From NCBI GenBank assembly GCA_048940445.1, contig JBHLON010000002.1:118149-182148 (forward strand): 64,000 nucleotides of DNA, given 5' to 3'. Position numbers and translations under genes: made by a program. Below are positions 1 through 64,000 of this stretch, piece by piece; positions within the stretch are counted from its first letter, which is position 1, and every line of letters begins with the position of its first letter. The notes beneath the pieces were generated by a model. That model made no database searches, was not told where the DNA came from, and worked only from the letters and a program-made list of their open reading frames with translations. The stretch comes from Promethearchaeota archaeon (GTDB lineage: Archaea; Asgardarchaeota; Lokiarchaeia; Sigyniarchaeales; SOKP01).

Positions 1-55
1 CTTTTCGTTCTCCTTTGGTCGGTTTTAATGTTTTTTGTTCATCTATTTCTGTCAT
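1..55 (-). CDS. 5' end of a gene running off the window (MTEIDEQKTLKPTKGERK...)
   Basis: ATG at 55-53, frame open to the window edge, AT-rich upstream region. Confidence 0.5.
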   Translation of the reverse strand, partial: MTEIDEQKTLKPTKGERK

Positions 56-204
56 GATAATATGCCTATTTAATCAATAATCTTAAAAATTTCTCTAAAT
101 CTCTTTAAAGATATTTAACTACAAGTTTGATAATAAAATAAATTTATTAACTTTTTTTATAAAATTAGCTCTAAATTAATTTTTTTTTCTAAAGAGTGTT
201 TGTT

Positions 205-1341
205 TTATGAAATTTTATACGCTTCATTTATAGCTGAACATCCCCCGCATTTTACACAACCAGCTTTATTCTCTAACGGATTAACACCATATTCTTTCAT
301 TAATTTAGCAGCTTTCTTGTAAATCTTGACTAAAATTAAATGATCAGTGAGCGGCAATCTTCTACCTCCTGGAATGGATCTTACGGGTGTAATAAGTGGT
401 ATAATTCCTATTGAAATAATCTCTTCTAACCCTCTTATTAATTTATTATAATCTTCTCCGAATCCAGTTAAAATAAATGTCTCAACTTGGTTATTTCCAA
501 AAATTTGATGTGCATATTCCCAATTTTTCTTAAAAACCTTATATGGAATACGATATTTACCAGGAGTTATTTTCTTTCTAATATCTTCATCAAGTACTTC
601 TAAATGGATCCCTATTGTATCCGCTCCCGCTTCTTTTAGCTGTTTAATATACGTTGAATCTTCTATTGGTTCGATTTGAACATGGAGCGGAAGTTTTGGA
701 TAATTTTTCTTAATCTCTTGCAATAATTTAATATAACGATTAGCACCTTTATCTTCAGTTTCATCTGTACCACTTGTTAAAGTCATATGAGTACATCTTC
801 CCTCTTTCTGAGCAGCTTTTATGACCTCAATCATTTGCTGAGGATTTTTTTCCAGAATTGTAGCATTTGAATGTAAACTTACTTCAATACCACAAAATGC
901 ACAACCTTCTCCACAAGCCCAATATATGCATCTTTGATATATTGTACTGGCTAAACAATCTAATCCATGGACTAACGCTATCTTTTTCATTGGGATTCCA
1001 TCAGATGTAACATATTCCGGATTGTAATATTTTGGATTAGGAACTAATCTCATTTTACTAAAAGAATTATTTGTTTTAGTATCGAAAATTTCAAAATACC
1101 CCTCATCATATTCTCCCAATAATAAATTAGTCCTACTTTTATTATCCCAAAGAGCGACATTTACTAAAACTCCATTTTCAAATAAGAAATAACGCCCCCC
1201 AGATGGACCCGCTCCTCCTTTTCGACCAAAATCGATTTCGATCCCTTGTTCTTGATACTCTCGAATTCGACTTTTATCAAGATACAATCCCTTACATAAT
1301 AACTCCGTTTTTTTTACAAACGCAGAATAATCATCAATCAT
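205..1341 (-). CDS. Radical SAM protein, MSMEG_0568-like family
   Basis: CIYWACGEGCAFC (Cx8Cx2C-type) motif, LVHGLDCLASTI, C-terminal AGCVKCGGCS. Confidence 0.8.
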   Translation of the reverse strand: MIDDYSAFVKKTELLCKGLYLDKSRIREYQEQGIEIDFGRKGGAGPSGGRYFLFENGVLVNVALWDNKSRTNLLLGEYDEGYFEIFDTKTNNSFSKMRLVPNPKYYNPEYVTSDGIPMKKIALVHGLDCLASTIYQRCIYWACGEGCAFCGIEVSLHSNATILEKNPQQMIEVIKAAQKEGRCTHMTLTSGTDETEDKGANRYIKLLQEIKKNYPKLPLHVQIEPIEDSTYIKQLKEAGADTIGIHLEVLDEDIRKKITPGKYRIPYKVFKKNWEYAHQIFGNNQVETFILTGFGEDYNKLIRGLEEIISIGIIPLITPVRSIPGGRRLPLTDHLILVKIYKKAAKLMKEYGVNPLENKAGCVKCGGCSAINEAYKIS

Positions 1342-1518
1342 ACCATTGAAATTAGGTGATTAGAATCCTAATTTAATAAAATTTTTTAATTAGCCTTCAT
1401 GAAATTTATTTATTACAAGGATTATAAGGATAATTCTTATTAATTGTAAAATTTATACTTTTAAAAGTTATATTAAAATTAAAAGCAAATTTTAAAAAAA
1501 TTATCAGGTGTATTTAAT

Positions 1519-2145
1519 TTGGCACATAAGAGACCTTGGCGTTGTTATTCTAAGTGGACAAGACGCCCATTTCAACATAAGCGAAGTAAAAATCACCGAA
1601 GGGAATATGCACGTGGAGGAAGCCAATCAAAAATCGTTAGATTTTGGGGAGGCAACAAAGATATTGATTGGAAGGATTGGGAGCTAGTAGTTGGATTAAA
1701 ATGTGACGCTCAAGTACAGATTTCCTCAAATGCACTTGAAGCGATTAGAGTAACCATTAATGGTGCCTTACAAAAATTTTTAGGGAGAACGAATTATAGA
1801 CTTCGAATGCGTCCTAAGCCTTTTCAGAAATATCGTGAAAACCGTATGTTGGCATTCGCAGGGGCGGATCGCGTTCAATCAGGCATGAGAAACAGCTTTG
1901 GACGTTCTACAGGCGTATGTGCGCGAATTCGGGCCGGTTCTGTGATTTGCGATGTTGGTACTCATTTAAGAAACCTCCCTTTAATCCGAGAACGATTAAG
2001 AATCGCAAGTATGAAAGTACCTTGTTCCTGTTCGATAGTGATTTTGAGCTATAAGGCTCCAGAATTTTTCAAAAAAGCTGGGTTACCTCTATACGATGAT
2101 AAGAATCGAAAAGAAGTTCCTCTCTATGAACTTGCTTTTACATAA
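1519..2145 (+). CDS. rpl10e: 50S ribosomal protein uL16 (L10e)
   Basis: RPWRCY, QISSNALEAIR, RENRMLAFAGADRVQSGMRNSFG; TTG start after an AGGTG SD-like motif. Confidence 0.95.
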   Translation: MAHKRPWRCYSKWTRRPFQHKRSKNHRREYARGGSQSKIVRFWGGNKDIDWKDWELVVGLKCDAQVQISSNALEAIRVTINGALQKFLGRTNYRLRMRPKPFQKYRENRMLAFAGADRVQSGMRNSFGRSTGVCARIRAGSVICDVGTHLRNLPLIRERLRIASMKVPCSCSIVILSYKAPEFFKKAGLPLYDDKNRKEVPLYELAFT

Positions 2146-2287
2146 ATTGAATTAAATTATTTGAAATTTACTTTACACAATTTCTTTTAATAAGAATTAT
2201 TAATAGAAGTTAAACGACAACTTTTTAATAATTTAAGTTCTCTAATATTATAACTTAAAATAAGTAATTGTAGTTTACCAGTAGAAC

Positions 2288-3637
2288 TTGAAAAATCTTG
2301 TACCTTTTTTCAATCCTAAAAGTGTGTTAATCATTGGGGTTTCCAGAAAGGCTCTTTCTTTCAGTTATACGGTCTTAAAAAATTTACTAGAAATCTTTTA
2401 TCAAGGAAAGCTTTACATATTAAACCCAAACGCAAGTGAAATTTTGGGACTTCAGGCATATCATTCATTTGAAGAACTTCCAGAAGTACCTGAACTAGCA
2501 GTGATTGTTTTAGGTAAAAATATTTTAGAGATTGTTGAAAAGTTAGGTAAAATGGGAGTAAAATATGTTGCTATTCAAACTGAATTAAAACCCGGCACAA
2601 ATATCTCTGATATAACTCTAAAATTGCATGAGATTTGTGAAAAATATAATATTACTTATTTAGGGCCTTCTATGTTAGGAGTCATTAATTTTATTGATAA
2701 TTTTACGACTTCTATTATTCCAGTTAGACAACATATTATGCGGGAGAATAAGAATGTTAAAGAAGGATTAAGTTTTATTGCTCAAAGTGGAGGTCTAGCA
2801 GGAGCAATGGGTTGGTGGACACCATCCCAAAAGTTACCAATTTCGAAAGTCATTCATTTGGGAAAAGGGTTTCATATTGATGAGGCAGATATTCTTGACT
2901 TTTTCTTAAATGACAGAACAACCAAGGTAATTTCCTTATTCCTTAGAGAAATAAAAGAGGAATTAATTGAAGCAGTAAGACGAGTGTCTGGTTTTAAACC
3001 GGTACTCTTTTTTCATGTAGGTAAAGACGAAGAAAAAGTAATTAAGATGAAACAAGCTGGAGGAATTGAAGTAATTAATTATATAGAACTTTTTGAGATT
3101 GCTAAAATATTTTTATGGTGTCCTGAACCAAAAGGTCCAAGATTAGGGCTTATTGGGCCCTCCTCGGGAGCAATACATTTGATAGTTAGAGAGATGAGAA
3201 AACAAAACCTATCTTTAGCTCAACCTAGTGAAGAATCCAGGAAAGTAATATTAGATAAAGTGGGAGGTTCAACTTGTGCTTTTGGTAATCCTGTTGATTT
3301 TTGGCCCCCTGAAAAGTTTATTGGTATAAAAATATGTGGGATTTACAATACAGCTTCACAAGCATTATTAGAAGATTCTGCGGTCAATGGTTTAATTTTA
3401 GCTTTAGAATTTTTTATTGAAATAGAATTTGATATTGGGATATATTCTTCATTAAAATCTAAATTTCCAGATAAACCAATCATAATTATTCTTATTCAGG
3501 CAGAGCATGAAGGAGCAAAGCGTTTAATAAAGACTGCAAATGAATTAAAGATTCCAGTCTTCGAAAATGAAATAGAACGAGCAGTAAGGGGATATAAACT
3601 TCTTTATGATTGGCATTCGAAAATAAAAAAGAAATAG
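2288..3637 (+). CDS. ADP-forming acyl-CoA synthetase alpha-subunit-like CoA-binding protein lacking the phospho-His loop
   Basis: FFNPKSVLIIG, LGPSMLG, FIAQSGG, NPVD; no SHTG motif. Confidence 0.8.
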   Translation: MKNLVPFFNPKSVLIIGVSRKALSFSYTVLKNLLEIFYQGKLYILNPNASEILGLQAYHSFEELPEVPELAVIVLGKNILEIVEKLGKMGVKYVAIQTELKPGTNISDITLKLHEICEKYNITYLGPSMLGVINFIDNFTTSIIPVRQHIMRENKNVKEGLSFIAQSGGLAGAMGWWTPSQKLPISKVIHLGKGFHIDEADILDFFLNDRTTKVISLFLREIKEELIEAVRRVSGFKPVLFFHVGKDEEKVIKMKQAGGIEVINYIELFEIAKIFLWCPEPKGPRLGLIGPSSGAIHLIVREMRKQNLSLAQPSEESRKVILDKVGGSTCAFGNPVDFWPPEKFIGIKICGIYNTASQALLEDSAVNGLILALEFFIEIEFDIGIYSSLKSKFPDKPIIIILIQAEHEGAKRLIKTANELKIPVFENEIERAVRGYKLLYDWHSKIKKK

Positions 3638-3639
3638 TT

Positions 3640-4893
3640 TTAGCTAAAAAATATATCTTTTAATTCATTGGGTACTTCAGTATCTTCATCCATTAGAGAG
3701 ACGGCGTAAACAGTTTCTCCACATTTACATTCTGTTCCTTCAAATAAGTAATACTTAAATTCGTTTTTCCAGTTACAGATTTGCACGCTTCTAATATATG
3801 TTAATTCCCCACATAAACAATAGATTCCTTTATCTTTAGAGTAGTCTGGGATTATCTCATTAAAAGGGCGATGCGCTTCTGAAAATTCAGAATCATTTAA
3901 CATTTGATTTATCTCATTCGCAAGTATATCTCTTAAAGTAGGAATAAAACTAGTTATAACTCCATCCTTGGCTTTAACTTCGGTTAGTACTATAAAGTTT
4001 TTCTCTGCTTTTTGTTGGGGGAGTATAGGTTGCTCATATTGTTGTAGTCTTTCTGGGATCTGAAATGGGGCCATCCCTTCTGGATATTCAAATGAAAAAT
4101 AAAATTGAGTAACTCCTCTGAAAGTTCGTTGATTAATAAGGCTCAAATTTTCATAATCTCTACTATATAGTCCAAATTTTATCAATTGTAGTGGAACTTT
4201 TAATTCCAGAAGCTTAGCTCTAATGTTATTTAAAATTTCATTTACAAAACTCTTTAAAATCATAATGTCATTCCGATTTTGAGTAAAAATCTCATTTTTA
4301 TTTTCTTCTTTAAATCTCAACCATTTTTTTAAATAAGAACTCCTAACAAACTGAGGTACTATACAAAAAATGCATAATATAGGAAATAAAAATAGATAAA
4401 AATCTCCTATATTTGGGATAAACATTAGTACTGTAATTGCAGCAAGGAGAGGTAACGTTAAAATTAAATTAATATTCCTTAATCGCTTGTCTACTGAGTT
4501 CTTTATTCCTTTATTAAAAGCAGTTTCCTCAGCTTTAGCTTTGAGTCTATAAATAGTTTCTAATATCTTATTATGATCATAACTTAACTTTAATAATTTA
4601 TCTTCTTCAGTTCCTTGTTCTGATTTATCTATTTTGTTAGTTAATCTTTTAACGTATTGTTCGAGATTACGATCTTTATATATGAAGTCTAAGGTTTCTT
4701 CAACAAAATAATCAAGAAATCTAGCAATAAATAATTTGTCCTCAATATCTTGAATGTCTTCTGGCTTCAATCCTAATTCTTCTTGAATCATTTGACCCTG
4801 GGTTTTTTTCGATGACTTTTTCCATCTTGATTTTTTTTCTTTTTTTTCAGAAGTATCTTTTTCTCTACTTTCATTCATTTCGGTTTCATTCAT
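3640..4893 (-). CDS. Hypothetical membrane protein (2 TM) with Cys-rich C-terminus
   Basis: 417-aa ORF, two adjacent hydrophobic helices, CLCG...CKCG. Confidence 0.75.
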   Translation of the reverse strand: MNETEMNESREKDTSEKKEKKSRWKKSSKKTQGQMIQEELGLKPEDIQDIEDKLFIARFLDYFVEETLDFIYKDRNLEQYVKRLTNKIDKSEQGTEEDKLLKLSYDHNKILETIYRLKAKAEETAFNKGIKNSVDKRLRNINLILTLPLLAAITVLMFIPNIGDFYLFLFPILCIFCIVPQFVRSSYLKKWLRFKEENKNEIFTQNRNDIMILKSFVNEILNNIRAKLLELKVPLQLIKFGLYSRDYENLSLINQRTFRGVTQFYFSFEYPEGMAPFQIPERLQQYEQPILPQQKAEKNFIVLTEVKAKDGVITSFIPTLRDILANEINQMLNDSEFSEAHRPFNEIIPDYSKDKGIYCLCGELTYIRSVQICNWKNEFKYYLFEGTECKCGETVYAVSLMDEDTEVPNELKDIFFS

Positions 4894-5039
4894 AATTCTT
4901 AAAAAAGCATATCTAACCTAATAATTAGTTAATAATGGTTGTAAAATAATTAACTTTATGAATTTTTTGTTGAAGAATAATAATTTTGTCTTTTTCTCAA
5001 AATTAAAAGTTTAAATAATTCTTGAATAGTGTAATAATT

Positions 5040-5882
5040 GTGAGCAAAACGATAAATTTGACTACAAAGATTTTATTAAAAGATTTAAAGTTTCCAGAAG
5101 CATTAAGATGGTATGATAACAAATTATGGTTTTCTGATATGGAAACTCGTAAAATAACTTCTGTTGATATGAAAGGAACAGCAAAGTCCATAATTGAAAT
5201 ACCTAATCGACCATCTGGCTTAGGATGGCTACCTGATGGAAGCCTTCTAGTGGTTTCTATGGAAGACCGTAAATTACTTCAGCTTGAATCAGGGATTATT
5301 AAAGAATTTATGGATTTAAGTGGATTTGCAACTTATCCTTTAAACGATATGGTGGTTAATGAACAAGGATATGCATATATTGGACATTTTGGGTTTGATT
5401 ATATTAACAACCAACCTTTTGTACCTGCTACGATTATAATGGTTACTTCTGAAAGAAAGACTAAGATTGTGGCTAAAAATATGTCATTTCCAAACGGTAT
5501 GGTTATTACTCCTGATGGTAAAACACTTATTGTGGCAGAGACTCTTTCAGCTCGATTAACAGCCTTTGACATCAGAAATGACGGAACTCTTAATAATCGG
5601 CGATTATGGGCGAATCTAAAATCAATACCCCCCGATGGAATCTGTCTTGATGAGAAAGGAGCTGTTTGGGTTGCTGCACCAGGGAAACATAAAGCAGTAC
5701 GTGTTCTTGAAGGAGGAGAGATAACTCATGCCGTAAATGTAAAGAATGATGCCTATGCTTGCATGCTAGGAGGACCAAATCTGACAACTTTATTCATTGC
5801 AACATCAAGAAGTCATCAGATAAGAGAAAAAGGTCAGATCGAATATGTAGAAGTTGAGGTGCCAAAGGCAGGTTTTCCATAA
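5040..5882 (+). CDS. SMP-30/gluconolactonase/LRE family protein, copy 1
   Basis: FPEALRW, LWFSD, NDMVV, FPNGM, PDGICLD; GTG 5040 chosen because it aligns with the ATG of the adjacent paralog. Confidence 0.9.
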   Translation: MSKTINLTTKILLKDLKFPEALRWYDNKLWFSDMETRKITSVDMKGTAKSIIEIPNRPSGLGWLPDGSLLVVSMEDRKLLQLESGIIKEFMDLSGFATYPLNDMVVNEQGYAYIGHFGFDYINNQPFVPATIIMVTSERKTKIVAKNMSFPNGMVITPDGKTLIVAETLSARLTAFDIRNDGTLNNRRLWANLKSIPPDGICLDEKGAVWVAAPGKHKAVRVLEGGEITHAVNVKNDAYACMLGGPNLTTLFIATSRSHQIREKGQIEYVEVEVPKAGFP

Positions 5883-6090
5883 AATCAGTTTTGCTTAAAT
5901 GCTTATAATAAATGTTAAGTTTTTAAATCTCTATTTTAATCGGCTTTTTCTTTTTCAGTTATTCCTTTTTTCTCTCAGGCTTATCTTTTTTAAGTTGTGT
6001 TCATAACTTTATGAATCTTTTTATTGAAAATTAATAAATTTACATTTTATAGTTGAAAACTATTTATAATTTTTATATAAAATATCAATT

Positions 6091-6927
6091 ATGAGTAAAA
6101 CTAAAAGGTTAACTACAAAAATCCTACTTACTGATTTAAAATTTCCAGAAGGACCAAGATGGCACGATGGCAAACTTTGGTTCTCTGATATGGAAGATTG
6201 CAAAGTAATAATTGTTGATATGAAAGGAAATAAACAAATAGCATTTGACGTGCCAAATAAACCATCTGGTTTAGGATGGTTGCCTGATGGAAGACTATTG
6301 GTGGCCTCTATGAAAGATCGTAAACTTTTCCGACAAAATTTAAAAGGACTAGAAGAAGTAGCTGATTTGAGCAAGTTAGCAACTTTTGATTTGAATGACA
6401 TGGTCGTAGATAAGCAAGGACGTGCTTATATTGGAAATTTTGGTTTTGATTATCTTAACCACCAACCTTATGTACCTGCTAATATTGTCATGGTATCTCC
6501 TGATGAAACTGTTAAGGTAGTGGCAGAAGATATGGCCTTCCCAAATGGCATGATTATCACCCCTGATGATAAGACTCTTATTGTAGCAGAAACTTTTTCA
6601 GCTAGACTAACAGCTTTTAATATCAGAAATGATGGAACTCTTAAGAATAGGCAAATATGGGCAAATCTGAAATCTATTCCACCTGATGGAATTTGTCTTG
6701 ATGAAGAAGGAGGAATTTGGGTTGCTGCTCCAGGACGGCATAGGACTGTAAGAGTTCTCGAAGGTGGAGAAATAACACATGTTGTAAAGGTGCAGAATGA
6801 TGCTTATGCCTGTATGTTAGGTGGACCAGATCTTACAACATTATTTATAGCAACTGCAGCTTATACCAGAGATAAAGGGCAGATTGAATATGTAGAAGTC
6901 AACGTACCAAAAGCTGGGCTTCCGTAA
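6091..6927 (+). CDS. SMP-30/gluconolactonase/LRE family protein, copy 2
   Basis: FPEGPRW, NDMVVD, FPNGM, PDGICLD; tandem paralog of 5040-5882. Confidence 0.92.
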   Translation: MSKTKRLTTKILLTDLKFPEGPRWHDGKLWFSDMEDCKVIIVDMKGNKQIAFDVPNKPSGLGWLPDGRLLVASMKDRKLFRQNLKGLEEVADLSKLATFDLNDMVVDKQGRAYIGNFGFDYLNHQPYVPANIVMVSPDETVKVVAEDMAFPNGMIITPDDKTLIVAETFSARLTAFNIRNDGTLKNRQIWANLKSIPPDGICLDEEGGIWVAAPGRHRTVRVLEGGEITHVVKVQNDAYACMLGGPDLTTLFIATAAYTRDKGQIEYVEVNVPKAGLP

Positions 6928-7078
6928 CTATTTCCAAAAGTGACTAATCATTTTAGATGGTTAAAAAATATGTAGATTGACATTTTTATCAAAATGTCTC
7001 TTTATCGCATAAATATAAAAACATAATTCAACATCTACTTATAAACTACTTAATTTATTTAAAAAAGTGTTAAGGGAT

Positions 7079-9499
7079 ATGAAATCAAAAAATAACAAGT
7101 TAGAATCATTAACATTTATTCTTTTTTTCATGATCTCGATGGCTTCTATGACTAATTTTATCTTCAATGTTAAAGCTAATTCATACATTCCAGAAGAAAA
7201 TGAATATAATGGCTGGTACTAGGCAATCAAAGAGGGAGACCAAATTTATTTTGAAACAGAGTTTATTGTGACTAATTATACCACATCCGAAGTAGAATTA
7301 ATGTTTAAAGATATATGGATTTATAATATTACGGCTATTGGGAATGTTACTATCGATTGGTTAGGAATAAACTCATTTTCTCAGGTAAATGCAACACAAT
7401 GCTATTATAATACCACATCAGGCGAGCTAGTAGCATATGATGCTCCATCAGAGTTTGCTCTATTTGGGTATAATAGTTCTGATCCAATAACATATCGATA
7501 TCGCGCAGGAAATATGGGTATACCTTTAGTATTGCCTCTGAATAGTTCAAGTGTAGAGGTTGATATTTTGGACGATATTATAAATGAAACTATGTATTAT
7601 CCAGCCTCTGAAATGGGCGTTTTTAATCAATTCGATTATTATGAATCTGATCCCGTTCAAAATAGGATTTCATTCTCTAATTCTACAGATGGCTATTTTT
7701 CAGAAGCATACTACTATGATAATGGGACTTTGAGAAGTGGAACCGCCTTTTTAATGGTTCAAATAGGCAGCGGTCCGATGTTAATAAATGCAAATTTTAG
7801 AAGAGTATTTGATTACAACATAACAGATCAAGTAGAATGGGGCGTTGATGTTGGTGATACTCTCTATTACGATTGGTATGAGGGTTATGATTGGGGCGGA
7901 GATGCGGATGATTATAGGATGAATATTGTGGATATTTCTGAAGAAATGCTTGAAAAATCTAAAAATACTTTTAGTGATAACCTAGTTTACATGACATACC
8001 AAGTAGTATATGCAGACATATATGCTTGGAATGGAGTCAGTTATGAACTTGTGGAATCTAATTATGAAATTGGATTTGCTAATAATTTCTATCCATTATA
8101 TTTTGATGAATTAAACTTTGAGGCTGGATTTTACGCATTTCTTTATCCTAATAATTTTGCCATGGAAGACTATGAATTTACGTTAAATAATCATACTCTA
8201 AATATATTTCAATTTGTTGTGGATGAGATCTCCTTTTCACAAAATACATTTTTTGAAACCCTTATTAGAAATTCTACAAGTAATGACTTCATAAAAATCA
8301 CTTTTGATAAATCGACGGGAATAATTCAATCGAACTTAATGATCTTTGATGATTATATATCGTTTATTGAAGTAAAACAACAAAGTCTAGTAGATTGGTC
8401 TGTTAATGTAGGGGATGTTTTATATTATAAACAAAATGGTGATTATGTAGCTGAACAGAGAATAAATATAACTGGTAGTTACACTTTATTCGTGAATATG
8501 AGTGAATATTATGACCAATTGAGTTCAATGGGAATCTCATTGACCTTTCCCTCTTCTCAACCGGAATTGCAATTCTTTTCGTATATTGAGGCTGATTTTG
8601 AAGAGTGGGATCCAATTGCAGAATCGTGGCATTATACTGGGAATGATCCTTTTGCTATTGCAAATATATATTGGCCAATTTCTCCAATTCAGTTCGAATT
8701 TGGTCCTCCCTTATTGATGCCTGAAAATACTGATAGCTCCGAACTTATGGAACTCTTTAGCGTATATGGTACTGTTTATGATGATATTACCTACGGTCAC
8801 GGATATGTTATCCTTAAAAATTCTACTTTAGATAGATCATTGAATTATTACTTTGATGAGGCTTCAGGAAGAGTTACTATGATGTATGGATGGATGACCT
8901 CACCAATTCCAGGAGAAGACTGGTCTTATATGTCAATTTATCCGATGTTTCATAGAGCTTGTCCAGTTGGTTCTAATTCATTTCAACCACAATCTGATTT
9001 CCCAATGAGCATATCAGTTGATATAGAATTTAATGTGAATGTATCTGGTTATGGTGTTGAATATATCTACTCCATGTTTCCTTATAACCCTACTAATGAT
9101 TCTTTACCTCAAGGAACTGCTTTAGCTTATTTTGATCAATTACTTATTAATTATACTTACATTGATGGCAATATTTCCATGACAATTACTCTTCCGTCTT
9201 CTATAGATCTCAATTCAGCAACGTTATATATTTTTGCGTGGAATATGAGTGGCACTGAAGATTGGGATACTCCCCCACCAGAATTCTATGATACTATTGT
9301 CTATGATTACATTGCGAATAGATTTACCATTCAAATTCCTCCTTGGGGAGCGTGGCCACTAATCTCCGCTATTTCATATAGTGGCGGTGAAGGAGGAGAA
9401 CTACCTGGAGAAATACCTGGATACAATCCTATTTTCCTTCTCATTGGAATAATAGGCATATCAACGATTTTCATGATAAAAAAAAAGAGAACTAAATAA
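7079..9499 (+). CDS. Secreted acidic surface (glyco)protein with Loki-CTERM-like sorting tail, interrupted by one in-frame TAG at 7220-7222
   Basis: ATG 7079 gives a signal-peptide-like MKSKNNKLESLTFILFFMISMASMTNFIFNVKA in frame with ORF 7268-9499; many N-x-S/T sites; repeated W-x-V-x-x-GD-x-L-Y-Y motif; C-terminal IPGY + TM + KKKRTK. Confidence 0.8.
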
Positions 9500-9684
9500 T
9501 TCTAAATTTTTTTATTTTTTTGTTTTAAAGCTTAATAATTTATTAAACTCATTTTAAACTATTTTGCCAAAAATAATAGAATTCATTAGTAATCCCATAT
9601 TTTATTAAGAAACGTTTTAAATAGTAATTCTTATTTAATATAATTAATATAACAAGAAAATTATTCATAAAGGAAGGAAGAAAA

Positions 9685-9912
9685 ATGGATAAAGAAAAAG
9701 TAAAGCAAGTTATTGAAAAAATTAGGCCTCAGTTGCAAGCTGATGGCGGAGATGTTGAAATCGTTGAAATTACTGACGACGGTATAGTTAAAGTACGATT
9801 ACAAGGAACATGTGCTGGCTGTCCATATAGTCAGCAAACACTTTCAATGGGAATCGAAAGAGCTGTGAAACAATTTGTTCCTGATGTAAAAGCTGTGCAG
9901 AATGTAATGTAA
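9685..9912 (+). CDS. NifU C-terminal/NfuA-type Fe-S carrier
   Basis: IRPQLQADGGDVE...LQGTCAGCPYS. Confidence 0.93.
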   Translation: MDKEKVKQVIEKIRPQLQADGGDVEIVEITDDGIVKVRLQGTCAGCPYSQQTLSMGIERAVKQFVPDVKAVQNVM

Positions 9913-10074
9913 ATCTCCTTAATTTTTTTAGTTTCATTAATTCCTAATCATTTTATGCCTGATAAATATTGGGAAATTTTTCGGGACGCTTAATTTATTT
10001 AAATTTTCCAAATTTGATGTTATATTTTTAAGCTCTATTATTTGAAAAACAGAAAAAATAAAAATTTAAGCTAC

Positions 10075-10091
10075 TTCGATATTGTATCGAA
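10075..10091. promoter_or_regulatory. Candidate operator TTCGATA-N3-TATCGAA upstream of the flavoprotein/ferredoxin/SCP2 operon
   Basis: Perfect 7-bp inverted repeat; extra half-site TATCGAA at 10124-10130. Confidence 0.35.
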
Positions 10092-10193
10092 TTTATCCTT
10101 TTCAGCAAGCAAAACTTATAAAATATCGAAAATTAGAAGCTTTAAGTCTTCAATAAATTAATAAAGAAATAGGAAAAAAAAGAGAAATAGCCG

Positions 10194-11489
10194 ATGATTG
10201 AATATGATGTTATTATTGTAGGAGCAGGATGCGCTGGTCCAGCAGCTGCTAAAAAAGCAGCTGAATTAGGATTAAAGGTTTTACTTCTTGAAAAAGCGCA
10301 AATTCCTGGAGAAAAAAATGTATCTGGCACTTGTCTAAATGGAGCTGCGTTGATTATTCCTGATTTGCACTATTTAGTGGAAGGTCCTATTGAAAGAGTA
10401 ATAAGGGAAATGAGAACATATCATATCAATAAGGATCGAACAACTATTTTTCATGAAATTCCTTCGGAAGGAATCTTACTTCTTTCTATTCGCAGAGATC
10501 AATTCGATGCTTGGCATACTGAAAAAGCTAAGGAAGCAGGAGCAGATGTCAAACTCTCAACATCCGTAGTTGACATTATTGAAGAAGATGATTATGTAAA
10601 AGGTGTTATAACTGATGGTGGGGAAAAATTCTATTCTAAAGTAGTAATTGATGCAGGAGGAGTAAATTCTATTGTAGGAAGGAAAGCAGGTTTAATACCA
10701 AAAAGAAAAGGCAAAAATATGATTTTGTATACAACTCTCTGTGTCCATTTAGGCAAAAACGTTGTCGATGAACGATTCGGAGAGTGCATTGAGTATTATC
10801 TTTCACCAGGAATTCAGTATAAAGCATGGCCTTGGATTTTTCCTAAAAAGGAAACAGTAACTCTTGGAACAGGCGGATATATGGATGAAAATTTAATAAA
10901 TGATGATTTTCCAAATGTAAATAAATATATGGAAAATTTTCTGAATTTACCAGTAGTAAAGAAAAAATTACAGGGTGGAAAAATAGTAGCGTGGGGATTA
11001 CATTTAGAATATGATGATGTGCTAGAAAAAAGAGTAAAAAATGGATTAATCCTTACAGGGGAAGCGGGAGGTTTTGTCATACCTTTCTTAGGTGAAGGAA
11101 TGCCCGAAGCCTTTTTTACTGGAATTTATGCCGCTCAATCCGTGGCGAATGCTATAAAAACTAACGATTTTTCGGAAGACAATTTATCTAAAACGTATCA
11201 AGATTTAATTTCCAGTAATTTCTTTATGCAAGCTTTTCATCATATTGGTGCTGTAAATAAAGAAACAGCATTAAGTAAATCTGATGAAGAAATTACAAAA
11301 ATGATGCAAAATGTCATTATGGGTGGTGGATTTATTTCCAACGCAATACATAGTAAATGGATGAAAGGAGTTGAAGATCAAGATATGGAACTTCTCCAGG
11401 AAGCTTATGATTTGCTAGAGCTAATTCAACCTTACGCGAATGTAGATCCTGATTTTGAAAATTTATATAACGAGAGGGGTAGAAAATGA
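10194..11489 (+). CDS. FixC/geranylgeranyl reductase-family FAD oxidoreductase
   Basis: YDVIIVGAGCAG, GEKNVSG, RDQFDAW, WIFPK, GEAGGFV..GEGM. Confidence 0.88.
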   Translation: MIEYDVIIVGAGCAGPAAAKKAAELGLKVLLLEKAQIPGEKNVSGTCLNGAALIIPDLHYLVEGPIERVIREMRTYHINKDRTTIFHEIPSEGILLLSIRRDQFDAWHTEKAKEAGADVKLSTSVVDIIEEDDYVKGVITDGGEKFYSKVVIDAGGVNSIVGRKAGLIPKRKGKNMILYTTLCVHLGKNVVDERFGECIEYYLSPGIQYKAWPWIFPKKETVTLGTGGYMDENLINDDFPNVNKYMENFLNLPVVKKKLQGGKIVAWGLHLEYDDVLEKRVKNGLILTGEAGGFVIPFLGEGMPEAFFTGIYAAQSVANAIKTNDFSEDNLSKTYQDLISSNFFMQAFHHIGAVNKETALSKSDEEITKMMQNVIMGGGFISNAIHSKWMKGVEDQDMELLQEAYDLLELIQPYANVDPDFENLYNERGRK

Positions 11490-11746
11490 AAATTGAAATG
11501 AATGTTGATTATTATGCAGGAGATGCAGGAGAATTTATAAGAGTTGATGAACAAAAATGTACTGGATGTGGTGATTGTGCTAAATTTTGTACCAGAGATG
11601 TATGGGAACCAGATGGGGAAATCTATCGCCCTAAAAATCTGAAACTATGTGTTGAGTGCGGTGCATGTTGGAATGTATGTGCTGATGATGCAGTTGTATT
11701 TGAGGAACCGAAAGGAGGAACTGGAGTTCGCTTCAGTTATGGATAA
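11486..11746 (+). CDS. FixX-like 2x[4Fe-4S] ferredoxin
   Basis: CTGCGDCAKFC, CVECGACWNVC, PKGGTGVRFSYG; ATGA overlap with the upstream gene. Confidence 0.9.
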   Translation: MKIEMNVDYYAGDAGEFIRVDEQKCTGCGDCAKFCTRDVWEPDGEIYRPKNLKLCVECGACWNVCADDAVVFEEPKGGTGVRFSYG

Positions 11747-11763
11747 AATATTTGGTGATCGAA

Positions 11764-12114
11764 ATGGTAAATCGAGATGAACTGATGAAAATTTTAGATG
11801 ATCAACGAAAAAAGTATACTCACAAAGATGTAGCACGGCATTTTAAGGGCTGGAATAAAACACTCCAGTATTATTTTACTGATATTGAAGAATACTATGT
11901 GATTGAATTAGTTGATGGAATTCCTAAAGAAGTTGTGAAAAAAAAGCTGGAAAATCCTGATATTATGTATTCCATGAGCACAGAAACATTCATAGCCCTC
12001 AATAAAGGTGAAATAACTGGATTCAAATTATATCAACAGGGAAAATTGAAAATAAAGGCTACCATGGCAGAAATAATGAAATTACAAAAACTTGATAAAT
12101 TACAAATTGAATAA
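11764..12114 (+). CDS. SCP2 sterol/lipid-binding domain protein
   Basis: PDIMYSMSTETFIALNKGEITGFKLYQQGKLKIK pattern; ATG 11764 follows GGTGA (alternative TTG at 11752). Confidence 0.8.
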   Translation: MVNRDELMKILDDQRKKYTHKDVARHFKGWNKTLQYYFTDIEEYYVIELVDGIPKEVVKKKLENPDIMYSMSTETFIALNKGEITGFKLYQQGKLKIKATMAEIMKLQKLDKLQIE

Positions 12115-12313
12115 CATGAATCCTTACTAAAATTAACTCCACATTTAAATTGGATTATTAAAATCAATCTTAAAGCATAATTTCATAATAGATTGCTTTA
12201 TTTTTAGATTTTGTAATGTAATTACTTATAAATTAAAAATCAAAGATTAATTATTCAAATTAGTTATAAAAATATTAAATTCCAATAAGTTGAACTTAAA
12301 AATTTAGCCAATT

Positions 12314-12691
12314 ATGGAGCCTAAAGAATTCACAGAGGATTTAAGTAAAGTTCAAAAACTAATGTCTCAGGAAATGTACAAAGACGCTCTCATATTGCTC
12401 GAAAAACTAAAAAAGATAGAACAGCAAGGAGACTTTAATTATAATTTAACTCATAAATTATATCAATTAGATTCTAATGCTCGATCACTTTATAATCAAC
12501 AAAAGATCCTGGATTTAATTTCTGAGGTTTCTCAAAATCAAAAGTCAATACTTATTACTGATCTTAAAAAACAATTGAAAGAAAAAGAAGAAATTGATTT
12601 AGACGAGCCCAATTTAAGGAGAGAAATAGAAATCCTTATTTTACGTGAGCTTTTATTTTGCAAAATTGAGGGAGATAGATTAACCTTTTAA
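12314..12691 (+). CDS. Small helical + winged-helix (PCI-like) protein
   Basis: SILITDLKKQL...LRREIEILILRELLFCKIEGDRL resembles a PCI/wH C-terminus. Confidence 0.6.
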   Translation: MEPKEFTEDLSKVQKLMSQEMYKDALILLEKLKKIEQQGDFNYNLTHKLYQLDSNARSLYNQQKILDLISEVSQNQKSILITDLKKQLKEKEEIDLDEPNLRREIEILILRELLFCKIEGDRLTF

Positions 12692-12769
12692 TAATTTAGT
12701 TATGAACAAATTCTAGGGTTTTATAAATTTCTATGTAGAATTACTATAAAACAAAATTATCATCTCAAA

Positions 12770-13375
12770 ATGATAATAAATTCATTAGAGCGGACTATAC
12801 AGCTTAAAATCTGCTATTATGGTCCTGCGATGTCCGGGAAAACAACTACACTTAAGTCTTTGTTTAATCATTTTGGAAAAAAGAAGTTAGTCCAGAGCAT
12901 AGAAACTTCACACGATAAGGCAAAAAGAAGAACTTTATTTTTTGATTACGGAACAATAATCTTTCAAAACCAAGAATGGACATTAAAGTTACATATTTAC
13001 TCAACTACAGGCCAAGATTTTTATATTGTGACTAGACCTATTACATTACGGGGTATCGATGCCTTCATTTTTGTGGCAGATTCTCAAAGAACTGTATATG
13101 ATCGAAATTTGTTATCTTGGAATGAGTTATCTACATATTTTGGAGAACAAATTAATTCTATTCCTAAAGTTATTGCATTTAATAAACAAGATTTACCCGA
13201 AAAATTCAATTCCAATATATTTTTACATCAGATTGATTATTATAAATTTTCAAATATTGATGTTAAAAAAACGATTGCGATCAATGGTGAAGGTGTTTTG
13301 GACTCTTTTGAGGAACTTATAAGTTTAATCTTTAAAAATATGTATAAAAGTCAACTCGTATCAGTATTTCAATAA
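12770..13375 (+). CDS. mglA: MglA-family small GTPase
   Basis: KICYYGPAMSGKTT, RTLFFDY, TTGQDFY, FVADSQ, NKQD. Confidence 0.88.
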   Translation: MIINSLERTIQLKICYYGPAMSGKTTTLKSLFNHFGKKKLVQSIETSHDKAKRRTLFFDYGTIIFQNQEWTLKLHIYSTTGQDFYIVTRPITLRGIDAFIFVADSQRTVYDRNLLSWNELSTYFGEQINSIPKVIAFNKQDLPEKFNSNIFLHQIDYYKFSNIDVKKTIAINGEGVLDSFEELISLIFKNMYKSQLVSVFQ

Positions 13376-13429
13376 TTTTTGTTCATTTTTATTTTTTGTA
13401 AAAACATGAAGAATTAGAATATTTTTTAT

Positions 13430-14242
13430 TTAAATTCTTAAAGTTTCTGGATTAACCGTCTCAGTTTTTCCAAAAGTTGGTATAATCCACATATACATTA
13501 CATATTCTAATTTTTTATAGAAAGGTCTGGCAAAGTTGCTATGTCCAAGATTTCCAGGGAAAAAAACCCCATCACCGTTAGTTAAATCCTTACAAACTGT
13601 ATCCCCTTCTCGACTAATTAAGTATTGAGTGATCCCGTATTTTATGTGATCAATACACATAATATATATTTCTGGATGTTCCGGATGGATATGTGGGTAA
13701 ACCTTAACATCATTATCTTCATCCTGCTCAAGATTGACACTAGTTATGACTCCGCGTCTAAGTGATTTATTAGGAATATTTGTAAACCCAGACATAAAAA
13801 AAGAATTTCGAAACGCAGTCCATACAGTTCTATATGTTGTAATATTTCCTTTAGAACCAAACTCTCCTCTTGCTACAAATTCTTCTGGACTAAATGATTT
13901 AATTTCTAAATTGAAGTTAGTATTTTGGTCAGTTTTATATCTATATAAGCATAATTTACATTTTTCAGAGATTTTAGAATTAGTTTTCATAAGAATATTA
14001 ATTTCTGGTGGTAATAGAAAAAAATCGAATTGCTTTAAGCTATAAGTTTTATTTTTAGATACCAAACTAATGTTTCCAGATAACAAGCATCCATTAAGAA
14101 CTTCCTGAGGACTTGTAATAATGGTGGCATCCTTCTTCAGATAAAAATATTCTATTAAAGAATCATCTAAATTTCTTTCAATGATACTTTCTTTAGGATC
14201 TTCAAAAAAATATGAAAGCATTTCTGTTTTAGATATTAGCAT
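13430..14242 (-). CDS. Cupin protein, KduI/IolB-like isomerase
   Basis: YPHIHPEHPEIY metal motif and downstream GHS, MYMW. Confidence 0.55.
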   Translation of the reverse strand: MLISKTEMLSYFFEDPKESIIERNLDDSLIEYFYLKKDATIITSPQEVLNGCLLSGNISLVSKNKTYSLKQFDFFLLPPEINILMKTNSKISEKCKLCLYRYKTDQNTNFNLEIKSFSPEEFVARGEFGSKGNITTYRTVWTAFRNSFFMSGFTNIPNKSLRRGVITSVNLEQDEDNDVKVYPHIHPEHPEIYIMCIDHIKYGITQYLISREGDTVCKDLTNGDGVFFPGNLGHSNFARPFYKKLEYVMYMWIIPTFGKTETVNPETLRI

Positions 14243-14269
14243 AATTTTGTAGTATTAATTCCTTAATGA

Positions 14270-15478
14270 TTAAAAAAAGCCAGAAGACACATGAGATTGT
14301 AATCGTATTATTTTTTGGCTATTATCTTCTAATATAGTGATAAGAGCTGAAATATCTTGTTTTGATTCAAAAATTACCTCTTTTTCTTCATTAGGCTTCC
14401 AAGTATTAAAACCCGTTAAAGTAGGAGCTGTTTCAAAAAGACCTTCTTGCAATCCCGAGACTTTCACAGTAACACCTTTAAGATTATCCTTTGATATATT
14501 CTTGATTCTTATTTTATATTTTTCTAGATCAGAGTCTATTGATGTTACCTTATAAGTTTTCTGAAACTTAGAAGAAATTCCATCAAATAAAGAAGGAGCA
14601 GCGGACGGGGTTCCAGAGAATAAATCTGCTTCTTTCTTATCTTCTCTAGTTGATTTTGAAACAATAGTAATTGGTAGTTCAAAACTTATTGGTTCACGTC
14701 CATGTTCAGATTTCATCTTTCCAATAATCAATAATGAATATTGAGTATAATCTCCAAATTTAAATCCCCAAAATTCTTTTTCAGTTGGTTCCCACAAATA
14801 GTTATGAGAAGGTTCTGCAACTTCTGGAACTTTTAATAGTAAAAAACCCTTTTCAACATTAGAAGTTTTAGCATCCCCTGCAATAGCGGGAGGTAATTCT
14901 TCTACCTTTCTACAAGTTTGGCCATACGCATCACAATAACAAATTAGATTAGATTTTTGTAAAAGTCTTATCTCAATGTGTTTCAATAGTTCAGATGTAA
15001 AACTTACTTTAATTGTTTCACCTGGTTTAAACACATCTTTAGTTAGAAGAACGTTAAGACCAGAAATTGAAAACGAGATTGGGTTAGGTTGTTTTTTCTG
15101 AGTAACAGAGTTTCGTGATTTTATTTCCACTTTTTGAGTTTTATTAACGACTAAATCATTATCAGGATCTGTGGGATGTGGCTGCCTCATTATTAATTTG
15201 AGCTCATATTCTAAATTACGATTCTTGATTGTTGGTACTACATTAGTTTTTATTAATAAAGAACGCTCTCTAGTGTATTTTCCAGCCTCAAAGTGCCCCT
15301 TTGAGAAGATTTCCTCCGTTGAAATCTGTAATTCTTTTAAACATGGTGGTTGTGTAATTAATTTAATTCCAGCCCAGAGAATTGAAGTGTCTTCTTCAAA
15401 TTTGAAATTAGTTCTTACGTTTAGTTTATCTCCAATAAAAACAGAACCGTTGTTTAAATCTTGGAGCTCTAATTTCAT
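14270..15478 (-). CDS. Arrestin/Vps26-fold protein with an extra C-terminal beta domain
   Basis: Arrestin-N-like FEAGKY...VPTIK...LEYELKLIMRQP; arrestin-C-like LTKDVFKPGETIKV...IEIRLLQ...FELPITI. Confidence 0.65.
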   Translation of the reverse strand: MKLELQDLNNGSVFIGDKLNVRTNFKFEEDTSILWAGIKLITQPPCLKELQISTEEIFSKGHFEAGKYTRERSLLIKTNVVPTIKNRNLEYELKLIMRQPHPTDPDNDLVVNKTQKVEIKSRNSVTQKKQPNPISFSISGLNVLLTKDVFKPGETIKVSFTSELLKHIEIRLLQKSNLICYCDAYGQTCRKVEELPPAIAGDAKTSNVEKGFLLLKVPEVAEPSHNYLWEPTEKEFWGFKFGDYTQYSLLIIGKMKSEHGREPISFELPITIVSKSTREDKKEADLFSGTPSAAPSLFDGISSKFQKTYKVTSIDSDLEKYKIRIKNISKDNLKGVTVKVSGLQEGLFETAPTLTGFNTWKPNEEKEVIFESKQDISALITILEDNSQKIIRLQSHVSSGFF

Positions 15479-15656
15479 AATTTTAATTAGCTAATTAGAT
15501 TTTATGAAATTTACTATATTATAATCAATAGTTGAATTTTATTAATATATATTATTAATTGCTAAAAATAATAGATATTCTGCTTTTATTATTTATTTCC
15601 TGTCTCATTTTTAGAAAGATAAATAGTGAATAGAGTACTTTATCACTTAATAAAAA

Positions 15657-16385
15657 ATGATTAGAATACAAGCTAGAATTAAAGTGAAACAGCTCTCAAA
15701 TAAAGCAATATTATTCGATTTAGATGGAACTTTGATAGATGTAAACCTAAAAAAATTTATTCCAAGTTACTTAAAGCTCTTAGCAGAAAGTATTTCCCAT
15801 TTAATTCCTCCAAATAAAGTTATTACTAAAATTCTTAAAGTTTCAGAAGAAATTAATAACAATAACGGGAAAGTTACTAACCAAGAAATATTTTTTGAGA
15901 AATTTTTTCCAATAGATGGTTTTGATAAAGACAAGATACAACCATTATTTGATGATTTTTATAAAACCAAATTTTCAGAATTGCGCCAATATACACGTAA
16001 GAAGCCCGAAGCACGATTCCTAATGAAAGCAGCATTTGCTAAGGGATATAAAGTAGTTATTGCGACAACACCTGTTCTTCCATTGTCAGCTATTCAACAG
16101 AGACTTGATTGGGCTGAAGTTGGAGATTTTGAATATGATTTGATTACTACAATAGAAAACTCTCGAGCAAATAAGCCAAATCCAGTTTACTATAAGCAAA
16201 TTGTGGATTATTTAGGAATTTCTCCTGAAGATTGCTTGATGGTTGGTGATGAAGATAAAGATATGGTTGCTAAAACTATTGGATGTCAAACTTTCCTAGT
16301 TTATAGTGTTAATACAGATGTAAATTTAAAAACTCCAAAACCTAATTATACTGGAACTTTAAAAGATTTAATTAAAATCCTTTAA
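15657..16385 (+). CDS. HAD-superfamily hydrolase
   Basis: ILFDLDGTL, KPNP, MVGDEDKD. Confidence 0.92.
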   Translation: MIRIQARIKVKQLSNKAILFDLDGTLIDVNLKKFIPSYLKLLAESISHLIPPNKVITKILKVSEEINNNNGKVTNQEIFFEKFFPIDGFDKDKIQPLFDDFYKTKFSELRQYTRKKPEARFLMKAAFAKGYKVVIATTPVLPLSAIQQRLDWAEVGDFEYDLITTIENSRANKPNPVYYKQIVDYLGISPEDCLMVGDEDKDMVAKTIGCQTFLVYSVNTDVNLKTPKPNYTGTLKDLIKIL

Positions 16386-16427
16386 GTTTTTCATAAATTA
16401 ATTTTATCTTATTAAAAAAAGAGATAA

Positions 16428-16583
16428 TTATTTAGAATAACTTGCATTTCCTAATTTTTTAATATTTTCTTTATTAGAAGAATCGAAGAGATGTTCATCA
16501 TTATTTTCAAGCTTAGATTTTACGCAATCTTCACAATATTTTAACCAAATTTCAGAATCTTTTTCAGATTTGCGATTACTCAT
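16428..16583 (-). CDS. Possible 51-aa small protein with CxxC (MSNRKSEKDSEIWLKYCEDC...)
   Basis: ATG-to-TAA ORF below the track cutoff, sits in an otherwise empty gap. Confidence 0.4.
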   Translation of the reverse strand: MSNRKSEKDSEIWLKYCEDCVKSKLENNDEHLFDSSNKENIKKLGNASYSK

Positions 16584-16822
16584 GATATTTACCGTAATCA
16601 AGATAATTAGTAAATCTCATTCTTCTAACATTGTTTTTTAGTTAAAAAGTTTTTTAAAATGATATAATATCCATGAATATGTGACAAAAATTTTCAAAAA
16701 GAAATAGATTTAAATAGATTTAATAGTAATATTACTGAAATCGGAAGATTGAAGAGAATTTTTATTGAGAAATTAAGGAGGGAGAGAGAGAGGTTATAAA
16801 AAGTAAAAATAGTTTTTCTATT

Positions 16823-17407
16823 CTAAAATTTCCAAGTTACCATGTCATCATCATATTCTTCAAACTTAAGCCCCTTAATAAAAGAATAGGAAATTGGATT
16901 CTTCTTATATACTTTACATCTCAGTTCCTTAACTCCTCGTTCTTTGAAATATTGCCAAGCTGTCAAAGCGATTAATGTACCTAATCCTTTATGTTGCAAT
17001 TCAGGAATAACTCCTAATCCTGCGATGACACCGAATTCATTGTTTTCTCCAGAAAAATATATAAGAGCAAATCCACTCTCAATAGATTCTAGATAAGCTA
17101 TTAAAAATATAATATCGGGATCCTCCATCATCTCAATTAAATTTTGTTCATTTAGGGTATGATAAGGCATTGGAGTAGAATACCATGCTTGTTTATATAG
17201 CTTTACAATACTTTTGATATCTTCTTTGTTAGCCTCTTTAACTTCGTAGTTTGCATTATCCTGATTTGCTCTTTGTCTTAAATTTTTCTCAAAATCCTCT
17301 GTAATTGCATCGACAAGAAGTCTCATCTGAATATAATCAGATTCACTTTTCAAACTATCTTCCACATTAGAAGCGATTCTATTAATGAAGTTTCTAAACC
17401 ATTCCAT
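16823..17407 (-). CDS. GNAT N-acetyltransferase
   Basis: LGVIPELQHKGLG motif A; N..S..F...L.F motif B. Confidence 0.9.
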   Translation of the reverse strand: MEWFRNFINRIASNVEDSLKSESDYIQMRLLVDAITEDFEKNLRQRANQDNANYEVKEANKEDIKSIVKLYKQAWYSTPMPYHTLNEQNLIEMMEDPDIIFLIAYLESIESGFALIYFSGENNEFGVIAGLGVIPELQHKGLGTLIALTAWQYFKERGVKELRCKVYKKNPISYSFIKGLKFEEYDDDMVTWKF

Positions 17408-17456
17408 AATCAGATTACAATCTACAATTCGAAAAATTAATATGATATAATATTAA

Positions 17457-17493
17457 AATTTGAATGACTCATAAATTCATTCAAATTGAATGA
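17457..17493. promoter_or_regulatory. Triple half-site array (TTGAATGA / TCATTCAA / TTGAATGA) upstream of the GNAT gene
   Basis: 11-bp inverted repeat AATTTGAATGA-N9-TCATTCAAATT overlapping palindrome TCATTCAA-A-TTGAATGA. Confidence 0.45.
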
Positions 17494-17950
17494 TTATGTT
17501 TATATATGACTTTTCAATATAAATTTTTTCTTTGTATTTTCTAAATATATCACATTCCTTATATTGCAAACGATATATAAGAAGGAAATATAATCATCAG
17601 ACTCCCCTAAGTATTCAAATTTTTTTATTCTATGCAAGGACCGAAGATTAAAGAAAAGAACTACTAGACTTCATTATTAATTTATTCAAAGAAATTTTAA
17701 GAATGCGTGGGGGCTCTGGAGGATCCAGTGTTGCGGATAAAGCACTATTTAGAAGGTGTGATGCTGTAACAATGTAAGAGATATTATCTCAATACTAATT
17801 GAATAAATTATCCCCAATTAAAAAATAATGTTACTAGTTTTATCAGAGACGGACGCTTTATTCAAGAATCTAAACCATCAGGGATTATACAAGAAGTAAT
17901 TAGACCTAATGAAAGAATTTATAATATATAAAAAAGAAAAAAATTAATAA

Positions 17951-18781
17951 TTATTTTTCATACAAAGCTGAACCACACGTTCCACAATATCTCCCCCCTT
18001 TTTCAAGCTCTGCTCCGCAATGTGGACAAAAATTCATAGATGGTGTTGTTTCTGGAGTTGAGCTATATGGAGTTGTATAGGAAGGGGGTGGAACAGGTTT
18101 GGGTGGTTTTGGAGCCTCAGGTATTACGGGAGGAACAGGCTGCTTTTTAAATGTTGGAGCCCTTTCAGCGAGAGTAGATAATTTGAAATATCCAACTATA
18201 TACATAATGTAACCTATTATGATGGGAACTAGTAAAAATCCGAGAGCCCATAATAAAGCAGCTGAACTTAAAGTGCTTACTCCTTCATTAACACGAAGAT
18301 AAGCTCCTGGAGGAAATTCATCTTTACTCATATAGAAATAACTTTTAAGATTCTCCCATCCACCTTTTTCAATAGCACATCCGATAATCATAAGAATAAA
18401 TCCGGGAACCAAACTAGTTAGAATTACTGGAGTAACAACAAGGGAAAAAGGAAATGGAATGATGTAATAAGAGTAATAATAAGAAGGTCCCATGAAGTAA
18501 CGATAAGCCATAATTGCACCTGCGATATTAACGAAAATGAGTCCTATAAATTTAATTATCGCTGCTGCTAGATATTTTGAGCTAAAACTGCTTAGATATG
18601 GGTCTCTTTGTTGTTGGTTTATCTTTTTGATATGACTAATTGCACTACATATGAAAATTAAAAGAATGATATTAGCAATAAAGGCAAAATATGGTATGAT
18701 AATAAAGATACTGAAAATGGCTACAATTCGAATATTCTTCCCGAAGTTATACCAATTCGATGGTAAATCATTATATGACAT
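17951..18781 (-). CDS. Multi-TM membrane protein (DUF973/DUF996-like) with Pro-rich linker and C-terminal zinc ribbon
   Basis: Hydrophobic helices, FCPHCG...YCGTCG. Confidence 0.8.
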   Translation of the reverse strand: MSYNDLPSNWYNFGKNIRIVAIFSIFIIIPYFAFIANIILLIFICSAISHIKKINQQQRDPYLSSFSSKYLAAAIIKFIGLIFVNIAGAIMAYRYFMGPSYYYSYYIIPFPFSLVVTPVILTSLVPGFILMIIGCAIEKGGWENLKSYFYMSKDEFPPGAYLRVNEGVSTLSSAALLWALGFLLVPIIIGYIMYIVGYFKLSTLAERAPTFKKQPVPPVIPEAPKPPKPVPPPSYTTPYSSTPETTPSMNFCPHCGAELEKGGRYCGTCGSALYEK

Positions 18782-18909
18782 TTATTTAAACCTACTAAAT
18801 TATATATGCCTTTATGGATAATTACACTAAAATAATTTATATATTTTTAGTAGACCAATTTTTTAATTCATCCTTTTTGAAAATATACAATTGAAAATTA
18901 GAAAAAAAA

Positions 18910-19734
18910 TTAGTTCTTTTTTAATGAAGAACCACAAGCTCCACAAAATCTCGCATCTACTTGAACTTCCTCTCCACAAATAGGGCAGAATTTAGCTGAA
19001 TTTATCGGAATCTTTTCTGATATGCTTTCAGATGTTAATTGTTGTTCAGTTTCGGGTTTAGGAGGAATTTTCACTTTTAAGACGTCTTTAGATTGATGAA
19101 TTTCTGCTAGACGATAAAATGATGCTAATTTAAAGTATCCTACTGCCTGAAAAATAAGACCAATAAAGACAGTGATAACAAGAAATGCCAAAGCTAACAA
19201 GAGAGCGCCAGTACGAGACTTCTCTGCACCTTCTATTAATTCTCCATAGACGGATTGAGGTACTAAATTAGAGTTTTGTTGTAAAAAAGATACGAAAATG
19301 TTCCAAGCACTCATTTCAGTTGAAGAACCTACAATTATAAGAATATAACCAATAACTATAGCAATTACAGCTCCAATTATAAAACCTGTTGAAGGTGTAA
19401 AATACAACCAAGGAATTCCACCAAATAATCTATTTCGAATAAAGATAATGATTGGAATCATTAAGCTACTAATTGTGCAAATGATCATTCCAATTACTCT
19501 AACTAAGATTCCACTAAGTAATTTTCCTCGAAACTCATCAAGAATAGGATTCTTTAGGCTCTTATTGATATCTCTAAGATCTGCTGATATTAAAATTATA
19601 ACTATGAATGTAATTACCATACCTAAAATAGAGATATAAGGAAAAATGCTAAGAATAGCAGCAATGCCTAAGATTCGCATATACCTACCAAAATCATAAA
19701 ATATACTTATATTCTTCTCTGCTGACATACTCAT
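18910..19734 (-). CDS. Multi-TM membrane protein with C-terminal zinc ribbon, paralog of 17951-18781
   Basis: Shared FG..RI, VGYFKL; FCPICG...FCGACG. Confidence 0.8.
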   Translation of the reverse strand: MSMSAEKNISIFYDFGRYMRILGIAAILSIFPYISILGMVITFIVIILISADLRDINKSLKNPILDEFRGKLLSGILVRVIGMIICTISSLMIPIIIFIRNRLFGGIPWLYFTPSTGFIIGAVIAIVIGYILIIVGSSTEMSAWNIFVSFLQQNSNLVPQSVYGELIEGAEKSRTGALLLALAFLVITVFIGLIFQAVGYFKLASFYRLAEIHQSKDVLKVKIPPKPETEQQLTSESISEKIPINSAKFCPICGEEVQVDARFCGACGSSLKKN

Positions 19735-19849
19735 TCACTTATAAATATTATTAAAGTTTAGCTAGAAATGGAATCTAATATATAAATAATTTTAGTAGGC
19801 TGATTTTTGATATATCTTCAAATAATACAAACCAGAGATACAGTAATTA

Positions 19850-21064
19850 TTAACTAAATAAATCTGATTTATCTATTCCTTTGGCAGTTTTTTTCATAAT
19901 TTTAGAGGTAGCTTTGATAAAATCCTCATTATTAATTATCTCTGAATCTCTTCTGATGGCAAACATTCCAGCTTCAGTACAGATTGATTTTATATCTGCT
20001 CCAGTACCATCTTCAGTTAAATTAATCAATTCTTTGAAATTAACATTCTTATCAATATTCAGAAATCTTGTATGAATTTTGAAAATGTCAGCCCTTGAAG
20101 CGTCATTGGGTATAGGTAATTCTATAATTCTATCGAATCTTCCAGGTCTTAATAAAGCGCGATCTAAAATGTCAATCCGATTTGTTGCCCCAATAAATTT
20201 AACATTCCCTCTAAGATTGAATCCGTCTAGTTCACTTAATAATTGCATTAAAGTTCTTTGAACTTCGCGATCTCCAGAAGTAGCATCTTCCATCCTTTCG
20301 GCGGCGATTGCATCTAATTCATCAATAAATAGAATTGTAGGAGCTTTTTTTCTCGCTAAAGTAAAAATTTCTCTTACATAGCGAGCACCCTCACCAATAA
20401 ACTTTTGTACTAATTCTGAAGCAATAACTCTTATAAATGTCGCTTTAGTCTCATGAGCAACTGCTTTTGCTAGTAAAGTTTTACCCGTACCCGGAGGACC
20501 ATGAAGAAGTACACCTTTTGGAGGATCAATGCCAACCTTCTGGAATAATTCTGGTTTTAACAAGGGTAATTCTACTGTTTCTCTTACTTCTTGTATTTGT
20601 TCATCTAAACCACCTACATCATTGTAGGATACATCTGGTATCGTGTCAGCTAATTCCATCCCTCTAATAAATGGATCTAAATGAGTAGGCAATATTTCCA
20701 TAACAGAATAAGTATTTTGATTTAATGCTACATTTAATCCAGGAGTAAGATTTTCTTCCCTTACTTTTTTACTTGTATTTACAACAAAACTAGAACCAGT
20801 GGAAATATTTATAATTACTCTCTCCTTTCTCTCATCCAATACATCAATAATAGTACCTGTAATCAAAGGAGCCTCTCTTAGATGCCCCATTTCATTTCTT
20901 AAAGTATTTAAGTCATGTTCTAATTTCAAGCATTCTGTTTTTAGAGTTCGTCTTTCACTTTCAAGATCCTTTATTCTTTTCTCCAAATGGTTAATGTAGT
21001 TAGTGAGGTATTCCTCATCTTTCATATCTTTCCTTCTTCTTTGGTCACTACCTGATGATTGCAT
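19850..21064 (-). CDS. pan: Proteasome-activating nucleotidase (AAA+ ATPase)
   Basis: Coiled-coil + OB domain, GPPGTGKT, QKFIGEGAR, FIDELD, GDREVQRT, LRPGRFDR, HbYX-like tail LFS. Confidence 0.96.
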   Translation of the reverse strand: MQSSGSDQRRRKDMKDEEYLTNYINHLEKRIKDLESERRTLKTECLKLEHDLNTLRNEMGHLREAPLITGTIIDVLDERKERVIINISTGSSFVVNTSKKVREENLTPGLNVALNQNTYSVMEILPTHLDPFIRGMELADTIPDVSYNDVGGLDEQIQEVRETVELPLLKPELFQKVGIDPPKGVLLHGPPGTGKTLLAKAVAHETKATFIRVIASELVQKFIGEGARYVREIFTLARKKAPTILFIDELDAIAAERMEDATSGDREVQRTLMQLLSELDGFNLRGNVKFIGATNRIDILDRALLRPGRFDRIIELPIPNDASRADIFKIHTRFLNIDKNVNFKELINLTEDGTGADIKSICTEAGMFAIRRDSEIINNEDFIKATSKIMKKTAKGIDKSDLFS

Positions 21065-21346
21065 GAAAAAATAAGATAAATTTATGTTATTATCTGCTTC
21101 TTATAGAATTATTGTAACTATTTATTCTTTTTTTATTGCTTTTAAAATATCTAAATAAACTTTACTGATAAAAAGAAAGTTTTTTTCTTAGATATGAAAA
21201 TTATTATTAATTAAAATTTGCATAATTATATATAATAAATTCCAATCTAGGATTGAGTTTTAAAGAAAAGATCGAATTATTAGTAAAAGTCGTTATATGA
21301 ATAAATATGACCTAATGAATAAAATAAATTTATAAAATTGATTTAA

Positions 21347-21979
21347 ATGGTTAATTATAAATCTGTAGTTAATCGCTTACAAAAACACTATAAGGATGCT
21401 GAATCAGTAGCTATTATCAATAATAAAGGTAAATTGATGTATTCAACTAAAAAATGGAATATTAAGGGTGATATTAATAATTTATTGGGAGCTTGGGCTA
21501 GTAGCTCTGCACAATCAGTTACTGTAAATTCCATCCGTTATTCTATAGTTCAAATGGAACCAGAACGTTTCATTGCCACAAATCGGCATAAAAGAGGGCA
21601 TTTGATTGGGGCCTCCTCCCCAGATGGAGAATTTTATATGATTGCTCATATAACTCCTAAAGCTAAGGGCTGGTTTCACTTAGCCTATCCTGCTGTAGCT
21701 AGAGCAGCTGCAATGTTAAAAAAAGGTTTAACATCAGAATTTATTGATACAGAAATTGATTTATCTAAAGATGAAGAATCCAAAATTTCTGGCAATGTTT
21801 CAACCAACTATATTGTTAATCCTACTTTAAAAGCAGAGATAGAAAGCTTTTTGCAATGGATTAAAGACCCCAATGGGTTAAAAGGCTATATTTCGTATTA
21901 TCTGCAATTAAATGAGCCCTATTATATTTCTAAGCTCGCTGAGATTTACACAGAATTATATCGTATTTTTTATTCATAG
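21347..21979 (+). CDS. Asgard-type profilin with ~85-aa C-terminal extension
   Basis: AIINNKGKLMYSTKKWNI...SIRYSIVQMEPERFIATN...GHLIG matches the remembered Loki-profilin pattern (AII..DG....T.NW.I...IKY.IV....ER..GTN...GH). Confidence 0.72.
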   Translation: MVNYKSVVNRLQKHYKDAESVAIINNKGKLMYSTKKWNIKGDINNLLGAWASSSAQSVTVNSIRYSIVQMEPERFIATNRHKRGHLIGASSPDGEFYMIAHITPKAKGWFHLAYPAVARAAAMLKKGLTSEFIDTEIDLSKDEESKISGNVSTNYIVNPTLKAEIESFLQWIKDPNGLKGYISYYLQLNEPYYISKLAEIYTELYRIFYS

Positions 21980-22066
21980 AATTTTTTCTTATTCAAAAAT
22001 ATTAGGGAATTTTTTATAGAAATAAACAAGAATTATTTAAAGTGCTACTTTCAATTCTTGTATAAA

Positions 22067-22975
22067 TTAATCTGTATGTGCAGAAATAATTAAATCTGCA
22101 AATAATTTCATATCATTTAATAGAGTATTTAACTTATCTTGGGAATCTCTATCTAAATCTTTTGTCTTCATGATTAAAACTGAGATAATATATTTGAAAA
22201 TATGAAGCTCCACTTCTTTCCCTTCATCATTTCTACCTCTAAATATAGCGGAATCTGACATAAAAATATTTTCTCTTACAGTATTACAAGCATTTATGAA
22301 GTCTCTTAAGTCTCCTCTTAATGTTAGGCCACTACTTACCCCTTGAACATTATGTACTATAACGTTACCAGAAACATCAGAAATAATTACTTTTGCTTTA
22401 ATCTCTTCTAATTGTTCTTCTGCCTTTTCAACATGTGATTTTAGTTCAGTATAGCTTGAAATTAATATGTCTCTAAAGGTTTTGGCTAATTCGTCTTGAA
22501 GGTAAATACTAGTAAGCTTATAATCAAAATCGTATTCCTTAAACATATCTAGAAAAATCTCTTTTGCTTTCTTGACATTTGTATCGAGTAGCTCTTTTTG
22601 ATAATTTTCTGTATCATACTTGTGAAGGAAAAGAAATATTTTTGGTTTTTCATTACTTTTGCGATATATATCCAATAATCCATTGAAATAGTCCTTTGCT
22701 TGCATAAAATCTTTAGGTGAATGCAAATCAACAACAGGAATGAGAATATCTGTACCCCTTATCACATCTGGTTTATCCATATATTCCCTTCGATACTGTT
22801 CTTGTCCACCAAAATCAAAAATCCCAACCTGTAAACCTAAGAATGGATGTCTTCTAGTTTCATATAATATGGTGGGACTCAAACTCTTTGTCTCTTCTGC
22901 ACTCTTTTCAGCAAAAGCAACTGAATAAAGGCTTGTTTTACCACATCCACTCAATCCAACTAAACTTATTTTCAA
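22067..22975 (-). CDS. Rag/Gtr-like GTPase with C-terminal roadblock domain
   Basis: GLSGCGKTS, SPT, DFGGQ, HKYD (Rag-type G4); C-terminal VIISDVSGNVI roadblock-like; TTG start. Confidence 0.85.
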   Translation of the reverse strand: MKISLVGLSGCGKTSLYSVAFAEKSAEETKSLSPTILYETRRHPFLGLQVGIFDFGGQEQYRREYMDKPDVIRGTDILIPVVDLHSPKDFMQAKDYFNGLLDIYRKSNEKPKIFLFLHKYDTENYQKELLDTNVKKAKEIFLDMFKEYDFDYKLTSIYLQDELAKTFRDILISSYTELKSHVEKAEEQLEEIKAKVIISDVSGNVIVHNVQGVSSGLTLRGDLRDFINACNTVRENIFMSDSAIFRGRNDEGKEVELHIFKYIISVLIMKTKDLDRDSQDKLNTLLNDMKLFADLIISAHTD

Positions 22976-23063
22976 GGAAACACACTTTTTTATAAGTTCT
23001 TTACTGTTTTCTTTTTTTATATAATTAATTATTTCATTTAATCTTTTATTAAATTAGATAGTT

Positions 23064-24563
23064 TTATTTTTCTTCTTTTGGTGTTAATTTGAAGGTTCTT
23101 GAAAAGATTTTACCAAATTCATCTGTAAAAGCTTCAACTAAAATATTCCCATATACAACTTTTCCATCTTTCTCTTCAAGAGGATATCCAATTTCTATAG
23201 TTTCGAAGGGGAATAATTCTTTAATTGTAGTAACCCATGGTCGTTTCTCAAATAATTCCTCTAAAGTTACAATTCTAATTTTTGCATCCTCCAAGACATA
23301 ACCAATAGTATTTGTAATAGAAATGTTTAAAATTTTATTTTCCTCATCAATATCTTTAGAAACGCTCATAAACTTTTTACTTCCGAGGGTGGGGGTTACG
23401 TCCATTTGGTCAGTTTCTGGTTTAGTTTCAATTCTAGGCTCTTCTTCTACCATATCTTTTACTATGAAAACTTTCCGTTTTTGAACTGTATACTGGGATA
23501 CTTTCTTTAATTTTGCTAAAAATAAGACTGAATTTAAATTGATTGCGTTGAATGAATCTATTTTAATATATCCTTTTTTGGCAGCGTCCTCGACTATTTC
23601 CGCCCCTAAACCAGACCTTGCAAATACAGTATTCTTATTGGGACCACTACCAACAGAACCTACGGATATATCTGCTTTCTCAGAAGTCAAATCTACACAA
23701 AAATTGCAACTCGAAGATTTAAATTTATCTAACTCCTTTATCGTATAAGATTTTACCGGTTCACTCTCAGGATCGTAATATAAGTGGAATTTGCCTTTGC
23801 TAATATCCATTTTCTTCACTTTTGAGAGATCTATTCCGTCTTTTTCAAAAAAAGGATAAAGAGCTTCTGGAGAAAAAGAATCCATACAAAATATTCCAAT
23901 AGTAAAAATATGGGCTCTCATAAAATATTTTAACATTCCTGCAGGAGAATTCATCATTTTGTATACCGCATCAATATTACAAGGAGTGCCTACAAACGCT
24001 ATTGAATTGAACCCTTGCCGGATAGCTTCCATTAATGCCTCAACCGTTTGAGAGTGACAATAAATGGAACCACTTGCTTTTATTGCATCATCTTTATTTG
24101 TAACTATTTGAGCTACGGGATGCCATGGTTTCTTTGGATCTTTCATAGTGACAATTGCAGCATCAATTAAGTGCTCATCAAATAAGTAGGCGAGAAGTGA
24201 AGTGACAGTGCCACCATCTTGGGCACCTATAACTTCAGGTATATTGGTATTTGCCACATAACCATTTTTAAATTCGCCCATTAATTGAATAGGATCCGTA
24301 ATCGTACGTGGACATTGATTATAACAGATTCCACACCCTGTACATTTACCGATTAATTTTGGCTGACTTGTTGTATAATCCCATTCAAGAACAGGGCATA
24401 CAGCAGCACAAGTGCCACATTCTGTACAGATTCCTGCACGGATTATTTCTTTCATCAGCATTCCATAGGAATCTTTTTTGCCTTCAAGCTTTTTTTGAAT
24501 ATAATCAAATGAATATTCATATTGGGACGATTTTTGGTTTTCTCCAGTTTTATTCTCAGTCAT
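23064..24563 (-). CDS. Coenzyme F420 hydrogenase/dehydrogenase beta subunit (FrhB/FdhB family) with extra C-terminal beta domain
   Basis: 2 CxxCxxC ferredoxin motifs, QDGGTVT, VGTPC, IGIFCM, CNFCVD, ADISVGSVG. Confidence 0.9.
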   Translation of the reverse strand: MTENKTGENQKSSQYEYSFDYIQKKLEGKKDSYGMLMKEIIRAGICTECGTCAAVCPVLEWDYTTSQPKLIGKCTGCGICYNQCPRTITDPIQLMGEFKNGYVANTNIPEVIGAQDGGTVTSLLAYLFDEHLIDAAIVTMKDPKKPWHPVAQIVTNKDDAIKASGSIYCHSQTVEALMEAIRQGFNSIAFVGTPCNIDAVYKMMNSPAGMLKYFMRAHIFTIGIFCMDSFSPEALYPFFEKDGIDLSKVKKMDISKGKFHLYYDPESEPVKSYTIKELDKFKSSSCNFCVDLTSEKADISVGSVGSGPNKNTVFARSGLGAEIVEDAAKKGYIKIDSFNAINLNSVLFLAKLKKVSQYTVQKRKVFIVKDMVEEEPRIETKPETDQMDVTPTLGSKKFMSVSKDIDEENKILNISITNTIGYVLEDAKIRIVTLEELFEKRPWVTTIKELFPFETIEIGYPLEEKDGKVVYGNILVEAFTDEFGKIFSRTFKLTPKEEK

Positions 24564-24733
24564 AGTAATTTGAGATATTATAATTTAAGGTCTATGTAAA
24601 AAAAAATGGATGAATGAAAATAAAATTTATTAATTAATTTAATAGATTTAGAAGAGATTAGTCCTAATTTTAATAAAAAGAATTAACTGTAAACCATTTT
24701 AAGTTTAAATTGGAGATAAAATCAAAAAAGATG

Positions 24734-26332
24734 CTAGGATTTTTCTAATTCCAGCTTTTCTTCAATTCTTTTTATTGCATTCGAAGCATAGATTCTCACA
24801 ACGCGGTGGAAATCATTTATTCTTCTCATTAACGCATCTAAAGCCTTTTCACCTCCAAAAGTCTCTAGAAATTTGATAAGACTTAATTTCACCTTAAAAT
24901 CCTCATTCTCATTAACTTTCAAATATTCAATTAAAGTTGCGAGATTTTTGTTTAATATACGTTTTAAATCCGTAGGTTCATCTTTTAATTTATACCAATT
25001 CCTATGAAAGATGTTAAAAATTGCATCTACGGCTACCTTTTTGATTAGCCAATAAACTTCTTTATTATCTAATAAGTTTATTAATTCTTCAAGCGGTTTG
25101 AGATTTCCAATCTTTCCAAGAGCAATTATTGAATTTTTCTTTATTTCCAAATTTCTTTCATGCAATAAATTAAGTAGAGGGTTCACAAAATCCTCCTTGC
25201 CTAATTCACCAAATAGAAATGCAACACTTTCTTTAATTGTATCATTATCTTTTTCCAAATATGAATAAAGATGGTCATACGTCGCATTTTTATTATTTAA
25301 ATAAATATTTTTAACAGCATCTAAAATAAAAAGTCTCATATCTAAATCAGTATATTCAAAGCTTACATCTTCAATGTCTAAAACACCTAAGAGATCAGGA
25401 ACTGCTGATTCATCTCCGATTTCCCCCAATGCCTTAATTGAGGCTATACTGACTTCATTATAGATATTATCTAGATTTGTGATTAGTAAATCTACAGCAT
25501 CTATTAATTTTAACTTCCCACTTAGTTTAATGGCATTTTGCTTAACTATAAAATCATCTATAAGGATAAGTTTAATAATGTCATCCTTTATCTCGGGCTT
25601 AATTAACTTCGAAATAGTTAGTATTGCATCCATTAATTCAGAATCTTCTTCTTTTAAAATCCGTGTTATTTCATCCAATAATACATGCTTATTCGTAATC
25701 AAATCTGAAATCAAATCTGGATATTTCTGTTTTAAATAACTAACTTCTTCAAGTGAAAAACCTACAGTAGATAATTCAGCACCAATTAGCTTTATTATTT
25801 CAGTATTATGCTCATCTGAGAATTTCCTTTCTTTCAACGACTTTAATAAGATTTTAATCAATTTTTCAGGATTAAGAGTAATTAGTTGGGTTTTTATAAA
25901 ATCCTTAAGAGAATTGAAAGAAGTATCTAACTCTTTGATAAATAATAGAATTTCCTCTTCATCAAATTTAATTTTTGTAATTGCTTTTAATACTGAGATT
26001 TTTAGCTCAAGATTATCTGATTTCTCTTCCAAAATCCACTTCAAAGGTTTCAACGCCTTATCGTATTTTAATTTACCTAAAGCTTTAGCAGCTTCGCATT
26101 TAGTCTCAATTCCTTCTTCAGAAATCAGTATATTTTCTAAAGTAGTAAAACATTCTTTCTTTAAAGTAGGAGCTTCCTTACCCAATAAACCTAAATACTT
26201 TATTGCACTCCTTCTTTTGCTTCCATCTTTTTCAGTATCAATGATCTCTCTTAAAATCTTAATAGAATTATCAATTCCGAGCTCTTCTCTTCTCTGAAAT
26301 ATCTCTTCAGGAGGTGGTTTTTGGTCTAGCAT
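24734..26332 (-). CDS. HEAT-repeat (PBS-lyase-type) protein
   Basis: Repeated AAKALGKL / ALGEIGD / ALGKIG units. Confidence 0.88.
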   Translation of the reverse strand: MLDQKPPPEEIFQRREELGIDNSIKILREIIDTEKDGSKRRSAIKYLGLLGKEAPTLKKECFTTLENILISEEGIETKCEAAKALGKLKYDKALKPLKWILEEKSDNLELKISVLKAITKIKFDEEEILLFIKELDTSFNSLKDFIKTQLITLNPEKLIKILLKSLKERKFSDEHNTEIIKLIGAELSTVGFSLEEVSYLKQKYPDLISDLITNKHVLLDEITRILKEEDSELMDAILTISKLIKPEIKDDIIKLILIDDFIVKQNAIKLSGKLKLIDAVDLLITNLDNIYNEVSIASIKALGEIGDESAVPDLLGVLDIEDVSFEYTDLDMRLFILDAVKNIYLNNKNATYDHLYSYLEKDNDTIKESVAFLFGELGKEDFVNPLLNLLHERNLEIKKNSIIALGKIGNLKPLEELINLLDNKEVYWLIKKVAVDAIFNIFHRNWYKLKDEPTDLKRILNKNLATLIEYLKVNENEDFKVKLSLIKFLETFGGEKALDALMRRINDFHRVVRIYASNAIKRIEEKLELEKS

Positions 26333-26553
26333 TATAGGCTGCTTTTTTATTAAAAAAGCCTATTTTTTTTTTAATTATTATGATTTTAGGTCATTCCTTT
26401 ATAAAAATATTTTCAAATTAATTAAAAAGTCTCAATAAATTGAATAGAAAAAAATAACTATTAAAGCCCAAATTCAAAACTTTTTATTAATTAACTTTTT
26501 ATTTGTTTGATCTTTAAAATATTAAAAATTTTAATCTAAATTGGGGACTCACA

Positions 26554-27297
26554 ATGCAAGTTTGGTTAACATTGAGAAAATCAATAAACAAAATCAGAGC
26601 AGTATTATATGATTTTGCAACAAACTTTAAGGTTGTGAAAGTAACTGCTATGATCGTAATGATTGGATATATTTCTTTACTTATAATAGGAGTTATTGTC
26701 GCAGCATTTTTGGATCCAGATGGATATACTATCTGGAACAACTGGATTTCTGATCTCGGATCACATAATGATACACCTGCTCCATATTTGTATGATATAG
26801 CGTGTATTCTTGCGGGTTCTATGACTATTCCGCTCACATATTATATGGAGAAGTCGCTTGCACCATTACCAAAGAGAAGACAATTAAGAGAACAACATTA
26901 TTCTCGATTACGATTTCGATTGGGGAGTTTTGCTTTCCTAGCTAGTATTATAGGGAATTTTGCCTATATTGGTGTAGGTATCTTTAGTGCAGATCGTGAT
27001 TACGACTTTTTAAAAGTGATGGGAATGGGACCGCATGGAATTATGTCATTACTAGCATTTGGTGGATTTACCTTTGGAGCATTTTTCATGGGATGGTTAA
27101 TAATTTTCTACAATTCAAAAATCCCTAAAGTATTAGGGATCTATGGAATATTTGGACCATTGACGGTAACTATTTTAAATCTAATTTATGGTACTCCATT
27201 CTTAGAATGGATGCTACTTTTTTCAATATTGGCTTGGATCATCCCTCTTGCGCTAATTATATTAATGAAACCAGATTTAATTCCAAGAAAATATTAA
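26554..27297 (+). CDS. DUF998-like membrane protein
   Basis: GY..WNNWISDLG, GVGIF, H, LEW motifs, several TM helices. Confidence 0.75.
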   Translation: MQVWLTLRKSINKIRAVLYDFATNFKVVKVTAMIVMIGYISLLIIGVIVAAFLDPDGYTIWNNWISDLGSHNDTPAPYLYDIACILAGSMTIPLTYYMEKSLAPLPKRRQLREQHYSRLRFRLGSFAFLASIIGNFAYIGVGIFSADRDYDFLKVMGMGPHGIMSLLAFGGFTFGAFFMGWLIIFYNSKIPKVLGIYGIFGPLTVTILNLIYGTPFLEWMLLFSILAWIIPLALIILMKPDLIPRKY

Positions 27298-27308
27298 AAA
27301 TTTTTTTT

Positions 27309-27989
27309 TTAATTATATTTTCCAAAAAAGAAACCCATTGCAAGATTTCGTGCATTCTTCAGATGTTTATTCACCGTAGCTTCCTTTATTTTAAAATGTG
27401 AAGCGATTTCCATGGATGAAATTTTTTTAGGATTTCTAAAATATCCTTCTTTTGCTGCATAACTAGCGATTTCTTTCTGTCTTTTTGTAAAATGTGGGAA
27501 TGGAATAATAGATCTCCAGATTGATTCGTCGAACTCGTCGATTTTATCCAAATCGCTCATTCCAACAATTTTAAAATCATCAGTATAAGAAGATAAAGTG
27601 TTGAATAAATTTTTAACATAATCTTCATGGGAAATTACAGTAAGCAAAACTAACTCGCTTGATACATGAATAGGAAAGAGAAATGCCCATGGACCGGAAT
27701 CTATTATTGGAAAAAAGCCAGAAGTCCTGCTCTGATCTAAAATGCAAATCAACTCTGTTCCAGATTGACTTAAAATCTGAAATATCTTAGGTTTAAAGTA
27801 CTCTCTTATGAATGTTTTAAAATCAATATTTACATTACGTTTGAAGCGAATCTTTTGCAAAGCAAAAAAGTGAGTTTGATCATACTGGAATGCGTTTAAA
27901 ATTTCTACAAATTCAACTTTATCAAATAAATCTCCAAACCCTATTTGTTCTACAAATTTACCAGGGATTTGTAGTCTCACTATTTTCAT
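27309..27989 (-). CDS. Bacterio-opsin-activator-type (HTH_10) transcriptional regulator
   Basis: TKRQKEI..YAAKEGYFRNPKKIS..EIA.......ATVNKHL. Confidence 0.88.
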   Translation of the reverse strand: MKIVRLQIPGKFVEQIGFGDLFDKVEFVEILNAFQYDQTHFFALQKIRFKRNVNIDFKTFIREYFKPKIFQILSQSGTELICILDQSRTSGFFPIIDSGPWAFLFPIHVSSELVLLTVISHEDYVKNLFNTLSSYTDDFKIVGMSDLDKIDEFDESIWRSIIPFPHFTKRQKEIASYAAKEGYFRNPKKISSMEIASHFKIKEATVNKHLKNARNLAMGFFFGKYN

Positions 27990-28161
27990 TTTTAATTAAA
28001 AAACTTCTAATATATTCCCCTTATTTCATAAAATTAGATCATAGTTTTTATAGGTTGCGATTGCTACCATTTAACTCTTTAGATATTAATAATTATAATA
28101 GAATAGGGGTTTTGTTTTGATATTGTCCTTTAATTTATCATATTAAAAGGAGGCAAACATT

Positions 28162-29304
28162 TTGAAAATTTTAATAACAGGAGCATTTGGTAATGTGGGA
28201 TTAAGTACTTTAAGAGAATTAATTAAGAAAGATCATAACGTTAGAGTAATTGAAATAAAAAATAAAAAGAATAAGAAATTAGCAAAAGAATTTAAAAGTA
28301 AAGTTGAAATCATATGGGGAGACCTTAGAGACTATAATGATGTTGAAAAAGCTATAGCAGGACAAGATCTGGTAATCCATCTAGCAGCTATCATCCCTCC
28401 ATTAGCAGATCATAATCTTGAATTAGCAAGAGCCGTAAATGTTGGAGCAACTAAAAACATTTTAAATGCCATTAAAAAGCAAGACAAACAAATAAAACTA
28501 ATTTTTACCTCTTCAATCGCAGTATATGGTGATAGGAGAATGAATCCAATGATTAATGTTAAGGACCATCTAAATCCAAGTCTTGGAGACTTTTATGCTC
28601 TCACTAAGATACTAGCTGAAAAGGCTATTAGAGAATCTGGTATAACCTTTGCAATTTTTAGATTAACATATATCACCTCAATTAATAAACTTGACATGGA
28701 TCCTTTAATGTTTCATATGCCTTTGGATACAAGTATAGAAATTTGTGACACTAAAGATGTTGGTTTGGCATTATCAAATGCGGTTGATTGTAATCAAATA
28801 TGGGGTGAAACATTTCATATAGCCGGAGGGATGAGATGTAGAACTACTTATAGAGAATATCTTAATATGATGATGCAAATCTTTGGATTAGGAGAAAATT
28901 TTTTACCTGAACAAGCTTTTGCTAAGAAAGATTTCCACTGTGGTTATATGGATACAGAAAAGTCTCAAAGTCTTTTAAAATATCAAAATCATACACTGGA
29001 AGATTATTTTAATGAAGTGGTAGAAAAGTTTGGTGTTAAAAAACATTTACTAAAAATTTTTAAAAAAACAGTTAAATTTCACTTACTAAAAAGTTCAGAA
29101 CCATATCGCAGATTTAAATTCTTTAAGAGTAGATCAGGAGCTTTTACTGTATCCGAAAATAAGTTTATAAGAAAATTGCTCTCTACTAACTATGAGAAGA
29201 TTGATCTCCTTGAAACTAGAATTATTCAGTTAGAAAAATTAATTCATGAGACAATTCAAAATGATAAAAAAGCAAAATTATTTGCACAAATTGAAAATAT
29301 ATAA
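28162..29304 (+). CDS. Extended SDR, NAD-dependent epimerase/dehydratase
   Basis: ITGAFGNVG, HLAA, SSIAVYG, YALTK; divergent from the HTH_10 regulator. Confidence 0.9.
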   Translation: MKILITGAFGNVGLSTLRELIKKDHNVRVIEIKNKKNKKLAKEFKSKVEIIWGDLRDYNDVEKAIAGQDLVIHLAAIIPPLADHNLELARAVNVGATKNILNAIKKQDKQIKLIFTSSIAVYGDRRMNPMINVKDHLNPSLGDFYALTKILAEKAIRESGITFAIFRLTYITSINKLDMDPLMFHMPLDTSIEICDTKDVGLALSNAVDCNQIWGETFHIAGGMRCRTTYREYLNMMMQIFGLGENFLPEQAFAKKDFHCGYMDTEKSQSLLKYQNHTLEDYFNEVVEKFGVKKHLLKIFKKTVKFHLLKSSEPYRRFKFFKSRSGAFTVSENKFIRKLLSTNYEKIDLLETRIIQLEKLIHETIQNDKKAKLFAQIENI

Positions 29305-29351
29305 AGAATGTGTATACGATTATATAGCTAAATAGAATTAAATAAAGAGCT

Positions 29352-30029
29352 TTATATGAGTATATAAGCAGGATTATATGATGTAACTATTCTATAGAAA
29401 AAGTTTGTAATAAATACAGCTAATCCTAAAATCCCCACAACCATAATGTTTTTATCCTTGTATTTAATTCCATGAATTATCAATAGGACAAAACCATTTA
29501 ATCGAATGATAACCAAAGTAACAATTATAGGTAAATAAATTAAACTCAAAAAGGGGCTATAACCATAAAGAATGCTAATAATACTTAACGTATTTCCATT
29601 TAAAAAGATTATCCCAATTCCATAAGAAGTCATCCAAAGAATCCCTGCAATCATAAGAAGAGCATTGTACTCTTTCTTATTTCGCTTACCATAAATATAA
29701 AAAAAGACCCCATAGGCTATAAAAAATGGTAGAGTCAAGAGAAGACCTATAAAAATCATATAACTAATTATTATAAATTTCTCAAATCCCACCTCAAAAG
29801 AGCCCGAGATTGCCGGAAAAACCAAGGGTAATAAACTAAAAGTAAGAATTAAAATAGCTGAAACCCTTAATAAACTTGATGATTGTATCGCTTCTTTCCT
29901 ATACTTATGAGCTCTAAATAGAAAAATTGAAATAACAATAGCAAAATTAGCAGAGATTATCAATGGTATGGCAATATAAAGAAAAGAAAATAAATTGAGA
30001 TACTGAAGATAATTAAATGTAATCGTCAA
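29352..30029 (-). CDS. Hypothetical multi-TM membrane protein
   Basis: ~6 hydrophobic segments; TTG start. Confidence 0.7.
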   Translation of the reverse strand: MTITFNYLQYLNLFSFLYIAIPLIISANFAIVISIFLFRAHKYRKEAIQSSSLLRVSAILILTFSLLPLVFPAISGSFEVGFEKFIIISYMIFIGLLLTLPFFIAYGVFFYIYGKRNKKEYNALLMIAGILWMTSYGIGIIFLNGNTLSIISILYGYSPFLSLIYLPIIVTLVIIRLNGFVLLIIHGIKYKDKNIMVVGILGLAVFITNFFYRIVTSYNPAYILI

Positions 30030-30418
30030 TTAAAAGACCTTTTAAATTTTAAATATTTGTCTGGATTTAAACAATTTAAATATAAGAAAAATTGTATTAA
30101 AAGCTTTTTTATATATTAGTTAAATCCAATTATTTTTTAGTCTTATACTATTTAATTTCTCAATCAAATAACAAATGGTTTTCGAAATAGGATAAAACTA
30201 TCTATTTCATCAACTTAATTTCCAGATTTAATTTATAACGTTAAATAACAAATTATTTAAATAAATACAACATAAACATTAACATAATTATATAAAAAAT
30301 GAGCTTCTCGATATTTAATGTATTTTAAATATCGGATGTTTACCATTTTCAATATATAAAAAAGCTGAGTAAAGATATAGACATAATTGTTAATCAAGAG
30401 GTGGATGTGTAAGAAAAG

Positions 30419-32362
30419 ATGGAAAAATCTGATAATCAAAGAATTGGATACTATGCTTGTCAGTGAGGTATAAATATTCGTGGAAAAATTGATTGCAATA
30501 AGTTAGTGGAGTACGCTAAAGATTTAGATGGAGTTATCGTTGCTAAACAGCACAGTTTTCTTTGCACTGAGAGTGGTCAAAATGAAATTATTGGGGATAT
30601 AAAAGAAAAAAAATTAAATCGCATTGTAGTTTCTGCTTGAACTCCACGTACTCATGAACCAGTTTATAGAGGATCGATTGCAAAGACAGATTTAAATCCT
30701 TATTACTTTCAGATGGTAAATGTGCGTGAACATTGCTCTTGGTGTACAGAAAGTAATGAAGAGGCATTAGATAAAGCTAAAATCTTGGTAAAGAGTGGTA
30801 TCGAACGAGGAAAACTACTTGAAGTTGTACCCATTAGAACTGTGCCTGTAGAAAAAGCCACCCTGGTGGTGGGTGGAGGAATAGCAGGGATGAATGCGGC
30901 TCTGGATCTCGCCAATCAAGGAATTAAAGTGTATTTGGTTGATAAAAACACAACTATAGGAGGACGAATGGCGCAATTAGACAGAACATTTCCAACTGAT
31001 GACTGTGCGATATGAATCTGTGGACCTAAGATGCTTGAAGTAAATCGAAATGAAAATATTGAGATTCTTAGCTATTCAGAAGTGAAAAAAGTAGAAGGTT
31101 ATGTTGGTAATTATGAAATAACTGTTGAAAAGAAACCTCGTTATATAAATCCAGAAACTTGTAACGGATGTGGGGCTTGCGCAGAAGTATGTCCTACTTA
31201 TACCAATAATTACTTTGATGAATATCTAGGAGCAAGAAAAACAATTGATATTGCTTTTGGTCAAGCAGTCCCTTTTTTATATGATATTCATAGGGAGACT
31301 TGTGTAGAATGCTTTAATTGTGTCGATGCATGTGAGCTTGATGCAATAGATTTCAGCCAAATACCAGAAGAAGTCAAATTTAAAGTTGGAACTATTATCA
31401 TTGCTACTGGTTGGGATATATACGAGCCATTCGGAGAATATGGCTATGGAGAATATGCTAATGTGATCACACAATCTCAACTCGAAAGAATGCTAGCTCC
31501 AAATGGACCATTAGAAGGACACGTCCAGAGAATTTCTGATAATAAAAAACTAAAGGAGATAGTTTTCATTCAATGCGTCGGAAGTCGAGAAACCGAAAGA
31601 ACCTACTGTAGTGGTGTGTGTTGTATGCTTGCTTTAAAAAATGGAAAATTACTTAAAGAAGAATTTCCTGATGCTAATATTACTATCTGCTATATTGATA
31701 TAAGAACTAATGAGAAAGGTTTTGAAGAATATTACCAACGAGCTAAGGATTCTGATATTCGAATGATTCGTGGTAAAGTTGGTGAGATTACAGAAGATCC
31801 TGAGACTAAAAATGTTAAAATACGCGTTTATTCATCATTAACAGATGAAATAATTAATATTGATGCAGATTTAGTAGTTTTATCAACAGCAGCATTACCA
31901 TCTAAAGGGACTCAACAAATTGCCAAAGTTTTAAACTTAGATGTTGATAAGAATGGATTTCTGACCGAATCCCACTTTGGTTTGATGCCACAAGAAACAA
32001 AAACTAAAGGTATTTTTATAGCTGGATTTGCCCAAGGACCTAAAGACATTGCTTATTCAGTTTCACAAGCTAGAGCTGCTGCAAGTAAGGTTGCAGAACT
32101 GACTTCTACCGGTGAAATTGACTTAGAGTTAATTATAGCCGAGGTAGATAAAGATTCCTGTATTTCTTGTAGAAGATGCGAAAAAGAATGTCCAAAAGGT
32201 GCAATAAAGATCGTAGAAGATGAGGGTGCAATTGTTGATGAAATAAATTGTGATGGTTGCGGTATATGCGCTACTTGTTGCCCTACACGAGCAATTGATA
32301 TACGATATTATAGGGATCATCAGTTATATGCTGAAATTGAAGCTCTATTAGGAGGTGTTTAA
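30419..32362 (+). CDS. hdrA: Heterodisulfide reductase subunit A, selenoprotein with 3 Sec (codons 16, 74, 199); 647 aa
   Basis: One frame from ATG 30419. TGA at 30464 (YACQ-U-GINI vs LICHCGINI), 30638 (VSA-U-TPRTHE vs VASCTPRTHE) and 31013 (DCAI-U-ICGPKM vs DCSLCILAPKM in the in-window paralog); joins track ORFs 30713-31015 and 31031-32362. Confidence 0.95.
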
Positions 32363-32366
32363 ATAA

Positions 32367-32810
32367 ATGGACACAAATTTCAATATATTGATGTTTGCTT
32401 GTTTAAAATGAGGTTATGGTGCTGCAGATTTAGCAGGAGTGTCTCGATTAAAATATACACCGTCTGTTAAAATAGTAAAAATTAGGTGTACTGGACGGAT
32501 TGATGTGAAACATATCTTATATGCGATTAAGTCTGGAGCTGATGGTGTAATGATAGTTGGATGACGACCAGATGAATGTCAATTTAAGTACGGTAATTTT
32601 AAAGCACAAACTCATGTTGATTTGGCCAACAGAATATTAGAACGTAGAGGATTTGGAAACCAGAGAATAAATCAATATTGGTTAAGTAGCGCTGAATCAG
32701 AAAAATTAGTTAAAAGTGTTGAAGATGCAGTAGAAAAGGTACAACGTATGGGTAAAAACCCAATCCACGATATAAAATCTAAAAAAAAGAAAGCAAGCAT
32801 TGCCTCTTAG
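32367..32810 (+). CDS. mvhD: MvhD/VhuD [2Fe-2S] subunit, selenoprotein with 2 Sec (codons 15, 66); 147 aa
   Basis: ATG 32367 after GGAGG. TGA at 32409 (FACLK-U-GYGAADLAG vs FCCNWCSYAGADLAG) and 32562 (IVG-U-RPDEC vs ITGCHIGDC); RCTGRID. Confidence 0.95.
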
Positions 32811-32850
32811 AATGACTCTTATAAATAAATCTTCGTTATAAGATGACTAA
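32807..32850 (+). promoter_or_regulatory. Eukaryote-like (Loki-type) SECIS element
   Basis: UUAG/CUAA stem, AAU bulge, tandem G.A/A.G (AUGA..GA), perfect 8-bp UCUUAUAA/UUAUAAGA helix, apical loop containing AAA; begins at the mvhD stop. Confidence 0.85.
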
Positions 32851-32915
32851 CCATGTGTTGGTAAAGGAGGTATTAATAAAATTAAATTATTAAAAACTAA
32901 AATAATTGTAAAAGT

Positions 32916-34421
32916 ATGGTTCAGGTAGTGAATGAGAAATCATTCAGTGGAATTTCTCCAAAGAATTTAATGGAAGCAACTTATAAAGCATCTGAAAATT
33001 TCCAAATTAGAGCCTTTTATGAATCTAAAGAAGAAATCTTAAAGGCATCTAAATACTCAGAAAATGAATTTTATGAGATATACGATGCTATGCTAGATGC
33101 GGAGACGGAAAGAAAAATAGTATTAGAGGGGCTTAGAGGTAATAAACCTTTATTTTTAGAAGAAATAGTGAAAATTGTAACCGAATTTCCAGCAAATAAT
33201 GTTATTCGAGATATAATCTATTTAAAAGAGCAAGGATATATTGAGGAACAAATTGAAGTTAAAACTAAAGTAGTTATAAAAAAAATAAAAGGAGTAGAAA
33301 AAGAGGTAGAAGAAAAAGAATACTTTTATAGGTATCAAGTAAGAAAAGTACCTGATAAGTTCGTTGAAAATTATTTTGAACCTGTTTCAATAGTATTCGA
33401 ATCAGAAGTATGTTGTCAATGTGGTTGGTGTAGTAGCATTTGTCCCGTAAATGCAATAAACGTGACAGCAGATCTACTTGAAATTGATGAAGAAAAATGC
33501 ATGAAATGTGGTTTATGTTTTTCAGTCTGTCCTCGGACTTTTTCAATTGATCAAGTTTATAAAACAATCAAACAATTAGATAAAAATCTTAAGTGGTCAG
33601 CTAAAATCGGAGCTTATGTCAATGCCTATTCAGGAGCAACAACTAAAGAACAAATAAAAAAAGTAAAACAAGATGGAGGTGTCGTCACTTCACTATTAGA
33701 GTATCTGTTAGAGAACAATTTAGTAGATGCAATAATTGCTGTCAAACATTCTAAGGATTTATGGAGACCAGAACCAATAATAGTTGAAAAAGTTAGTGAT
33801 CTTTATAAAACGGGTGGTACTAAGTATGCTAATGCTGCTACATTATCAATTATTCAGATGGCTAAAAATTATGAAAGAATAGCAGTGGTGGGAGTTCCTT
33901 GTATGATGAAAGCAATTGAAAAAGGCACTCTTTTTCCAAGTGGATTGCCATTCTTTAAAAATATTAAATTTAGAATTGGATTATTTTGCATGGAATCCTT
34001 TCCCTATGATGGAGTAGTGCAACTAACGAAAGAAAAATTTGATAAGGATATTAACCAATTAACTAAAATGAATATTGATAGTGGGAAATTTATTATTAAT
34101 TTGAATTCTGGAGAAGAGTTAAAGGTAGATTTGAAAGAAGTCAAATCATATGCTCGCAATAATTGTCATTATTGTGAAGATTTAACCTCTGATTATGCTG
34201 ATATTTCGGTTGGCTCCATAGGTTCTCAAGGAGGTTGGTCTTCTGTAATTACACGTTCTAAGCAAGGAGATCAAATTTATCAAGGTGCAATAAGAGCTGG
34301 TTTAATAGAATCTCAAAGTTTAAAGGATGTTAAACCAGGCTTAGGTCTTTTGGAGCGAATTGCGGGAAGTAAAAGGAAAAATTGTAAGGTAATTGAACTT
34401 AAAAAGGAAAAAATATTATGA
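32916..34421 (+). CDS. FrhB/FdhB-family F420-binding subunit with N-terminal winged-helix-like domain
   Basis: CCQCGWC, CMKCGLC, QDGGVVT, GTKY, VGVPC, GLFCME, ADISVGS. Confidence 0.9.
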   Translation: MVQVVNEKSFSGISPKNLMEATYKASENFQIRAFYESKEEILKASKYSENEFYEIYDAMLDAETERKIVLEGLRGNKPLFLEEIVKIVTEFPANNVIRDIIYLKEQGYIEEQIEVKTKVVIKKIKGVEKEVEEKEYFYRYQVRKVPDKFVENYFEPVSIVFESEVCCQCGWCSSICPVNAINVTADLLEIDEEKCMKCGLCFSVCPRTFSIDQVYKTIKQLDKNLKWSAKIGAYVNAYSGATTKEQIKKVKQDGGVVTSLLEYLLENNLVDAIIAVKHSKDLWRPEPIIVEKVSDLYKTGGTKYANAATLSIIQMAKNYERIAVVGVPCMMKAIEKGTLFPSGLPFFKNIKFRIGLFCMESFPYDGVVQLTKEKFDKDINQLTKMNIDSGKFIINLNSGEELKVDLKEVKSYARNNCHYCEDLTSDYADISVGSIGSQGGWSSVITRSKQGDQIYQGAIRAGLIESQSLKDVKPGLGLLERIAGSKRKNCKVIELKKEKIL

Positions 34422-35530
34422 GTTCAAAAACATTCGAGGACTTGATTAAAGAAGTTCATGAAAAGGGTATCTGTCAAGAATGTGGAGGTTGTGTGTCATT
34501 CTGCTCATCAGCAGAATATAACGTCATAGGCTTATTGGATCCCTATAAACCTCCAAAATACATTAATAAAGATAAGTGCCTTGAATGTGGAATCTGTTAT
34601 TATATTTGTCCTCAAACACATATACTAGATAGTGATTTAAATAACATATACAATTTTTCAGATTTCTCTTCAACTCCTATTGGATACTATGAAGATATAT
34701 ATTCTTGTCAAGCTACAGATCCGGAGTTTTTAAAGTTTGGAACAGATGGAGGGGTTGTTAACTCAATTATAAATTTCTTGATTGAAAAAAAAATGATAAA
34801 TGGTGCCATAGTCTCGAAAACTGATGCTCCATTTTCCAGAGAGGCAACATTTGCAGATAGCAAATATGATTTATTAAAAGCTTCAGGTGCAAAATTAGAT
34901 GTAACCCCACAATTAAATGAAATACAAAAGTTTTGCACATATACTCACTCGATCCCTAAATTAAATCATTATAAATTTAAGAAATTAGCGATAGTTGGCA
35001 CTCCATGTCAAATTTATACCATAAGATGTATGCAAGATTTAGGAGTCACTCCTTCAGAAAACATTGAAATTTGTCTTGGTTTATTTTGCTATGAAAACTT
35101 TTTTTTTGAGAAATTTCAAATTGAGAAGTTTGAAAAAGATTTTAATATAAAATTTAATGATATTGTGAAGATAAATATTAAGGAAGATGTAATTTTTAAA
35201 ATAAAAAGTGAGGGCCCTTCAGAGAAAATCGTCCATATTCCTTTTAATCATTTGAATGACTATATGCGTCCAGCATGTAATGCCTGTAATGATTTTACTA
35301 ATATCTATGCGGATATATCATTTGGAGGATTAGGGTCTCCGGATAAATATACTACTGTAATAACACGAACAAAAAGAGGAAAAGAGATTTTTTCAAAAAT
35401 CATCGATGAAGGAATAATTTTAAGCAAAGAAATGGATCCTCCAAAAAAAAAGAAAATGTTAGATTTAATAATTGAATATTCAAAATCTAAAGTATTACGT
35501 AAAGAGAGATTTATGCAGAAATTAAATTAA
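34418..35530 (+). CDS. FrhB/FdhB-family F420-binding subunit
   Basis: CQECGGC, CLECGIC, DGGVV, VGTPCQ, GLFCYE, CNACND, ADISFG; ATGA overlap. Confidence 0.9.
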   Translation: MSSKTFEDLIKEVHEKGICQECGGCVSFCSSAEYNVIGLLDPYKPPKYINKDKCLECGICYYICPQTHILDSDLNNIYNFSDFSSTPIGYYEDIYSCQATDPEFLKFGTDGGVVNSIINFLIEKKMINGAIVSKTDAPFSREATFADSKYDLLKASGAKLDVTPQLNEIQKFCTYTHSIPKLNHYKFKKLAIVGTPCQIYTIRCMQDLGVTPSENIEICLGLFCYENFFFEKFQIEKFEKDFNIKFNDIVKINIKEDVIFKIKSEGPSEKIVHIPFNHLNDYMRPACNACNDFTNIYADISFGGLGSPDKYTTVITRTKRGKEIFSKIIDEGIILSKEMDPPKKKKMLDLIIEYSKSKVLRKERFMQKLN

Positions 35531-35578
35531 AGAGGGAGAGATATAACAGAATCAAAAAGAGACCTTGAAAGGAAAAAA

Positions 35579-36805
35579 ATGTTCGGTGATACATTAGACT
35601 ATTTGGATAAAGTTTATGAATCTAATCTAAGGAATTTATTAAAAAAATGCTATCAATGTGGACGTTGTAGTGGTGTTTGTCAATTAAGCAAAGTTCAAAA
35701 ATTTCCACCAAGTAGGATTATACAGTTAATCTTAGAAGGATTTGAAGATAAAGTATTGAATTCAGGTGTTTTATGGGATTGCCTTACGTGTAATCAATGT
35801 TTAAAAGATTGTCCAGAGAAAATCAACTTTGCAGATATTGTTAGAATAGCAAGGTATAAAATGAGGCATGAAACAAACCAAAAATCTGATGAATTTATTG
35901 CTCATAAGGGGATTTACACTACAATAGCAGAAATGATGAGTAGACCATACATAACTCCAGAGAGATCGCTAGAGTGGATACCAAAAGATTGTAGTGTGTT
36001 AGAAAAAGGAGAACTCCTATATTATGTAGGATGTTTACCTTTTTATGAATATGAATTTGAAGATTCAAATAATATAGCTAAGTGTACATTACAACTTCTA
36101 TGCCAAATCGAACAAAAACCAATAGTAGTTTTAAAAGAGGAGAGTTGTTGTGGTCACGATATTTACTGGGGACAGGGGAAATTAAAGACATTTATTAAAT
36201 TAGCAAAGAAAAATTTGGAAAAATTTGAGAAAGCGGGAGTTTCTAAGATAGTTACTGCTTGTGCAGAATGTTATCGTACTCTAAAAATTGATTATTCTAA
36301 TATTTTTGAGAATTTCTCAACTAGGTTTGAAGTACAGCACATTATTGAATATATTTATGATAAATGGAAAGAAAATGAAATAGCTTTTAAGGGACCAAAC
36401 AAAAAAGATAAAGATACAATATTTACCTATCATGATCCTTGTAGGTTGAGTAGATTTTTACCCGAAGAGGATAATTTAACAAAAAAAGTTAGAGAAATTT
36501 TCGATGAATTAACAAGATTAGGATTTAATTTTAAGGAAATGAAACATAATAAAGAAAATTCTCTCTGTTGTGGAGTTAATTCCTGGATGAACTGCAATGA
36601 AAAATCTAAAGCACTTAGATATAAACGTATGTTAGAAGCAAAATCAGCAGCTCCTTTAATGGTGACTTCATGTCCGAAATGTGAGATTCATTTTAAATGT
36701 CTTCAGAACGATTTCGAAGATATAGAAGATATTAAAATCTTGGATTTTTCAGAGTTTATTATAAATCATGTTGAAATGATTGACAACTTGAATAGCGAGG
36801 AATAA
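35579..36805 (+). CDS. HdrD-like (HdrC+HdrB) Fe-S oxidoreductase with CCG domains
   Basis: CYQCGRC, CLTCNQC..CP, YYVGC, CCG x2, TYHDPC, SCPKC. Confidence 0.88.
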   Translation: MFGDTLDYLDKVYESNLRNLLKKCYQCGRCSGVCQLSKVQKFPPSRIIQLILEGFEDKVLNSGVLWDCLTCNQCLKDCPEKINFADIVRIARYKMRHETNQKSDEFIAHKGIYTTIAEMMSRPYITPERSLEWIPKDCSVLEKGELLYYVGCLPFYEYEFEDSNNIAKCTLQLLCQIEQKPIVVLKEESCCGHDIYWGQGKLKTFIKLAKKNLEKFEKAGVSKIVTACAECYRTLKIDYSNIFENFSTRFEVQHIIEYIYDKWKENEIAFKGPNKKDKDTIFTYHDPCRLSRFLPEEDNLTKKVREIFDELTRLGFNFKEMKHNKENSLCCGVNSWMNCNEKSKALRYKRMLEAKSAAPLMVTSCPKCEIHFKCLQNDFEDIEDIKILDFSEFIINHVEMIDNLNSEE

Positions 36806-36809
36806 CAGA

Positions 36810-39800
36810 ATGGAAGGATCTGTCTTAGTAATAGGTGGGGGTATCGCAGGAATTCAAACCTCATTAGATTTAACGGAATTGGGATTTAAAGTTTACTTAG
36901 TGGAAAGAAATCCTTCAATCGGAGGTCGTATGGCTCAACTTGATAAAACTTTTCCTACAAATGATTGTAGTCTTTGTATCTTAGCACCAAAGATGGTAGA
37001 AGTCTTTAGAAATCCAAACATAGAACTTATGACATATCATGAAGTATTAAATGTATCTGGAACAGTCGGAGACTTTAAAGTTAAGATTCTGAAAAAGCCA
37101 AGATATATAGATGAAACCAAATGTAAGGGTTGTGGCGATTGTTCTCAGCGTTGTCCGAAGATTGAAGTCCCGAATTTATTCGATATGAAATTAGGTAAAA
37201 GGAAATCTATATACATCCCTTTTCCACAAGCTGTACCTCCTATATATTTAATTGATCCTGAAATCTGTCTTAAATTAACTAAAGGAGTTTGTGGTGTATG
37301 TGAGAAAGTATGTAAAGCTGAAGCAATCGATTATGAACAACAGCCTCGGGAATTTGAGATTAAAGTAGGAGCAATTGTAGTTGCTACGGGATTTGATATG
37401 CCAGCAGAACAAATAACCTCCCGGTGGGGGTATCAATATAAAAATGTTATTAGTGCTTTAGAATATGAAAGAATATTATGTGCTTCAGGTCCATTTGGTG
37501 GTCATATATTACGGCCAAGTGATGAAACTGAGCCTGAGAGGATTGCTTTCATACAATGTGCTGGTTCACGAGATTTACATGAAAATATTCCTTACTGTTC
37601 AAGCGTTTGTTGTATGTACACCGCAAAGGAAGCTATTATCACCAAAGAACATTCAGAAAAAGCTAAATGTTTTGTGTTTAGGCACGATATAAGAGCTTAT
37701 GGTAAGAATTTCTATGAATTCACCCAGAGGGCACAAGATGAATATGGTGTACAATATTTTCAGACCAAAGTTAGTAAAGTCGAAGAAGATCCTAGCAATA
37801 ATGATTTAATCATTCACTATGAAGATTTAAAAACGGGAAAATTTAATAATTTCAGGAGCAATTTAGTAGTATTAGCAACACCATTAGTTCCATCAAAGGG
37901 TACAATTGAAATGGGAAAAATTTTAGGTGTTAAACTAGATAAATATAACTTCTTTAAGGAAAGCTCATATTTTAATAAATCACTCTCATCTAAAGAGGGA
38001 ATATTTTTAAGCGGTTTTTGTCAGGGACCAATGGATATTCCAGAAACTGTGGCAGATGCAAGTGGAGTAGCATCTCAAATTGCTTCACTATTAAATTCTG
38101 TTAAATTTAAAGCCATAAGGGAAAAAGTTAGAGAGAAATCTGAGATCGAGGTTAAAATTTCTGATGAACCTCGAATTGGGGTTCTAATATGTCATTGTGG
38201 AATAAATATTGGTAAATATATTGATGTTTCCGGTGTTGTTGAATATGTGAAAACATTACCGTTTGTAGCTCACTGTGAGTCTAATCTATACTCTTGTTCA
38301 AGTGATTCTCAAGCAAGAATTAAAGAAATGATTGAAGAATATAACTTAAATAGGTTTATTGTTGCTTCCTGTACACCCCGAACTCATGAAGCTCTATTCC
38401 AAGAAACTTGTCAAGAAGCAGGTTTGAATAAATATTTATTCGAAATGGTAAACATTCGAGATCAATGTTCTTGGGTTCATATGAATGAATATGAATTTGC
38501 TACTGAAAAAGCTAAAGATTTAATTAGAATGGCCATTGCAAAAGCACGTTTATTAAAACCTCTTAACGAAGCGCGATTAGATATAACTCCAACAGCCTTA
38601 ATAATTGGTGCTGGAGTTTCTGGTATGACTGCGGCTTTAAATATTTCTAAACAGGGATTTAAAGTTTTTTTAGTAGAGAAAGAAAAGAAGTTAGGCGGAA
38701 TTTTAAATAACTTAAATATTTTATATCCTGTTCATGAGGATGCATCAACGTTTTTAGATGCTATAAGTAGGGATGTAAAGAGCAGCAAAAATATTGAACT
38801 ATTTTTAGACTCCCAAATTAAAAGTATCAAAGGTTATATTGGTAATTATGATGTTTCAATCATCGATTCAAAACAGAAAGTCCATGAATTAAAGATTGGA
38901 ACGATTATCGTGGCAACTGGTGCCCAAGAATTAAAACCAAATGGGATTTTTCAATATAGCGAGAAAAATGAAAACGTAATAACTCAACTTGAATTAGAAG
39001 AAAAGTTGAAAAGTAAAGATTCATCATGGTTAGATGAAATTGAAAGAGTAACAGTTATTTTATGTGTAAACGCAAGACAAAAAGAAGGAATCACTTATTG
39101 TTCTAACATTTGTTGTGGGGTAAGTATTAAAAATCTAAGTCTATTAAAAGAATTAAAACCTGAGATTGAGATTGTTGTTCTTTATAGAGATCTACAAATG
39201 GCTAAAAAAGAATTTGAAGAATATTATCGTGAGCGTAGGAAGAACGCGATATTTCTTAGATATAGTTTAGAACGGTTGCCAAAAATCGATAAAATAAGTA
39301 ATAAACCAGAAAAATACAAAATAAGTTTATTTGATACTAATTTGCAAGAGGATCTTAGTTTTGATACAGATTTAGTCATACTAGCAACTCCTATGATTCC
39401 CAATAACAACCTAACAGAATTGGCGAAAATGCTCAAGGTGCCTTTAGATAAAAATGGATTTTTTTTAGAAGCACATGTAAAACTTCGACCTTTAGATTTT
39501 GCTACTGACGGAATATTTTTAAGTGGCTGTGCTCAATGGCCGAAAAATGTGCAAGATTCAATTGCTCAAGCAAATGGTGCTGCAGGAAGGGCTAGTAGAT
39601 TTTTAAGTGCAAAAACAATAACAACTTCTGGTTTAATAGCTGAAGTAAACCCAGACAGATGCATAGGATGTGGAAAATGTGAATCTGTTTGTCCATATAA
39701 CGCGATTGAGATTAAAGAAGCACTTATGGAGTTTGAGGAAGTCAGCATAAAAGTAGCAAAATCGTTTATAAATTCAGCTTTATGTAAAGGATGTGGTACA

Positions 39801-39893
39801 TGTGCGGCTACTTGCCCTAATGGTGCTATCTCAGTTAAACATTATGATTTTGATCAAATTTATGCAATGATCGAATCTTATCTACTAGAATAA
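36810..39893 (+). CDS. hdrA: Large two-module HdrA-like flavoprotein (all-Cys)
   Basis: GGGIAG, DKTFPTNDCSLC, CHCGINI, ASCTPRTHE, second FAD module, C-terminal ferredoxin. Confidence 0.93.
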   Translation: MEGSVLVIGGGIAGIQTSLDLTELGFKVYLVERNPSIGGRMAQLDKTFPTNDCSLCILAPKMVEVFRNPNIELMTYHEVLNVSGTVGDFKVKILKKPRYIDETKCKGCGDCSQRCPKIEVPNLFDMKLGKRKSIYIPFPQAVPPIYLIDPEICLKLTKGVCGVCEKVCKAEAIDYEQQPREFEIKVGAIVVATGFDMPAEQITSRWGYQYKNVISALEYERILCASGPFGGHILRPSDETEPERIAFIQCAGSRDLHENIPYCSSVCCMYTAKEAIITKEHSEKAKCFVFRHDIRAYGKNFYEFTQRAQDEYGVQYFQTKVSKVEEDPSNNDLIIHYEDLKTGKFNNFRSNLVVLATPLVPSKGTIEMGKILGVKLDKYNFFKESSYFNKSLSSKEGIFLSGFCQGPMDIPETVADASGVASQIASLLNSVKFKAIREKVREKSEIEVKISDEPRIGVLICHCGINIGKYIDVSGVVEYVKTLPFVAHCESNLYSCSSDSQARIKEMIEEYNLNRFIVASCTPRTHEALFQETCQEAGLNKYLFEMVNIRDQCSWVHMNEYEFATEKAKDLIRMAIAKARLLKPLNEARLDITPTALIIGAGVSGMTAALNISKQGFKVFLVEKEKKLGGILNNLNILYPVHEDASTFLDAISRDVKSSKNIELFLDSQIKSIKGYIGNYDVSIIDSKQKVHELKIGTIIVATGAQELKPNGIFQYSEKNENVITQLELEEKLKSKDSSWLDEIERVTVILCVNARQKEGITYCSNICCGVSIKNLSLLKELKPEIEIVVLYRDLQMAKKEFEEYYRERRKNAIFLRYSLERLPKIDKISNKPEKYKISLFDTNLQEDLSFDTDLVILATPMIPNNNLTELAKMLKVPLDKNGFFLEAHVKLRPLDFATDGIFLSGCAQWPKNVQDSIAQANGAAGRASRFLSAKTITTSGLIAEVNPDRCIGCGKCESVCPYNAIEIKEALMEFEEVSIKVAKSFINSALCKGCGTCAATCPNGAISVKHYDFDQIYAMIESYLLE

Positions 39894-39906
39894 AAGGAGA
39901 GCTTAT

Positions 39907-40350
39907 ATGCCAAGAACTACAACAAAAGTAAAACCTAAAGTTAAACAATTTAACCCTGAAATCTTGGTATTTTGTTGTAATTGGTGCAGTTATGCAGGAG
40001 CAGATTTAGCTGGAGTCTCAAGGTTCCAATACCCTCCCAATATGAGGATTGTAAGGGTTATGTGTTCTGGAAGAGTGGATCCTGCATTTGTCATAAAAGC
40101 TTTAAAAGAAGGTGCTGATGGTGTCTTAATAACAGGATGTCATATTGGAGATTGTCATTATATTTCAGGAAATGAGTATGCAAGAGAAAGATTCGGTAGG
40201 TTACATGAGGTTATTATAAAACAATTAGGGATAAATGAGAAAAGAGTTCGGTTGGAATGGGTCAGTGCTTCCGAAGGCAAAAGATTTGCTGAATTAATCA
40301 CAGAATTTACAAACGAGATTAAAGAGTTAGGACCTCTTAAAGTCTTATAA
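39907..40350 (+). CDS. mvhD: MvhD [2Fe-2S] subunit (Cys-type)
   Basis: FCCNWCSYAGADLAG, VMCSGRVD, GCHIGDCHY, WVSASEG. Confidence 0.95.
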   Translation: MPRTTTKVKPKVKQFNPEILVFCCNWCSYAGADLAGVSRFQYPPNMRIVRVMCSGRVDPAFVIKALKEGADGVLITGCHIGDCHYISGNEYARERFGRLHEVIIKQLGINEKRVRLEWVSASEGKRFAELITEFTNEIKELGPLKVL

Positions 40351-40519
40351 TTTGTTGAACTTTTCTTAATTACAAATAATTTTTCTGCTCTTTTTTGATA
40401 AAAAAGAGCTTTTTGAGGATAAAATTTAAATAATAACATATCTATTTTGTACACAACAAGGCTTTTTTGATAACAAAAAGAAAAATTTATAAATATTAGT
40501 TATACGAATTTAAAAAAGA

Positions 40520-41497
40520 GTGAGACTAATTTCTATAAATGAAAGGACTCATGCAAAAAAAGTCTGCGATAAAAAGAATGAAAATAGAATTTTTAATGAA
40601 AATCTACAATTCATTTATAATGATATGCAAATTCAACAACTTGGATTAAGTAAAGAATTGCTTAGAGAGAAACAAATAGAATATGAAAAAGAAACAGGTA
40701 AAAATACTGTATGGGATGGAAGGATTACAAAGACCTTTTACAGATATTTAACTGGTCAAAAAATATATGAACGCTCAAAAGAGAGAATTTCTTTGTATAT
40801 TTCTCAACAAAAGAAGAGAAAATGGCATAAATTTATAGAAAACAATGAAAGTATTGCCTCCCTTTCAAAATTAATCAGGATTGGTGTTGATTATTTCATA
40901 AAGAACCATTTAAATTCATTCTTATACGAATCTAATACGGATAATAAAGATTTATCAAATGTTCTGCTTGATGTGAAAGAATCTCTTACAACAATTAAAG
41001 GATTTTCACAATTAGTACTAAAAGAATATAAAGAAGAACTAGATAATCAAGTAGGAAATGCAATTGAAAAGATACATGAACAATGTCAGTTACTCGAATC
41101 AAAAATTTCAAATAGTAAAGCAAGAAAAAATATTGATGTTTTATTGATTGAAGATAATCCACAAACAGTCCATCTTTTCGAAGAAATTTTTAAAAACAAA
41201 GGCTATTCATATAAAACTGCTACAACAGGTCAAGGAGGATTAAATGAATTGAAAGTATCAATACCAAAAGTAGTATTATTAGATGTAATGTTGCCAGATA
41301 TTAAAGGTTGGGAAGTATGTAAACAGATTAAAAAAAATAATAATTTAAAGCACATACCTGTTTTCTATGAGACTGTTATACCTGAAGAGATAGTAAAAAG
41401 TAAAATTGAGGAAACGAGCGTAGATGGATACATCTCAAAACCTTTTGATATATCGGTTATTATTGAACTATTAGACTCTATAATCTTATCTAATTAA
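40520..41497 (+). CDS. Response regulator with N-terminal RHH-like and degenerate HisKA-like segments
   Basis: LLIEDN, LLDVMLPD..GWEVC, SKPF receiver motifs; true start uncertain. Confidence 0.85.
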   Translation: MRLISINERTHAKKVCDKKNENRIFNENLQFIYNDMQIQQLGLSKELLREKQIEYEKETGKNTVWDGRITKTFYRYLTGQKIYERSKERISLYISQQKKRKWHKFIENNESIASLSKLIRIGVDYFIKNHLNSFLYESNTDNKDLSNVLLDVKESLTTIKGFSQLVLKEYKEELDNQVGNAIEKIHEQCQLLESKISNSKARKNIDVLLIEDNPQTVHLFEEIFKNKGYSYKTATTGQGGLNELKVSIPKVVLLDVMLPDIKGWEVCKQIKKNNNLKHIPVFYETVIPEEIVKSKIEETSVDGYISKPFDISVIIELLDSIILSN

Positions 41498-41545
41498 AGG
41501 ATGATTTCCTTTAAAAATGATATAAACTTACTTTTTTAGTCTTTT

Positions 41546-41678
41546 ATTAAGCAACTTGGTATTAATAAAAAAGAGTGAGGTTAGAATGGGTTTCTGCTTC
41601 AGAAGGAAAACGATTTGCTGATTTGATTACAGATTTTACAAATCAATTAAAGAATTAGGACCATTAAAAGTACTCTAA
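41546..41678 (+). pseudogene. mvhD: Frameshifted remnant of an mvhD 3' end
   Basis: IKQLGIN../RVRLEWVSASEGKRFADLITDFTNQ/IKELGPLKVL* with two 1-nt deletions; matches 40216-40350. Confidence 0.9.
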
Positions 41679-41892
41679 TTCTAAAAAATTTAGTTTAAAG
41701 AATTAAGCTCTTTATACTCCTTTGTCTTTTTGAATAATATTCAAAATAAGATAATAGATTCTTCATGATAAGAATGAAATGTTAAAGCAGACTTTACAAT
41801 TTAACAAAAGACTCAGTAGTTAAACGCCTATTCGAATTCTTCAATTTTAGTTTTATTATCTTGACTATTGTGTTTGGAAGTTTTAAAAGTAT

Positions 41893-42057
41893 ATGGTAGA
41901 TTCAGAAAACGAAGAAGCTCCAAAACTATTTTCAAAATATAATATCAAAGCAAAATCTTTTAAAAAAGTATGGTCTAAATTTAATTATAACATATCTAAA
42001 TATGGCCTAGGGTTTTATCCAAAGATTTTAGTTTTATTTCTTAGGAAAGTAATATAA
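41893..42057 (+). CDS. Possible 54-aa small ORF or gene fragment (MVDSENEEAPKLFSKY...)
   Basis: ATG-to-TAA ORF in an intergenic gap, no recognised motif. Confidence 0.25.
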   Translation: MVDSENEEAPKLFSKYNIKAKSFKKVWSKFNYNISKYGLGFYPKILVLFLRKVI

Positions 42058-42121
42058 AAATTTAATTTAAGAAAAATTTGTCTCAGAAATTATATTTAAA
42101 CATAAGATTAGAGGGCTTCAT

Positions 42122-43045
42122 CTGTCAAAATATAAGGTTATAGTTGATTGTGATCCCGGCTTAGGTAGAAGAGCTGCTGAAGTAGATGATGGTCTAGCAA
42201 TATTTTTAATGCTAAATAATCCTGAAATCTTTGATATAATCGGGATTACTACTGTTTTTGGAAATACTCCAGTAGAAATGGGTTATAAACTAGTAAGAAG
42301 GTATTTAAAATTAGCAAATAAAACAGAAATTCCAAACTTTTTGGGGGCTACATCAAAATATATTTTGGGAAAATTAACCGAAGCTTCTAAATTTATAATA
42401 AATAAAATTCAAGAACTTGAGAATGAAATAATTTTACTTGCACTTGGACCCTTAACCAATATTGCAACTGTATTTAAACTATTTCCCAATTTAATCACTA
42501 AAATTAAAAAGATAATCTTTTTGGGAGGCACAATCGAACCCACTTCAGCGTTTAGTCCCCCATTCATATTTGAAGATGGATTATCCAAATTTGTGGAAAA
42601 TAATTTTCAAAGTGATCCACAAGCAGCAAAATTAATAATAGATTCAGAAACAGCCATCCCAAGAATTGGTTTGGGACTAGATATATGTTGCCAAGTTGTC
42701 TTTAAAGAAAAACACCTTAAAATTCTTAACTCTATTGGAAGTCCAATCACAAATTTTATTGCAGAGAATCTAGATCATTGGTTAAACGTGTGGAAGTTCA
42801 ATAAAAGTTGTGGATTTTATCCATTTGATACATTTATTCCTATATTCATGCTGAATCCAGAACTATTTAGTACTGTTGATTTATATATTACTATTGATAC
42901 AGAAGAAAATCCTGGACGAATTATAATATTAAAAGATAATGAGAAAAATTCTACGCCGGTAACCTATTGCATGAATTTTAAAAATCCTGATGGAAATAAG
43001 CGCTTCATGGAGATATTAATTGAAAACTTGATTAAAGAAGAATAA
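42122..43045 (+). CDS. Inosine/uridine-preferring nucleoside hydrolase, probable CTG start
   Basis: In-frame KVIVDCDPG...EVDDGLAI lies upstream of ATG 42209; TTVFGN, LGPLTNIA, ENNFQSDP. Confidence 0.85.
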   Translation: MSKYKVIVDCDPGLGRRAAEVDDGLAIFLMLNNPEIFDIIGITTVFGNTPVEMGYKLVRRYLKLANKTEIPNFLGATSKYILGKLTEASKFIINKIQELENEIILLALGPLTNIATVFKLFPNLITKIKKIIFLGGTIEPTSAFSPPFIFEDGLSKFVENNFQSDPQAAKLIIDSETAIPRIGLGLDICCQVVFKEKHLKILNSIGSPITNFIAENLDHWLNVWKFNKSCGFYPFDTFIPIFMLNPELFSTVDLYITIDTEENPGRIIILKDNEKNSTPVTYCMNFKNPDGNKRFMEILIENLIKEE

Positions 43046-43083
43046 ATTGATATTTTATTGTAATTCGACTAAGTTTAATTATC

Positions 43084-43641
43084 ATGAAAATGAACTCTAA
43101 CTTTTCAGAAGAGGATAATTGGTTTCAATTGGCTTTAATTTATAAAAAGAAGGAAGATTTTAATGAAGTCATTGAGAATTGTAAAAAAGTTTTAGATATT
43201 AATCCAAATTATATAAAAGCATGGTTTTTACTATCTATTGCTTATAAGGAAACTGGAAAAATCGAAGACTCGATGAAAGCTTTCAAAAAAACTTTTGAAT
43301 TAGAATCATTCGAAAAAGTAGATTGGTATGAAATTGCAATAGAGTATTATGAAAAGGACGATATAAATAATCTTGTAAAAACTCTTGAAAATTTATTGTT
43401 TTTTAATAAAGATAAAAAAGAAGAGTGGATTCAACTTGCTTCTAATTTTGAAAATCTTAGCCTTCTTCTTAATGCATATCAAGCTTATAAAAAAGCGTTA
43501 GATTTAGATCCTCTTGATATGCCAGTTTTAAATAAAATTGGTCAACTTTATAATAAAATTGAGGAAATCTCAGAAAAAAGTATAAAAAAAAGAGAAAAAT
43601 TCTTATTCAAAAATTATAAAATCAAGCCTAAAAATAATTAG
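43084..43641 (+). CDS. TPR-repeat protein
   Basis: WFQLA..Y, CKKVLDINP, AYKKALDLDP. Confidence 0.85.
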   Translation: MKMNSNFSEEDNWFQLALIYKKKEDFNEVIENCKKVLDINPNYIKAWFLLSIAYKETGKIEDSMKAFKKTFELESFEKVDWYEIAIEYYEKDDINNLVKTLENLLFFNKDKKEEWIQLASNFENLSLLLNAYQAYKKALDLDPLDMPVLNKIGQLYNKIEEISEKSIKKREKFLFKNYKIKPKNN

Positions 43642-43799
43642 GTACATTTGGAAACTTTTACTTGCTAAAAATATAAGATGAACTTATTTCAATAAATTAT
43701 CACTTTCATTAATTTTATTAAATTAAATTTAGTTTTTTAGTAAATAAGGGAGAAAAAAACTTCAATCTGGAACAAATTTAAAGAAAAGGATCGCAGTCC

Positions 43800-43889
43800 T
43801 TGATCAAAATTTTGATAATTGATAAATAATCATGATTAATTTATTACGTTGAAAAATTTTTAATCCAGATTATGATCAATCTTGATCAA
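43800..43889. promoter_or_regulatory. Cluster of TGATCA-type palindromes upstream of the third hdrA
   Basis: TTGATCAA at 43800 and 43882, ATGATCAA at 43872, TAATCATGATTA at 43827. Confidence 0.35.
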
Positions 43890-43955
43890 AAGATTTAAAT
43901 GTGTAAATGCCTCATTTTGATAGTAAAATGCTAATTTAAAGTTAAGGATATAAAA

Positions 43956-46724
43956 ATGGAAGGTTCAGTTTTAGTTATTGGGGGTGGTATTGCTGGAATT
44001 CAGACCTCGTTAGATTTAACTGAATTAGGATTTAAAGTCTTTTTAATCGAGAGAAAGCCATCGATTGGTGGACATATGGCTCAATTTGATAAATTATATC
44101 CAAATAATGACTGTAGCCTTTGTATATTAGCTCCAAAAATGGTTAGTGTTTATAGAAATCCTAATATAGAACTTTTCACCTTATCTGAAATAAAGGGAGT
44201 AGAGGGAGAAGTTGGCAACTTTAAAGTCACTATAAAAAAACATCCTCGGTACATAGATGAAACCCGATGTAAGGGTTGTGGTGATTGTTCTAAGCGTTGC
44301 CCAAAAATTGAAGTTCCAAATTTATTTGATTTGAACTTAGGTAAGAGGAAGTCAATATACATACCATTCCCCCAAGCAACTCCTCCTGTATACGTGATTG
44401 ACTCTGAATTGTGTTTATATTTAAATAGAGCTGTATGTGGTGTGTGTAAAAAGGTATGTAAAGGGGATGCGATCGATTTTGAACAAGAAGACTACGAAAT
44501 TGAATTAAAAGTTGGAGCTATTGTGGTAGCGACTGGATTTGATATGCTTGGTAAAACCTTACCTAAAAAATGGGGTTACCAATATAAGAATGTTGTTAAT
44601 GCCTTAGAGTATGAAAGAATTTTATCACCAACAGGACCTTTTGGCACTCAAATCCTAAGACCAAGCGATGAAATGGAACCTAAAAAAATTGCCTTTATTC
44701 AGTGTGCAGGTTCAGGTTATTTAAAAAAGAGCGTACATTATTGCTCCCGTGTTTGTTGCATGTATGTTGCTAAAAACGCCATATTAAGTAAAAGTTATTT
44801 AGAAAGTACTCAAATAACTATTTTTAGGCATAATATTCGAGTGTTTGGGAAAAATTTTTATGAGTATACAAAAGCTGCGCAAGATGAATATGGGATTAAT
44901 TATATTAACTCAGGAATTAATTTCATTCATGAAGACCCCGAAAATAATGATCTGGTCATTAATTATGATAATCTAAAAACAGGTGAAAAAAATTTATTAT
45001 TTCAAGCTAATCTTGTCGTATTAGCAGCTCCTTTAATCCCTTCCAATGGAACATCCGATTTGGCAGAGATTTTAGGGGTTGAACTTGACGATTATGGGTT
45101 TTTTAAGGAATCTTCTTACTTTAATAAATCTCTTTCTACTAGAGAGGGAATTTATCTTTGTGGATTCTGCAAAGAACCAATGAATATCTCTGAAACAGTC
45201 GCTCATGCTAGTGGAGTAGCTTCACAAGTTGCAACTTTATTACGTTCAGTGAGATACACTTTAATACATGAAAAGGAGATTGCCATTCGTCCAGAAGAAG
45301 AAATCATAAATATTACTCCAAGTGCATTAATAATTGGGGGAGGTATTTCTGGTATGACCGCAGCATTTAATATAAGTAGTCAGGGATTTAATGCAATTAT
45401 CGTTGAAAAAGAATCTCTATTGGGAGGGAATCTAAATCAACTAAACCAAATTTATCCAATAAAGCAAGATCCATTATCTATTTTAGATAAACTCAAAGAG
45501 GGGATACAAACTACAAGAAACATTGAAATATTCATAAATTCTACAGTTGAAAAAGTGAACGGATCTATAGGTAGTTATGAAATTATTATTAGAAGAGCAA
45601 ATTCTGAATTGATAAAGAAGACTGTGGGGGTTATAATTATTGCTACTGGAGGCCAAGAGTTCAAACCTTATGGGTTCTTTCAATATGGTAAAAAATATAA
45701 AAATGTTCTAACTCAGATGGATTTAGAACAGAAACTAAGGAGTGAAGATATAACATGGTTGAAGAATATAAATCATTTTACGACAATTATGTGTGTTAAT
45801 GCAAGGCAGAAAGGAGGATTCCCTTATTGTTCAAATATATGTTGTAGTAATACAATTAAAAATATCAATATCCTAAAGGAATTAAAACCTGAACTTGAAG
45901 CAGTTGTACTTTTTAGAGAACTTCATATGGCTAAAAAGGAATTTGAGGATTATGTAAGTAAAAGGAAGAAGTTAGCTAACTACTTAAAATACGATTTGCA
46001 GAATGTACCTGAAATCAATAACATTCAAGAAATACCTGAAAAGTTTGAAATTAAATTAAAAGATATTCAAAATACAAAAAAAAATATCAGTTTTAAAACT
46101 GATTTAGTAATCCTTTCAACCCCAATGATTCCTCCCGAAGGAATAGATAAACTAGCTAACATATTAAACGTGCCCTTAGATAAATATGGTTTCTTTATAG
46201 AGGCCCATAAAAAATTAAGACCTTTAGATTTCTCTTCTCAGGGAATTTTTGTTTGTGGATGTGCTCAATGGCCAAAAACAGTTCAAGATTCAATTTCGGA
46301 AGCCAATGGGGCGGCAGGAAGGGCAAGTAGATTTTTAAATATCGGAAAAATATCAACATCAAAATTAGAATTACTTTCTTTTTTGCTATCAATAGAATGT
46401 TTTTTCAAAGATATCAAAGTAAATGCAGAAAAATGCAATGGATGTGGAAGATGTGCAGAAGTATGTGAATTTAAAGCAATTTCTCTTAATCAATTAAATC
46501 AAGAATACGAGGATATTAGTATTGCTACAAAGAAAGCCTCAATAAATCCCGCAATATGTAAAGGATGTGGAAAATGTTCAGCAACATGTAGATTAAAAGC
46601 TATATATCCACGACATTATGATTTCAAACAAATTTCAGCGATATTTGACCCCTATTTTCTAGAAAGAGCTGAACCTGAACAGATAACTCCCAAAAGTAAA
46701 GAATTATCTTTGATAAATAGTTAA
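43956..46724 (+). CDS. hdrA: HdrA-like paralog lacking the internal CHCG/CTPRTHE domain
   Basis: Colinear with 36810-39893 except for a ~130-aa internal deletion. Confidence 0.9.
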   Translation: MEGSVLVIGGGIAGIQTSLDLTELGFKVFLIERKPSIGGHMAQFDKLYPNNDCSLCILAPKMVSVYRNPNIELFTLSEIKGVEGEVGNFKVTIKKHPRYIDETRCKGCGDCSKRCPKIEVPNLFDLNLGKRKSIYIPFPQATPPVYVIDSELCLYLNRAVCGVCKKVCKGDAIDFEQEDYEIELKVGAIVVATGFDMLGKTLPKKWGYQYKNVVNALEYERILSPTGPFGTQILRPSDEMEPKKIAFIQCAGSGYLKKSVHYCSRVCCMYVAKNAILSKSYLESTQITIFRHNIRVFGKNFYEYTKAAQDEYGINYINSGINFIHEDPENNDLVINYDNLKTGEKNLLFQANLVVLAAPLIPSNGTSDLAEILGVELDDYGFFKESSYFNKSLSTREGIYLCGFCKEPMNISETVAHASGVASQVATLLRSVRYTLIHEKEIAIRPEEEIINITPSALIIGGGISGMTAAFNISSQGFNAIIVEKESLLGGNLNQLNQIYPIKQDPLSILDKLKEGIQTTRNIEIFINSTVEKVNGSIGSYEIIIRRANSELIKKTVGVIIIATGGQEFKPYGFFQYGKKYKNVLTQMDLEQKLRSEDITWLKNINHFTTIMCVNARQKGGFPYCSNICCSNTIKNINILKELKPELEAVVLFRELHMAKKEFEDYVSKRKKLANYLKYDLQNVPEINNIQEIPEKFEIKLKDIQNTKKNISFKTDLVILSTPMIPPEGIDKLANILNVPLDKYGFFIEAHKKLRPLDFSSQGIFVCGCAQWPKTVQDSISEANGAAGRASRFLNIGKISTSKLELLSFLLSIECFFKDIKVNAEKCNGCGRCAEVCEFKAISLNQLNQEYEDISIATKKASINPAICKGCGKCSATCRLKAIYPRHYDFKQISAIFDPYFLERAEPEQITPKSKELSLINS

Positions 46725-46750
46725 AAACATAATTTTTTTTAAAAACTCTC

Positions 46751-47665
46751 TTATATTACTTTTAAAAATAAATCTTCAATGGAGAGCGTCTTCTCTTCTA
46801 TTCTTGTGATAGGATAATTTTGTAAAATAGAAAACAAGTAACTATAATCTTTTCTTTCTTTCAAGGTTATAATTAACCCTGATTCTTCTTCTACGCATTC
46901 AACGATATAGTCAAGATGTATTAATTTATTCAATAATTCTTGCTTTTTCTCTCTTAATTCTATAAACACTTGAACCCCTTTTTGAAATATGTATTGAAGA
47001 TCTCTTTTCTTTCCCGTTCTTATTATCTCCCCATGATTAATAAATGCAATTCGTTCACATAATTTCTCTACAATAGCCATATTATGAGAACATAATATTA
47101 TAGTTTTATTCAACTCTCTTAATCTCTCAATGATGAAATTAGTTGTGGATACATCAAGACCAAGAGTGGGTTCATCTAAAAAAAAGATTTTAGGATTAAT
47201 TAACAACATTCTGGCTACAGATAATTTGGTTTTCATTCCAGTTGAATATTTTTCTACGTATTCATTCATCCATTCGGTTAACTCTAGCATCTGGGCAATT
47301 TCCTCGATTTTTTGTTTATAATTAGGAACCTCATAAATCTTTGCAAAAAACTTCAAGTTTCGATAACCAGTAATTCGATAATAAATCATATCACTACCAA
47401 ACATTAATCCTATATGTTTCTTAACCTTATTTGGATTTTTTAATATATTATCCCCATTGATTATTGCATACCCGCTTGTTGGCTGAATGAGCGTAGTTAA
47501 AATTGAAATAAAGGTGGTTTTACCCGCACCATTAGGTCCTAGTAAGCCGAACTTTTCTCCTTGAAAAATCTTTAAATTCACGTTATTTAATGCTAAGATC
47601 TTTTTGTGGCGCTTTTTTAACCGATATTCTTTGGTGAGATTCACGGTCTCAATAATAGGTTCCAT
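46751..47665 (-). CDS. ABC-2 exporter ATP-binding protein
   Basis: GPNGAGKTT, YSTGMK, LDEPT, SH. Confidence 0.93.
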   Translation of the reverse strand: MEPIIETVNLTKEYRLKKRHKKILALNNVNLKIFQGEKFGLLGPNGAGKTTFISILTTLIQPTSGYAIINGDNILKNPNKVKKHIGLMFGSDMIYYRITGYRNLKFFAKIYEVPNYKQKIEEIAQMLELTEWMNEYVEKYSTGMKTKLSVARMLLINPKIFFLDEPTLGLDVSTTNFIIERLRELNKTIILCSHNMAIVEKLCERIAFINHGEIIRTGKKRDLQYIFQKGVQVFIELREKKQELLNKLIHLDYIVECVEEESGLIITLKERKDYSYLFSILQNYPITRIEEKTLSIEDLFLKVI

Positions 47666-47668
47666 ATA

Positions 47669-48502
47669 CTAATATCCCGATGTTCCTAATTTTTTATATA
47701 TTATATTAAACATTGTAACTGCCAAAATCGGAGCGAGGATTATTGAAGAAGATATAATGATAAAATGCCCAAAATGTAATGTTACTGTATGAAATATATT
47801 GTCTTCTAACCATGTTAAGCGTATAAAATTTATAAGATAATAAAGAGGATTAAACGAAATAAAATCTTGTACAATTCCCGGAAATAATTGAAAAGGATAA
47901 GTGATACAACTAGCCCATATAATAAAATTTAATAGAAAAGTGATAATGCTAGAAATATTCTCGTTAGCGACAGTAATTACCCCTAATACTAAGCCAATAG
48001 CTGCAAAAACAATCGCAACTCCCATGAATAGCAATAGCACGCTTAATAATGTTAAAATAGAAATCGGCCAAATTATATATAAAACAATTAAAAAGGCTAA
48101 AAATGGTATAGATAGTAGTGCTACTTCTGAGAGAAAATAACCAAACAAAAGATAATAGCGATTAAAAGGAGCAATGATAAGTGCAGGTAATGTTTTCCAA
48201 TATTGTTCTCGTTGCATATGCATTGGAATATAAGTTATCATACCTCTCATCAGTAAAATGTTATAGCCGATAAAAATGAAAATGACATAATTCTGAGATG
48301 TCCAGGGACTAAAATTTATATTATTTTCAAAAAAACGTCCAAGTATAATGATGGGCATCAATATTGTAATAATTGGTGCTAGGTAATTTAACAGAGTTCG
48401 ATACTTAAATCTAAGTCCCATATAAATTTGTTTTTCTGCAATTGCTAGAGTCTTTTTAATAATCCTTTGTATTCTATTGATAGTTAATTTGGGTAATTTC
48501 AT
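47669..48502 (-). CDS. ABC-2 exporter permease
   Basis: 6 TM, NPLYY, adjacent ATPase. Confidence 0.88.
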   Translation of the reverse strand: MKLPKLTINRIQRIIKKTLAIAEKQIYMGLRFKYRTLLNYLAPIITILMPIIILGRFFENNINFSPWTSQNYVIFIFIGYNILLMRGMITYIPMHMQREQYWKTLPALIIAPFNRYYLLFGYFLSEVALLSIPFLAFLIVLYIIWPISILTLLSVLLLFMGVAIVFAAIGLVLGVITVANENISSIITFLLNFIIWASCITYPFQLFPGIVQDFISFNPLYYLINFIRLTWLEDNIFHTVTLHFGHFIIISSSIILAPILAVTMFNIIYKKLGTSGY

Positions 48503-48573
48503 GATTATATGTTTATCAAAATAGAATAATTAGTATAAAAAAACATTGGCGAGAATTTAAAATTTTTATTCTT

Positions 48574-49782
48574 TTACTTTTTCGCGAGGCGATATAAGAA
48601 TAACATAACAAGAGCAAGTAAAACGGAATTAACTAAAACAATAAAATAAATCATTTTAATTCCTCCATAGACAAAAACCCAATTATAAATAATGGGAATA
48701 AGAGCAATACCGATAAATTGTCCCGCAGTTGCTAATCCTGCTAAAGCACCTGTCCTTTCTTTAGATAACGTTTGACTATAAAACATCATTGAAGGTATTA
48801 AAGTACCTCCTGCAGCTCCAGTAAATATTAATGCTATTGTTGTATACAAAAGAACACTTGGTTTAGTAATATCTGATATTAATAAGAATGCTAGTAAACT
48901 AAAATAAAGTGAAATTAATCCCAAAACTATACCATATTTAATCCCCTTTATTTTAATAATATATCCTATTATAATTCCCATAATAGCACCTGTTATTCCT
49001 GCTGAACCGATAACAAATCCCAAGACATTTTCAGGAATTGTTTCATTAAGAGCTCTTGAAGTCCAAGTAATATTTGTTAAATAGGTTTGTGTAATTAAAA
49101 AAGCAGAAATTATCAATAATAATACAACTGGACGGCGGATTTCTTGAAAAATATGTTTTATAAAAACATGTATTCCAAGTTTTTGAGAAAATTTTTGGGT
49201 TGGTTGTTTTGACACTAATAAACCAAAAAACCCTATAAATGTAATTATAACAAATAGGAGGTACAGATATCGCCATCCAAAAAATACCATTAAGCCTGCC
49301 AATATTGGACCAAAACCTACCCCTAAATTAGCCACAGCACCTAAGTATCCCATTTTTTTAGGGATATTTGGAGCAATTGTAATGTCTGTCATTAATGCTA
49401 TCAAAACAGGATTAACAAATCCAAATCCAATTCCACCTAAAAAGTTAGCAATAAGATATATCCGAAATGATGGAGATAAAGCTGCAATAACCATTCCTAT
49501 TCCAAAAATAGCTAATCCAAATAATATAACTTTAAAACGCCCTTTAACATCAGAAAGAGATCCTGTAAATAATTGCGTAATCGCAAATGGAAACATGAAT
49601 GAAGAGATTGCAATCAATATAAAATTCTGGGGAACACCAAACTCCAGAGAAAGTACTTTAAAAAGAACTAAGATTACATTTCCTGTCAATGGTCCTAAAC
49701 CAAATAAAATATAGGTTATTATTTCAATAAATAAATTACTTCTTTTTCCGTTATTTCCAGATTTAATCTTATTTTCTTGCAT
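48574..49782 (-). CDS. MFS transporter (drug:H+ antiporter-like)
   Basis: GSLSDVKGR motif A, GPILAG...GWR. Confidence 0.9.
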   Translation of the reverse strand: MQENKIKSGNNGKRSNLFIEIITYILFGLGPLTGNVILVLFKVLSLEFGVPQNFILIAISSFMFPFAITQLFTGSLSDVKGRFKVILFGLAIFGIGMVIAALSPSFRIYLIANFLGGIGFGFVNPVLIALMTDITIAPNIPKKMGYLGAVANLGVGFGPILAGLMVFFGWRYLYLLFVIITFIGFFGLLVSKQPTQKFSQKLGIHVFIKHIFQEIRRPVVLLLIISAFLITQTYLTNITWTSRALNETIPENVLGFVIGSAGITGAIMGIIIGYIIKIKGIKYGIVLGLISLYFSLLAFLLISDITKPSVLLYTTIALIFTGAAGGTLIPSMMFYSQTLSKERTGALAGLATAGQFIGIALIPIIYNWVFVYGGIKMIYFIVLVNSVLLALVMLFLYRLAKK

Positions 49783-50035
49783 AGATGATTTCTATGTAAT
49801 AATTTACAATCTAATTAATCTGAATTAAATTTTTAAATAAATAAAGTTTGAGTTTATGTAATTATTCGCAAAAGACCGGTTTCGCGAATTTCTTAAAAGA
49901 GAGTTATTCTTCTAATCTTTAAATTATGAATCTAGAGGTTTTAATTAGATTTTTAAATGATTAACATCAAATAAGAAACTATTAATATAATTTTGATTAA
50001 TCCATAATCATTATTCAAAATTTAAGATAAATAAG

Positions 50036-51430
50036 GTGACTAGATTGTCTAAAAATGAAAAAGAAACCTTCTCTTTAGGACACTCTTTAGCTTATAGTGC
50101 TGGATTATTTTCCGATGTTGCTTCTTATCAATTATTCACATTTTTGATTTTTACATTTTATTATTCTGTTATTGGATTACCAACGGATTGGATTACTATT
50201 GCATTTATAATCTGGTCAATTTGGAATGCCCTAAATGATCCGATGTGGGGAATTATTTCTGATAGGACAAATACCAGATGGGGAAGAAGACGTCCATATA
50301 TTATAATCAGTATCATTCCATTATGTGTTGTAATGATTCTCTTATGGACTCCAATAAGGACTGATCAGGTTAGCACTTTTATCTACTTTTTTATCATCAT
50401 AATGGCTTTTGATACTATATACACACTTTATAGTATTAATCAAACTTCGTTATTTCCGGAAATGTTTCAATCATTAGAATTAAGGGCAAAAGTGAATAAT
50501 ATCAGACAAATTTTTTCTGTTATCGCTTTAATCTTTGCATTTATCATGCCAAGTTTTTTCATTTCTGATTATACTTTGCCTCAGAGTGCGCCTGGTTATG
50601 TAATTACAGGTATCGAAATGGCATTGATAATATTTCTTGGAGCATTTATCTTTATCATGTATGGTATTAAAGAAAAACCTGAATTCGCAGTTGATAAGAC
50701 AGAAACTCCTTCTTTCTTTAAGTCAATCAAGATTACAATTACTAATAAAGCATTTCTCTTTTTTGTACTTACTGCATTGGCAAACTGGTATGTATTTGGA
50801 ATGCTCCCCACCATTGTACCATTATATGCAAAATTTGTTCTACATACTTCTGACGCATTTCTTCAATCCATATTACTTGGTTTGGCATTTATTTCATCCA
50901 TAATATTCATTTTCCTTTGGCGTTTTGTCACCCTTAAAATTGGACTTAAAAAAGGATTTATTATATCAATGCTAGCGTTTATAATCGTTCTTATCCCATT
51001 TATGTTTATCTCTGATTTTTTTTGGGGCTTAATTACGTACTTCCTTGTTGGTGTTGGACTATCGGGCTCATTATTTTTTAGGGATCCCCTAGTTTCTGCT
51101 ATTGCTGATGAAGATGAACTTAAAACTGGTGTTCGGAGAGAGGGAAGCTTCTATGGTGTCAATGCTTTAATAATAAGGCTTTCAACAATATTTATCTTTG
51201 TTACTATAAATTCAGTATTTCAAAGTGTAGGTTGGAGAGTCTTTGAACCCTCATCAGTGGGACCTGACACAATTTTTGGTTTGAGAATGTTAATGTTTGT
51301 GTTTCCAGCAGTTGCACTTACCTTTGGAATTATTATGATGCTATTTTTCCCTATAACTAAGAAGAAGTTTGAAGTTATAAAGCAACAGGTAAATAAACTT
51401 CACGAGGAGAAACGAGCAAAATTGAGTTAA
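50036..51430 (+). CDS. GPH-family (MelB-like) sugar:cation symporter
   Basis: WNALNDP.WG.ISDRTNTRWGRRRPY, DEDELKTGVRREG. Confidence 0.92.
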   Translation: MTRLSKNEKETFSLGHSLAYSAGLFSDVASYQLFTFLIFTFYYSVIGLPTDWITIAFIIWSIWNALNDPMWGIISDRTNTRWGRRRPYIIISIIPLCVVMILLWTPIRTDQVSTFIYFFIIIMAFDTIYTLYSINQTSLFPEMFQSLELRAKVNNIRQIFSVIALIFAFIMPSFFISDYTLPQSAPGYVITGIEMALIIFLGAFIFIMYGIKEKPEFAVDKTETPSFFKSIKITITNKAFLFFVLTALANWYVFGMLPTIVPLYAKFVLHTSDAFLQSILLGLAFISSIIFIFLWRFVTLKIGLKKGFIISMLAFIIVLIPFMFISDFFWGLITYFLVGVGLSGSLFFRDPLVSAIADEDELKTGVRREGSFYGVNALIIRLSTIFIFVTINSVFQSVGWRVFEPSSVGPDTIFGLRMLMFVFPAVALTFGIIMMLFFPITKKKFEVIKQQVNKLHEEKRAKLS

Positions 51431-51501
51431 ATAAGAGTTCTCCTAAACTTAAATTTTAATCTTTTATTTTTTAAATTTAATAGATAATATTATCAACAAT
51501 C

Positions 51502-52803
51502 ATGTTAAGAAAACCTAATATTATTTTATTCATAACCCATGATCAAGGGCAATTTGTTGGTTGTTATAACTCGCCACAGACTCCAAACTCACTGAGGACT
51601 CCCAATCTAGATAAAATTGCGAAAGAAGGAATTAGATTTACTAATTGCTTTTGTACAGCACCTCAATGCAGTCCAAGTAGAGGAAGTATTCAAACATCAT
51701 TATATCCACATCAAAATGGGTTAATGGGACTCGTTGATCGCGGTTGGACACTCCCCCCTGATAATAAAACATTACCAATGTATCTAAAAGAATATGGCTA
51801 TACAACACATTTAATTGGTCTGCAACATGAAAGTAGAGATATTAATACATTAGGGTATGATATATATACAAAACGGAGACGGGAATTTTCTTATTCCTGT
51901 AAAAAAATGGAGAACCAATACTTAGATTTTTTGAAAGAACATAAAAATGATACCAAACCATTTTATGTTTGTATAGGGACATGGGAGGTTCATCGCCCTT
52001 TTGATGGATGGGGTATACCAATTAATCCTAGTAAGGTTTCTGTACCCCCTTATTTACCTGACAATGAGATGATAAGGGATGATTTAGCTAACTATTATAG
52101 TGCCATTCATGTAGTAGATAAATCAATTGGAAAAGTCTTGAATCATTTAGATGATCTGGGTTTAAGGGGAAATACGTTATTTTGTTTTACTACTGATCAT
52201 GGAGAACCATTCCCTAAGGCCAAATGTACATTGTATGACCCCGGAATTAAAACTACTCTTATGATGTCATATCCTCCTCTTGAAAATTTTAACAATGGAA
52301 AAGTAGCAAATCAATTGATTAGCAATTTAGATTTACTACCTACATTCTTGGATTTAATTGGAACTAAAATACCAAAATCTATTGAAGGAAAGAGTTTTTT
52401 GCAATCTATCCAAAATTTTGAAGAGGTATTTAGAACTGAAATATTTACTGAAAAAACATTTCATGAATATTATGATCCAATAAGAAGCATTAGAACTGAG
52501 AGGTATAAATATATTATTAATTTTGAGAAAATGAATCAACTATATCAAATCGATTCGTTTACAGCCCATGATCCCGCGGGCATATATATAGAAAAACTAA
52601 TAAATTCACCGAGATCTGATGACGAATTTTATGATCTTAAAAAAGATCCAGCTGAATCAAGTAATAAGGTTAATGATCCTTCTTATCAGAATATTATAAT
52701 GGAACTAAAAAGTAAATTAAATAATTGGATGAAAAACACAAATGATCCAATTCTTAGAGGTAAGATTGAGGATCAAAGAACTGAACCACTAAAAAGATAT
52801 TAA
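51502..52803 (+). CDS. Cys-type sulfatase (sulfamidase-like)
   Basis: PNIILFITHD, CSPSR formylglycine motif, HRPF, TDHG, YDLKKDP.E. Confidence 0.93.
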   Translation: MLRKPNIILFITHDQGQFVGCYNSPQTPNSLRTPNLDKIAKEGIRFTNCFCTAPQCSPSRGSIQTSLYPHQNGLMGLVDRGWTLPPDNKTLPMYLKEYGYTTHLIGLQHESRDINTLGYDIYTKRRREFSYSCKKMENQYLDFLKEHKNDTKPFYVCIGTWEVHRPFDGWGIPINPSKVSVPPYLPDNEMIRDDLANYYSAIHVVDKSIGKVLNHLDDLGLRGNTLFCFTTDHGEPFPKAKCTLYDPGIKTTLMMSYPPLENFNNGKVANQLISNLDLLPTFLDLIGTKIPKSIEGKSFLQSIQNFEEVFRTEIFTEKTFHEYYDPIRSIRTERYKYIINFEKMNQLYQIDSFTAHDPAGIYIEKLINSPRSDDEFYDLKKDPAESSNKVNDPSYQNIIMELKSKLNNWMKNTNDPILRGKIEDQRTEPLKRY

Positions 52804-52823
52804 AAAAAAATTTTTTATAAGAT

Positions 52824-53909
52824 TTATTCTCTTTTAAACATAGCTTTTACGTCCTTTTCACATAAGAAAAATGCAATTGCGATTGGAAATCCGAAGACAA
52901 TAAAGTAACTTGAAGCTGCAATAGCCATATATCGGCAAAAGTTCACTTTAAAGAGAGTACCGATAGACCCTATTAACAAAATTAGTGCAACAATAAGATA
53001 ATACCATCCCATTATTGTAATCGAGAGCTCATCTGTAGACGTCGGAGTATCAGTGTAAAGAGAAGCTACAACATCTGCCATAATTATTGCTAATAAAGCA
53101 TAAAGTAAAATAAATATTGCAAAAAGTAATGATACTATTGATACTATTTTTAAAGCCATTTTCCTATTAATTTTTGGGGCATCAGGAGATTTTCTGGGAT
53201 GATCTTCGATATCTCGTGCGACGTACATGAGCAAAAGCAAAGGTAGAAGGATATAAAGAGCGATCTCAAACATGACTGCATACTCACGCTCTCCATAGAA
53301 AACTAGTGGTGAAACTACTAACATTAGCAAGAGAGACAAACCAGTAGCAATCAAAAACAATTTCGATGTATCTTTATATCCTTTTCTTAAATAGTAAAAA
53401 GCAAATATTAGTGTGAAAATCGCAATGGCATCACCGATTAAATAAAGTGGGCTGAGGAAATGTTGTTCACCAGACCAAGATAGAATGTAATCATGGGGAA
53501 TTTGAATATTAAACCAAATACTACTCCATAAGTTCATTTCTAACTCATTATGGAAAAATTGATCAATAAAAAAATGAGAAAATCCAGCAGCAGCTACAAT
53601 ACAATAGGCATTTTTCCAACTTACTTCCCTTATTCCACTATCTTCAAATTTTAAGGGGAATCCTTTTTCTGATCTTACTAAAGAGAATCTTGAAGAATAA
53701 GTCCAAACTAGAGAATAGGGAATCGCAAGAATAAGAAAACCCAGAATTGAGTGAAATGGTGTAACAAAGAAAAGGTTAACTAAATCTGGACCCCATAAAT
53801 TATTTACCAAAAAAATTATAGCAACTTTGTAGCTAAATTTGTTTTTTGTATAATATAATATAGGGATCAATAAACATAATCCATAAAAAATATGTCCGAA
53901 AGTTGGCAT
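52824..53909 (-). CDS. Membrane protein, possibly membrane-bound metal-dependent hydrolase
   Basis: N-terminal H, PD, HS, SHFFID motifs plus many TM helices. Confidence 0.65.
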   Translation of the reverse strand: MPTFGHIFYGLCLLIPILYYTKNKFSYKVAIIFLVNNLWGPDLVNLFFVTPFHSILGFLILAIPYSLVWTYSSRFSLVRSEKGFPLKFEDSGIREVSWKNAYCIVAAAGFSHFFIDQFFHNELEMNLWSSIWFNIQIPHDYILSWSGEQHFLSPLYLIGDAIAIFTLIFAFYYLRKGYKDTSKLFLIATGLSLLLMLVVSPLVFYGEREYAVMFEIALYILLPLLLLMYVARDIEDHPRKSPDAPKINRKMALKIVSIVSLLFAIFILLYALLAIIMADVVASLYTDTPTSTDELSITIMGWYYLIVALILLIGSIGTLFKVNFCRYMAIAASSYFIVFGFPIAIAFFLCEKDVKAMFKRE

Positions 53910-54051
53910 AATATCCTCTTCGAAGTTTTAATATAAAGTATATTAAATTTACTTCGAAAAAGATCTATATAAAGTTTAAAAAAATTAAACATTAACTTCC
54001 TAAATTACCTTTAATTTTAATTCATATAACTCATTTTGAATTAGTTGAATT

Positions 54052-55023
54052 ATGATGTCATTTCAAGGTATAAAAAATGCGTATAAGAGAGTCAGCTATT
54101 TAGCCAACAGTACTCCAGTCATGACTTCTCGTACATTAGATAAATTAACAGCAGCTAAGATTTATTTAAAATGTGAAAATTTTCAAAGAGCTGGATCTTT
54201 CAAGTTTCGTGGAGCATTTAATGCAATGGGCATTCTTACTAAGGATAAGAGTAAAAATGGAGTAATTACCCATTCAAGTGGAAATCATGCCCAAGCTGTT
54301 GCTTTAGCTGCCTCTATTTTAGGGATGAAAGCCACAATTGTCATGCCTAAAGGAGCCCCAAAAAATAAAATAAACGCTACCGAAGGATATGGGGCCAGGA
54401 TTGTTTTTTGCGAAAATTCACAGGATGCAAGGATTCAAAAAACAAAGGAATTAATAGAACAAGAGGGATATACTCTAATTCATCCATATGATAATGATCA
54501 TATTATTTATGGTCAAGGTACTGCAGCTTTCGAGTTAATGGAACAGGTAGGTAAATTAGATATTATAGTTGCACCACTCGGTGGTGGTGGGTTATTAAGT
54601 GGGACGGCTATTGCATCTAAAGGTCTAGACACAAACATTAAAGTAATTGGGGTTGAACCCTCTATGGCAGATGATGCGTTGAGATCAATTAAAGCCGGGC
54701 ATATTATAGCAAGTAACTATCCAAATACCATAGCAGATGGTCTTCGAACCTCGCTTTGTGAAAGAACTTTTAAAATTATTCAGTCTAATGTTGATGAAAT
54801 TGTTACTGTATCAGAAAAAGAAATAATTAACGGTATGAGATTTTTATGGGAACGTATGAAAATAATCGTTGAACCCTCTGGGGCTGTTCCAGTAGCAGCA
54901 TTAATGACCAAAAAAATAAATGTTGAAGGAAAGAAGGTTGGCGTAATTATTAGTGGAGGTAATATAGATATAGAACCCTTTTTCCAACTTTTAGAACAAA
55001 AAATTGCAGAAAATAATTTGTAA
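54052..55023 (+). CDS. PLP-dependent serine racemase / threo-3-hydroxyaspartate dehydratase-like enzyme
   Basis: KCENFQRAGSFKFRGA, THSSGNHAQA, GGGGLLSG, TIADG, EPSGA, SGGN. Confidence 0.88.
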   Translation: MMSFQGIKNAYKRVSYLANSTPVMTSRTLDKLTAAKIYLKCENFQRAGSFKFRGAFNAMGILTKDKSKNGVITHSSGNHAQAVALAASILGMKATIVMPKGAPKNKINATEGYGARIVFCENSQDARIQKTKELIEQEGYTLIHPYDNDHIIYGQGTAAFELMEQVGKLDIIVAPLGGGGLLSGTAIASKGLDTNIKVIGVEPSMADDALRSIKAGHIIASNYPNTIADGLRTSLCERTFKIIQSNVDEIVTVSEKEIINGMRFLWERMKIIVEPSGAVPVAALMTKKINVEGKKVGVIISGGNIDIEPFFQLLEQKIAENNL

Positions 55024-55032
55024 GGTGCAGAC

Positions 55033-55761
55033 TTGTTTTTCAAAATTAATGGGGAAAATATTCCATTAGTTATGACTGGAACGTCTCCTTTTATCGGAGC
55101 TGGGCAGTTTGGGATGAAAGCTTACGAATATCGTAGAAAATTTTTGTATAATGCTGCTGCAATGGTAGAAATTTTAGAAGCCTCATATAAAGTGGGGTGT
55201 CGTGGAATTGAAGTAGTTCCAGCTGGAAAAATAAGTGAAGCTGTAAAAATTATGAAAGACACTCACAATGATTATATAGTAACTGGATCTACTTACCCAG
55301 GACCTGATCCACTTATCGAAGAATTGATAAAAATCGATGCAAGAATAATATTTGTTCATGGAATCGTCTCTGATAATATGAACAAAAATCTTTTCAAGTT
55401 AATCGATGATATATCTTCTAGAGGTGTGATTCCTGGGATTGCTGTACATAATCCTATTCCTACCTTAGACTTTTGTTTTGAAAATTTAAAAGAAATCAAA
55501 ACTTTTTTGATACCATTTAATTCGAAAGGATTTATTATGGGAAACCAAAGAAAATTAGAGACCATGGTAGATAGTAAAAAGGATTATTACTTCTTTGGTA
55601 TGAAAACATTGGCAGCAGGTCGTATTGATCCAAAAATTGCATTTGATTATATCTCTAAACATAATATTCGTTCAGTAACTATTGGTATGACAACTACCCA
55701 AGAAGCAATATATTCAACTAGAGTCGCCTTAGAAAGGCTAATTAAGAACAAAATAACCTAA
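55033..55761 (+). CDS. Aldo/keto-reductase-like TIM-barrel protein
   Basis: GTSPFIGAGQFG, PFN..G, MKTLAAGRI, VTIGM; TTG start. Confidence 0.6.
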   Translation: MFFKINGENIPLVMTGTSPFIGAGQFGMKAYEYRRKFLYNAAAMVEILEASYKVGCRGIEVVPAGKISEAVKIMKDTHNDYIVTGSTYPGPDPLIEELIKIDARIIFVHGIVSDNMNKNLFKLIDDISSRGVIPGIAVHNPIPTLDFCFENLKEIKTFLIPFNSKGFIMGNQRKLETMVDSKKDYYFFGMKTLAAGRIDPKIAFDYISKHNIRSVTIGMTTTQEAIYSTRVALERLIKNKIT

Positions 55762-55795
55762 TAAATTTTTAAGTTTTCACTCAAAGAGTATACTT

Positions 55796-56620
55796 ATGTT
55801 ATGTAAGTTACAAAATATTGAAATCTATTATGAAAGTTATGGAGAAGGTCTCCCCATCTTAATGATTCATGGATTTACACCTGACCATCATATAGTAAAA
55901 GGACCTATGGAATCGATTTTTCAAAATAGATCTGGATTTAAACGTATATATTTTGATTTACCAGGCATGGGTAAAACTGAAGGAAAGAAATGGATTAAAA
56001 CTTCGGACCAAATTCTTGAAATAATTACACAATTCATTGAAAAAGTATTACCAAATAAAAAATTCTTAATTGTGGCAGAATCTTATGGAGGTTATCTTGC
56101 AAGAGGACTTATATACAAAAATCTTTATCAAATACTAGGAATCTGCTTTATTTGCCCTTTAATTGTCCCAGATCCTCAAAAGAGAGATCTACCTGAATTT
56201 ACACCTATTATTAAGGAAGAAACCTTTTTAGAGACATTAGATCCTAAAGATAAAGATGGATTCAAAAATTTGGCTATTATTCAAAATGAACGCGTTTGGA
56301 AAGGATTTAAAGATAATGTTCTTATAGGTTTACAAGCTGCAGATGAGAAATTCTTAGATGAAATATTTAATAAAGGATACTCATTCTCGTTTAATGTTGA
56401 TCAAATGAGAAAAAAATTTGAAGAGCCCGTATTATTTCTACTTGGAAAACAAGACATAGCAGTGGGATATAAAGATGCTTGGAAAATTCTGGAGAGCTAT
56501 CCACGTGCTTCTTTTGTGATATTGGATAAAGCAGGACATCTACTGGAGGTAGAACAAAAAATTTTGTTTGAACCACTTGTAAATGAATGGTTGGATAGAG
56601 TAATAGAAGCAATCGATTAA
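55796..56620 (+). CDS. Alpha/beta hydrolase
   Basis: HGF, DLPGMG, ESYGG nucleophile elbow, GKQD, AGH. Confidence 0.9.
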   Translation: MLCKLQNIEIYYESYGEGLPILMIHGFTPDHHIVKGPMESIFQNRSGFKRIYFDLPGMGKTEGKKWIKTSDQILEIITQFIEKVLPNKKFLIVAESYGGYLARGLIYKNLYQILGICFICPLIVPDPQKRDLPEFTPIIKEETFLETLDPKDKDGFKNLAIIQNERVWKGFKDNVLIGLQAADEKFLDEIFNKGYSFSFNVDQMRKKFEEPVLFLLGKQDIAVGYKDAWKILESYPRASFVILDKAGHLLEVEQKILFEPLVNEWLDRVIEAID

Positions 56621-56670
56621 TTTTGAAATAGTATCGGATTAATTTTAAGATAAGTATAATTATATCTATT

Positions 56671-57849
56671 ATGAGTGAGAAGTTATACTGGAAGAATCCC
56701 TATGATACTGAATTTGAGGCAAAGATAGTAAAAATTACTGAAAATGGTCTAATTTTTGATCGTACTCTGTTTTATCCACAAAGCGGTAATCAAGCAAGCG
56801 ATATCGGTCAAGTCATATTTAATAATTTAAAATTTGAGATAAAAAAGGTATATTTTGAAGGTAAGGATATTGTCCATGAAATTGCTTTAAAAAATTTTAA
56901 TAAATTCAAGATTGGGGACAAAATTCAAGGGGCTATTGACTGGGAAAATCGTTACGGTTTGATGAAAGCCCATACTTCTCAACACATTTTATCTGCTTTA
57001 ATCAAAAACAATCATGACCTTAATACATCAAGGGCCTTTATTGAAAATGAAGAAGTTATCATTCAATTAGATAAAACTCTCGATTTTCCTAAATTAACCA
57101 ACATTTTAACAGAATTTTTATTACTGTGCACGATCAAAAATTTGGAGATAAAAACTGAAATTTTAACACCTGAACAAGCAGAAAATATTGGTAATATAGC
57201 CAGAGGCCTAAAACCTGAAATTGATCAAATTCGCGTGGTAAAGATAGAAGATCTTGATGTTAATTTCTGTGGAGGAACACATGTACGAAATTCGACTGAA
57301 ATTGGACCTCCGTTTCTAATTGACTTTAAAAAAAATTTTGAGATTAAATATTTAGTCGGAAATAAAGCAATTAGAAAGATTTCTCAACTAAATATAGATC
57401 TCCTAAGGATTTCGAATAAACTTAACACTAATATAGATAAGTGCTATGAAAATATTGAAAAAGTAATAGAAATGAACCAAAAATTGCAAGAAAATCATGA
57501 TTTAGTTATAACTGAATTGTTTAAGCAGAAATTAACAAATCCCGATGTTAGATTTAACAATATTAAGATATATTTAATAAATTTTGATATTGAATATAAA
57601 CTATTAAAAGTTCTTCTAAACATTATCCCCCACGATTCCTTATTATTGATTAAATCAGAAGCAAAGAAGATTAGAATTTATTCAAATGCAGAAAGAATAC
57701 ATTCCGATGAATTGGTTAACAAGCTAATTAATAAATATCAAGGAAAAGGAGGAGGAAATCCAAAAAATGCTCAATGTTCATTAGAAAAAGAACCTGAAGA
57801 TATAATTCAAGATTTAAAACAATTAATAAAGAAAGAAAAATCTAATTAA
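56671..57849 (+). CDS. alaX: AlaX-type alanyl-tRNA editing protein with C-Ala/DHHA1 domain
   Basis: FYPQSGNQ.SD.G, HTSQH, CGGTH, GKGGG. Confidence 0.87.
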   Translation: MSEKLYWKNPYDTEFEAKIVKITENGLIFDRTLFYPQSGNQASDIGQVIFNNLKFEIKKVYFEGKDIVHEIALKNFNKFKIGDKIQGAIDWENRYGLMKAHTSQHILSALIKNNHDLNTSRAFIENEEVIIQLDKTLDFPKLTNILTEFLLLCTIKNLEIKTEILTPEQAENIGNIARGLKPEIDQIRVVKIEDLDVNFCGGTHVRNSTEIGPPFLIDFKKNFEIKYLVGNKAIRKISQLNIDLLRISNKLNTNIDKCYENIEKVIEMNQKLQENHDLVITELFKQKLTNPDVRFNNIKIYLINFDIEYKLLKVLLNIIPHDSLLLIKSEAKKIRIYSNAERIHSDELVNKLINKYQGKGGGNPKNAQCSLEKEPEDIIQDLKQLIKKEKSN

Positions 57850-57885
57850 CTTTTTACATCTATTGCATTACTTCTCAAAACTACG

Positions 57886-59286
57886 TTACCATAGAAATTT
57901 TTCTTTCAAAATTGTTTCTGAGCAGTCTATTGCACTATTTGCTGCCATTTCAGTTCCAATACCCCAACCTCCTGCATCCCCTCCTACTATATATAATCCC
58001 TCTATTGGAAGGGCTGACTTTAATCGATTATATCCTGTTTGACCGACGATCTGTGAAATACCCACAACTGCTGCTTCTTTTCCACCAAAACTATTGATAT
58101 CTTCCGGAGTAGTTAAATCTAGCCAAAGCATATTATCGGATAAATCAGGAAAGATTCTATCTAGATTTTCCAGAGAAGTTTTGACCCATCGGTCCTCATT
58201 TTTCTCAAAATTCTCTTGATCTACAATTGTACCGGCAGTTATCAATTGCTTTCCGTTAGGAGTTAAACCACTATCATAATTGGAAGGAACTGGAATAAAG
58301 AAGTCTAAATCATCGGGAACCTTTCCATTTTTTATTTTTTCAAAATATTCAATAGGATCTTCTGATGATATAGTCATCAAGACCTTTAAGTCAGTTACAG
58401 GTTTTTTTAAGGCAATCTTGAGTGTAATTGCACTCATAGAATATTTGAGTTTATCAATAACCTTAAGGAAATCATTATTGAAATGTTTTCTTCCAACCAT
58501 GTTATTTACTGTCTCTTTTATCCCCGAATTACTGATTATGATATTGGAGGATATAACTTTTCCTGAGCTCAATTCGATGCCTTTCACCTTTCCCTCTTCG
58601 ATTATTATTTTTTCAACCTTACTATTAGTTTCTACAACACCGCCAAATTGTTCAATTGCCCCAGTATAGGCTAAAGGAATAGATATGCACCCCCCTCGGG
58701 GATATCCTGTAAGTAAATCCTTTGAAAGTGATGATAGACATTTTAAAAATTCACCTGCTGATGCCTCATAATAAGGTACAACGAAATACATCCAACAAAG
58801 AGCTTTAAAAAATGAATGTATGGAAATGTTATCTGTATATTGCGATAACCACGTTTTTAAGTCAATATTTTCTAAATCTGTAGTATCTCTCTTATTCATA
58901 ATATCTGTAAGAATTTTCATGAGAGTTTTAGAATCTGAGGGAGGTAATAAATTTATAAAATCAAGTGGAAACCTTAAAAACTCACCCTTATAATACCAAC
59001 GAGGCCCTGGACTTTTTGCTATTACCCAATCAATTGCATCTTCTTTCCCAATCAAACTAAGAGCTTTACCAAGTGGGCCTCTACCAGATCTCCCAAAAGA
59101 ATGAACTCCTACATCAACTTTAAATCCTTCCTTTTCATATGTACTGCATCTTCCACCAATTAATTTATTCTTTTCTAAGATTAAAGTTTTTAAACCATTT
59201 GAGGCTAAAATTGCCCCTACAACAGAACCTCCAATCCCGCTTCCAATTACTATTACATCATAATCGGTCAAATTAAACACACTCAA
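57886..59286 (-). CDS. Phytoene-desaturase-like FAD-dependent oxidoreductase
   Basis: VIGSGIGG, EK...GGRC, D.G.H, YPRGG, EGLYIVG. Confidence 0.85.
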   Translation of the reverse strand: MSVFNLTDYDVIVIGSGIGGSVVGAILASNGLKTLILEKNKLIGGRCSTYEKEGFKVDVGVHSFGRSGRGPLGKALSLIGKEDAIDWVIAKSPGPRWYYKGEFLRFPLDFINLLPPSDSKTLMKILTDIMNKRDTTDLENIDLKTWLSQYTDNISIHSFFKALCWMYFVVPYYEASAGEFLKCLSSLSKDLLTGYPRGGCISIPLAYTGAIEQFGGVVETNSKVEKIIIEEGKVKGIELSSGKVISSNIIISNSGIKETVNNMVGRKHFNNDFLKVIDKLKYSMSAITLKIALKKPVTDLKVLMTISSEDPIEYFEKIKNGKVPDDLDFFIPVPSNYDSGLTPNGKQLITAGTIVDQENFEKNEDRWVKTSLENLDRIFPDLSDNMLWLDLTTPEDINSFGGKEAAVVGISQIVGQTGYNRLKSALPIEGLYIVGGDAGGWGIGTEMAANSAIDCSETILKEKFLW

Positions 59287-59297
59287 TAATACTAAAT

Positions 59298-61889
59298 TTA
59301 AATAAAATCATATAGAGATTTTACTTTTATTGATTTATAAATCTGATTGCTTTGTAATTTGTTTTGAGGATTAGCCATTTTTATCTCTTTTAAATCAACA
59401 ATTCTTGTTTCTCCCGGTTCCATTGAGAAGAAATTATCTGAAGCAACAAAGTCAATAACTTCAGAATCAATATAAACATATAGAGCGATGTTCTTACTTT
59501 TAAGAATAATTCTAAGAGCCTCTTGATGCTCTTTTTTTTCAATTTCAAAAGAGAGTTCAGGATTTATTAATTTGAACTTTTTAGGAGAATCAAATAAGTG
59601 AAATCCTCTAAAAATTATTGCATTCAAATTATTTTTTTGTTTTAACACGTAAAAAACAATATAATTTTGCTTATTTTCATTTAAGGTTCCTATATTTATC
59701 TCTCCTAGTTTAAATGAGCAGCATGGTTTAACTTTTGAATCAAATTCACCATTTAGAATTACTATTCCATCATATTTCATGATTTTCCATGATAGGATGA
59801 CCTCTTGCGAAAAATTTAAATCATTTGTAACCCAAAATTCTATAGTATTTTTATTTTGTTTAACACTTGGAAAAATTGATTGAAAAAAACGTTTAGCGAA
59901 ATAATGTAACGCTTTCCATCTTAAATTGTAATCCAAAGAGGACCAACTAATAACAGGCCAGCAATCATTCAATTGCCAATAAAGTGCACCCATACAATGA
60001 AAATCATTACGATTTTGTCTCCAATGTTTAACTCCAAATTCAATTGCTTCAGCTTGTGTAAGTTGAGATAAAATGATCTGATCTTCAAATTTATCTGGAG
60101 CTAAAAAGCGTCTTTTCATATAACGAAATATCTTTTTATTCCCACCTTCATTCTTCTGATGACTTTCCATTATCGGAGATAGAAAGTTAAATTGATCAGG
60201 TGGACAAAAACTTCCTACTGTTTTCAATGAAGGAAAAGATTCAAATCCAAATTCTGACATAAAGCGTGAATTAAACTTTTGATAGGATTTAAAAGAAGCA
60301 CCACCATGCCATACCTTCCAATAATGAGCATCACCATTATTGGCATCATTTGGATAACGAGATAAAACTTTAGTTCCATTATAGTTGTCTAAGGGAGAGC
60401 TTGGCCAATAAGAGTGTCCTGGATCATATTGTGTAATTAGTTCTGGTAATAATCTTTTAAACAAATCTAAATATGCTTTCTCATATTCTAATTTGATCTC
60501 TTCATCTTCAATTTCTGCAATATTTACGAATCCTAACCATAGTTGCTCGATCTCATTATTTCCACACCATAAAGCTAGACTCGGATGGTTTCTCAATCTC
60601 TTAATATTTTGTATTGCCTCAATTCTAAGGATCTTAAAGAAGTCTTTATGTTTTGGATAGATGGCACCTGCGAATGGAAAATCTTGCCATACTAAAATTC
60701 CAAATTTATCACATAAATTATAAAATAAATCATCCTCATATATTCCCCCTCCCCATATGCGAACCATGTTGAAGTTAGCTTGTTTAGCAGATGTAAGAAT
60801 CCTTTCATATAAGCCTTTTCTCTTACCTCTTGGAATAAAACTATCAACTGGAATCCAATTAGCTCCCTTAGCAAAAATAGGAATTCCATTCAATAAAAAG
60901 TAAAAGGTTTCACCCCATTTATCTTGTCTTCTTATAAGACGAATATCTCTAATTCCGAATTGTTGTTGAATGATATCTATTATTGTATCTTTTTCAAGAG
61001 TTATTCTTAATTCATATAATTCTGGTTTTCCCAATTCATGTACCCACCATAATTGGGGATTTTTAATTTCAAAATGTAGAGTAGAATGTAATTTTTCAGC
61101 TTGTATACTTTTAACTGATACATTTCCATGGGGAGAAATTAAGGCACATTTAAGGAAGAAGCCTCTCTCTTTCAACTCTTCTAAATTTGATTCTAATTCA
61201 ACTTTTACTTTCAGATTAACTTTTTTAATACTTATTTTAGGTATATCTTCTACTTTTTCTATTATTAAAGGATCAATATTATATTCAAAATATTGAATTA
61301 CATTGATAGAATTCAATTTTATCTCATTATAACCAACAATTTCAACAGGCTTCCAAATTCCAATATCAGGTAAACACGGACCCCAATCCCATCCAAAACT
61401 ATATTGAGCTTTTCTTAAATATGGAACACCTGCCATCCCATGATCATTTCTTAGCTTCACTTCATGATCCTTAACTTTATCTTCTAATACCAATACGGGA
61501 CTTTTAAAAACAACCTTTATTTTATTTTCTCTCTTTAATTTTCTTTTTACATCAAATTCATAATTAATAAACATATTCTCTGTTTTTCCTAAGAATTCAT
61601 TGTTCAGATAAATCATAGCAACGGTATCTAGCCCATAGAATCGTAATCTTATATTAGAATGTTTAAGAAACTCTTCTTTGCAATTAAATTTGTAGGAATA
61701 TACCCACTCTGAGTTATAGACCCAATTGAGGTTAAGTTCATTCCTTCCGTAAAAGGGGTCCTCAATAATTTCTTCATCGATTAATGCTTCAAAAACCGTT
61801 CCTGGAACATCAGCATTAATATGTATTTTCCTTTCATAATTAGAAAGTTCCCAAACACCATTTAAAGAAATTTTTTCTAGTTTTTGCAT
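59298..61889 (-). CDS. GH2 beta-mannosidase
   Basis: RKAQYSFGWDWGP, KGANWIP, RIWGGG.YE, WCGNNE, SEFG, YWQLNDCWP. Confidence 0.93.
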   Translation of the reverse strand: MQKLEKISLNGVWELSNYERKIHINADVPGTVFEALIDEEIIEDPFYGRNELNLNWVYNSEWVYSYKFNCKEEFLKHSNIRLRFYGLDTVAMIYLNNEFLGKTENMFINYEFDVKRKLKRENKIKVVFKSPVLVLEDKVKDHEVKLRNDHGMAGVPYLRKAQYSFGWDWGPCLPDIGIWKPVEIVGYNEIKLNSINVIQYFEYNIDPLIIEKVEDIPKISIKKVNLKVKVELESNLEELKERGFFLKCALISPHGNVSVKSIQAEKLHSTLHFEIKNPQLWWVHELGKPELYELRITLEKDTIIDIIQQQFGIRDIRLIRRQDKWGETFYFLLNGIPIFAKGANWIPVDSFIPRGKRKGLYERILTSAKQANFNMVRIWGGGIYEDDLFYNLCDKFGILVWQDFPFAGAIYPKHKDFFKILRIEAIQNIKRLRNHPSLALWCGNNEIEQLWLGFVNIAEIEDEEIKLEYEKAYLDLFKRLLPELITQYDPGHSYWPSSPLDNYNGTKVLSRYPNDANNGDAHYWKVWHGGASFKSYQKFNSRFMSEFGFESFPSLKTVGSFCPPDQFNFLSPIMESHQKNEGGNKKIFRYMKRRFLAPDKFEDQIILSQLTQAEAIEFGVKHWRQNRNDFHCMGALYWQLNDCWPVISWSSLDYNLRWKALHYFAKRFFQSIFPSVKQNKNTIEFWVTNDLNFSQEVILSWKIMKYDGIVILNGEFDSKVKPCCSFKLGEINIGTLNENKQNYIVFYVLKQKNNLNAIIFRGFHLFDSPKKFKLINPELSFEIEKKEHQEALRIILKSKNIALYVYIDSEVIDFVASDNFFSMEPGETRIVDLKEIKMANPQNKLQSNQIYKSIKVKSLYDFI

Positions 61890-61908
61890 AATAAGAAAAA
61901 AAAAATAA

Positions 61909-63798
61909 TTATGGAATATCTATTTTCTGAAGGTAAAGTGACGCTACTATAAAGCAAACTCCAGCGATAGATAGCAGTATTAATATAATAGAGATAGCAT
62001 CGATCTGTAAAGTAGTAATTGTAAAACCTAGTAATTCAGAAAATGGTAATACAATACTACTTAAACCTGCTCCAGTGTTCGAAATCCAAAAACTTCCCAA
62101 CTTTTCAATATAATAAGAATATGAGAACAGAAGTGGCCATTCATTACGAAAGAGAATGGGAAGAAAACTTGTCAAAGTAGGAAGAATCATTAAGATTAAT
62201 ATTGGCAAAAAGATTGCAAGACCAGCCTTTTTAAATAACGTGGAAAATAAAATTCCAAGAGCTACTAATGGAATTAAGGTTATTAAACCAATTAGAAAAA
62301 TAAACCCTCCTATTGAAATTAAATCTGGAATATCCAATCTATCAACAAAGGTAATCGCGCCTAGTACGAATGATATTGATGTGGCAATCATAACAACAAT
62401 TATTGTAAAGAGATAAGCTAGAACTTTGCCCCAAAGAAATTCCCAACGTCTTACTGGTTTGCTGAGAAACCATGAGAGCGATCCATTTCTTTTTGCACTT
62501 ATAATCCCTGTTGATGCAAATGCAATTGAAAAAGCGGCACCAAAATATAAGAGATAAAAACTTAGGATCATATTCACGAGCGTTCGAATTTGATCAATCC
62601 CTATTCCCCCTAATAACCGATCCATCATTCCAAATATGAAATATAATATTATACCTGGTGCGGCTCCTATTAGGGTGAATACAATAATTTTGACTTTACT
62701 TTCTGCTAATTCTCTTTTGAAAATAATTCCTAAAGAACTATAATATCCATTTTTTTGTCTTAATCGCAAAAAAATAATCGCAATAACGATTATTGCTCCA
62801 ACTAATCCTGTTCCTATTCCAAAATACATCCAATCAAATGAAGGATAATTAATTATTTCAATTGATATACTCGAAGTGTAATTATTTCCAACGCTATCAA
62901 AACATGTGAGAGAAATGTTATGAATTCCAGTAGATGTAAAATTAATTAATAAACTTCCAATATATCTATTATAGAAACCTGAACCATTAATTTCTCTATA
63001 TAATTGACCATCTACTAAAATTTGAAATGTAATATCTAGATAACCATTAATTATAGGACTATCCCATCCAACCCAGGAAAAGTTTATGGAACGCTCAGAA
63101 GTAGTATAAACACTGCTTAATGCGAGTACATTAAATCTAGAAGGTCCTGTTATTTGGTTAAGTGGTTTAGCCGAATCATCAAGAAATATAATATTAGAAT
63201 TTTCAATGAAAGTCATAGATGATGATATTCCATTTAACATTACATTATTAAGGTTTGAATTTTGAATTAAAATTAAACCTCCAATTCCAAATTCATTAAG
63301 TTGATTTAATGAACAATCTATAATGGAAATGTTGACGTAATCAAATTTCCATATGGAAGTAAGCGGACTATTACTTGATGAAATCTCTATAGTTGATGAA
63401 TCTCGACCTTCAATGCTTCCTTGTACTGTTGAATTGTTAATAGATACTATTACAGTATCTGAAAGGATTAAATCCCCTATGATAGTTGAATTCTCTTGAA
63501 CCGACAATTCCCCAGTATTAAATAAGTAAATACTATTTATAACCGTGGTATTGATGAATGTAACATCGGCATTTCCCATTATTAAAATGCTTTCATAAAT
63601 AATTTCATCTTCATAAGTCACAGTTCCACTATTAACTACTATAGATGTTTTTAATGGTTTAGTTAAATCATTCTTTGAATTATTATTTAAATTTTTAACA
63701 AAAAAGACATTTTGAATAACTAAGCACAAAATACATATTATTATTATGGATAATATAGAAATTTTTAACTTTCCAAGAATTTTATTCTCATTTTTCAT
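61909..63798 (-). CDS. ABC-2 permease fused to a large extracytoplasmic beta-rich domain
   Basis: N-terminal TM, I-x-N-S-rich repeats, GSLSWFLSKPVRRWEFLWGK permease motif. Confidence 0.82.
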   Translation of the reverse strand: MKNENKILGKLKISILSIIIICILCLVIQNVFFVKNLNNNSKNDLTKPLKTSIVVNSGTVTYEDEIIYESILIMGNADVTFINTTVINSIYLFNTGELSVQENSTIIGDLILSDTVIVSINNSTVQGSIEGRDSSTIEISSSNSPLTSIWKFDYVNISIIDCSLNQLNEFGIGGLILIQNSNLNNVMLNGISSSMTFIENSNIIFLDDSAKPLNQITGPSRFNVLALSSVYTTSERSINFSWVGWDSPIINGYLDITFQILVDGQLYREINGSGFYNRYIGSLLINFTSTGIHNISLTCFDSVGNNYTSSISIEIINYPSFDWMYFGIGTGLVGAIIVIAIIFLRLRQKNGYYSSLGIIFKRELAESKVKIIVFTLIGAAPGIILYFIFGMMDRLLGGIGIDQIRTLVNMILSFYLLYFGAAFSIAFASTGIISAKRNGSLSWFLSKPVRRWEFLWGKVLAYLFTIIVVMIATSISFVLGAITFVDRLDIPDLISIGGFIFLIGLITLIPLVALGILFSTLFKKAGLAIFLPILILMILPTLTSFLPILFRNEWPLLFSYSYYIEKLGSFWISNTGAGLSSIVLPFSELLGFTITTLQIDAISIILILLSIAGVCFIVASLYLQKIDIP

Positions 63799-64000
63799 TA
63801 TGTTTCAGCTCCATATCTATTTTCTCTTGATCTAATGCTTTCATAAAAATTTGTTCGATCTCTAATCCACTAGACCGAAATTCATTTACTATTATGTTAT
63901 TTTTTAATGAAATATCAGCGATAACCTGCCAAACTTTTTCTAAATTATTACTTTCAATGATTAGAGTACCATATTCTTCGGTTATTTTTGAAACATAAGG
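63788..64000 (-). CDS. 3' end of a probable ABC ATP-binding protein (partial)
   Basis: Open frame from the edge ...SSGLEIEQIFMKAL...; stop overlaps the permease start. Confidence 0.7.
   Translation of the reverse strand, partial: PYVSKITEEYGTLIIESNNLEKVWQVIADISLKNNIIVNEFRSSGLEIEQIFMKALDQEKIDMELKHNEK

Follow-up and report, generated by a model that had tools for sequence, protein, structure and literature searches.

Can an hdrA gene and an adjoining vhuD (mvhD) gene that are interrupted by five in-frame TGA codons both be intact, and if so, what signal allows those codons to be read? The question is raised by a locus in the genome of Promethearchaeota archaeon (3.64 Mb, G+C ~30%), an Asgard archaeon of the Loki group, and was addressed in a window of 64,000 nucleotides, by which we mean the whole stretch of DNA analyzed (GCA_048940445.1, JBHLON010000002.1:118149-182148). 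We put at about 93% the probability that the locus is a bicistronic hdrA-vhuD selenoprotein unit, with all five UGAs recoded via a single shared 3' selenocysteine (Sec) insertion element (SECIS). The products would be a three-Sec HdrA and a two-Sec VhuD, with a kink-turn element after the vhuD UAG, the lokiSECIS, predicted to direct EFSec with Sec-tRNA(Sec) to the five UGAs, and with UAA and UAG acting as the true stops of hdrA and vhuD.

When TGA was translated as Sec (U), both frames proved uninterrupted (Table 1). The hdrA frame carries U16, U74 and U199 and the vhuD frame U15 and U66, with no other stop and no frameshift in either, in agreement with the preliminary description of the locus, which also had the positions of the five TGAs right; the vhuD ATG lies at 32367, rather than 32368. 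Under translation table 11, hdrA is read as ORFs of 44, 100 and 443 aa and vhuD as ORFs of 41 and 62 aa, and gene callers would therefore fragment both, as had been anticipated. The two genes are separated by the minimal spacer typical of Loki-type units (4 nt from the hdrA stop to the vhuD ATG) and are presumably co-transcribed.

Table 1. Features of the hdrA-vhuD locus and of the genes that follow it, numbered from the first nucleotide of the window.
Feature	Position	Strand	Description and basis
hdrA	30419..32362	+	647 aa with TGA=U; TAA stop at 32360-62
UGA=Sec16	30464..30466	+	C-x-U, HdrA N-terminal domain; TGA in 23/23 orthologs
UGA=Sec74	30638..30640	+	A-U-T-P-R motif, HdrA N-terminal domain; TGA in 23/23 orthologs
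UGA=Sec199	31013..31015	+	Canonical C-x-x-U near FAD; TGA in 23/23 orthologs
Shine-Dalgarno-like AGGAGGTG	32350..32357	+	Within hdrA 3' end, 9 nt before vhuD ATG; sequence reading
vhuD/mvhD	32367..32810	+	147 aa with TGA=U; TAG stop at 32808-32810
UGA=VhuD Sec15	32409..32411	+	Aligns to X in 9sfi_K and to Cys16 of M. marburgensis MvhD
UGA=VhuD Sec66	32562..32564	+	Aligns to second X in 9sfi_K
lokiSECIS	32806..32852	+	Eukaryote-like hairpin; covariation and model match
Cluster remainder	32916..40350	+	Two FrhB-like, CCG-domain HdrD/HdrBC-like, HdrA-like, mvhD; Pfam and pairwise alignments
Rearranged all-Cys HdrA-like, 1027 aa	36810-39893	+	Cys at Sec-equivalent positions; pairwise alignment
All-Cys mvhD paralog	39907-40350	+	Cys at Sec-equivalent positions; pairwise alignment

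Alignment of the read-through proteins to protein families and solved structures, a check proposed at the outset, assigned them to the HdrA and VhuD families. The best solved structure for HdrA was that of Methanococcus maripaludis (9sfi_A, E=2.6e-203, residues 7-645), and HdrA aligned over its full length with five solved HdrAs. Its Pfam domains were Fer4 (ferredoxin) and Pyr_redox (FAD/pyridine-nucleotide-disulfide oxidoreductase), and the protein has an N-terminal four-Cys domain, an FAD/TrxR-like domain with CxxC/U, and inserted and C-terminal 2x[4Fe-4S] ferredoxin domains. The top NCBIfam profile, HdrA2 (775 bits, profile positions 1-640; the NCBIfam scores of HdrA fall under the curated cut-offs), represents an HdrA-MvhD fusion, in which hdrA spans positions 1-640 and vhuD positions 648-774. 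VhuD matched Pfam FlpD (E=1.4e-42), NCBIfam VhuD as its best profile (156 bits), and PDB 9sfi_K (E=4e-35).

A candidate signal for the recoding begins one base past the vhuD stop. The hairpin comprises AUGA (32812-15), a stem of nine positions (32816-24 with 32836-44; eight Watson-Crick pairs and a basal C.U), an A-rich apical loop of 11 nt (32825-35; AUAAAUCUUCG, which starts AUAAA and has a final G), and a 3' GA (32845-46). A lower stem between 32807-10 and 32847-50 is also possible and would take in the UAG stop. The lokiSECIS was kept downstream of vhuD in every ortholog. Across an alignment of 24 sequences, 92.9% of cells were paired, compared with 39-51% in slid controls; compensatory changes on both sides were seen in five of the nine stem pairs, and the covariation score was reached by none of 500 shuffles. 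Folded on its own, the hairpin is weak (-4 kcal/mol, z = -0.78) and not distinguishable from shuffles, and it is covariation that supports the element. No Rfam family matched the region at E<=10. A covariance model (R1), built from an alignment that includes the window lokiSECIS itself, returned that element as its sole match in the contig and, in an unfiltered scan of 27-42 kb, as the sole site at 64.3 bits, the next plus-strand match reaching 9.8 bits. Elsewhere in the genome the model found four further sites, one of which follows another hdrA-vhuD pair, with two Sec in each protein, on contig C100.

Upstream of the AUGA, the five UGAs lie at distances of 250, 403, 1799, 2174 and 2348 nt. 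That so great a distance, and a cistron boundary, should separate the farthest of them from the SECIS is unusual, and would fit a locus that encodes true selenoproteins but whose UGAs, at least those of hdrA, are served by local elements of their own. Against this, no stable hairpin was found in the 65 nt after any of the five UGAs (z from -0.75 to +0.91), and none of the five has the stem-loop ~10-40 nt 3' of the UGA that marks a bacterial-type SECIS. The scan of 27-42 kb gave no second SECIS-like element, the short spacer leaves hdrA without a 3' UTR, and a shared SECIS was likewise the conclusion in the Lokiarchaeota study of Mariotti et al. 2016 (PMC4989117). We therefore consider local elements very unlikely.

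The preliminary description made its case depend on Sec machinery, and the pathway genes are present in the genome. SepSecS (482 bits, cut-off 225) and SelD, itself with an in-frame UGA (298 bits, cut-off 291), scored above their NCBIfam cut-offs; PSTK was a full-length best match at 146 bits (cut-off 290) and an EFSec-like GTPase scored 233 bits to the selB model versus 133 bits to EF-Tu, just under the cut-off of 242, the cut-offs for PSTK and EFSec being derived from euryarchaeal and bacterial sequences. The search for tRNA-Sec gave a divided result. A 157-nt locus directly upstream of SepSecS is a candidate: its acceptor stem has 9 bp, its anticodon loop carries UCA, the discriminator base is G and the CCA end is encoded. 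At default thresholds, the Rfam tRNA-Sec model had no match in the whole genome, and ARAGORN, with or without anticodon-loop introns, called only 10-13 tRNAs, tRNA-Sec not being among them; in a relaxed Rfam search beside SepSecS, the unspliced locus scored 23.6 bits, under the 47-bit cut-off. For ARAGORN to call tRNA-SeC, two inserts had to be taken out in silico, one of ~34 nt from the D arm and one of ~30 nt from the T loop; the molecule thus spliced shows a 9/4 fold, D and T stems of 7 and 4 bp, a D loop of 4 nt and a long variable arm. The candidate tRNA-Sec appears, then, to carry two introns. The EFSec gene lies ~4.5 kb from it, on the opposite strand.

UGA is read through by Cys or Trp in some organisms under selenium limitation, and the TGAs of hdrA and vhuD might accordingly be read by a near-cognate Cys or Trp tRNA, or TGA might be reassigned genome-wide, in either case without meaning Sec. 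TGA, however, ends 279 of the 1897 ORFs of >=250 aa in the genome, so the code is not reassigned, and within the window it is the stop codon of 2 out of 45 ORFs of >=200 aa. In-frame TGAs are moreover confined to Cys positions and to genes followed by a SECIS, and the Sec pathway appears complete, which together make a reading other than Sec highly improbable.

Conservation of the five codons was assessed by a search with the read-through HdrA against 40 related genomes, which recovered orthologs from its own genome and from 22 others of the same genus (23 in all) at 80-95% aa identity. HdrA positions 16, 74 and 199 were TGA in all of these (Table 1), and VhuD positions 15 and 66 were both TGA in the 22/22 VhuD orthologs recovered. 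At positions 16 and 74, the five solved HdrA structures have Cys without exception; position 199 aligns to the X (Sec) of M. maripaludis 9sfi_A and was TGA in 30/30 Asgard homologs examined, and VhuD position 15 was U in 28/28 homologs aligned. The paralogs within the window have Cys at 5/5 of the positions, as the preliminary description had it. Of four orthologs measured, three had a third-codon-position identity of ~0.45-0.5 and the closest one of 0.70, so that third positions are close to random, and the neighboring HdrA Cys codons 14 and 196 alternate between TGT and TGC among orthologs. With the TGAs fixed while these positions vary, the pattern goes well beyond chance, and the TGAs are selected as TGA.

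The number of in-frame TGAs per HdrA ortholog ranged from three to five. Position 49 was TGA in 18/23 orthologs and TGY in 5/23, the window copy being among the latter, and position 301 was TGA in 1/23. Since position 49 is Sec in most congeners, the window hdrA, with its three Sec, is a poorer, reduced version within the genus, in which the usual state is four Sec (16, 49, 74 and 199); at position 49 it has reverted or was never converted.

These alignments also bear on whether hdrA and vhuD are pseudogenes carrying nonsense mutations, a view for which the splitting of both genes into short ORFs under table 11 could be cited. All five stops are TGA, all sit on conserved Cys codons, and all were kept in every ortholog recovered, and the 80-95% identity extends over the full length, including downstream of each TGA, with no frameshifts; stops at random non-Cys positions, which had been named in advance as evidence against recoding, were not seen in the orthologs, in which the TGAs fall on Cys columns. 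Pseudogenes are thus a very remote prospect. Sequencing or assembly errors, conceivable in a metagenome-assembled genome of 139 contigs estimated to be 93% complete, have a negligible chance of being the cause, as the same TGAs recur in the 22 further genomes of the genus, each assembled independently. For practical purposes we exclude pseudogenes, errors of assembly and an altered code, and the earlier claim that both genes are intact and recoded is supported, given TGAs at Cys positions, an encoded Sec machinery and TGAs retained in orthologs.

How much of this is new? Mariotti et al. 2016 (PMC4989117) had already described multi-Sec selenoproteins in Lokiarchaeota, as the preliminary description noted. 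According to that paper, Loki HdrA carries as many as four Sec, drawn from five positions of conserved Cys and never without the canonical one, and stands in tandem, with minimal spacer, with a two-Sec VhuD. The hdrA stops are always UAA or UAG, and the lokiSECIS, found only 3' of vhuD, consists of AUGA, a stem of 9 bp, a loop of 11 nt that opens with adenines and closes with G, and GA, with one SECIS serving up to six UGAs over ~2 kb. Huang et al. 2024 (PMC11227280) extended the system to 227 Asgard genomes. In Lokiarchaeum, the genes for EFSec and tRNA-Sec are on opposite strands and a few kb apart, and a 31-nt intron interrupts the T loop of the tRNA-Sec.

The features of the tandem recur in the window unit. 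The lokiSECIS has the published AUGA, stem, loop and GA, lies near the stop, and occurs only 3' of vhuD; VhuD, at 147 aa with two Sec, is of the published type (~150 aa, Sec ~50 codons apart); and hdrA ends in TAA, in keeping with the UAA or UAG, never UGA, of Loki-type units. Gene order, spacer, the canonical Sec near 200, the VhuD Sec pair, the single SECIS and the UAA stop are shared with the Lokiarchaeota tandems as published, and the EFSec/tRNA-Sec layout and T-loop intron of Lokiarchaeum would recur if the candidate tRNA-Sec is genuine. Relative to that description we found no essential difference: the window loop has AUAAA instead of AAAAA, and C instead of A before the final G. The candidate tRNA-Sec of the window genome, unlike the tRNA-Sec of Lokiarchaeum, would seemingly have to lose a further intron, from the D arm. 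With every defining feature of the published system present, the window unit is a bona fide member and not a new system; it is a clean example of what has been published for Lokiarchaeota, and the finding is real but already known. The two N-terminal Sec of HdrA, which the preliminary description had singled out as most deserving of a check for novelty, are likewise not a new phenomenon, given the up to four Sec in the published account, and we infer that the five HdrA positions of that account include 16 and 74.

Orthologous selenoproteins are found in Methanococcales and Methanopyrus, whose HdrA has one Sec and whose VhuD has two, as in the Hdr-Vhu-Fwd complex of M. maripaludis (9sfi; PMC13518236). 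The methanococcal Sec at HdrA ~197-199 and at both VhuD positions align exactly with those of the window proteins, whereas positions 16 and 74 are Cys in the methanococcal HdrA and Sec in that of the window. The methanococcal SECIS belongs to the GC-rich archaeal type and occurs once per gene, in contrast to the single shared lokiSECIS; the hosts are methanogens with an attached [NiFeSe] hydrogenase, whereas the window has FrhB-like genes and no hydrogenase genes. With the eukaryotic type I SECIS, the lokiSECIS shares the AUGA...GA kink-turn core, the unpaired adenines that open the apical loop, a position 3' of the coding sequence, and a presumed action on several UGAs at a distance. It differs in its much shorter upper stem and in that it would serve two cistrons; SBP2 is not known in Asgard archaea, and the Rfam SECIS models had no match to the window element at E<=10.

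Possible roles of the five Sec residues were examined through their alignment to other Hdr proteins. Exactly four Cys columns of the HdrA N-terminal domain, namely 14, 16, 49 and 74, show no variation among Asgard paralogs and the five solved HdrAs; Cys26 is replaced in M. marburgensis, M. hungatei and several Asgard paralogs. This mobile domain carries one [4Fe-4S] cluster, A3/HA3 (PMC13518236), although one figure legend puts HA3 at the HdrA C terminus (PMC12350162); we followed the N-terminal placement, given that two classical ferredoxin motifs are present in the C-terminal domain. The HA3/A3 shuttle cluster takes the low-potential electron away from the bifurcating FAD. With four invariant Cys and one [4Fe-4S] cluster in the domain, Sec16 and Sec74, and Sec49 in congeners, are probably ligands. 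In Mariotti et al. 2016 (PMC4989117), HdrA was taken to have four clusters, and the extra Sec were assumed to replace spare redox cysteines and said not to be ligands.

HdrA U199 corresponds to Cys205 of the M. marburgensis Cys202/Cys205 pair and would be the C-x-x-U partner beside the bifurcating FAD; the equivalent pair in M. maripaludis forms a selenylsulfide or has a ligand bound between cluster and FAD. VhuD U15 takes the place of MvhD Cys16, which is conserved, ligates no cluster and belongs to the same path, and U15 would act as the same relay, which leaves U66 as the likely [2Fe-2S] ligand. Taken as a whole, the proposal that Sec16 and Sec74 (with Sec49 in most congeners) ligate the [4Fe-4S] shuttle cluster and that VhuD Sec66 ligates the [2Fe-2S] cluster is one to which, on alignment evidence, we give slightly better than even odds. 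The five Sec would thus gather around the junction of the mobile-arm clusters and the flavin. Homology of the HdrA N-terminal domain to VhuD, with Sec16 equivalent to Sec15 and Sec74 to Sec66, was considered separately and dropped, as sequence comparison gave it no support (BLASTP E=1; hhalign of the two family alignments, probability 0.5%).

The genes downstream of vhuD (Table 1) include two all-Cys paralogs, and a Pfam search found no hydrogenase genes within the window. HdrA-VhuD and the downstream FrhB-like and HdrBC-like products most likely form a hydrogenase-independent flavin-based electron-bifurcating complex. The cluster resembles that of the hydrogenase-free Elp-Hdr of Methanothermobacter marburgensis (FrhB/FdhB-like ElpB and MvhD-like ElpC with HdrABC; PMC12350162), with which it shares an FrhB-family subunit, an MvhD-family connector and HdrA. 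Elp-Hdr is without selenocysteine, and its subunits differ from those of the window cluster, which has two FrhB-like genes, an HdrD-like CCG protein and a second, rearranged HdrA.

As the phenomenon has already been published, the scientific value of the locus is modest, and what remains is the reading of the N-terminal Sec as occupying ligand positions and the correct annotation of hdrA and vhuD. The locus and its paralogs would be mis-called as fragments in the window genome and in 20-odd congeners. As an example of the Asgard Sec system, which links archaeal and eukaryotic Sec decoding, the locus is well preserved, with one eukaryote-like 3' SECIS that would recode five UGAs over two cistrons and 2.3 kb. 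Our addition to the published account is that the extra Sec map onto the presumed ligands of the shuttle cluster, a cluster defined by Hdr structures from after 2017. If they are indeed ligands, Asgard HdrA would possess an Fe-S cluster with natural selenolate ligands, tuned at the very center of electron bifurcation, and the ligand mapping makes the role of selenium in that process a more concrete question.

The Sec pair of the window is hdrA with three in-frame TGAs followed by vhuD with two; one ortholog has more. The hdrA ortholog at locus L044 (genome G011, contig C5) has five in-frame TGAs, one of them at position 301, where the inserted ferredoxin domain carries a CxxCxxCxxxC motif. Together with two in vhuD, this places seven UGAs upstream of a single SECIS, one more than the maximum of six published for Lokiarchaeota hdrA-vhuD tandems (PMC4989117).

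In the source assembly (G000), the covariance model of the window's hairpin (lokiSECIS) gave four hits besides the window's, one of them 3' of a second hdrA-vhuD pair, and further Sec-type hdrA paralogs were found. The candidate tRNA-Sec gene lies ~4.5 kb from EFSec, which is on the opposite strand, and seems to contain two inserts, one in the D arm (~34 nt) and one in the T loop (~30 nt); in Lokiarchaeum tRNA-Sec, by comparison, the T-loop intron is the only one reported. Across the whole genome, ARAGORN recovered only 10-13 tRNA genes in 3.6 Mb; the bulk of the tRNAs are missing from the assembly or split by non-canonical introns.

Features in the window and source assembly
Feature	Location	Strand	Remark
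FrhB/FdhB-family genes (two), then CCG-domain HdrD-like gene	window 32916-36805		
Second HdrA-like/MvhD pair	window 36810-40350		all-Cys
tRNA-Sec gene	L025:1467-1623 (G000 C61)	-	candidate; directly upstream of SepSecS
Sec-type hdrA paralog	G000 C100:48815-51276		2 TGA
Sec-type hdrA paralog	G000 C84:12213-14132		2 TGA
lokiSECIS hit	G000 C80:6120-6166		downstream of a gene
lokiSECIS hit	G000 C47:25025-25071		downstream of a gene
lokiSECIS hit	G000 C28:302-348		downstream of a gene

The HdrA architectures differ, so the all-Cys pair is not just a version of the Sec pair with Cys in place of Sec. Its 1027-aa HdrA-like protein, whose gene is followed by mvhD, runs from a FAD module through an internal 'N-terminal' 4-Cys domain to a second FAD module and ferredoxin. 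Between the two pairs, the first FrhB/FdhB-family gene encodes ~150 additional N-terminal residues and a ferredoxin domain; no catalytic subunit of a hydrogenase or formate dehydrogenase was found within the window. The NCBIfam HdrA2 fusion profile was tiled by hdrA (positions 1-640) and vhuD (648-774), together window 30419-32810; the pair is thus a split version of the Methanosarcina-type HdrA2, there one fused protein and here two separate genes.

Follow-up and report, generated by a model that had tools for sequence, protein, structure and literature searches.

The closest described relative of the element treated here is the lokiSECIS of Mariotti et al. 2016 (PMC4989117), which was found once in every HdrA–VhuD tandem, 3' of VhuD, shared by both genes and serving up to six UGA codons over about 2 kb. 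It was described as an AUGA, a 9-bp stem, an 11-nt loop and then a GA, located near or overlapping the stop codon, in which A predominates among the first five bases of the loop and an ultraconserved G, usually preceded by an A, closes it; HdrA was reported never to end in UGA (PMC4989117). Huang et al. 2024 (PMC11227280) extended the lokiSECIS idea to hundreds of Asgard genomes, where the element also bears the name type I eSECIS-like structure of Asgard archaea. The methanogen VhuD SECIS likewise displays AUGA and GAC/AAC around an extra stem, while methanogen HdrA contains one selenocysteine (Sec) residue (PMC4989117).

The hairpin at 32801-32872 of our window is the published lokiSECIS, and since a shared SECIS has been known since 2016 (PMC4989117), the locus constitutes another well-resolved example, not a discovery. 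The window is the whole stretch of 64,000 nt that was analysed (G000:C134:118149-182148), part of a 3.64-Mb Promethearchaeota MAG, 30% GC, that carries Sec machinery. All of the closest orthologous loci, at 85-94% protein identity, bear the label Promethearchaeota, which is the Lokiarchaeota lineage of the Asgard archaea. With a probability of roughly 0.85, we assign the element as an Asgard (Lokiarchaeota-type) SECIS and as the sole one for the hdrA–vhuD pair. Two covariance models were used, R1 for the full element (83 positions, 40 orthologues) and R2 for the core only (42 positions, 43 diverse elements), and the features of the locus are:

30419..32362, plus strand: hdrA, heterodisulfide reductase subunit A, 647 aa, ORF read with TGA as U
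32367..32810, plus strand: vhuD/mvhD, FlpD family, 147 aa, Pfam PF02662 at E 1e-42
32801..32872, plus strand: whole SECIS unit, read as a three-way junction (RNAfold MFE, R1 69 bits, P1 covariation, partner-permutation test)
32808..32849, plus strand: lokiSECIS core, geometry and motifs as in Mariotti 2016 (PMC4989117), R2 57.1 bits
32850..32862, plus strand: P3, small hairpin directly 3' of the core, ACCA (32850-53) with UGGU (32859-62), loop UGUGU
32801-06(08) with 32865(67)-72, plus strand: outer helix P1, UGCCUCUU (32801-08) paired to AGGAGGUA (32865-72)

Between the TAA stop of hdrA (32360-62) and the ATG of vhuD (32367) lie 4 nt, and Pfam finds FAD/Fer4 domains in HdrA. Three UGAs are read as Sec in hdrA (30464-66, 30638-40 and 31013-15; codons 16, 74 and 199) and two in vhuD (32409-11 and 32562-64; codons 15 and 66), the first of the five being 2348 nt away from the AUGA of the element. 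Both the spacing of the genes and the five UGAs over about 2.3 kb agree with an earlier note on this DNA. Elsewhere in the same cluster, Cys-type hdrA-like and vhuD paralogues (window 36798-40332 and 43941-46640) lack a SECIS, and Cys occupies each of their five Sec positions; the domain order of their HdrA is rearranged.

On its 5' side, the core reads UUAG (32807-10), A (32811), AUGA (32812-15) and C (32816), followed by the main stem of UCUUAUAA (32817-24) with UUAUAAGA (32836-43), the 11-nt apical loop AUAAAUCUUCG (32825-35), which begins AUAAA and ends in G, and on the 3' side U (32844), GA (32845-46) and CUAA (32847-50). From 32807 to 32850, these letters match base for base the kink-turn hairpin that the earlier note had drawn, including its placement of the vhuD stop codon, UAG 32808-10, in the lower (C) stem opposite CUA 32847-49. 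Above this stem follow the bulge AAU (32811-13), the tandem G.A formed by GA 32814-15 and GA 32845-46, and the C32816.U32844 mismatch, which is the first pair of the 9-position stem (32816-24 with 32836-44). The outer helix, which encloses the ACCA/UGGU hairpin, the main stem and the small hairpin itself are all part of the RNAfold minimum-free-energy structure. For the single sequence, the fold z-score is -1.8 (86 nt) or -0.65 (bare hairpin), which is unremarkable by itself, so that the case must rest on comparison, by which the element far exceeds chance.

Compared to the published lokiSECIS, the window element agrees in its AUGA, the 9-position stem, the 11-nt loop, the GA and the position at the vhuD stop, a geometry common to most of the related elements listed, with the AUGA invariant in 70 aligned elements. 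It also agrees in occurring once per hdrA–vhuD pair, 3' of a gene with UGA at Cys positions, in a HdrA with several Sec residues, in the absence of a UGA stop from hdrA and in a host with archaeal Sec machinery, whose tRNA-Sec is a candidate read by eye. It deviates in the loop, which starts AUAAA (four of five A) and not AAAAA, and which has C and not A before the terminal G. With the type I SECIS of eukaryotes (RF00031), the element shares its location 3' of the coding sequence, the presumed action at a distance, a non-Watson-Crick core of AUGA...GA and adenines left unpaired in the apical loop, while its stem above the core is shorter, it would serve two cistrons, and the Rfam SECIS_1 covariance model yields no match to E 10. 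The SECIS of Methanococcales and Methanopyrus is alike in its 3' untranslated location and in the families served (hdrA, vhuD), but the window element lacks both the GAA_A bulge and the GC-only 3-bp upper stem. With kink-turn and k-junction motifs (box C/D, Kt-7; Wang et al. 2014, PMC4005666), it is compatible in sequence, with a G–C-closed canonical stem, a 3-nt bulge ending in U, and a tandem G.A followed by a non-Watson-Crick pair, beside a putative three-way junction. Judged by its sequence only, the core reads like a classical kink-turn.

R1 scored the element at 69 bits (E ~1e-17) and R2 at 57 bits (E ~1e-11), values which partly reflect the inclusion of the window sequence in both seed alignments, and no other strong match was found in the 64-kb window. 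With filters off, neither model found anything else above 14 bits over 29900-33100, and the 14-bit match in this range is the antisense palindrome of the element itself, so the covariance scan leaves one element at 32801-32872 and none in or upstream of hdrA, in accordance with the earlier note, in which no second element had been seen. The Rfam SECIS families gave no match to E 10 over 29900-33100 and none at gathering score in the whole window, in line with the published finding that the Loki type escapes standard SECIS tools (PMC4989117). Two weaker R1 matches, at 33007-33056 (12.7 bits) and, on the minus strand and without an AUGA, at 29167-29258 (12.3 bits), were judged to be chance.

These scans bear on the most serious alternative, in which the element serves vhuD only and the UGAs of hdrA are decoded through local structure in the coding region, a GAA_A-type SECIS or a trans-acting factor. 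Cross-cistron SECIS action is not known from experiment, and weak or novel structures could evade models trained on the known type. However, synonymous-codon identity in a codon alignment of 34 orthologues is flat along hdrA (0.53 +/- 0.05 in 15-codon windows), rising modestly at the two gene ends only, with no conserved block after any hdrA UGA, and the 4-nt gap leaves no room for a 3' UTR of hdrA. In 80 related loci, scanned with 3 kb on each side, all coding-strand R1 matches lie directly after vhuD and no element was found within 3 kb upstream. Combining R1 with a pattern scan, 68 of the 69 Sec-type loci with downstream sequence have the element, one each and always after vhuD, so that the second element which a separate decoding of hdrA might employ is missing from about 68 loci; in the remaining Sec-type locus (L079), the element was not found.

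Stop codon usage points in the same direction, the counts coming from related loci and therefore not being independent. Among 66 loci, hdrA ends in TAA 46 times, in TAG 20 times and never in TGA, compared to a baseline of 15% TGA for long ORFs of the genome, as is expected if a downstream element acts on hdrA. For vhuD, the stop is supplied by the UGA within AUGA in 36/66 loci and by the lower-stem UAG in 20/66, the window included, and in the gene that comes next, TGA stops match the baseline frequency (8/37). This pattern would fit an element whose action on UGAs 5' of it sets in past some minimum distance. Altogether, a function restricted to vhuD appears unlikely to us. The preferred reading, one SECIS for both genes, assumes a common transcript, and with 3-22 nt between hdrA and vhuD in 64 of the 65 related loci with measurable spacing, separate transcripts are improbable and the two genes are presumably co-transcribed. 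Action of the element on hdrA across the cistron boundary we infer from the absence of an alternative. The proposal of the earlier note, a single AUGA/GA SECIS for five UGAs in two cistrons, is well supported by 68 of 69 loci and by the distribution over gene pairs in this genome, where the element follows 3/3 Sec-type and 0/10 Cys-type vhuD genes.

The same distribution speaks to a second alternative, in which the element mainly is a 3'-end or terminator structure or a generic L7Ae-binding regulatory element that accompanies selenoprotein genes without being a Sec signal. The gene order hdrA, vhuD, element, frhB-like, frhB-like, hdrB/C-like is kept in 41/41 orthologous loci. Of these, 33 have a possible archaeal terminator in the form of a T5+ run no more than 70 nt 3' of the element, in many cases right behind the outer helix. 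The core, moreover, resembles a box C/D-type kink-turn. Against this stand the lack of a T5+ run after the element in the window and in its closest relative (L016), the absence of the element behind all ten Cys-type paralogous pairs, its exclusive link to UGA genes, and the AUGA/GA/A-rich loop signature held in common with eukaryotic SECIS. Only nine elements occur in the 3.64-Mb genome, all behind small or known ORFs and most of them within tens of nt 3' of an ORF with in-frame UGA, with C28, which is truncated by the contig and shows no UGA, and C20 as doubtful cases. We thus regard a role without Sec decoding as very improbable. Within the SECIS reading, the element may lie inside a longer mRNA, as the earlier note had it, or may close a bicistronic transcript.

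In L017-L055, the T5+ run lies 20-50 nt after the element and is often GGGGUUUUU. The AGGAGG on the 3' strand of the outer helix was considered as ribosome binding site of the next gene and ruled out, being located 44 nt before the ATG at 32916; relatives have AGGGG, GGGAG or UUCGGA instead, covarying with the 5' strand. This next gene, frhB-like (32916-34421), is extended by about 150 aa at the N terminus, and its TGA stop overlaps the following start (ATGA at 34418), with no conservation of this UGA as Sec. Across G001-G030, the core model finds 3-9 sites in 18/18 genomes of the same genus and a match in only 1/12 genomes from other genera of the same order; the genera without a match either lack Sec or have a different SECIS.

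The genome contains three Sec-type and ten Cys-type hdrA–vhuD pairs, and each of the five UGAs has Cys opposite to it in all of the Cys-type paralogues (ten for vhuD). Codons 16, 74 and 199 of hdrA are UGA in 34/34 orthologues and both vhuD UGAs are UGA in 63/66 related loci, whereas codon 49 of hdrA is UGA in 29 and Cys in five of the 34 orthologues, the window being among the latter, and codons 298, 301 and 614 vary sporadically between UGA and Cys. The genome further encodes SepSecS (389 bits), a PSTK-like protein, SelD with one in-frame TGA, an EFSec-like GTPase (234 bits; C61:66168-67055) and a candidate tRNA-Sec:

G000:C61:61705-61858 (in L001), minus strand: candidate tRNA-Sec, read by eye

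In the candidate, the anticodon is UCA, the acceptor stem has 9 bp, the discriminator is G, CCA is encoded and insertions are present internally. SepSecS follows about 250 nt downstream of it, and the EFSec-like gene is about 4.3 kb away. Neither the Rfam tRNA-Sec model, which gave no confident match, nor ARAGORN reports a tRNA-Sec, since the insertions interrupt the candidate; as the Loki tRNA-Sec is described in the literature to carry an intron, failure of the Rfam model is expected. That the UGAs are not Sec codons, the genes being pseudogenes or UGA being reassigned, is hardly credible: some public gene callers do give Trp at homologous UGAs, but the UGAs occur at conserved Cys positions only, frameshifts and other stops are absent, UGA is a normal stop in 15% of the long ORFs and the full Sec pathway is present.

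Published lokiSECIS models comprise the core with its upper stem and loop and a lower stem that is short, to which the present comparison adds an outer helix and a 3' mini-hairpin. The earlier note had listed the basal helix, enclosing a small hairpin, as an alternative pairing. Both parts are indeed present, but they are not an alternative, since they coexist with the short UAG/CUA stem as a conserved architecture. In a model-fitted alignment of 76 matches, 92% of cells are paired, compared to 36-57% with slid partners, and the individual helices gave:

Outer helix P1: both-side changes in 6/6 pairs, 87.3% of cells paired (CCCCU/AGGGG, CUCCU/AGGAG, UCCGAA/UUCGGA, CCUCU/AGAGG)
Main stem: both-side changes in 8/8 pairs, 98.8% of cells paired
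3' hairpin P3: both-side changes in 2/3 pairs, 95.9% of cells paired (ACC...GGU, at constant distance 3' of the core)
Lower stem (3 bp): both-side changes in 2/3 pairs, 80.8% of cells paired

The closing G–C of the lower stem is invariant in 74/74 sequences, with its other pairs formed in 82% and 59%. P3 shows UA and CG exchanges, and its offset is equal in VhuD and non-VhuD elements. The hairpin is therefore conserved behind orthologous genes with compensatory changes, and its flanks are conserved as structure, not as sequence. Since an alignment fitted to a model leans towards that model, alignment-free permutation tests were added. For 98 distinct elements, the P1 score was 15.4 with true partners compared to 12.25 +/- 0.26 (maximum 13.2) with permuted ones, and for the 16 non-VhuD elements 12.75 compared to 10.87 +/- 0.70, a value reached by 0.4% of permutations. 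The P3 hairpin score of the 98 elements was 10.8, compared to 7.55 +/- 0.27 in shuffles. Constrained folding gave a mean z of about -1.5 and, as the main stem was not enforced, is only indicative. Indels kept MAFFT/RNAalifold by itself from recovering the outer helix.

With basal helix and small hairpin conserved and covarying, the unit would be a three-way junction. We lean slightly towards the view that the functional Asgard SECIS is such a junction of outer helix, kink-turn-like hairpin and ACC...GGU mini-hairpin 3' of the core, and not a simple hairpin, conserved behind VhuD as well as behind unrelated selenoprotein genes. A full-text literature search found no paper on a three-way junction for Asgard SECIS, and the outer helix and 3' mini-hairpin were not found in the main texts of the published models, so this architecture is probably undescribed so far. 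If real, the junction could be a platform for a SECIS-binding factor or could help the element to refold after each terminating ribosome has unwound it. The structure extended by P1 and P3 offers a better search model and a defined 72-nt RNA for finding the SECIS-binding protein.

We propose a model in which hdrA and vhuD are transcribed together and the RNA just 3' of the vhuD stop would fold into a kink-turn-like core on a three-way junction, the core consisting of the UAG/CUA stem, AAU bulge, tandem G.A and C.U pair, with an 8-bp stem and the A-rich 11-nt loop above. A protein would bind this core, candidates being an L7Ae/L30e-type protein or the EFSec complex itself, and bring EFSec with Sec-tRNA(Sec) to ribosomes paused at the five upstream UGAs, which lie 0.25 to 2.35 kb from the element and across the cistron boundary. 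The genome has just two genes of the L7Ae family (G000:C20:24960-25193 and C107:28957-29229), leaving no dedicated SBP2-like candidate, and the literature reports no SBP2 homologue for Asgard. A stop codon in or next to the element would still terminate, since a ribosome at this position would have unwound the element, and such unwinding could allow either the UGA of AUGA or the lower-stem UAG to close vhuD. Recoding of five UGAs in two cistrons over 2.3 kb by one 3' element would be unusual, and no better link between archaeal and eukaryotic selenocysteine decoding is available than its kink-turn-like core.

Several further genes of the genome are followed by the element. Two paralogues of about 155 aa, 44% identical (L010:504-962, G000:C44; L011:1002-1469, G000:C63), have an adjacent Sec-Sec (UU) at the same position and a lokiSECIS behind each. 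They gave no Pfam match, and the family is absent from the lists of archaeal selenoprotein families in the literature consulted. Most of the 120 Asgard homologues among the matches listed are annotated as hypothetical proteins of 114-118 aa; three aligned short homologues end exactly at TGA TGA, and three full-length entries read WW. On these grounds, the UU family is a candidate for a new selenoprotein family. The element G000:C20:853-894 (minus strand) lies behind a small zinc-ribbon-like ORF with several UGAs. Likewise, a lokiSECIS lies behind each of two small ORFs for single-pass membrane proteins, whose motifs are GEUPCSG and GEGUGC (L012:466-660, minus strand, G000:C80; G000:C27:8492-8690), at R2 scores of 54.8 and 32.6 bits.
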